From a virus (lineage: Duplodnaviria > Heunggongvirae > Uroviricota > Caudoviricetes): 26,367 nucleotides of DNA. Where the stretch lies: the IMG/VR virus record IMGVR_UViG_2698536401_000014; one strand, written 5' to 3'. The notes beneath the pieces are model-generated. The model had not been told where the DNA came from. It did no database searches and was given only the letters and a program-made list of their open reading frames with translations. This document shows, in pieces, positions 1 to 26,367 of the stretch (positions are counted from its first letter, which is position 1; each line of letters opens with the position of its first letter). A program made the translations under genes and the position numbers.

Positions 1-1017
1 TCACACTTCTAGCGTTGCGAGGGGGTTGAATCTCAGAGCCGTCTCAAGATGATCGGGTGCTAAATGGGCATAGCGCATAGTCATTTTTATATCGTGATGT
101 CCGAGGATTTTTTGCAAAGCAAGGATATTTCCACCCGACATCATGAAGTGCGCCGCAAACGTATGGCGCAGAACGTGTGTCAGTTGACCGCGAGGGAGCA
201 CGATAGACGTTTTTTCCATCACGGATAAAAATTGAAAATAGCAGTCTGTAAAGAAATTGAACCCATCAAGCGCCATGATCTCTTCGTAAAGCTCTTTACT
301 GATAGGGATGCTTCTGTTTTTCTTCCCCTTCGTTCTTACAAAGGTAATTCGGTATTTGGTCACTTGCGAGCGGGTAAGATTTATTGCTTCTCGCCAGCGT
401 GCGCCTGTGCTTAGGCATATCTTGACTACCAGTGCCAGAATTGGGTCCTGACGTTTGCAATCAGCCAGCAGTTCAACAATCTGCTCATGGGTAAGCCATG
501 CCATCTCTTTTTCTGCGATGGTGAATTTTCGCATGTTCTCCAGTGGGTTCGGATACGACCATTCGCCCAGGCGGGATAGTTCGCTAAAAACACTACTTAG
601 ATAGCTTTGCTCCAGGTTAATGGTGACCGGGCTTGCTCCTTTCTTCCATTTCTCGCTGAAGTAGATCTCACCTGTCAGGCGTTTATCTCGATAGTGGGCA
701 AACATTTTAGAGGTTAGATCAGTTGCAAGGGGATTGCCCAGAGCGTCAACCATCAACAGCAGTTTGTCATAGACATGCTGCCCAGCTGTCAGAGATTTAC
801 CATGTAGTTTGAACCATAGCTCAATCACGTCTTTCAATGTCCGACGATCCACTGATTCGCCCAGCCAGGGCTTTGCTTCGGTTTCTTCCATCGTGTGACG
901 CTCAAAAGCCAGAGCTTCGCCTTTGGTGGCGAATTGTTTACGCACACGACGTCCACTACGTCCGGCGGGGTAACATTCGCAAAGCCATTTTCCTGTGGTG
1001 AGTTTTCGTACTGCCAT
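1..1017 (-). CDS. int: Tyrosine integrase (P2/186 family)
   Basis: Minus-strand ORF with C-terminal catalytic motifs GARWREA, HVLRHTFA and MTMRYAHL (R..HxxR..Y pattern). N-terminus MAVRKLTTGKWLCECYP...RKQFATKGEALAFE resembles recalled phage 186 Int. Start placed at the internal ATG (1017); the six-frame ORF runs to 1095. Confidence 0.9.
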   Translation of the reverse strand: MAVRKLTTGKWLCECYPAGRSGRRVRKQFATKGEALAFERHTMEETEAKPWLGESVDRRTLKDVIELWFKLHGKSLTAGQHVYDKLLLMVDALGNPLATDLTSKMFAHYRDKRLTGEIYFSEKWKKGASPVTINLEQSYLSSVFSELSRLGEWSYPNPLENMRKFTIAEKEMAWLTHEQIVELLADCKRQDPILALVVKICLSTGARWREAINLTRSQVTKYRITFVRTKGKKNRSIPISKELYEEIMALDGFNFFTDCYFQFLSVMEKTSIVLPRGQLTHVLRHTFAAHFMMSGGNILALQKILGHHDIKMTMRYAHLAPDHLETALRFNPLATLEV

Positions 1018-1203
1018 AAAAAATGCCCTCCAGTAGAGAGCATTTTTACTGTATGTATAACCAGTGTCAATGTATGAAATCCTGCGACCATACATCTCAC
1101 TGAAACCATAATGAAGTTAGCTATTTTTTGCTATGTGAGTATGTGACTTTTGCGGTTAGCCTGCGGCTCATTGTTATATTAGGCGCAGATATAAAAGCAA
1201 AAT

Positions 1204-1395
1204 TTATCGCGAGTTTTTAGTACAGATTTTTTTTGATTTACTAATAGTTCCATCATTGCAAACGAACTTTCCATCGGAGGTACAGTGAGAGACACCTCCC
1301 TTTTTCCCAGAACAAGGATAATTTTTAGCATAGGTAGTTAGTGGGTTTAATAACAAAGAGCATGATAAAACCACAAAAAATACCTTACCAAGCAT
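1204..1395 (-). CDS. Small secreted cysteine-rich protein (possible lipoprotein), unknown function
   Basis: 63-aa ORF between cI and int. Hydrophobic N-terminus [11 protein letters not shown] resembling a signal peptide or lipobox, then a lysine-rich mature part with four Cys. No recognisable family. Confidence 0.4.
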
Positions 1396-1410
1396 AGTTT
1401 CCTCCCGGTA

Positions 1411-1980
1411 TTACCTAACGTACTTAATTGTTAAACTTATAATTTTCCCAATTATTTCAACATCTTCTATCTTGCACTCGAAGGCTCTGTTTCCACCCTC
1501 AACGAAGATTCTTCCACCGGGTAAACGAGTAATGTCACGGATCGTTATTTCGCCATCAATACTTATTACCCATTTACCATCACGTATATCATCAAATTCC
1601 TTATCACAAATAAATTCAGAATTATTATCTGTGATTACAAAAAGATTCTTGAATGCCGACGGTAGAAATTCTCTATCGAAAATATAAAAACCGTCTTCAC
1701 ACAAGGCCCCATCAGATAATACATATTTAGCAACTTCCATAGTATTTGTATTACCTGAAGTTTGCTTTGAACCATGCCCGGTTGTGAGCCAATTAAGCGA
1801 GGTGCCTGTTTCAAGGGCGCACTGGATTACCCATTCTGCTGGGAATGAGTCACGCATGTAGCGTGTGGCGAGTGTACTTTTAGAGATTCCTAAATGATCG
1901 CACAACGCCTGTCGAGTCTTGAATCCATAAGCTTCTACCATGCGCTCTATAGCGCCTCGTCCGCCTTTCTCCAAATTCAT
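1411..1980 (-). CDS. cI: Immunity repressor CI (186-type)
   Basis: N-terminal HTH-like region (EAYGF...ALETGTSLNWLTTG) and overall length resemble recalled phage 186 CI. Transcribed towards int and divergent from the apl/cII operon. Start at ATG 1980. Confidence 0.8.
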   Translation of the reverse strand: MNLEKGGRGAIERMVEAYGFKTRQALCDHLGISKSTLATRYMRDSFPAEWVIQCALETGTSLNWLTTGHGSKQTSGNTNTMEVAKYVLSDGALCEDGFYIFDREFLPSAFKNLFVITDNNSEFICDKEFDDIRDGKWVISIDGEITIRDITRLPGGRIFVEGGNRAFECKIEDVEIIGKIISLTIKYVR

Positions 1981-2105
1981 GGTCACTCCAAGTGAACTTT
2001 TATCTTGACGATTTCACTGTGCGATCGTATGTTTATGGTGTTCACAAAATACAAACGATCCGTATTCGTCCTGATTAATCATCATTAAACGAGGAATGTT
2101 GCATC
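1981..2105. promoter_or_regulatory. Lysis/lysogeny switch region between cI and the rightward early operon
   Basis: 125-bp intergenic region between divergent cI and apl-like genes. Candidate rightward promoter: TTGACG (2005-2010), 17-nt spacer, TATGTT (2028-2033). Contains ATCGTAT / ATCCGTAT direct repeats that may be operator half-sites. Confidence 0.4.
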
Positions 2106-2327
2106 ATGAGACCTAACATTTCAATCACTCTTACCACCCCTCATGTGACTATTGAACGCTATAGCGAGCTGACAGGGCTATCCATCGATACCATCAATGA
2201 CATGTTGGCTGATGGACGCCTTATCCGTCACCGTCTGCGCAAAGATAAAAAACGCGAAAAAGTGATGATCAACATAGCAGCAATGACCGTTGATGCGCTT
2301 TCAGAATGCAATCTAAACCTTAATTAG
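2106..2327 (+). CDS. Apl/Cox-like excisionase / transcriptional regulator (HTH)
   Basis: 73-aa first gene of the rightward early operon, in the position of 186 apl. Putative HTH ([18 protein letters not shown]). GAGGAA ribosome-binding site upstream of ATG 2106. Confidence 0.55.
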
Positions 2328-2359
2328 TTCGATTCTGAAATACATCAGAGGCATTGACC

Positions 2360-2869
2360 ATGTTTGATTACCAAGTTTCCAAACATCCACATTTTGATGA
2401 AGCCTGTCGTGCATTCGCATTGCGCCACAACCTGGTGCAACTGGCAGAACGTGCTGGCATGAATGTGCAGATTCTGCGGAACAAGTTGAACCCAGCGCAA
2501 CCTCATTTATTAACCGCACCAGAAATCTGGCTGCTTACCGATCTGACTGAAGATTCAACGCTGGTAGATGGTTTTCTGGCTCAGATTCACTGCCTGCCAT
2601 GCGTACCGATTAATGAGGTGGCAAAAGAGAAACTGCCACATTACGTCATGAGTGCAACCGCAGAGATCGGGCGTGTTGCTGCAGGTGCGGTATCTGGCGA
2701 TGTAAAAACCAGTGCAGGTCGTCGTGATGCTATCAGCAGCATTAACTCTGTAACACGACTGATGGCGTTGGCTGCTGTTTCATTGCAGGCCCGTTTACAG
2801 GCTAACCCTGCGATGGCGAGTGCAGTTGATACCGTGACTGGCCTCGGTGCTTCATTCGGTTTGCTGTGA
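2360..2869 (+). CDS. cII: CII-like lysogeny establishment regulator (186-type)
   Basis: 169-aa protein [24 protein letters not shown]...[33 protein letters not shown] closely matches recalled 186 CII. Start at ATG 2360. Confidence 0.8.
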
Positions 2870-2876
2870 GGTGCTT

Positions 2877-3077
2877 ATGCTGACGAAAGAACCATCATTT
2901 GCATCGCTGCTGGTAAAGCAAAGCCCGGCAATGCACTACGGCCACGGCTGGATCATGGGTGAGGATGGAAAACGCTGGCATCCGTGCCGTTCACAAGATG
3001 AATTGCTGGCAGAACTATCTACGAAAAAACGGGGGAACAAATGGCTATTGAAGGCGCTGCGGCGACTGTTCCATTAA
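2877..3077 (+). CDS. Small early protein (Fil-like position), hypothetical
   Basis: 66-aa ORF starting MLTKEPS with GAGGTG ribosome-binding site upstream. Position after cII matches the 186 fil/dhr region. Confidence 0.4.
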   Translation: MLTKEPSFASLLVKQSPAMHYGHGWIMGEDGKRWHPCRSQDELLAELSTKKRGNKWLLKALRRLFH

Positions 3078-3382
3078 GACCCGGTGAACGCCTGAATGGA
3101 CTTAATCATATTGCGGAGTTAAGGGCGAAAGTTTTTGGTTTGAATATTGAGTCAGAGCTTGAGCGGTTTATTAAAGATATGCGTGATCCACGGGATATCA
3201 ATAATGAACAAAATAAACGGGCACTGGCTGCCATATTCTTTATGGCAAAAATTCCAGCTGAACGTCATAGCATCAGCATTAATGAGCTGACCACTGACGA
3301 AAAGCGGGAGCTGATTAAAGCAATGAATCATTTTCGTGCAGTGGTGAGCTTATTTCCCAGACGGCTAACCATGCCGAATTAA
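3041..3382 (+). CDS. Hypothetical early-operon protein
   Basis: 113-aa ORF with a purine-rich GGGGGAACAA ribosome-binding site before ATG 3041. Same orientation as the early operon. Confidence 0.5.
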   Translation: MAIEGAAATVPLRPGERLNGLNHIAELRAKVFGLNIESELERFIKDMRDPRDINNEQNKRALAAIFFMAKIPAERHSISINELTTDEKRELIKAMNHFRAVVSLFPRRLTMPN

Positions 3383-3449
3383 CCAACTAATGAAATTAAT
3401 GGCGTAAACCCGCCGGGCATCCCTTTATCTAAATTCAGGAGAATTGCTT

Positions 3450-3683
3450 ATGCGTAATATTGAAACCCTCACGACCAAAACCGGACCGGATGATGCAGGT
3501 CTTAATCTTTTACTGACAGAGGCTCGTCTGGAAGAACGCCGGGCAAGGGCTGAAGCAATGGCTGCTCGCCTCGATAGCCTGGCGTGTCATATCACCTCCC
3601 GCCAGCTAAACCACGTCGAAGCGGCAGAACTGCTGCGTGTGACTGCTGAAGCAATCCAGAACGAAGCGCAGGAGATCCACTGA
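3450..3683 (+). CDS. Hypothetical early-operon protein (coiled-coil, Ala/Glu-rich)
   Basis: 77 aa. CAGGAG ribosome-binding site 8 nt upstream of ATG 3450. Its stop overlaps the next start (TGATGG). Confidence 0.5.
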   Translation: MRNIETLTTKTGPDDAGLNLLLTEARLEERRARAEAMAARLDSLACHITSRQLNHVEAAELLRVTAEAIQNEAQEIH

Positions 3684-3910
3684 TGGCTGATGCAATGGAT
3701 CTCGTACAGCAGCGCGTTGAAGAAGAACGCCAACGCCATATCCGTGCTGCCCGTGCCAAAACGCCGGGCGTGTCCCGCGTGCTTTGCGTTGAGTGTGAAG
3801 CGCCAATTCCGCCAGCACGCCGCCGTGCCATTCCTGGAGTGCAGCTTTGCATTACCTGCCAGGAAATCGCAGAGCTGAAAGGCAAACATTACAACGGAGG
3901 TGCTGTATGA
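3683..3910 (+). CDS. TraR/DksA-family C4 zinc-finger protein
   Basis: 75 aa with CVEC...(17)...CITC four-cysteine motif and an N-terminal coiled-coil-like segment. Translationally coupled upstream and downstream. Confidence 0.7.
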   Translation: MADAMDLVQQRVEEERQRHIRAARAKTPGVSRVLCVECEAPIPPARRRAIPGVQLCITCQEIAELKGKHYNGGAV

Positions 3911-4764
3911 GCACCATCCTGAAATGGGCGGGTAATAAAACCGCCATTATGTCCGAACTGAAAAAATACCTTCCTGCTGGCCCGCGACTGGTTGAACCTT
4001 TCGCGGGTTCTTGTGCTGTGATGATGGCGACGGATTACCCCAGCTATCTGGTTGCGGATATTAATCCTGATTTAATCAACCTCTATAAAAAGATTGCCGC
4101 TGATTGCGAAGCGTTTATATCTCGTGCCAAATTTTTATTTGAGGAAGCAAATAGTGAGCTGGCTTATTACAACATAAGACAGGAGTTTAATTACTCAACT
4201 GAAATTACTGATTTCATGAAGGCGATATATTTCCTGTATCTCAATCGTCACGGTTACCGTGGTTTATGTCGCTATAACAAGAGCGGGTATTTCAACATTC
4301 CCTACGGTAATTATAAAAATCCGTATTTCCCTGAAAAAGAAATTCGCGCATTTGCAGAGAAAGCCCAGCGGGCAACGTTTATCTGCGCGAGCTTTGATGA
4401 AACGCTGGCGATGCTGCAGGTGGGGGATGTGGTGTATTGCGATCCGCCGTATGACGGTACGTTTTCCGGCTATCACACTGATGGTTTCACTGAAGATGAC
4501 CAGTATCACCTGGCATCCATTCTTGAACATCGGTCATCAGAAGGACATCCGGTCATTGTTTCTAACAATGACACATCCCTGATTCGTTCGCTGTATCGCA
4601 ATTTTACTCACCACTATATCAAGGCAAAACGCAGCATCGGCGTGTCAGCTGGCGAGGGTAAATCTGCAACAGAAATCATTGCTGTTTCCGGGCCGAGCTG
4701 CTGGTTGGGATTTGATCCTTCGCGTGGCGTGGATAGTTCTGCCGTGTACGGAGTGTGTGTATGA
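3907..4764 (+). CDS. dam: DNA adenine methyltransferase (Dam-like, N6-MTase)
   Basis: [17 protein letters not shown] (SAM-binding FxGxG-like) and catalytic DPPY (CDPPYDG) motifs in Dam order. ATGA overlap with the preceding gene and with gene A. Confidence 0.85.
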
Positions 4765-7175
4765 GTCATGACGATATGAACAATTGCAGCGGCTTTAACG
4801 AGGCCGCCGCAGCATTTTCATGGAACGGCTCGAAAAAGGCCATTAACCCTTATCTGGACCCGGCGGAAGTTGCGCCGGAGTCTGCACTTTCAAACCTGAT
4901 CACTCTGTACGCTGCCGATAACGAGCAGGAACAACTGCGCCGCGAGGCACTGAGTGAGCAGGTCTGGGAGCGTTATTTCTTTAATGAATCCCGTGATCCT
5001 GTCCAGCGCGAAATGGAGCAGGATAAGCTCATTAGCCGGGCAAAGCTGGCGCATGAGCAGCAGCGTTTTAATCCGGACATGGTCATTCTGGCGGACGTAA
5101 ACGCCCAGCCTTCCCATATCAGCAAGCCGCTGATGCAACGTATTGAATACTTCAGCAGCCTGGGCAGGCCAAAGGCTTATTCCCGCTATTTGCGTGAGAC
5201 GATTAAGCCATGTCTGGAGCGACTGGATTGTGTACGTGACAGTCAGCTATCTGTTTCTTTCCGTTTTATGGCAAGCCATCAAGGGCTGGAGGGTCTGCTG
5301 ATCCTGCCTGAAATGAGCCAGGATCAGGTGAAACGCCTGTCCACCCTGGTAGCAGCGCATATGAGCATGTGTCTTGAGGACGCTTGTGGTGATTTGTATG
5401 CCACCGATGACGTTAAGCCAGAAGAAATCCGCAAGACATGGGAAAAGGTGGCAGCGGAAACCCTGCGTCTGGATGTTATCCCGCCTGCGTTTGAGAAACT
5501 TCGTCGGAAAAGAAACCGCCGCAAACCAGTGCCCTATGAACTCATCCCGGGTTCGCTGGCGCGTATGTTGTGTGCCGACTGGTGGTATCGGAAATTATGG
5601 AAGATGCGTTGCGAATGGCGGGAAGAGCAGTTGCGTGCTGTCTGCCTGGTCAGCAAAAAAGCATCCCCCTATGTCAGCTATGAAGCCGTGATGCATAAAC
5701 GTGAGCAGCGCCGTAAGTCGCGGGAGTTTTTTCGTTCTCATGAACTGGTGAACGAAGACGGCGACACGCTGGATATGGAAGATGTGGTAAACGCCAGCAG
5801 CAGCAACCCGGCGCATCGCCGCAATGAGATGATGGCCTGTGTTAAAGGTCTGGAGCTTATCGCGGAAATGCGCAGTGACTGTGCCGTTTTCTACACTATC
5901 ACCTGTCCGTCGCGTTTCCATTCCACGCTCAATAACGGCAGACCAAACCCGACCTGGACAAACGCGACGGTAAGACAAAGTAGCGATTATCTGGTCGGCA
6001 TGTTTGCTGCATTTCGTAAGGCTATGCATAAAGCCGAGTTGCGCTGGTATGGCGTGCGGGTAGCTGAGCCGCATCATGACGGTACTGTGCACTGGCATCT
6101 CATGTGTTTCATGCGTAAAAAAGACCGCGGCGCCATCACTGCATTACTGCGTAAGTTTGCCATCCGTGAAGACCGCGAGGAGCTGGGCAATAACACGGGA
6201 CCACGCTTTAAGTCTGAGCTGATAAACCCGCGCAAAGGTACGCCAACAAGCTATATCGCGAAATACATCAGTAAGAACATTGACGGGCGTGGTCTGGCTG
6301 GGGAGATCAGCAAGGAAACGGGTAAATCCCTGCGTGATAACGCTGAATACGTTAATGCCTGGGCGTCTCTGCATCGTGTTCAGCAATTCCGCTTCTTTGG
6401 CATTCCGGGGCGTCAGGCTTACCGTGAACTGCGATTGCTGGCTGGTCAGGCGGCAAGGCAACAGGGTGACAAAAAAGCAGGTGCGCCGGTACTGGATAAC
6501 CCGCGCCTTGATGCCATTCTGGCTGCTGCTGATGCTGGTTGTTTTGCCACCTATATCATGAAGCAGGGCGGCGTACTGGTTCCCCGTAAATATCACCTCA
6601 TCAGAACCGCTTATGAAATCAACGAAGAGCCAACCGCCTATGGCGATCACGGTATTCGTATTTATGGCATCTGGTCACCCATTGCAGAGGGCAAGATCTG
6701 CACTCATGCGGTGAAGTGGAAAATGGTTCGTAAGGCCGTTGACGTTCAGGAGGCGGCAGCCGACCAGGGCGCTTGCGCCCCTTGGACTCGTGGCAATAAC
6801 TGTCCCCTTGCTGAAAATTTGAACCAACAAGGGAAAGACAAATCAGCTGATGGGGATACCAGAACGGATATCACCCGCATGGATGACAAGGAGTTGCACG
6901 ATTACCTGCACAGTATGAGCAAAAAAGAGCGCCGGGAACTGGCAGCAAGGTTATGCTTGGTTAAACCGAAACGGCGTAAAGACTACAAACAGCGAATTAC
7001 AGACCATCAGCGACAGCAGCTCGTCTATGAGCTGAAGTCCAGAGGATTTGATGGTAGCGAGAAAGAGGTCGATTTACTCCTTCGCGGCGGCAGTATTCCG
7101 TCAGGAGCAGGCCTGCGTATCTTCTATCGGAACCAGCGTTTGCAGGAAGATGATAAGTGGCGGGATCTGTATTAA
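4761..7175 (+). CDS. A: Replication initiation endonuclease (P2 gpA-like rolling-circle initiator)
   Basis: 804 aa. HUH-type motif (VHWHLMCF) and paired active-site tyrosines (YIAKYISKN) typical of P2 A / phiX A-type Rep proteins. Position immediately before the SOS module and cargo region as in P2/186. Confidence 0.9.
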
Positions 7176-7267
7176 TTACGCGGGTTAACAATTCGTGCTC
7201 TTAATAATACCAGGCATATCAGGCTGATGAACGTAAAAAAACGTTTTACATCAGTAAGATTATTATA

Positions 7268-7287
7268 TACTGTGAATATAAACAGTG
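7268..7287. promoter_or_regulatory. LexA box (SOS operator)
   Basis: TACTGTGAATATAAACAGTG matches CTGT-N8-ACAG with an AT-rich spacer. Lies about 40 bp upstream of the 62-aa ORF and the DinI-like gene. Confidence 0.65.
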
Positions 7288-7327
7288 GTTATGTATACAG
7301 TATTGATTTGGTGTTATAGGAGGAAAG

Positions 7328-7516
7328 ATGCAGGACTATTTTTTGGAGTCTTTGAAGCTCCAGCGCATTGATTTTTTTCTTAAGCTTGTAGCGGCTAGTG
7401 AGTGTAGTGATGAAGAGAAGGGGCTGGCTTTGCAGTGGGTTTCTGAACTGACAGATGAACTCATGGCAAAAATCAGAAGCCACGAATACAACCGCTCAAT
7501 GGATGTCATCAGCTGA
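7328..7516 (+). CDS. Small SOS-operon protein (possible Tum-like antirepressor N-terminal component)
   Basis: 62-aa ORF with a strong AGGAGG ribosome-binding site 7 nt upstream of ATG 7328, directly downstream of the LexA box. Confidence 0.5.
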   Translation: MQDYFLESLKLQRIDFFLKLVAASECSDEEKGLALQWVSELTDELMAKIRSHEYNRSMDVIS

Positions 7517-7526
7517 GGTGACTTTT

Positions 7527-7760
7527 ATGCGCATTGAAATAATGATCGATAAAGAGCAGAAGATTAGCCAGTCTACCCTGGACGCCCTTGAATCCGAGCT
7601 TTACCGCAATCTGCGCCCCCTGTATCCCAAAACGGTAATTCGTATCCGCAAAGGTAGCTCTAACGGTGTGGAACTGACCGGACTGCAACTGGATGAAGAA
7701 AGAAAACAAGTGATGAAAATTATGCAGAAAGTGTGGGAAGACGACAGCTGGCTGCATTAA
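7527..7760 (+). CDS. DinI-family protein (Tum/DinI-like, SOS-regulated)
   Basis: 77 aa MRIEIMIDKEQKISQSTLDALESELYRNL...WEDDSWLH aligns by eye with DinI (MRIEVTIAK...ALAGEL...ETWESADDWF). GAGGTGA ribosome-binding site before ATG 7527. Confidence 0.75.
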   Translation: MRIEIMIDKEQKISQSTLDALESELYRNLRPLYPKTVIRIRKGSSNGVELTGLQLDEERKQVMKIMQKVWEDDSWLH

Positions 7761-7855
7761 GAAACGTTGCCTCCAGGAGGATTCATTCTGATGGGGGCTA
7801 GTTTGGGCAACGAGTGAAACGAGGCGTAAGGTGGGCGGGCATTTTGATAAGTGAT

Positions 7856-7881
7856 CGTCCGCTTTGTGCTAGAAGCGGTCG
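7856..7881. terminator. Weak hairpin between convergent DinI-like and HerA genes
   Basis: Imperfect inverted repeat CGTCCGCTT / AAGCGGTCG with an 8-nt loop. No clear U-tract. Confidence 0.25.
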
Positions 7882-7904
7882 TTACCGCTTCAGCACTTTG
7901 TTAA

Positions 7905-9764
7905 TTAGTGAGGGCTGGTTATTACGTAGTCGCTCTGGTCATCCTCTCCCAGCCTCTCAGGTATTAAATCGTTGAAGGAAATAGTATTACTCTTAGGTTT
8001 TTCTTCAATTGGAAGTTCAGCTACCCTTAATTTGAGCGGCATGGGGCAGACGATACCACTAAAAATACAGGTTCCTGTAGATAGCGTTGGAATCGACTCT
8101 TCAGTCAGTCGATCTATATATGATACTGATTTTTCAATTGCGTACAGATCATTCTGATTAATAAGGCGATGAATAAAATAATTGTGTGCTTGGGATATGA
8201 TTGTCGACGATATATCATTAGGGCGTTGACTGGAAATTGTGATAAAAACTCCAAATTTTCTCCCCTCCTTTATGATTTCCTCAAAAGTTTCCAGACGATA
8301 ATCTCTCCAACTTTCCGTTTCCCGAAAAGAAGTATTAGACAAAATATTGTGGGCTTCATCTATAATAATGTGCAGTGTAGATTTCTCTGTAGACATTTTC
8401 TTCATATTGTAAGCCCACTTGGCTATCAAAAGAGGAAGCGTTTTTTTCATGGTTATATTAACCATATTTAGATTCACAACCGTGAAATTATGTTCACCCC
8501 AAAAATCAGACTGTCCGGAAGTATCAAATATTTTGGCTATATCTTTACGGTTAGCACTCATTCTATTTATAACTGGTGAAATATGTTCAGGGTTAGACTT
8601 GTTAGATAAATATTCCTGTATTAACTGTAAGTACATAAAGTCCAACAGTTCTTCAATCATATCAGTTTTAAATGAAAAATTGCTTGCAAGACTGAATAGA
8701 TAGGAGCGCTCAGTATCAGCTTCTGTATTGAAAATACTACCACCCCTCAATTTCCATTTATATGCAGTTGAATGATACTCAAGATCAGATATAAGTTCTG
8801 GGTCATCTTTGAAAATTGGGCTAAGAAACTGATTTATAGTATCGCATTTGGGTTTGTCGCTACTAAAGAGATTTTGTCTGACTTTTTTCTTCAGGATATT
8901 GCGCATAAACTCAAGAGGATTATCAGCGGTCATCACTTTCTTGCGAAACTCAAGAACTCTCTTCAGGAAAGGTTTCTGTGTTTTGTCTGTTGCATCGGTT
9001 AGAACTGAGAGCATATCATGCTCAAGTAGAACCTCTCTGGGTAGAGGAAGTTTGTCACCATTTGCATGGTGCGTGTTGAGATTATAAACCGTCTTCTCGT
9101 CAGTAATACAGCGTGGGGCAGTATATTCTCCATTAAAGTCGAATAGAATAAATTTGCATCTTTCACTAAAGTGGTTGCCGAGAATATGTTTAACTTGGGC
9201 AATACCTGCTTTGTATAGCGCGGCTAGGGTATTTGACTTTCCGCTGCCTGTATTACCGAAAATGGCAATGTGGGAATTAATAAGACCATTGATTGGTAGT
9301 GCAATTTCAATATCTTCAAGATCTGTACGAGTAAACCTCATTACAGTTTCGTCTGCATCAGCTATCTGATGAACCGTCTGTATCATCTCTTCAGTTACCA
9401 CGAAGACTTCATTGCCGATGAGAGGTAGTTCACGCGAACCACCAATGAAGCAACCAGTACGATCAATGTAACCCGTAAGAGTAGAGGTCAGGTATCGCCG
9501 ATATCGCCAGGCATCACTGCCGCTCCCAGCGAGATGTTTTTCCTCAATGATTCGTTCCGCTTCAACCTTGCCGATCAGGCTCATGAAACCTTTTTTGATC
9601 TCAATGAAGCTACCCACTGATACATTTCTTAGAACTTTTCCCTGATAAAACAAGTCACTGAGATTTTTGTTTTTATCGACCAAAATTGTCACAGCGCGTC
9701 CAGAAACCTCACAGACTTCGCCTATACGGAGCACCGCTTCCTCTTCAGTAAAATGCCTGCTCAT
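7905..9764 (-). CDS. herA: HerA-family ATPase (SIR2-HerA defence system, HerA component)
   Basis: 619 aa. Walker A IAIFGNTGSGKSNT and Walker B HIIIDEAHN in HerA/FtsK-like arrangement. Start ATG overlaps the SIR2 stop (ATGA). GGAGG ribosome-binding site 6 nt upstream. Confidence 0.8.
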   Translation of the reverse strand: MSRHFTEEEAVLRIGEVCEVSGRAVTILVDKNKNLSDLFYQGKVLRNVSVGSFIEIKKGFMSLIGKVEAERIIEEKHLAGSGSDAWRYRRYLTSTLTGYIDRTGCFIGGSRELPLIGNEVFVVTEEMIQTVHQIADADETVMRFTRTDLEDIEIALPINGLINSHIAIFGNTGSGKSNTLAALYKAGIAQVKHILGNHFSERCKFILFDFNGEYTAPRCITDEKTVYNLNTHHANGDKLPLPREVLLEHDMLSVLTDATDKTQKPFLKRVLEFRKKVMTADNPLEFMRNILKKKVRQNLFSSDKPKCDTINQFLSPIFKDDPELISDLEYHSTAYKWKLRGGSIFNTEADTERSYLFSLASNFSFKTDMIEELLDFMYLQLIQEYLSNKSNPEHISPVINRMSANRKDIAKIFDTSGQSDFWGEHNFTVVNLNMVNITMKKTLPLLIAKWAYNMKKMSTEKSTLHIIIDEAHNILSNTSFRETESWRDYRLETFEEIIKEGRKFGVFITISSQRPNDISSTIISQAHNYFIHRLINQNDLYAIEKSVSYIDRLTEESIPTLSTGTCIFSGIVCPMPLKLRVAELPIEEKPKSNTISFNDLIPERLGEDDQSDYVITSPH

Positions 9765-10804
9765 CTCGAGCCTCCCAGATAGCACGTGATAATGTTATTC
9801 ATTACCGGAAAATCAACATTTCTTCCCGGCCGATAAATAATCTCTACGTTTGAGTAATCCCGAAATTTCTCCATAAAGCCGTTAACACTGGCCTCATCGA
9901 AAGCAAAGATCAGTAGCTTCAGGGTGGCGTTGCGCAGGGCTTTTTTAGTTATCGTTTCAATGTGCTCATCAGCAAACGAGAACCCAAAGACAATTAGTAA
10001 AGTTGCTTCTTTATCAAGCTCGTTGGAATAGGTTCTCAGTAAATCATAATAAACGTTCTGTAGTAGAGTCTCTTTAAACTTCTCCTTACGTGGAAGAATA
10101 AGTGCATGAGCAAGTACCCATCCTTTCATTTCGGCTAGGGTGGGAAAGTCAAGCGGCTTAATATCTGCAATACGATAAATGATTTTCCCTTTAGAATGCT
10201 GCCAAGAGAGCGAACCATGAAGTTTTATAAGGTTAACAGTAGGAAGCTCAACTTTATAATTATACAGATTTCCGGTTGCACTTACAGAATGATTAAAGCT
10301 ACCCGCATCAAATTCCGCATCTCCCAAAATACTTGCTCTTCTATTGAATCCATCATTAAAAAGAATATTGTTATTACGTGTGGCAGCTTCTTCGATGAAT
10401 AAATCATAATTAGTTGTAAAAACGTTAATACGCCTCGGAAGTAGGCCAGTTCGGCGGCGGGTCAGTATCTTTTCCAGTGAAGACATAAATGCATCATAAT
10501 TTGCACGGGTACATTCCAAATCGGTGATCACCTGAGGTGCGAAGGGGGTGCCGTAGCCGCGCTTCAACATGCATTCATGAGGTAGCCAAACATCTGACAA
10601 AAAGTCAGCTGCCATCCTTAAGTATTCATCTTCCTGTTCATCATTAATAAGCTGCTGAAGATCCGTTTCGATTGTCCCCAGTACTTTAATCGCTGGGAGG
10701 GATGCACCTGATCCGATGAGAAAGTTAATGTTAGCTGACTGAAATATCCGCTCTAAGTAGTCTCGGTCACTATCGTTACCGTAGTATGCGCGCTTGACTG
10801 CCAT
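9761..10804 (-). CDS. SIR2-domain protein (SIR2-HerA defence system, putative NADase effector)
   Basis: 347 aa. SIR2-like motifs FLIGSGAS (Rossmann GxGxS), FTTNYD and KLHGS (catalytic His region), as in defence-associated SIR2 domains. Directly upstream of and translationally coupled to HerA. Confidence 0.75.
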   Translation of the reverse strand: MAVKRAYYGNDSDRDYLERIFQSANINFLIGSGASLPAIKVLGTIETDLQQLINDEQEDEYLRMAADFLSDVWLPHECMLKRGYGTPFAPQVITDLECTRANYDAFMSSLEKILTRRRTGLLPRRINVFTTNYDLFIEEAATRNNNILFNDGFNRRASILGDAEFDAGSFNHSVSATGNLYNYKVELPTVNLIKLHGSLSWQHSKGKIIYRIADIKPLDFPTLAEMKGWVLAHALILPRKEKFKETLLQNVYYDLLRTYSNELDKEATLLIVFGFSFADEHIETITKKALRNATLKLLIFAFDEASVNGFMEKFRDYSNVEIIYRPGRNVDFPVMNNIITCYLGGSR

Positions 10805-11228
10805 CTTATCCTTCCACAAAACATTGGATTAGTCTGTAATTTATTTAATCTTAACGCCGAGCTCAATACTTTAACATCACTTCTTCTGGCGATTGCTATG
10901 AGCCCTTCTTGATAAAAAGTTCGATCGGGAAACTGATCCTTTATGCCACAAGTTTTCTAGCTATCCTCAAAAAATTGGTGTTAAAACTGTGCCAACAAAG
11001 TTGCAAGGTTCGCTTCTCGCTCACAGCGAACTTTCATCTTTGTAAACCCGTATGATTCGCTTTTCAGCAGTCATTCAGATACGGATTTACGCTTCCCTTG
11101 GCAGCGCATGACTATGACGCATGAGATCGCATGATCGTTTGAGGATCGTTTTTGCTGAAGTCAGCCAGAACTGGCGTGCTTTTGCTTATGTCATGCAGGT
11201 GCATGAAAACCACTACATAAAGCGGGCA

Positions 11229-11247
11229 GGCGTGGCGGGGATACGAG
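11229..11247. other. Putative cos (cohesive end) site of the P2/186-type genome
   Basis: GGCGTGGCGGGGATACGAG resembles the recalled P2/186 cohesive-end sequences (GGCGAGGCGGGGAAAGCAC / GGCGTGGCGGGGAAAGCAT) in the first 13 nt. Lies on the portal-distal side of Q in the expected orientation. Confidence 0.4.
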
Positions 11248-11327
11248 CGCGCGCAAGTGGCTGAGTGGGGGGGAAGGCAAAACAAGCACCTGCAAGATGA
11301 TGGCTGAATGGAAAAGTTTGTTGAAAA

Positions 11328-13406
11328 ATGCTAATTTTAGAAACAACATATAAGTTTTTATCCACCTCGTTAAGGCTTTCTATGAGCAGTTTCTTTTATA
11401 TCCAGCCTGATTTAAAAAATGATACAAATGCTGATTTTTTGAACTCTGTTGAAGAGTATGCAAATACTCATCAAATGCAGATTTATGCAATAATGAATCC
11501 CTTAGGGGAAAATAAATATAAATATAATAGAGACGATGTTCTTATTATATTAAGCCCAGGATACCAATTAGCGTTCGTTGCTTTTAGTGATGATGTTGAT
11601 GGTATACAAAATTTTATAGAGGATTTTATAGAGGATTTAGGTTCCTTATCAGATAAATACAATTATAAAGATACAATTGGTAGGCCTCGAGCGTGGAAAG
11701 ATAAACTTGTTACTGAGTGCTCATACGCTGATTTTAGTTTCGGTAATCTTGATAAGTTTTTTGATGAAATTAAAATTATTGATGGTGTTCTGGCTAAAAA
11801 GAGTGAGTTAATTATCTCTCTCTTAACAGGAAGTATCAATAATATTGATAAAGTTAAAGGCAATGTGCCAGATAATATACTTGACAAGGTTAAGCAAAAG
11901 ATAATTTTGTTTGATGGAGATCAGACAAGGTTTGTATACCAAAAATTTGATAAGAAAAAAGTTGTTATTCAAGGATTATCAGGTACTGGTAAGACTGAAC
12001 TATTGCTTCATAAGTTAAAGGAAATATATTTGGATAAGGAGAATTTAAATAGTAAAATAATGTTTACGTGCCATAATAAAATATTGGCAGACAATATGAG
12101 AAAGAGAATTCCAGAGTTTTTCAACTTTATGAAGGTCGAGCAGCAGATTAGCTGGAATGAAAGACTTTGGTGTGTTAATGCATGGGGTTCTCAATATGAC
12201 GGTAACTCTGGCGCATATAGATATATATGTGAATATTATGGATTAAGTTTCTATCGTTTTAGCTATGTGATGACTTTCGATAAAGTATGTAGAATTGCGT
12301 TGGATGAACTAAAAAAGTTGCCAAGCAATGAATTTAAGCATTGCTTTGACTTTATGTTAATAGATGAAAGTCAGGATTTCCCATCAAGCTTCATTGAGCT
12401 TTGCGAGCTGGTAACTCGTGATACTATTTATGTTGCTGGTGATATATTTCAAAGTATATTTGATACTAATATCTCTAATGAGATACAGCCAGACTTTCTT
12501 CTAAGTAAATGCTACCGAACAGATCCAAGGACATTGATGTTTGCTCATGGTTTAGGTATGGGGCTATTTGAAGAAGAACCATTAACTTGGTTAATGAATA
12601 ATGAATGGGAAGCCTGCGGTTATATAGTTGATGAATCGGTAAAAGGTAAATTAAGATTAAAGAGAGAGCCACTAAGAAGATTTGAAGATGTAACGGATGC
12701 AAAAATACATAGTGTGGAATTAATTAATTCCACATATGAAACTGAAGAAGAGAATATTTTGGGTATACTCCGTAAAATTAAGGAGGAGAATCCTACTGTT
12801 TTGGCTGATGATATTGGTATCATCTTTATTGATCAGGCTAAGACTATATTTAAAATCGCAGACAGACTTGAATTGAGCGTGCCTAGATTATTAGGGTGGA
12901 AGGTTAATAAGGCATATGAAACAAAAGAAAAAATTAAAGATACGTTATTCATAAGTAATAAAAACCATGTAAAAGGGTTGGAGTTTCCTTTTGTTATCTG
13001 TGTTACTCGTGATATTATCAAGAGCCATTCTTATCGAAATTCACTATATATGATGTTAACTCGTTCCTTTATTAAATCATATTTGCTTTTGGGGGATGGG
13101 AATAAATACTTACAGAATGAGATAGAAAAGGGGTTAGATGTTATTAATGAGCATGGTTATATGGATATTAACGTTCCACCGAGAGAAGTTATTTCAAAAA
13201 TAAGAACAACAATCAAATATGATGAGAAAAATATATCTCATTATGATTTGGTTACAAAGGTCTTCGATGACTTACAGATTGAGCCGATATTTCGTACATC
13301 CCTGTATAATACAGTAAAAACAATCATGCCTGATTCTTTTGATGTCGATAAAATTACTACTCTTGTTCGGTTCAACTATGAAATAATGCTTCAGGAGTCG
13401 AAGTGA
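11328..13406 (+). CDS. SF1 (UvrD-like / DExQD) helicase-family ATPase with unassigned ~200-aa N-terminal domain; candidate defence protein
   Basis: 692 aa. Walker A VIQGLSGTGKTELL; Walker B/motif II FMLIDESQDF; CYRT (UvrD motif IV-like); HVKGLEFPFVI (UvrD C-terminal motif). No TOPRIM or obvious nuclease motif. Alternative start at ATG 11382. Region is very AT-rich relative to the phage backbone. Confidence 0.8.
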   Translation: MLILETTYKFLSTSLRLSMSSFFYIQPDLKNDTNADFLNSVEEYANTHQMQIYAIMNPLGENKYKYNRDDVLIILSPGYQLAFVAFSDDVDGIQNFIEDFIEDLGSLSDKYNYKDTIGRPRAWKDKLVTECSYADFSFGNLDKFFDEIKIIDGVLAKKSELIISLLTGSINNIDKVKGNVPDNILDKVKQKIILFDGDQTRFVYQKFDKKKVVIQGLSGTGKTELLLHKLKEIYLDKENLNSKIMFTCHNKILADNMRKRIPEFFNFMKVEQQISWNERLWCVNAWGSQYDGNSGAYRYICEYYGLSFYRFSYVMTFDKVCRIALDELKKLPSNEFKHCFDFMLIDESQDFPSSFIELCELVTRDTIYVAGDIFQSIFDTNISNEIQPDFLLSKCYRTDPRTLMFAHGLGMGLFEEEPLTWLMNNEWEACGYIVDESVKGKLRLKREPLRRFEDVTDAKIHSVELINSTYETEEENILGILRKIKEENPTVLADDIGIIFIDQAKTIFKIADRLELSVPRLLGWKVNKAYETKEKIKDTLFISNKNHVKGLEFPFVICVTRDIIKSHSYRNSLYMMLTRSFIKSYLLLGDGNKYLQNEIEKGLDVINEHGYMDINVPPREVISKIRTTIKYDEKNISHYDLVTKVFDDLQIEPIFRTSLYNTVKTIMPDSFDVDKITTLVRFNYEIMLQESK

Positions 13407-14032
13407 ATAAAGAGTATTATTTTAGTCTGGAGCAGGCTCAGTGTGACTGGGCCTTTAAGCCAATACGAACAAAGAAAGATGTTATTGAAATATTGATGAG
13501 ATTAATCAAACTAATTTCTGTTTATACAGAACCATGCGAACAGAATGTGGTTGGGAGAGTGAAACTTCATATATCAAAGATGAGTCGAGTTTTCTTCTTT
13601 AGTGAAAATAAATATTATTCTCTTGCATTTCCTTTTTTTCTTGATGAAATTAATGGTCAGATTTTATTTAGTAGTCCAGAAATGGAGTGTATAGATAGTT
13701 TTGTAACATCAAAAGTCATTTCTTTTATTAATGACTCCTCTTATTTGAATAGTTCTTCTTGGGCCTTTTTTGAACCATTGTTAAATATTGAAGAACATCA
13801 AGGTATTTCCGGGTTTTGGCCTTTTCTTAGAATGTTGTTAACTTATGAGGATGGTTATATTAGATATGATGTCGATGAAGAAAGGGCTAATGGAAATCGT
13901 CATCCATTATATCATTTCGACGTCTTTTATTCTAATCCGCCAACGTTTAAAATTGGTTTGAATGCACATTATACAAATGATGAAATGATTGATTTTCTTG
14001 ATAGGGAAACTGATTGTCGTTATTTGAAATGA
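13403..14032 (+). CDS. Hypothetical 209-aa protein, partner of the helicase-like ATPase (candidate effector/sensor)
   Basis: GTG start overlaps the helicase stop (GTGA), indicating translational coupling. Same AT-rich composition. No transmembrane segment or recognisable catalytic motif. Confidence 0.65.
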   Translation: MNKEYYFSLEQAQCDWAFKPIRTKKDVIEILMRLIKLISVYTEPCEQNVVGRVKLHISKMSRVFFFSENKYYSLAFPFFLDEINGQILFSSPEMECIDSFVTSKVISFINDSSYLNSSSWAFFEPLLNIEEHQGISGFWPFLRMLLTYEDGYIRYDVDEERANGNRHPLYHFDVFYSNPPTFKIGLNAHYTNDEMIDFLDRETDCRYLK

Positions 14033-14033
14033 T

Positions 14034-14065
14034 AAAATTTAGCTGGCATTAGCCAGCTAAATTTT
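14034..14065. terminator. Bidirectional hairpin terminator between the cargo cassette and portal gene
   Basis: Perfect 14-bp inverted repeat AAAATTTAGCTGGC-ATTA-GCCAGCTAAATTTT with A/T runs on both sides, immediately after both convergent stop codons. Confidence 0.6.
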
Positions 14066-14068
14066 AAT

Positions 14069-15100
14069 TTACATCGTCAATGAGTAATTTTTGAATTGTA
14101 TTATTGTATTGTCTAACCAATTATTTATTTCTTCGAGTATTTTTTGTAATGGAATAAGCTCATTACGCACAAATACATTCGCCGCCTTCTCCACATCCCC
14201 AAACCCCCCAACATTATTCGGCATAATCCCCATCATCTGTGGCGGTACACGATGCGCCGCCATCATATCATCACGGCTGACGTTCTTGATGTTAAGAAAT
14301 TCATCCTTTGCCGCGACTTCTGATAACGGGATAATCTGAAGACCATCCTTTTTGCCGTTAGGCGAGTACATAAACAGGTTGCGGAAATTGCCTGGGCCTT
14401 TGGCGCTTTTCATCGCATTACGGAGGTTGTTCACATCTTCCTGGTTCTGCGCGGCGTCGGTCATGTACATGATGAAGCCAGCATGACTGCCGTTAATGTA
14501 ATACTTGCGGCGGAACAGCGTGGCGGATTCGTTGAGCAGGGCGGATGGAATGGCAGAAAGATAACCGGGCAGGCCGTAGATCTCCTGGTTGATGTCCGGT
14601 TCCATCAGATGAAAAATGCTGCCTTTCGTGAACTGATACGGCTGGGCTGTCATACCGTATTGCACAAACCAGTAGGTATCCAGGTCTAATCCGCGTCGGG
14701 TGTATTTTGCCAAAGCTGGCTCAAGGGCGATAACTTCACCGAAGCGGTTCGTGCGTTTCTCCAGGTAGGCGTTACCAAATACCAGATAGTCCTGCACAAA
14801 ACGTGAAAAAGCCTGCTGGCTGAGCAGCGGGTGAGGGATGTAGGTGCTGGTCAGAATGTTGCACTTTACTGCAATCGGTGAGCTGTGATGCACGGCGGCG
14901 CGAAAGGTGCGCGCCAGCCCGTCGAAACTCACTGGCGGCTCATACCAGCGATCTGTCTGTACGCATTCCACATAGTCCAGCAGTTCGCGGCGGTCCAGAA
15001 CAGGAACGGGATCACCGAAGCTGAATGCTTCGGCTGAAGTCTGGCTTTTATGCTGGATCTGGTTCGTCGACGCAGCGCGGTTCTTCTTACTCTTTCCCAT
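14069..15100 (-). CDS. Q: Portal protein (P2 gpQ-like)
   Basis: 343 aa (recalled P2 Q is 344 aa). Leftward, adjacent to and coupled (ATGA) with the terminase ATPase gene. Position and orientation match P2/186. Confidence 0.85.
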   Translation of the reverse strand: MGKSKKNRAASTNQIQHKSQTSAEAFSFGDPVPVLDRRELLDYVECVQTDRWYEPPVSFDGLARTFRAAVHHSSPIAVKCNILTSTYIPHPLLSQQAFSRFVQDYLVFGNAYLEKRTNRFGEVIALEPALAKYTRRGLDLDTYWFVQYGMTAQPYQFTKGSIFHLMEPDINQEIYGLPGYLSAIPSALLNESATLFRRKYYINGSHAGFIMYMTDAAQNQEDVNNLRNAMKSAKGPGNFRNLFMYSPNGKKDGLQIIPLSEVAAKDEFLNIKNVSRDDMMAAHRVPPQMMGIMPNNVGGFGDVEKAANVFVRNELIPLQKILEEINNWLDNTIIQFKNYSLTM

Positions 15101-16866
15101 CAAAAAATCTCCACAATATTACTGGTATTGGCGGACTCGCCTTGCAGTGGTTCGTTAAACAGTGCGTGCATTGTTGCCCAAGCCAGATCGGCGTGGCTGG
15201 CTTCTTCGCTGCGGCTGGCTTCATAGGTCGGGCGGTTGCCGCTGGCGGTGGTGGCACGACGGATTGCCATAAAGGACTGTGCTATGTCGGTGTGTCCGGC
15301 GTCAAACTCCAGACGGCGGTGGCTGATAATGTCGTAAGCCTTGAGTACCAGGGCGTTTTTAACGTTGGGGTTGTAGACAAACTCCCGGACGGCAGGAAAA
15401 AACGCTTTCACGTTCTCGTAAACCCCGTGACCAACGCCGGTTGAGTCGATACCGATATAGGTCACATTGTACTGTTCGGTCAGTTTTTTGATGGCGTCAG
15501 CCTGGGCGCGAAAGTCCATCCCGCGCCACTGGTGACGCTCAAGAATGCGAAACTTACCGCCCGGCACGGCTGGCGGTGCCAGCACCACGCATCCGGCACT
15601 GTCGCCGTTCTGCGTACCTTTTGCCGGGTCATAACCGATCCACACTTCGCGCCAGCCAAATGGGCGCAGCGCCAGTGCATGAAAGTCGGTCCAGACTTCC
15701 CAGCTGTCCACCATGCACGCCTGCAGCTCGCTGAGCGGGAACACGGACGCGAGATCGTCCACAAACTCGCACATCAGCAGGTTCTGGTATTCGTCCGGGC
15801 TGTACTCCATGCGCAACTGGTCAAGGTCGAACAGGTTACAGCCGCCGCGCACTGCATCTTCCACGGTGACTATCTGGCGGTATTGCCCGTCTGCGCACAG
15901 CAGGCCGGGGGCCAGATTGCTGTGGGACAGGTCGATGTCCACCTTGTCGGCTTTGTTGCGCCCACGGTTGAACAGCGCACCGGACCAGAACGGATAAGCA
16001 CTGTGTGTCAGGCTGGATGGCGTGGAAAAATAGGTCTGCCGCCATTTCTTGTGAATAGCCATACCGGAAGCCACTTTGCGCAGCTCCTGGAATTTCGGTA
16101 TCCAGAAATATTCATCCAGATACAGGTTGCCGTGGTAACTCTGAGCCGTGCGGGCATTGGTGCCGAGGAAGTAAAGCGTGGCCCCGTTAGGAAGCACCAT
16201 CGGATCGCCTTTCAGCTCCACCTCGACTTCTTTGGCGAAGTCGATGATGTACTGCTTAAAGACGTGAGCCTGTGCCTTACTGGCAGAAAGGAAAATCTGG
16301 TTACGTCCGGTAAGCAGGGCGTCAATCAGGGCTTCACGGGCAAAGTAAAAGGTCGCGCCGATCTGGCGTGACTTCAGCAGATTACGGATGCGGTTGGTTT
16401 TTCCTGCTTCCCACCAGTGGCGCTGGTAGTTGAACATGGAGGAATGGAAGATTTCTTCCAGCTTCTCAATCTGTTCATCGGTGAAAACATTCTTTTCCGG
16501 CTGACGGCGCGGCCCTTTGTTGCGGTTGGCGACGTTAGGGTTTAAGTCGGCTTCGTTGCCGCCATTGTTAAACTTGCCGATCCGCGCGTGGCGCTCCGAC
16601 TGGCGCGCCAGCAGGTCAATTTCTTTGAAATCTTTCCCTTCTTTGTGCTCCTTCATAATGAGCTGGCAGTAGCGGGCGGCGGTGGTGAGCTGCATCTGAT
16701 CCAGCGGCCCATAGTCACCCCACTTGTCGCGTTTTTTCCAGCTGTGAACGGTTGCAACTTTCTCGCCCAGCATTTCAGCAATGCGGGCTACGCGGTATCC
16801 CTGAAAGTACAGCAGCATGGCCTGCCGACGGGGATCGAGATCTGCGGGTGTCAGTGTGGTGTTCAT
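15100..16866 (-). CDS. P: Terminase large (ATPase) subunit (P2 gpP-like)
   Basis: 588 aa (recalled P2 P is about 590 aa). Divergent from the scaffold/capsid operon as in P2. Confidence 0.85.
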   Translation of the reverse strand: MNTTLTPADLDPRRQAMLLYFQGYRVARIAEMLGEKVATVHSWKKRDKWGDYGPLDQMQLTTAARYCQLIMKEHKEGKDFKEIDLLARQSERHARIGKFNNGGNEADLNPNVANRNKGPRRQPEKNVFTDEQIEKLEEIFHSSMFNYQRHWWEAGKTNRIRNLLKSRQIGATFYFAREALIDALLTGRNQIFLSASKAQAHVFKQYIIDFAKEVEVELKGDPMVLPNGATLYFLGTNARTAQSYHGNLYLDEYFWIPKFQELRKVASGMAIHKKWRQTYFSTPSSLTHSAYPFWSGALFNRGRNKADKVDIDLSHSNLAPGLLCADGQYRQIVTVEDAVRGGCNLFDLDQLRMEYSPDEYQNLLMCEFVDDLASVFPLSELQACMVDSWEVWTDFHALALRPFGWREVWIGYDPAKGTQNGDSAGCVVLAPPAVPGGKFRILERHQWRGMDFRAQADAIKKLTEQYNVTYIGIDSTGVGHGVYENVKAFFPAVREFVYNPNVKNALVLKAYDIISHRRLEFDAGHTDIAQSFMAIRRATTASGNRPTYEASRSEEASHADLAWATMHALFNEPLQGESANTSNIVEIF

Positions 16867-16912
16867 GGCACAAACCTACAGCCTTGAATGAAGGCTTTCC
16901 CCGCCTGCGGTT

Positions 16913-16930
16913 TGTGTGGTTGTCGGTACA
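16913..16930. promoter_or_regulatory. Late promoter activator site (TGT-N12-ACA, Ogr/B-type) in the P/O divergent region
   Basis: TGTGTGGTTGTCGGTACA: TGT, 12 nt, ACA. Lies in the intergenic region between divergent P and O genes. Confidence 0.4.
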
Positions 16931-17008
16931 AATACCGCGCATTGTTTCACTGCCCCCATCACCGCAACCATAAGGCTCCAGTAAGTTTTTTCTAACGGAG
17001 CACGGCTC

Positions 17009-17842
17009 ATGACAGTGAAAGCAAAGCGTTTTCGCATCGGGGTGGAAGGTGCCACTACCGACGGACGCGAAATCCAGCGTGAATGGCTGGAACAGATGGC
17101 AACCAGCTACAACCCGGCGGTGTATACCGCGCTGATTAACCTTGAGCACATCAAGTCTTATCTGCCGGACAGCACCTTTAACCGCTACGGCAAGGTGACG
17201 GCGCTGTTTGCTGAAGAAATCACGGAAGGTCCGCTGGCGGGCAAGATGGCGCTGTATGCCGACGTTGAGCCAACGGAATCCCTGGTGGAGCTGGTGAAAA
17301 AAGGCCAGAAATTATTCACCTCTATGGAAGTCAGCCCGAAGTTTGCTGATACGGGCAAAGCCTACCTGGTCGGCCTGGCTGCCACTGATGACCCTGCCAG
17401 TCTGGGCACTGAAATGCTGACATTCAGCGCCAGTGCGGCCCATAACCCGCTGGCAAACCGCAAGCAGAATCCTGCAAATCTCTTTACCGCTGCAGAGGAA
17501 ACGGTGATCGAACTGGAAGAAATCCAGGATGACAAACCGTCCCTGTTTGCCCGTGTCACGGCGCTGTTCACCAAAAAAGAGCAGTCCGATGACGCCCGGT
17601 TCTCTGATGTGCATAAGGCCGTGGAGCTGGTCGCCACTGAGCAGCAGAACCTGAGCGCACGCACCGAAAAATCCCTGTCTGAGCAGGAAGAACGCCTGTC
17701 TGAGCTGGAGATTGCTCTGCAGGCACAGCAGACCGCCTTTAACGAACTGGTGGACAAGCTGAGCCATGAAGACAGCCGCCAGGACTACCGCCAGCGTGCA
17801 ACAGGCGGTAACGCCCCCGCTGACACTCTGACCAATTGCTGA
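17009..17842 (+). CDS. O: Capsid scaffolding protein (P2 gpO-like)
   Basis: 277 aa. N-terminus KRFRIGVEGATTDGREIQ...INLEH matches recalled P2 gpO. Followed by the major capsid gene. Confidence 0.85.
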   Translation: MTVKAKRFRIGVEGATTDGREIQREWLEQMATSYNPAVYTALINLEHIKSYLPDSTFNRYGKVTALFAEEITEGPLAGKMALYADVEPTESLVELVKKGQKLFTSMEVSPKFADTGKAYLVGLAATDDPASLGTEMLTFSASAAHNPLANRKQNPANLFTAAEETVIELEEIQDDKPSLFARVTALFTKKEQSDDARFSDVHKAVELVATEQQNLSARTEKSLSEQEERLSELEIALQAQQTAFNELVDKLSHEDSRQDYRQRATGGNAPADTLTNC

Positions 17843-17858
17843 TGGAGCACAAAACCTG

Positions 17859-18914
17859 ATGAAGAAGAATACCCGCTTTGCTTTTAACGCTTACCTGCAG
17901 CAGCTGGCGCGTCTGAACGGTGTGGCAGTTGAAGAACTGTCCAGCAAGTTTACTGTAGAGCCGTCTGTGCAGCAGACGCTGGAAGACCAGATCCAGCAGT
18001 CCGCCGCATTCCTGACGCTGATTAACGTCACGCCAGTGACTGAGCAGTCTGGTCAGTTGCTGGGGCTGGGTGTTGGCAGCACCATTGCCGGAACCACTGA
18101 TACCACCACAAAAGAGCGTGAGCCTGTCGATCCGACGCTGATGGTCGATGTGGAATATAAATGCGAGCAGACCAACTTTGACACGGTGCTGACCTACGCG
18201 AAGCTGGACCTGTGGGCGAAGTTTCAGGATTTCCAGGTGCGTATCCGTGACGCCATCGTGAAACGTCAGGCACTGGACCGCATCATGATCGGCTTTAACG
18301 GCGTGAAGCGTGCGAAAACCTCCAACCGCAGCGAAAACCCGCTGCTGCAGGATGTGAATAAAGGCTGGCTACAGAAAATCCGTGAGGATGCACCGGATCA
18401 CGTCATGGGCAGCACCACCACGGGCGGTGAAACCACACCGGGCGCGGTGAAAGTCGGTAAAGGTGGCGAATATGCCAACTTGGACGCCGTGGTGATGGAT
18501 GCCGTTAATGAGCTTATCGACGTGGTCTACCAGGACGATGACGATCTGGTGGTGATTTGCGGTCGTGAACTGTTGTCTGATAAGTATTTCCCGCTGGTCA
18601 ACAAAGAGCAGGAAAACAGTGAAAAACTGGCTGCCGATATGATCATCAGCCAGAAACGCATGGGTGGCCTGCAGGCCGTGCGTGCGCCATTCTTCCCGCC
18701 GAATGCGCTGCTGATCACCCGTCTGGATAACCTGTCCATCTACTGGCAGGAAGACACCCGCCGCCGTTCAGTTATCGACAACCCGAAACGTGACCGGATT
18801 GAAAACTTTGAATCCGTTAACGAAGCCTATGTGGTTGAGGACTACCGCTGCGCAGCACTGGTGGAAAACATCCAGATTGGCGACTTCAGCGTCGCCGTAG
18901 AAGCCGGAGCATAA
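17859..18914 (+). CDS. N: Major capsid protein (P2 gpN-like)
   Basis: 351 aa. Extensive match to recalled P2 gpN (TRFAFNAYL...KFTVEPSVQQTL...KGGEYANLDAVVMDA...VNKEQENSEKLAADMIISQKR). Confidence 0.9.
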   Translation: MKKNTRFAFNAYLQQLARLNGVAVEELSSKFTVEPSVQQTLEDQIQQSAAFLTLINVTPVTEQSGQLLGLGVGSTIAGTTDTTTKEREPVDPTLMVDVEYKCEQTNFDTVLTYAKLDLWAKFQDFQVRIRDAIVKRQALDRIMIGFNGVKRAKTSNRSENPLLQDVNKGWLQKIREDAPDHVMGSTTTGGETTPGAVKVGKGGEYANLDAVVMDAVNELIDVVYQDDDDLVVICGRELLSDKYFPLVNKEQENSEKLAADMIISQKRMGGLQAVRAPFFPPNALLITRLDNLSIYWQEDTRRRSVIDNPKRDRIENFESVNEAYVVEDYRCAALVENIQIGDFSVAVEAGA

Positions 18915-18917
18915 ACC

Positions 18918-19568
18918 ATGAGCCTGAGTCCCGCACGGCAGCATCGCCTGCGCGTTCAGGCTGAACAGGCCGCCCGTGAGGGCGGCAGTGTTCGCCACGC
19001 GTCGGGCTATGACCTGATGCTGCTGCAACTGGCGGAAGACCGCCGCCGTCTCAAGGGCGTTCAGTCCACGGTGAAAAAAGCGGAAATCAAGGTGGAGCTG
19101 CTGCCGAAATATGCCGCCTGGGCGGAGGGCGTCCTGGCTGCCGGAGGCGCTCAACAGGATGACGTGCTGATGTACGTGATGCTGTGGCGCATTGATGCCG
19201 GAGATTATGCCGGGGCGCTGGAGATTGGGCGTCATGCCCTGCGTCATGGCTGGGTGATGCCGCTGGGTAACCGCAACGTGCAGACCGTGCTGGCAGAGGA
19301 AATGGCAGATGCCGCGCAGAGCGCAATGCTTGCCGCCACCGGCTTTGATGCCGATCTGTTGCTGCAGACGCTGGAGCTGACAGACGGTCTGGATATGCCG
19401 GACCAGTCACGGGCGCGTCTGCATAAAGCGATTGGCGCGGTCCTGAGTGAAAGCAATCCGGCTTCCGCCCTTAATCATCTCAACCATGCGTTACAGCTCG
19501 ATCCCCGCTGTGGCGTGAAAAAAGACAAACAGCAGCTGGAGCGCAGACTGCGCAATGACAGCCGCTGA
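18918..19568 (+). CDS. M: Terminase small/endonuclease subunit (P2 gpM-like)
   Basis: 216 aa, immediately after the capsid gene, in conserved O-N-M-L order. Confidence 0.8.
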   Translation: MSLSPARQHRLRVQAEQAAREGGSVRHASGYDLMLLQLAEDRRRLKGVQSTVKKAEIKVELLPKYAAWAEGVLAAGGAQQDDVLMYVMLWRIDAGDYAGALEIGRHALRHGWVMPLGNRNVQTVLAEEMADAAQSAMLAATGFDADLLLQTLELTDGLDMPDQSRARLHKAIGAVLSESNPASALNHLNHALQLDPRCGVKKDKQQLERRLRNDSR

Positions 19569-19663
19569 CAGAACGTGCCCCCGCGCACGGGCGGCACGGG
19601 GTGGCGAAAGGCACAGCCACATCAAAACCCCGTCCACCGCCCTCTATTTCAGGAGAAAGCAGC

Positions 19664-20128
19664 ATGAAGTTTGTTGCGCCAGAACAGGCACCGGAACAGG
19701 CGGAAATCATCAGAAATACGCCGTTCTGGCCTGATGTGGACCTGTCGGAGTTTCGCAGTGTCATGCGCACTGACGGCACGGTGACGCAGCCGCGTTTAAA
19801 GCAGGTTGCCCTGTCGGCAATTTCGGAGGTCAACGCAGAGTTGTATGAGTTTCGCAGACGTCAGCAGATGCTGGGGTATGCGTCGCTGGCTGAGGTTCCG
19901 GCGGAACAGCTGGACGGCAAAAGTGAGCGCATTCATCACTATTTCAACGCGGTTTACTGCTGGGCACGCGCCATGCTCAATGAGCGTTATCAGGACTATG
20001 ACGCCACGGCGTCCGGTGTGAAGCGGGGCGAGGAACAGGCGGAAGCAAGCGGTGATTTGTGGCGTGACGCCCGCTGGGCCATCAGCCGGGTACAGGATGC
20101 GCCGCACTGCACAGTGGAGCTTATCTGA
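19664..20128 (+). CDS. L: Head completion/stabilisation protein (P2 gpL-like)
   Basis: 154 aa starting MKFVAPEQ with AGGAGA ribosome-binding site. Synteny with P2 L. Confidence 0.75.
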   Translation: MKFVAPEQAPEQAEIIRNTPFWPDVDLSEFRSVMRTDGTVTQPRLKQVALSAISEVNAELYEFRRRQQMLGYASLAEVPAEQLDGKSERIHHYFNAVYCWARAMLNERYQDYDATASGVKRGEEQAEASGDLWRDARWAISRVQDAPHCTVELI

Positions 20129-20331
20129 TGAAAGTGCGTGCGCATCAGTATGACACGGTGGACGCGCTTTGCTGGCGTCATTACGGGCGCACGCAGGGTG
20201 TCACGGAGCAGGTACTGAAGGCAAATCCGGGGCTTGCCGAATATGGCCCCTTTTTACCTCACGGGCTGCAGGTGGAGCTGCCGGACATTCCGACCACCAC
20301 CACCGTGCAGACCGTCCAGCTATGGGACTGA
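20128..20331 (+). CDS. X: Tail protein X (P2 gpX-like)
   Basis: 67 aa, identical in length to P2 X. ATGA coupling to L. Confidence 0.7.
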   Translation: MKVRAHQYDTVDALCWRHYGRTQGVTEQVLKANPGLAEYGPFLPHGLQVELPDIPTTTTVQTVQLWD

Positions 20332-20334
20332 ATT

Positions 20335-20550
20335 ATGACGCTTGAGCGAATCAGCGCCTTTATCACGTACTGCATCGCCGTTGTGCTGGCCTGGCTGGGC
20401 GATTTGTCCATCAAGGATGCCTCAACGCTGGGCGGCCTGATGATTGGTGTGCTGATGCTGGCTATCAACTGGTACTACAAACACAAAGCCTACCAGCTTC
20501 TGCGCGACGGGCAGATCTCGCGGGAGGACTATGAATCCATCAATCGTTAA
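20335..20550 (+). CDS. Holin (probable pinholin, two TMDs)
   Basis: 71 aa with two hydrophobic segments (ISAFITYCIAVVLAWL and LGGLMIGVLMLAINWYY) and a charged C-terminus, immediately upstream of the endolysin. Confidence 0.7.
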   Translation: MTLERISAFITYCIAVVLAWLGDLSIKDASTLGGLMIGVLMLAINWYYKHKAYQLLRDGQISREDYESINR

Positions 20551-21043
20551 ACGCTGCCTTGTCGGGGCCGTGCTGGCTATTGCTGCCACGCTGCCGGGTT
20601 TTCAGCAGCTTCACACCTCCGTGGAGGGGCTGAAACTGATTGCCGATTACGAAGGCTGTCGTCTGCAGCCGTATCAGTGCAGCGCGGGTGTCTGGACCGA
20701 CGGCATTGGTAATACATCTGGCGTCATTCCAGGCAAAACCATTACGGAACGACAGGCAGCAGAAGGGCTGATCTCCAACGTGCTACGTGTGGAGCGGGCG
20801 CTGGAAAGATGTGTGAAGCAACAGCCGCCACAAAAGGTGTATGACTCGGTGGTGTCGTTTGCCTTCAACGTGGGAACGGGCAATGCCTGCAGTTCCACGC
20901 TGGTGAAATTACTCAATCAGCGGCGCTGGGCGGATGCGTGCCGACAGTTGCCGCGCTGGGTTTATGTAAAAGGTGTGTTTAATCAGGGGCTGGATAACCG
21001 CCGTGCGCGGGAGATGGCCTGGTGTTTACAGGGAGCAAACTGA
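20531..21043 (+). CDS. SAR endolysin (phage lysozyme, GH24-like)
   Basis: 170 aa. N-terminal signal-anchor-release-like segment (CLVGAVLAIAATLPG), then lysozyme catalytic region (DYEGC...GVWTDGIGNT). Confidence 0.8.
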   Translation: MNPSIVKRCLVGAVLAIAATLPGFQQLHTSVEGLKLIADYEGCRLQPYQCSAGVWTDGIGNTSGVIPGKTITERQAAEGLISNVLRVERALERCVKQQPPQKVYDSVVSFAFNVGTGNACSSTLVKLLNQRRWADACRQLPRWVYVKGVFNQGLDNRRAREMAWCLQGAN

Positions 21044-21044
21044 A

Positions 21045-21422
21045 ATGAAAAAGAAATTAATCAGCGGGCTGTTTCTGATGTTATGGATGGCGCTGTTAAT
21101 CGCCGCAATGGTGTATCCGCAGGGGATTTTTCCGGTACTGGCAGCGTCCGGCGTTTGGGTAGCCTGTTTGCTGACATGGGCGGTAATTCCGGTAGCACTG
21201 GCTGCGTTAATTAAGAATGGCCCGCTCTGGCAGGAGTTGAGGGCATCTTTGCTGAAGACAATTACCCGAAAAGAAAACGTATTTATCAGCTGGGTGATGC
21301 GATTGCTGATTGTCGTAAGTCTCGCCTGGACGGAATGGGCTATTACCCTGGTCTTTTATCTACTGACCGTTATTGCCTTCTGGATCACCCGTAATCAGAT
21401 GGCGCAACAGGTAGCAGCATGA
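21045..21422 (+). CDS. Lysis accessory membrane protein (LysA-like, multi-TM)
   Basis: 125 aa with about four hydrophobic helices, between the endolysin and the spanins. Confidence 0.55.
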   Translation: MKKKLISGLFLMLWMALLIAAMVYPQGIFPVLAASGVWVACLLTWAVIPVALAALIKNGPLWQELRASLLKTITRKENVFISWVMRLLIVVSLAWTEWAITLVFYLLTVIAFWITRNQMAQQVAA

Positions 21423-21847
21423 ACCGGTTGCTGCTGGGTGTGCTGGCGTTATTACTGGCGGCGCTGGGCTGGCAGACGTGGCGGCTGGCTGATGCCAGCC
21501 AGACCATCAGCACGCAGGCAGACGAGCTGCAGAGCAAAAGCCAGGCGCTGGCAAAGAGCAACAACCAGCTTATCAGCCTGTCCATTCTGACTGAAACTAA
21601 CAACCGGGAGCAGGCGCGGCTCTATGCCGAAGCAGAACAGACCAGTGCACTGCTGAGACAACGACAACACCGGATTGAGGAACTGAAACGTGAGAACGAG
21701 GATTTACGCCGCTGGGCTGATACTCCTTTGCCTGCTGACATTATCCGGCTGCGAAAACGTCCGGCATTCACCGGAGGTGCAGCTTACCGTCAGTGGTTGT
21801 CCGCGAGTGACGCCGTGTCGGCTGGAGCAGGTAGCACCGCGCACTAA
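21419..21847 (+). CDS. lysB: i-spanin (LysB/Rz-like)
   Basis: 142 aa. N-terminal TM (LLLGVLALLLAALGW), then coiled-coil-rich periplasmic region. ATGA overlap with the preceding gene. Confidence 0.7.
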   Translation: MNRLLLGVLALLLAALGWQTWRLADASQTISTQADELQSKSQALAKSNNQLISLSILTETNNREQARLYAEAEQTSALLRQRQHRIEELKRENEDLRRWADTPLPADIIRLRKRPAFTGGAAYRQWLSASDAVSAGAGSTAH

Positions 21848-21980
21848 CGGTGATCTGAATGCGTTGCTGGATGAAACGGAGGCCGCCTGGGCGATCTGTG
21901 CAGACAAAGTGGACATGATTATTGCGTGTCAGGAGCGAAACAGTGAACAAACCACAATCCCTGCGCCACGCCCTCAATAA
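21690..21980 (+). CDS. lysC: o-spanin (LysC/Rz1-like lipoprotein), partly embedded in lysB in another frame
   Basis: 96 aa. Signal peptide with lipobox LTLSGC, Pro-rich C-terminus. GTG start with GAGGAA ribosome-binding site. Overlaps the 3' end of lysB out of frame. Confidence 0.6.
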   Translation: MRTRIYAAGLILLCLLTLSGCENVRHSPEVQLTVSGCPRVTPCRLEQVAPRTNGDLNALLDETEAAWAICADKVDMIIACQERNSEQTTIPAPRPQ

Positions 21981-22374
21981 AGCGGTGCCTTATGTCCGCA
22001 ATAACCCGGACAAACTGCATCTGTTTGTGGATAACGGTTCGCTGGTTGCCACGGGGGCCAGCTCCATGTCATGGGAGTACCGCTACACCCTGAACGTGGT
22101 GATTGAGGATTTCAGCGGCGACCAGAATCTGCTGATGGCCCCGGTTTTGCTGTGGCTGCGTGATAACCAGCCCGATGCCATCAATAACCCGGCGTTACGG
22201 GAAAAGCTATTCACCTTTGAGGTGGATATTCTGCGCAACGATGTCTGTGATATCAGCCTCAACCTGCAACTGACGGAGCGTGTGCTGGTCAGCACTGACG
22301 GCAGTGTGTCGAGCGTTGAAGCTATAGCGGAACCTGATGAACCTGAAGAAATGTGGACGGTGAAACGTGGCTGA
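21943..22374 (+). CDS. R: Tail completion protein (P2 gpR-like)
   Basis: 143 aa. PQSLRHALNKAV...FVDNGS...YTLNVVIEDFSGD...LWLRDNQPD matches recalled P2 gpR. GTG start with AGGAG ribosome-binding site. Confidence 0.8.
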   Translation: MNKPQSLRHALNKAVPYVRNNPDKLHLFVDNGSLVATGASSMSWEYRYTLNVVIEDFSGDQNLLMAPVLLWLRDNQPDAINNPALREKLFTFEVDILRNDVCDISLNLQLTERVLVSTDGSVSSVEAIAEPDEPEEMWTVKRG

Positions 22375-22813
22375 ACTGCAGAAAGTGGACGACTGGCTGA
22401 GTGCCTTGCTGGCGAATCTGGAGCCAGCCGCAAGAAGCCGCATGATGCGCCAGCTGGCGCAGGAACTACGCCGGACACAGCAGCAAAATATCAGAATGCA
22501 GCGCAATCCAGATGGCAGCAGTTATGAACCGCGACGGGTAACAGCACGCAGTAAAAAAGGCCGTATCAAACGTCAGATGTTTGCAAAGCTGCGCACCACA
22601 AAATACCTGAAAACTTCCGCCAGCGCCGACTCTGCCAGCGTGCAGTTTGAAGGCAAGGTACAGCGCATTGCCCGTGTTCATCACTACGGCTTACGTGATC
22701 GCGTCAGCCACAAAGGACCGGAGGTCCGTTACGCAGAGCGTCGCCTTCTGGGTGTAAATGATGATGTTGAGGCAATGACCCGCGACATGATTCTGCAATG
22801 GCTGGCGGGGTGA
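22367..22813 (+). CDS. S: Tail completion / virion morphogenesis protein (P2 gpS-like)
   Basis: 148 aa. Overlaps the R stop. Synteny. Confidence 0.75.
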   Translation: MAELQKVDDWLSALLANLEPAARSRMMRQLAQELRRTQQQNIRMQRNPDGSSYEPRRVTARSKKGRIKRQMFAKLRTTKYLKTSASADSASVQFEGKVQRIARVHHYGLRDRVSHKGPEVRYAERRLLGVNDDVEAMTRDMILQWLAG

Positions 22814-22817
22814 TTTT

Positions 22818-22835
22818 TGTATCAGCACTGATACA
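22818..22835. promoter_or_regulatory. Late promoter activator site (TGT-N12-ACA) upstream of V
   Basis: TGTATCAGCACTGATACA is a near-perfect dyad (TTGTATCAG.CTGATACAA) centred about 55 bp upstream of the gpV start region, matching the P2-type Ogr-dependent late promoter layout. Confidence 0.55.
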
Positions 22836-22881
22836 AGTTGCAGCACTGCCGCCTTTCTTCCCCTGATGGCAACCTTTCCCT

Positions 22882-23460
22882 ATGAACGCACAATTAACCG
22901 AAATCATGCGCCTTATCACCAACCTGATCCGCACTGGGGTAGTCACCGAAGTGGACAGGACAAACTGGCTTTGCCGGGTGAAAACGGGCGACCTTGAAAC
23001 CAACTGGATCAGCTGGCTGACGCTGCGTGCCGGGAATGCCCGGACATGGTGGCGACCATCGGAAGGTGAGCAGGTGGTGCTGCTGAGTATGGGCGGTAAT
23101 CTGGAAACAGCTTTTGCGCTGCCCGCCATCTATTCGAATCAGTTCGCACCACCGTCGACGTCGGCGGACGCCTGCGTGACAGAACATCCTGACGGTGGCT
23201 GGTTTGAATACGAACCTGCCACCGGGCGCTGGTATGTCAGGGGCATCAAATCCATGGTCATTGAGGCTGCCGATAACATCACCCTGAAAACCAGTGAGTT
23301 TGTGCTGGAGGCTGAGTGCACGCGTATTAACAGCGAAGTGGTGGTCAATGGTGGCGTTACTCAGGGCGGCGGAGCGATGAGTTCTAACGGGATCGTGGTT
23401 GATGCGCATCAGCATACTGGCGTCCTGAAAGGCGGCGATGCAACCGGAGGCCCGGTATGA
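22882..23460 (+). CDS. V: Baseplate spike/assembly protein (P2 gpV-like)
   Basis: 192 aa. Position after the late promoter, followed by W, J, I, H. Confidence 0.8.
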   Translation: MNAQLTEIMRLITNLIRTGVVTEVDRTNWLCRVKTGDLETNWISWLTLRAGNARTWWRPSEGEQVVLLSMGGNLETAFALPAIYSNQFAPPSTSADACVTEHPDGGWFEYEPATGRWYVRGIKSMVIEAADNITLKTSEFVLEAECTRINSEVVVNGGVTQGGGAMSSNGIVVDAHQHTGVLKGGDATGGPV

Positions 23461-23816
23461 CGCTTTATAGCGGGATGAACAATACCAGCGGTAAAGCCAT
23501 TACTGATATTGACCATCTGCGCCAGTCGGTGCGGGACATTTTGCTGACGCCGCAGGGTAGCCGCATTGCCCGTCGGGAATATGGTTCCCTGCTGTCGGCA
23601 CTGATAGACCAGCCACAAAATCCGGCATTACGCCTGCAGGTCATGTCGGCAGTGTATGTGGCGCTGAGTCGCTGGGAGCCACGGCTGACGCTGGATTCCA
23701 TCACCATTAACAGCAATTTTGACGGTTCAATGGTGGTGGAGCTGACCGGGCGGCGTAATAACGGTGTGCCTGTTTCCCTTTCCGTATCAACAGGAGCAGA
23801 GAATGGCAGTGATTGA
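23457..23816 (+). CDS. W: Baseplate protein (P2 gpW-like)
   Basis: 119 aa. ATGA coupling to V. Synteny and size (recalled P2 W is about 115 aa). Confidence 0.8.
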   Translation: MTLYSGMNNTSGKAITDIDHLRQSVRDILLTPQGSRIARREYGSLLSALIDQPQNPALRLQVMSAVYVALSRWEPRLTLDSITINSNFDGSMVVELTGRRNNGVPVSLSVSTGAENGSD

Positions 23817-24711
23817 CCTTTCGCAGTTGCCTGCGCCGCAGATTGTGGATGTGCCGGACTTTGAGACGCTGCTTGCCGAACGCAAGGCCGAATTTGTTGC
23901 GCTTCATCCGAAAGATGAGCAGGAAGCAGTGATCCGCACGCTGGAACTGGAATCTGAACCCGTCACCAAATTGCTTCAGGAGAACGCTTACCGTGAGTTG
24001 CTTCTGCGCCAGCGCATTAACGAAGCCGCGCATGCTGTGATGGTGGCTTACGCGATGGGCGGCGATCTTGACCAGCTCGCTGCCAACTACAACGTGAAAC
24101 GCCTGACGGTGACGCCTGCTGATAATGACGCTGTGCCACCCGTTGCGGCTGTGATGGAAAGCGATGAAGCGTTACGCCTGCGTGTGCCTGCGGCTTTTGA
24201 AGGGCTTTCGGTTGCGGGGCCAACCGCAGCTTATGAATTTCATGCCCGAAGCGCCGACGGTCGGGTGGCGGATGCCAGTGCAACCAGCCCGGCACCTGCA
24301 GAGGTGGTGCTTACGGTCCTAAGCCGTGAAGGCGACGGAACAGCAGAAAAAGACCTGCTGGACGTGGTGGAAAAAGCTCTGAACAGTGAGAACGTTCGCC
24401 CGGTGGCTGACCGTCTGACGGTTCGCAGCGCAGAAATCATCCCGTATCGCGTGGAAGCCACCATTTTTCTCTATCCGGGGCCGGAAGCAGAGCCGGTAAT
24501 GGCAGCGGCAAAAGCCAGCCTGCAGAAATACATCGCCAGTCAGACGCGGCTTGGTAGGGATATTCGCCGTAGCGCCATCTTTGCCGCCCTGCATGTTGAG
24601 GGTGTGCAGCGTGTGGAGCTGGCTTCGCCGCTGGCGGATGTGGTTTTGAACAAAACGCAGGCGGCATCATGTACGGAGTGGAGCGTGACCAACGGGGGAA
24701 CGGATGAATAG
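23803..24711 (+). CDS. J: Baseplate assembly protein (P2 gpJ-like)
   Basis: 302 aa from ATG 23803 (MAVIDLSQLP...). Size matches recalled P2 J. Overlaps the W stop. Confidence 0.8.
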   Translation: MAVIDLSQLPAPQIVDVPDFETLLAERKAEFVALHPKDEQEAVIRTLELESEPVTKLLQENAYRELLLRQRINEAAHAVMVAYAMGGDLDQLAANYNVKRLTVTPADNDAVPPVAAVMESDEALRLRVPAAFEGLSVAGPTAAYEFHARSADGRVADASATSPAPAEVVLTVLSREGDGTAEKDLLDVVEKALNSENVRPVADRLTVRSAEIIPYRVEATIFLYPGPEAEPVMAAAKASLQKYIASQTRLGRDIRRSAIFAALHVEGVQRVELASPLADVVLNKTQAASCTEWSVTNGGTDE

Positions 24712-25309
24712 TCTGCTGCCATCGGGGTCAACTTCACTGGAGCGCCGACTGGCGCAAACGTGCAGCGGGATTTCTGATCTGCAGGTGTCGCTGCGTGACT
24801 TGTGGAATCCGGCTACCTGCCCGGTCAGCTTCCTGCCTTATCTCGCCTGGGCGTTCTCTGTGGATCGCTGGGACGAAGGCTGGACAGAAAGCGTCAAGCG
24901 CCAGGTGGTGAAGGATGCTTTTTATATTCATCAGCATAAAGGGACCACCAGTGCCGTGCGGCGGGTGGTGGAGCCGTTCGGCTTTCTGATCCGCATTATT
25001 GAGTGGTGGCAAACCGGAGAGGCACCGGGCACGTTTCGCCTGGATATCGGCGTGCAGGACCAGGGCATCACTGAAGATACCTATCTGGAACTTGAGCGAC
25101 TGATAAGCGATGCCAAACCATGTAGCCGCCACATGATCGGCATGTCCATCAATCTGCAGACCAGCGGCCCGTATTGGGTGGGAGCCGCCAGCTATCTTGG
25201 CGAAGAAATCACGATCTATCCGTATATCAACGAAACGATTATTTCCGGTGGCACCGCGCATGAAGGCGGGGCGGTCCATGTTATTGACACAATGAGAGTG
25301 AATCCATGA
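24704..25309 (+). CDS. I: Baseplate/tail protein (P2 gpI-like)
   Basis: 201 aa. Overlaps the J stop and the H start (ATGA). Confidence 0.75.
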   Translation: MNSLLPSGSTSLERRLAQTCSGISDLQVSLRDLWNPATCPVSFLPYLAWAFSVDRWDEGWTESVKRQVVKDAFYIHQHKGTTSAVRRVVEPFGFLIRIIEWWQTGEAPGTFRLDIGVQDQGITEDTYLELERLISDAKPCSRHMIGMSINLQTSGPYWVGAASYLGEEITIYPYINETIISGGTAHEGGAVHVIDTMRVNP

Positions 25310-26367
25310 GCACAAAATTTTATACCCTGCTGACGGATATTGGCGCGGCGAAACTTGCCAGCGCCGCCGCGCTCGGTGTGCCGCTAAAAATTACCCATAT
25401 GGCGGTGGGCGATGGCGGCGGAGTATTGCCAACGCCGGACGCAAAGCAGACGGCACTGGTAAATGAGAAACGCCGGGCTGCGCTGAATATGCTTTATATC
25501 GACCCGCAGAACAGTAGCCAGATTATTGCTGAACAGGTGATCCCTGAAAACGAGGGCGGTTGGTGGATACGTGAAGTGGGCCTGTTTGATGAGTCCGGGG
25601 CATTGATTGCCGTGGGAAACTGCCCGGAAAGCTATAAGCCGCAACTGGCTGAAGGCAGCGGGCGTACCCAGACCGTGCGCATGGTGCTGATTACCAGCAG
25701 CACGGACAATATCATCCTGAAAATCGACCCTGCTGTAGTGCTGGCAACCCGTAAATACGTGGATGATAAAGTCCTGGAATTAAAGCTGTATGTGGATGAC
25801 CAGATGAGAAACCACATTGCCGCACAAGATCCTCATACCCAGTATGCGCAGAAACATAATCCGACATTTACCGGAGAACCAAAAGCGCCGACGCCTGCAG
25901 CAGGAAATAACACCACTCGGATTGCGACCACAGAGTTTGTTCAGGCCGCTATTACTGCTCTGATTAACGGTGCGCCAGCCACGCTGGACACACTGAAAGA
26001 AATTGCCGCAGCCATTAACAATGACCCGAAATTCAGTACCACTCTTAATAATGCGCTGGCACTGAAAGCGCCGCTGTCGAGTCCGGCACTTACCGGAACG
26101 CCAACAGCACCTACTGCGGCACAGTCGGTCAACAATACACAGATTGCCACTACGGCTTTTGTGAAATCGGCGATTGCAGGAATGGTGGGTTCTGCACCTG
26201 CGGCACTGGATACATTGAACGAACTGGCGGCGGCGCTGGGGAATGACCCGAACTTTGCCACGACAATGCTTAATGCGCTGGCAGGTAAACAACCGCTGGA
26301 CAATACGCTGACTAATTTGAGTGGAAAGGATGTAGCTGGTCTTCTCGCATACCTTGGTTTGGGAGAA
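25306..26367 (+). CDS. H: Tail fibre protein (P2 gpH-like), 5' partial: runs off the window end
   Basis: Open frame to the end of the window. N-terminus MSTKFYTLLTDIGAAKLASAAALGVPLKITHMAVGDGGG and later LNELAAALGNDPNFATTM.NALAGKQP match recalled P2 gpH. Contains an internal tandem repeat of about 55 aa. Confidence 0.85.
   Translation, partial: MSTKFYTLLTDIGAAKLASAAALGVPLKITHMAVGDGGGVLPTPDAKQTALVNEKRRAALNMLYIDPQNSSQIIAEQVIPENEGGWWIREVGLFDESGALIAVGNCPESYKPQLAEGSGRTQTVRMVLITSSTDNIILKIDPAVVLATRKYVDDKVLELKLYVDDQMRNHIAAQDPHTQYAQKHNPTFTGEPKAPTPAAGNNTTRIATTEFVQAAITALINGAPATLDTLKEIAAAINNDPKFSTTLNNALALKAPLSSPALTGTPTAPTAAQSVNNTQIATTAFVKSAIAGMVGSAPAALDTLNELAAALGNDPNFATTMLNALAGKQPLDNTLTNLSGKDVAGLLAYLGLGE

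What the first reader, a model, noticed from the sequence alone, without database searches (positions are those of the whole stretch)
7905..10804. SIR2 + HerA operon in the P2 old/tin accessory position
Leftward two-gene operon: a 347-aa protein with SIR2-like motifs (GSGAS, TTNYD, LHGS) followed, with ATGA start/stop overlap, by a 619-aa HerA/FtsK-type ATPase (Walker A GNTGSGKSNT, Walker B IIIDEAH). This matches the gene order and sizes of the described SIR2-HerA abortive-infection system, in which the SIR2 partner acts as an NAD+-degrading effector. It occupies the slot between the replication/SOS genes and cos where P2 carries old and tin. GC content looks lower than the backbone by eye.
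Basis: partly seen in the sequence, partly recalled or inferred. Interest (0 to 1): 0.6.

Follow-up and report, generated by a model that had tools for sequence, protein, structure and literature searches.

The report
SIR2-HerA defence cassette in P2-like prophage
This is an intact two-gene SIR2-HerA anti-phage system carried as cargo by a P2/186-like prophage, in the slot next to the packaging site where phage P2 carries old and tin. The same protein at the same slot is already listed in a published catalogue, so the finding is correct but ordinary.

Summary
A 347-aa SIR2 gene (10804..9761, minus strand) overlaps by ATGA a 619-aa HerA gene (9764..7905). All the quoted motifs are present.

Both proteins match PADLOC's SIR2 and HerA subfamily models end to end (698 and 885 bits). 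An AlphaFold model of the SIR2 protein finds only SIR2 subunits of solved SIR2-HerA complexes as its 37 best PDB matches.

I located cos at 11229-11247 by alignment with phages 186 and P2. The cassette (7771-11102, 40.6% GC against 53-56% in the backbone) therefore lies between the LexA-controlled DinI/tum-like operon and cos. This is the old/tin position, in the same leftward orientation.

The SIR2 protein is 100% identical to WP_028985770. Rousset et al. 2022 list that protein in their P2 gpA-gpQ hotspot table, which also has a system entry "SIR2 + HerA (Gao et al., 2020)". The finding is therefore already known.

The proteins are only about 28-34% identical to the biochemically studied homologues. 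I found no direct test of this short-SIR2 subtype, so NADase-based abortive infection is inferred.

A second, uncharacterised cassette (STM2767/STM2766 helicase pair) sits between cos and the portal gene.

The parts
9761..10804 (-). sir2: 347-aa SIR2_2-domain protein, the predicted NADase effector. GSGAS 31-35; putative catalytic N132/D134 (TTNYD) and H196 (LHGS).
   Evidence: It is 100% identical to WP_028985770.
7905..9764 (-). herA: 619-aa HerA/FtsK-type ATPase. Walker A 170-179 (K176), Walker B 466-472. Its start overlaps the sir2 stop (ATGA).
   Evidence: It differs by one residue (V572I) from WP_032211916.
10805..11035 (-). Upstream leader/promoter region that travels with the two genes; it is part of the core shared at 91% with a non-P2 island. 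The promoter itself was not identified.
   Evidence: The blastn boundary of the core is 7882-11035 against L002. The consensus scan found no sigma-70 match here.
7866..7896 (.). 13-bp hairpin with one bulge, 9 nt downstream of the herA stop, between convergent herA and the DinI-like operon. A T-run follows on the + strand only.
   Evidence: dG -21 to -23 kcal/mol, z -3.1/-4.0; sequence.
7771..11102 (.). The whole inserted block relative to a P2-like prophage that lacks it (E. coli N9), where 68 bp stand in its place.
   Evidence: blastn of the window against L004: 7000-7770 and 11103-14200 match, and the block between them is absent. GC 40.6%.
11103..11258 (+). Conserved cos region of the prophage, forming the right boundary of the slot. 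The 19-nt cohesive-end counterpart GGCGTGGCGGGGATACGAG is at 11229-11247.
   Evidence: Window 11160-11260 aligns with the right-end/left-end junction of phage 186 (75.7% over 103 columns; the first 13 nt of the annotated cos are identical) and with P2. The stretch 11200-11268 is present in about 1250 E. coli complete genomes, and the region is in P2-like phages of several genera.
7270..7760 (+). Left boundary (context): a perfect LexA box at 7270-7285, a 62-aa ORF at 7328-7516 and a DinI/tum-like gene at 7455-7760, resembling the SOS operon of phage 186.

Best explanation
The region is a SIR2-HerA anti-phage system, a member of the family whose E. coli prototype is called Nezha. It is carried as a lysogenic-conversion cassette in the A-to-cos slot of a P2/186-like prophage. 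By analogy with solved homologues (inferred, not shown here), the SIR2 protein forms a double-ring oligomer that docks on a HerA hexamer. HerA couples ATP state and DNA or phage cues to opening of the SIR2 active site, and SIR2 then hydrolyses NAD+. The infected cell arrests and the superinfecting phage fails to propagate (abortive infection). The operon is transcribed leftward from the cos-proximal side, as P2's old-tin operon is. It is an exchangeable module: the same cassette occurs with different neighbours in other P2-like prophages, and at 90-91% identity in P4-like or integrase islands.
For: Shown here: intact overlapping ORFs with ribosome-binding sites. Pfam SIR2_2 and DUF87 are above their cut-offs. 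PADLOC SIR2 and HerA subfamily models match full length at 698 and 885 bits. The catalytic N/D/H and the Walker A/B motifs are present and aligned to solved homologues, and N132, D134 and H196 are invariant in 58 homologues. The AF2 model (pLDDT 86, pTM 0.87) has as its top 37 PDB matches only SIR2 chains of S. aureus, E. coli and Paenibacillus SIR2-HerA or SIR2 assemblies (E 3e-16 to 6e-10); other defence sirtuins come at 1e-6 or worse. The sir2-herA pair is kept in the same order, overlapping or 26 nt apart, in relatives at 43-90% identity on unrelated mobile elements. From the literature: the P2 gpA-gpQ locus is a defence hotspot, and WP_028985770 is listed there with a DUF87 partner (PMC9122126). 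NADase activation by assembly, the 12:6 complex and the need for both active sites are described in PMC11472057 and PMC11514289. ATP gating and phage-protein triggers are described in PMC13434337.
Against: I found no experimental data for this subtype. Identity to characterised SIR2 proteins is about 34% (S. aureus, over 204 aligned residues) and about 28% (E. coli Nezha). NCBIfam's anti-phage SIR2 and HerA equivalog models score far below their cut-offs (100 against 500 bits; 139 against 800 bits). In Zhang et al. 2026, only 4 of 8 E. coli Sir2-HerA clusters gave robust protection against 110 phages, and I could not tell which cluster this one is. No promoter was identified. The trigger is unknown.
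Confidence: 0.85

Rival explanations
1. It is a functional SIR2-HerA defence, but the main antiviral act is DNA nicking or degradation by the HerA-containing complex. NAD+ depletion would be a late, gated or secondary step, as proposed for the type III system.
For: Zhang et al. 2026 report a HerA nickase (D218) that is essential for type III defence. Nuclease activity is also reported for the Paenibacillus complex. The HerA here has an FDFNGEY segment about 33 residues after the Walker A lysine (sequence; motif coordinates). That spacing is similar to type III K188-D218, but this is an inference only.
Against: The SIR2 catalytic residues are invariant across the subfamily, which argues that NADase chemistry is under selection. 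I made no residue-level alignment with type III, because its sequence is not held. The type III numbering (N238, K188) does not fit this protein (N132, K176).
Confidence: 0.2
2. It is an intact but currently inert or very narrow-spectrum cassette, giving no measurable defence against common coliphages.
For: Half of the E. coli Sir2-HerA clusters tested by Zhang et al. showed no robust activity. The cassette is rare: 16 of 5426 complete genomes.
Against: There are no frameshifts, and all motifs are intact. Identity is 99.8-99.9% across 13 genomes from different hosts and countries. The gene pair is conserved down to 43% identity.
Confidence: 0.1
3. It is not a defence system: a HerA ATPase with a sirtuin partner serves the prophage's own DNA metabolism (repair, replication or packaging).
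For: HerA family members act in DNA end resection and DNA translocation (NCBIfam hits to repair HerA and CedD). There is a weak PHROG hit to terminase large subunit.
Against: The cassette is absent from nearly all P2-like prophages and from P2 and 186 themselves. It has foreign GC. The same pair occurs on plasmids, integrase islands and P4-like elements next to other defence genes. The best matches are the defence-type SIR2 and HerA.
Confidence: 0.03

Closest known systems
E. coli SIR2-HerA / Nezha (WP_021577683/WP_021577682; PDB 8j4u, 8su9, 8sub, 8sxx)
   Same: Two-gene sir2-herA architecture; SIR2_2 fold with TTNYD and LHGS; HerA with Walker A/B. The fold match has E about 4e-15 and TM up to 0.67.
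   Different: Only about 28% identity in the SIR2 core; 347 against 415 aa. The segment between GxGxS and TTNYD is shorter here (about 95 residues against about 127). NCBIfam equivalog cut-offs are not reached. Nezha is reported to be gated by ATP level; the trigger here is unknown.
S. aureus SaSir2-HerA (PDB 8yhx)
   Same: It is the closest solved SIR2 by sequence (E 3.5e-21, about 34% identity over 204 aligned residues) and by fold (E 3e-16). A 12:6 complex with HerA-induced opening of the NAD+ pocket is described.
   Different: 428-aa SIR2 and 562-aa HerA; Gram-positive host; not phage-borne as described.
Paenibacillus sp. 453MF SIR2-HerA (PDB 8w9l, 8wiv, 8wld)
   Same: It is the closest solved HerA by sequence (E 1.2e-27). 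The sir2 and herA ORFs overlap on one strand. Catalytic N163/D165/H212 correspond to N132/D134/H196 here.
   Different: The SIR2 match is weak by sequence (E 8.5e-5). HerA is 696 aa with a C-terminal arm. A SIR2 tetradecamer is seen in that complex.
E. coli type I-III Sir2-HerA (Zhang et al., NAR 2026, PMC13434337)
   Same: Divergent E. coli Sir2-HerA lineages distinct from Nezha, with an abortive-infection phenotype. This cassette is presumably one of their eight clusters.
   Different: It is not type III, whose residues N238, K188 and D218 do not fit N132 and K176. Whether it is type I, type II or an unvalidated cluster could not be determined, because no accession numbers are held.
P2 old-tin operon
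   Same: Same slot (after gene A, before cos), same leftward orientation with the promoter on the cos side, and the same role as a non-essential exclusion cargo.
   Different: The proteins are unrelated (OLD ATPase-TOPRIM nuclease and Tin).
Other SIR2 NADase defences (ThsA, DSR2, KomBC, SIR2-APAZ)
   Same: SIR2 fold and catalytic motif.
   Different: Fold matches are 10 or more orders of magnitude weaker. Partner domains (SLOG, DSR2 C-terminal domain, pAgo) are absent, and HerA is the partner here.

Membership tests
SIR2-HerA (Nezha-family) defence system | SIR2_2-domain protein that keeps the NAD+-site residues (Asn/Asp of TTNYD, His of HGS) | tested here: met
   Pfam PF13289 at 48.4 bits against a cut-off of 24.5. 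The motifs align to 8yhx and 8j4u. N132, D134 and H196 are invariant in 58 homologues.
SIR2-HerA (Nezha-family) defence system | HerA (DUF87) ATPase with Walker A and Walker B | tested here: met
   PF01935 at 70.1 bits against a cut-off of 23.2. GNTGSGKSNT is at 170-179 and IIIDEAH at 466-472. Matches to HerA chains of solved SIR2-HerA complexes have E 1e-27 to 2e-20.
SIR2-HerA (Nezha-family) defence system | sir2 and herA adjacent on one strand as an operon, with the pairing conserved in relatives | tested here: met
   ATGA overlap. The same order occurs, with a 4-nt overlap or a 26-nt gap, in Steroidobacter, metagenome, Klebsiella plasmid and Citrobacter loci.
SIR2-HerA (Nezha-family) defence system | Matches the models a defence-annotation tool uses for the system | tested here: met
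   PADLOC PDLC04080 (SIR2) covers 1-347 of 347 at 697.8 bits. PDLC04097 (HerA) covers 3-616 of 618 at 885.3 bits.
SIR2-HerA (Nezha-family) defence system | SIR2 fold closest to the SIR2 subunits of solved SIR2-HerA complexes | tested here: met
   The top 37 Foldseek PDB matches are all such chains; model pLDDT is 86.
SIR2-HerA (Nezha-family) defence system | Supramolecular SIR2(12 or 14):HerA(6) complex with assembly-activated NADase | not testable with these tools
   Known only for homologues.
SIR2-HerA (Nezha-family) defence system | Protects against phage, with NAD+ depletion | not testable with these tools
   I found no experiment on this subtype.
NCBIfam equivalogs SIR2_antiphage (NF042942) / HerA_antiphage (NF042943, NF042944) | Score at or above the curated equivalog cut-off | tested here: not met
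   99.8 against 500 bits; 138.7 against 800 bits; 117.5 against 850 bits. This is therefore a different subfamily from those curated ones, which explains the bland RefSeq names ('SIR2 family protein', 'ATP-binding protein').
Type III Sir2-HerA (Zhang et al. 2026) | Same protein lineage as the characterised representative (Sir2 N238; HerA K188, D218) | tested here: not met
   The catalytic Asn is at 132 and the Walker A Lys at 176 here, against N238 and K188. No sequence is held for a direct alignment.
P2-like gpA-gpQ defence hotspot cargo (Rousset et al. 2022) | Variable, non-core genes between replication gene A and portal gene Q, next to cos | tested here: met
   Phage_GPA is at 4755-7175, the portal gene at 14069-15103 and cos at 11229-11247. 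The block is absent from other P2-like prophages. WP_028985770 is listed in their Table S5.

The most novel reading that the evidence does not exclude
This short-SIR2 lineage (347 aa with a reduced helical small domain; PADLOC PDLC04080/PDLC04097) could be a functionally distinct Sir2-HerA subtype with its own trigger and gating. That would follow the pattern already shown for types I-III against Nezha. Because it rides a P2/186-like prophage, it may be tuned not to fire on that prophage's own SOS induction. Separately, cos splits the 'single' gpA-gpQ hotspot into two independently assorting slots. The same SIR2-HerA cassette is seen with three different cos-Q cargos.
Probability: 0.3. Interest if true: 0.35.

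Novelty: already known. Interest (0 to 1): 0.15.

Why it matters
It adds little on its own. It is one more example of temperate P2-like phages carrying NAD+-depleting abortive-infection modules that protect the lysogen from other phages. It could be useful as a natural, compact (3.3 kb) representative of an E. coli Sir2-HerA lineage that has apparently not been studied biochemically. It also illustrates how cassettes on either side of cos are shuffled independently.

Tried and rejected
- The P2 cos 19-mer with up to 3 mismatches found nothing. The site here is 186-like (GGCGTGGCGGGG...) and 5 mismatches from P2. It was found instead by aligning the conserved linker with the joined ends of 186 and P2.
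- The consensus promoter scan gave no minus-strand hit in 10805-11100, and the overall count was no higher than in shuffles (9 against 9.8). The promoter is left unassigned.
- No convincing direct or inverted repeats flank the cassette, so there is no sign of site-specific insertion. Exchange by recombination in flanking homology (the DinI end and the cos region) is more likely.
- Rfam found nothing in 7000-14200.
- No deposited phage genome carries the cassette: 0 of 50,697 records cover 80% or more of it. It is seen only in prophages within bacterial genomes.
- I could not assign the cassette to one of Zhang et al.'s eight clusters. No supplement is held, and the text gives no accession numbers.
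- Thoeris, DSR, SPARSA and HerA-NurA readings were rejected on partner genes and fold ranking.
Full report
**Observation**

The two leftward ORFs exist as described. These are the same boundaries as the RefSeq CDS in E. coli 89-3156.

The stop of the first gene and the start of the second overlap as ATGA at 9764-9761. Both starts have Shine-Dalgarno-like sequences. All the quoted motifs are present:
- SIR2: GSGAS 31-35, TTNYD 130-134, LHGS 195-198.
- HerA: Walker A 170-179, Walker B 466-472.

The GC impression is right. The cassette is 40.6% GC, against 52.7% for gene A and 55.7% for the structural genes. GC3 is 0.36-0.40 against 0.57-0.69.

**Identity of the proteins**

- Pfam gives SIR2_2 (E 1.3e-12) and the HerA central domain DUF87 (E 3.7e-19), both above their gathering scores.
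- PADLOC has models that fit both proteins end to end: SIR2 PDLC04080 at 698 bits and HerA PDLC04097 at 885 bits.
- Against PDB sequences, the SIR2 protein is nearest to the SIR2 of the S. aureus SIR2-HerA complex (8yhx, E 3.5e-21). The E. coli Nezha SIR2 comes next (8j4u/8su9, E 1.5e-11). TTNYD and (K)LHGS align in both.
- HerA is nearest to the Paenibacillus HerA (8wiv, E 1.2e-27).
- In an alignment of 58 homologues down to about 40% identity, G31, G33, S35, N132, D134 and H196 are invariant. These correspond to the putative catalytic N163/D165/H212 of the Paenibacillus enzyme.
- An AlphaFold2 model built on that alignment (pLDDT 86, pTM 0.87) was searched against the PDB. Its 37 best matches are all SIR2 chains of S. 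aureus, E. coli or Paenibacillus SIR2-HerA or SIR2 assemblies (E 3e-16 to 6e-10). ThsA, DSR2, KomBC and FAM118B follow at 1e-6 or worse.

**Conservation of the pair**

Relatives of the SIR2 protein at 43-62% identity still have a DUF87/HerA gene immediately downstream on the same strand. I checked a Steroidobacter island with integrase and relaxase, a metagenomic island and a Klebsiella Rep3 plasmid. The genes overlap by 4 nt or lie 26 nt apart. A 90%-identical pair in Citrobacter lies in a P4-like or integrase island (DUF927 primase, AlpA, integrase) next to a Shedu-type gene. A 91%-identical E. coli copy lies in an IS-flanked island.

**Position and boundaries**

The backbone is a P2/186-like prophage, with these genes in order:
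- integrase, CI repressor, CII, DUF5347, Dam-like methylase and gene A (4755-7175);
- a DinI/tum-like gene (7455-7760);
- portal (14069-15103), terminase, scaffold and capsid genes.

A perfect LexA box (7270-7285) precedes the 62-aa ORF and the DinI-like gene, as in the p95 SOS operon of phage 186.

Compared with a P2-like prophage that lacks the system (E. coli N9), window 7771-11102 replaces 68 bp. The core shared with the non-P2 copy is 7882-11035.

Immediately to the right lies a 155-bp segment (11103-11258) that recurs widely. Its 11200-11268 part is found in about 1250 complete E. coli genomes, and the region is present in P2-like phages of Klebsiella, Salmonella and Yersinia. Alignment with the joined ends of phages 186 and P2, whose records annotate the cohesive ends, shows that this segment is cos. 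Window 11229-11247 (GGCGTGGCGGGGATACGAG) shares the first 13 nt of the 186 cohesive end. Window 11160-11260 aligns across the 186 junction at 75.7% identity.

The cassette therefore occupies exactly the A-to-cos slot. P2's old-tin operon sits there too, also leftward, with its transcript starts about 150 bp from cos. A 13-bp hairpin (7866-7896) separates the convergent herA and DinI-like transcripts.

**Is it known?**

Yes. Rousset et al. 2022 (PMC9122126) defined the gpA-gpQ region of P2-like prophages as a defence hotspot. Their Table S5 lists SIR2_2 + DUF87 arrangements that include WP_028985770, and it has a system entry 'SIR2 + HerA (Gao et al., 2020)'.

The window's SIR2 is 100% identical to WP_028985770. 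Its HerA differs from WP_032211916 by one residue. Thirteen complete E. coli genomes carry the cassette at 99.8% identity or more at this locus, and three more carry the 91% variant elsewhere. That makes 16 of 5426 genomes. No deposited phage genome carries it.

**Mechanism**

What is shown here is family membership, intact active-site motifs and operon structure. The rest is inferred from homologues:
- SIR2 forms a double ring (12- or 14-mer) that docks on a HerA hexamer. Assembly activates the NADase. Both the SIR2 and the HerA active sites are needed for defence (PMC11472057, PMC11514289).
- In Nezha, high ATP masks the activities.
- In the E. coli type III system, T7 Gp2.5 and Gp5.9 trigger a HerA nickase. 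DNA ends then drive ATP consumption, and only then is the NADase released (PMC13434337).

Which gating logic applies here is unknown. The proteins are about 28-34% identical to the characterised ones and fall far below NCBIfam's anti-phage equivalog cut-offs. Their residue numbering excludes identity with type III. Zhang et al. found robust activity for only four of eight E. coli clusters, so an inert or narrow-spectrum cassette remains a minor possibility.

**Surroundings**

Between cos and the portal gene lies a second foreign block of 32% GC. It holds a 692-aa SF1/UvrD-like helicase (NCBIfam STM2767 family, 989 bits) and an overlapping 209-aa 'STM2766 family helicase-associated protein'. 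It ends in a perfect 15-bp bidirectional hairpin at about 14033-14066.

This block has no PADLOC system assignment, no PDB sequence relatives and no functional literature. It occurs in 5 of 5426 E. coli complete genomes, always in a P2-like prophage and there without SIR2-HerA. Rousset's table lists it only by domains.

The same SIR2-HerA cassette is found with three different cos-Q cargos: hypothetical + HIRAN (L001), a 557-aa unknown protein (L018) and this helicase pair. The two slots therefore assort independently. The particular combination in this window is not in the complete E. coli genome set.

**Verdict**

The finding is already known and of low interest. The only open points are the untested biochemistry and trigger of this short-SIR2 lineage, and the uncharacterised neighbouring helicase pair.

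Noticed in passing
window 11328-14032 (+): A second foreign cassette (32% GC) lies between cos and the portal gene. It holds a 692-aa SF1/UvrD-like helicase (NCBIfam STM2767 family) and an overlapping 209-aa STM2766-family 'helicase-associated protein'. It has no defence-system assignment, no solved relatives and no functional literature. It is found in 5 of 5426 E. coli complete genomes, always in a P2-like prophage. It is a plausible untested defence candidate.
   Followed up: partly
window 11103-11258 (cohesive-end counterpart 11229-11247): The prophage cos site lies between the two cargo blocks, so the published 'gpA-gpQ hotspot' is really two slots (A-to-cos and cos-to-Q) that assort independently. 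The same SIR2-HerA cassette is seen with three different cos-Q cargos (L001, L018 and this window).
   Followed up: partly
window 7270-7285, with genes 7328-7516 and 7455-7760 (+): A perfect LexA box (CTGTGAATATAAACAG) lies upstream of a 62-aa ORF and a DinI/tum-like gene, resembling the SOS-inducible p95 operon of phage 186. It is convergent with herA.
   Followed up: partly
window 14033-14066: A perfect 15-bp palindromic hairpin flanked by A/T runs on both sides lies between the STM2766-like gene and the portal gene. It looks like a bidirectional terminator (dG about -21 kcal/mol, z about -7).
   Followed up: partly
window 3847-4764 (+): A Dam-like (D12 class) orphan N6-adenine methyltransferase lies just upstream of replication gene A. 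This is typical of this P2/186-like lineage and may protect the phage from restriction.
   Followed up: no
L015/L016 7001-9900; L002 7053-9922: 90-91% identical copies of the same SIR2-HerA pair lie outside P2-like phages. One is in a P4-like or integrase island next to a Shedu-type (SduA_C) gene in Citrobacter. The other is in an IS-flanked island near ypjA in E. coli. The cassette therefore moves between element types.
   Followed up: partly
window 7771-7881 and 11036-11102: Short junction segments (111 and 67 bp) flank the mobile core. They are shared with other P2-borne copies but not with the non-P2 copy. They may be remnants of earlier recombination events at the hotspot.
   Followed up: no

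Follow-up and report, generated by a model that had tools for sequence, protein, structure and literature searches.

The window, the 26.4-kb stretch of viral DNA analysed here, is, judged by its genes, an integrated prophage of the P2 family (Peduoviridae), of the Fels-2/186-like kind, and its gene order fits this assignment. It covers part of the prophage and does not include both ends. The listing of open reading frames (ORFs), combined with family scans, gives the order gpA, DinI, cargo, cos, cargo, Q, P, O, N, M and L, with Q and P on the minus strand. Specifically, an integrase gene (1-1095, minus strand) and a gene for a 186-type CI repressor (1411-1986, minus strand) are followed by genes for a Dam methylase (3847-4764), the replication protein gpA (4755-7175) and, just upstream of the right-arm cargo, a DinI/Tum-like protein (7455-7760). 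On the far side of the cargo lie the portal gene (gpQ homologue; 14069-15103, minus strand; Pfam Phage_portal), which shares 99.3% DNA identity with an annotated E. coli prophage portal gene, and the gene for the large terminase subunit (gpP homologue; 15100-16866, minus strand; Pfam Terminase_6N, Terminase_6C and Terminase_5, full length). The genes for the scaffold gpO, the capsid gpN, the small terminase subunit (gpM homologue; 18918-19568, plus strand; Pfam Phage_term_smal, E 2e-40, full length), the head completion protein gpL and a lysozyme come next.

Full-length family matches are found for the integrase, CI, gpA, the portal, both terminase subunits, the scaffold, the capsid, the head completion protein and the lysozyme. 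The element that carries the putative cos site also encodes a gpP-type large and a gpM-type small terminase subunit; the gpP homologue is expected to be the enzyme that cuts cos, and the gpM homologue the subunit that recognizes it. The combination of a 186-type CI (1411-1986) with a DinI/Tum-like gene (7455-7760) suggests 186-style SOS inducibility, not P2-style non-inducibility. The cargo also differs from its surroundings in base composition, with a G+C content of 29-35% in the helicase island and 33-46% in SIR2-HerA against about 53% in the adjacent core genes.

Cargo cassettes and the interval between them

The right-arm cargo is a two-gene cassette on the minus strand. Its first gene encodes a SIR2-family protein (9761-10804; PADLOC SIR2 PDLC04080, E 6e-211 over the full profile; Pfam SIR2_2), with AAGGA ahead of the ATG at 10804, and its second a HerA-type ATPase (7905-9764; PADLOC HerA PDLC04097, E 6e-267; Pfam DUF87/HerA), whose start at 9764, in a 4-nt overlap with the SIR2 stop, follows the PGAP calls in 99.9% identical copies. 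The two genes are adjacent, co-oriented and matched by PADLOC over their full length, and the PADLOC models thereby predict the recognized anti-phage system SIR2-HerA as part of the right-arm cargo. The NCBIfam equivalog scores fall below their cut-offs (SIR2_antiphage 99.8 against 500; HerA_antiphage 138.6 against 800), so that the window carries a SIR2-HerA subtype other than those that these models describe. The cassette is present in 18 complete E. coli genomes. Its homology block (7882-11035) has, furthermore, a copy of 91-92% identity outside phages, in a chromosomal island near ypjA (locus L099, 5001-8153), which indicates that the cassette moves between P2-like prophages and chromosomal islands. 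The island copy is accompanied by an IS3 transposase and a restriction endonuclease gene.

The portal-side cargo, on the plus strand, consists of an STM2767-family SF1 helicase (674 aa; 11382-13406; NCBIfam NF053713, 988.8 bits against a cut-off of 550; UvrD/AAA_19) and an STM2766-family helicase-associated protein (209 aa; 13403-14032; NCBIfam NF053714, 212 bits against a cut-off of 70), the latter with no Pfam or PADLOC family match. Against defence models the pair gives no full-length match and one partial hit (E 3.5e-28), and a literature search for functional studies of STM2767 returned Salmonella typing papers only. The pair is a plausible candidate defence system, separate from SIR2-HerA. 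Among 5426 complete E. coli genomes it is found in only 5, each time in the portal-side slot and as the same unit of 2.8 kb, and all five match the whole of 11259-14068 at 99.6-99.8% identity. A perfect palindrome of 34 nt (14033-14066; AAAATTTAGCTGGC ATTA GCCAGCTAAATTTT) lies where the cargo and portal genes converge and folds as DNA into a hairpin of -16.1 kcal/mol (z = -7.3; 0 of 200 shuffles as good). This hairpin is probably a bidirectional terminator carried by the cargo cassette, and the 36 bp between the stop of the helicase partner and the portal stop hold nothing else.

The two cassettes diverge from a non-coding interval that the first-pass annotation had placed at 10805-11327. Its left edge stands, and its right edge needs to be moved. 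The longest ORF would start the helicase at 11328; the alignment to the NCBIfam profile begins at residue 2 of the 674-aa product, and in identical copies PGAP annotates a helicase gene of 2025 nt, so that 11382 is most likely the true start. With this start, the interval would extend to 11381 and measure 577 bp rather than 523 bp.

The same annotation had seen in this interval one 500-bp divergent control region for both cargo operons, a description that its mosaic structure and the lack of a convincing sigma-70 promoter do not sustain. Specifically, the interval is composed of a 231-bp SIR2-HerA 5' leader (10805-11035, minus strand), a 67-bp linker (11036-11102) that lies outside both the cassette block and the phage-conserved block, the 154-bp cos core, and a 123-bp 5' leader of the helicase cassette (11259-11381, plus strand). 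Each leader travels with its cassette, that of SIR2-HerA even outside phages, and each is the presumed promoter site. No correctly oriented sigma-70-like site of at least 9/12 emerged from a tool scan or a relaxed script, consensus scans which weak or activator-dependent promoters could escape. The best SIR2-side match reaches only 8/12 (TTGAGC-17-TAAATT, 10866 to 10838), and its -10 element is not conserved in the 91-92% identical ypjA island copy; on the plus strand of 11259-11381, no promoter-like site of at least 8/12 is present. An Rfam search of 10500-11700 gave sub-threshold chance hits only. Transcription that diverges from cos is nonetheless plausible from the orientation of the genes and from the precedent of P2, in whose record the start of the old-tin mRNA, which is directed away from cos, is placed 149-151 bp from the site. 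It would come from two unrelated, cassette-borne putative promoters, not from one shared region.

The probable cos core and its cohesive end

Of the whole interval, the cos core (11103-11256) alone is conserved in phage records. Within it lies the 19-mer GGCGTGGCGGGGATACGAG (11229-11247, plus strand), which occurs once in the window and remains the sole match in all 26.4 kb when up to three mismatches are allowed, with 0 matches expected from 100 shuffles. The cos sites of P2, 186 and P4 have experimentally defined 19-nt 5' cohesive ends. In the public records, the cohesive end of 186 (positions 1-19) reads GGCGTGGCGGGGAAAGCAT and that of P2 (positions 1-19) reads GGCGAGGCGGGGAAAGCAC; the 19-mer of the window agrees with the former at 15/19 and with the latter at 14/19 positions, so that the resemblance to P2/186 cohesive ends reported in the first-pass annotation is confirmed, and it agrees with P4 at 14/19. 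The cohesive end of PSP3 is annotated as the same as that of 186. In the Felsduovirus phages Fels-2, SEN8, SopEPhi and RE-2010, the 19-mer is identical at all 19 positions. The record of the Salmonella phage SEN8 opens with it, under the label 'putative cos site', and closes with the base equivalent to window position 11228; the SEN8 genome announcement likewise names the identical 19-mer as cos, an assignment made by annotation.

The 19-mer is thus a G+C-rich sequence of the right length that begins with GGCG(A/T)GGCGGGGA, as in P2, 186 and P4, and a staggered cut at 11229-11247 would leave it as 5' overhangs. These nick positions are taken over from P2 and 186. The 3' end of the 19-mer differs from the experimentally mapped ends (positions 14-19 are TACGAG in the window, AAGCAT in 186 and AAGCAC in P2), so that the exact right-hand nick is an extrapolation. 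The searchable literature yielded no physical end-mapping of a Fels-2-type cos or of this 19-mer, and the available portions of papers citing Ziermann and Calendar (1990) give no experimental cos boundaries.

The homology extends well beyond the overhang. When the right and left ends of P2, 186 and the satellite P4 are joined and all sequences are anchored on the first G of the overhang, the window, SEN8, Fels-2, 186, P2 and P4 align without gaps over 11103-11256 (154 bp, about -125 to +26). Alignment to the P2 and 186 genome ends, proposed earlier as a check, therefore returns an ungapped match that goes well past the 19-mer. Invariant elements on the right-arm side are three (T)GCAT motifs near -123 to -100, TGCAT.AAAACC at -31 to -20 and AAG.GGGC at -9 to -2; from the cut onward, they are the GGCG.GGCGGGGA start and GCGCGC at +21 to +26. 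Past +28, the six aligned sequences have nothing in common.

The right-arm part of the core (-126 to -1; 11103-11228, plus strand) is the presumed binding region of the terminase. Without gaps, it is 87-90% identical to Fels-2 and SEN8, a value that the -125 to -1 core also shows with SopEPhi and RE-2010, and 48-57% identical to P2, 186 and P4. It holds GCATG/CATGC motifs at 11106, 11119, 11129, 11192 and 11201 (-123, -110, -100, -37 and -28), and these five motifs in 126 bp form the densest cluster in the window, a count that 0.12% of 126-bp windows reach. At the portal-side edge of the core (11248-11256, plus strand) lies the GCGCGC box (11249-11254), which is kept in all aligned phages and in the satellite, and it is at +25 to +28 that related prophages all diverge.

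The core recurs in 91 phage records, isolated virions included, among them Fels-2, SopEPhi, RE-2010, SEN8 and induced Klebsiella and Yersinia phages, and it is present in 1277 of 5426 complete E. coli genomes. The site lies between gpA/DinI and a portal-terminase pair reading away from cos, and it is like the cos of P2, 186 and P4 also in its upstream motifs, its register, its GCGCGC box and its position relative to the replication arm and the portal-terminase genes. The in-register homology from -125 to +26 with P2, 186, P4, Fels-2 and SEN8 bears out the earlier suggestion that this sequence is a P2-family cos. Taken together, 11103-11256 is very probably the cos packaging site of a Fels-2/186-like P2-family prophage, with a cargo slot on either side.

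Two further features of the core can be described on their own account. Terminator-like hairpins that a scan marked at 11160-11175 (plus strand) and 11225-11210 (minus strand) were rejected as functional elements of this copy, with z values of -0.79 and +1.65 against shuffles. At about -70 on the plus strand, Fels-2 and a Yersinia phage carry what looks like a terminator, a clean G+C stem of 9 bp with TTTTGC after it; its equivalent in the window (11160-11175) has decayed to 5-6 bp and is degenerate and not significant.

Cargo exchange on either side of cos

The gene content agrees with the first-pass view that cos splits the cargo into a right-arm island (SIR2-HerA) and a portal-side island (the helicase pair). 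Comparison with related P2-like prophages, also put forward there, reveals that both sides of cos vary and that they are exchanged independently. Specifically, positions 7001-11258 of the window match a prophage of E. coli 2c3 at 99.9% identity, in which a HipA-domain and HIRAN pair occupies the portal side, and positions 11103-15200 match one of E. coli N9 at 99.3% identity, in which the right-arm side is free of cargo. The segment common to the 2c3-like and N9-like halves is the cos core, and polymorphisms place the crossover in the window at -34 to +25. In five E. coli genomes that share the SIR2-HerA cassette, identity to the window runs through cos and breaks off completely at +25 to +28.

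The partners of each cassette vary accordingly. SIR2-HerA is found with four portal-side cargos (HipA-HIRAN, a 557-aa protein, an AIPR protein and a 469-aa protein), and in three genomes with the helicase cassette the opposite side is empty or holds a 111-aa gene. The two cassettes occur together in none of the complete E. coli genomes, of which 18 carry SIR2-HerA and 5 the helicase cassette. Across near-identical prophages, with flanks of 99-99.9% identity, the cargo takes five states on the portal side and three on the right-arm side. These sequence comparisons support a model in which the right-arm and portal-side slots assort independently. In addition, a stretch of about 35 bp within 11029-11066, just left of the cos core, recurs nearly unchanged in E. 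coli FORC_081 (locus L097), where the right-arm cargo is a different one; it may have been left behind by an earlier exchange or mark a second preferred junction.

This arrangement is common. A portal-protein scan with one genome per species returned 80 loci, and in 47 of them it was possible to locate gpA, the portal and a single cos motif. Among the resulting 48 loci (the window and 47 other species), with cargo defined as an ORF of at least 100 aa, cargo flanks cos on both sides in 19, is confined to the portal side in 19 and to the right-arm side in 6, and is absent from 4; for the 47 other species, the figures are 18/47 for both sides and 37/47 for the portal side. Across loci, cos and the portal stop are between 167 and 3511 bp apart. 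In P2, 186 and PSP3, cos lies 168-179 bp from the portal stop, unlike in the window, where 2.8 kb of cargo separates the two. Two-sided cargo around cos is the norm in the Fels-2-like clade, and the layout of P2, 186 and PSP3 is a minority state. Fels-2 and SEN8, like the window, have non-core genes on either side of cos. The genes themselves differ: Fels-2 encodes hypothetical proteins of 243 and 565 aa, and SEN8 a DNA-binding protein on one side and a hypothetical protein with an HNH endonuclease on the other, where the window has SIR2-HerA and STM2767/2766.

The region has been noted before as a site of defence genes. Rousset et al. 2022 (PMC9122126) describe the cos-proximal gpA-gpQ region as a hotspot of anti-phage systems, and Egorov et al. 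2024 (10.1101/2024.10.15.618418) and Moura de Sousa et al. 2026 (PMC13586616) treat gpA-portal as one hotspot. The window resembles the published hotspot in its interval, in the rapid turnover between near-identical prophages and in the kind of cargo, which includes SIR2-type systems. The published hotspot is single and bounded by protein-coding flanks, whereas the present data resolve two slots that are parted by the 154-bp cos core, with edges at about -125 and +26; a splitting of the gpA-gpQ hotspot at cos was not found in the available text of the three papers. As such, the cos-adjacent hotspot is already known, and the two-slot picture is a modest refinement, not a new phenomenon.

The satellite P4 offers a further comparison. 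Its cargo (gop, beta, cII; the cos-int hotspot) sets in directly past +26, on the side of cos that corresponds to the portal-side slot of the window; P4 has that one slot only, and the opposite side of its cos core abuts psu. The old-tin genes of P2 lie on the other side of cos, beyond -125. According to Moura de Sousa et al. (PMC13586616), P4 and P2 exchange defence genes almost never.

Packaging model, alternatives and meaning

What is established about P2-family packaging, taken with the layout of the window, leads to a model in which, after induction and the ensuing excision, replication and circularization, the terminase formed by gpM and gpP would recognize cos, probably via the GCATG-rich stretch of about 125 bp on the right-arm side. 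Recognition is placed there because this stretch is conserved between helper phages and a satellite that borrows their terminase. Staggered nicks around GGCGTGGCGGGGATACGAG would subsequently generate 19-nt 5' cohesive ends. In the virion DNA, the helicase cassette would then form the left terminal 2.8 kb, beside the portal gene, and SIR2-HerA the right terminal 3.3 kb, and each cassette, having brought its own leader, would be transcribed away from cos. If the sequence requirement of cos stops at about -125 and +26, foreign DNA would be tolerated just outside these limits, and two slots with sharp borders would result.

Several other explanations of the interval have to be weighed against this model. 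The short distance between cos and the portal stop in P2, 186 and PSP3 might place the real cos beside the portal stop also in the window, with the motif at 11229 as a chance or duplicated look-alike. The probability of such an arrangement is practically negligible: no second match exists in the window at three mismatches, the hairpin alone fills the 36 bp between the cargo and portal stops, and the motif at 11229 comes with about 150 bp of in-register flanking homology. Moreover, a portal-side slot with an ORF of at least 100 aa is present in 38 of the 48 loci, the window included, at distances of up to 3.5 kb, and Fels-2 and SEN8 are laid out in the same way. A cos adjoining the portal stop, which the first-pass annotation had itself named as the outcome that would overturn its reading, is thereby ruled out by sequence. 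Coding for a protein might likewise account for the conservation of the block, as a 47-aa ORF (11121-11264, plus strand) spans the cos cut. It is called a 'hypothetical protein' in several RefSeq/GenBank records, and its equivalents are annotated in RefSeq E. coli genomes and in a Yersinia phage (8322-8465 in the E. coli locus L094, and 6016-6159 in L007). This explanation is very improbable: cleavage of cos would cut the ORF in two, the conservation into P2, 186 and P4 takes the form of short in-register DNA motifs and not of a reading frame, and most records have nothing annotated there. The ORF is probably an annotation artefact of conserved cos DNA.

It is also unlikely that 10805-11381 is mainly one shared bidirectional promoter/operator region that co-regulates both cargo operons. 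The two operons do diverge from it, and the P2 old-tin transcript sets a precedent for reading away from a point close to cos; against this stand the scans described above, which found neither a correctly oriented sigma-70-like site of at least 9/12 nor an Rfam match, and the different evolutionary histories of the two leaders, which the 154-bp cos core keeps apart. The cassettes are furthermore found apart in each of the complete E. coli genomes examined, and co-regulation therefore cannot be an evolved property. A decidedly unlikely reading accepts the site as a true cos homologue and holds that the prophage is defective, so that cos would be a relic that is no longer cut or packaged. Some related E. 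coli copies have indeed decayed, with a truncated terminase or a portal pseudogene in loci L094 and L096, and the window shows part of the prophage only, but its head and packaging, integrase, CI, gpA and lysozyme genes are full-length matches, and its cos core has every motif that is invariant across P2, 186, P4 and Fels-2.

A cos core flanked by two cargo slots remains the preferred reading. As to the turnover of the slots, one possibility, which we hold tentatively and consider doubtful, is that the core itself is a hinge that drives cargo turnover, with exchange beginning at the cut cohesive ends or in the 60-bp invariant stretch around them. Such a hinge would explain both the onset of portal-side cargo at +25 to +28 and the crossover of the window at -34 to +25. 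If it exists, left-end and right-end cargo would reassort like segments, and the portal-side slot would correspond in position to the hotspot of the P4 satellite.

The current understanding of P2-like phages is not changed by these results. The location of cos fixes the ends of the packaged genome, and with cos at 11229-11247 both cassettes would lie inside the virion at opposite termini and would both be transferred with the phage. Genes separated by cos should not be taken to form one system, and the helicase pair is therefore flagged apart from SIR2-HerA. More generally, the division of the gpA-portal hotspot into two slots with predictable edges at about -125 and +26 may aid the automated delimitation of cargo and guilt-by-association searches for defence genes.
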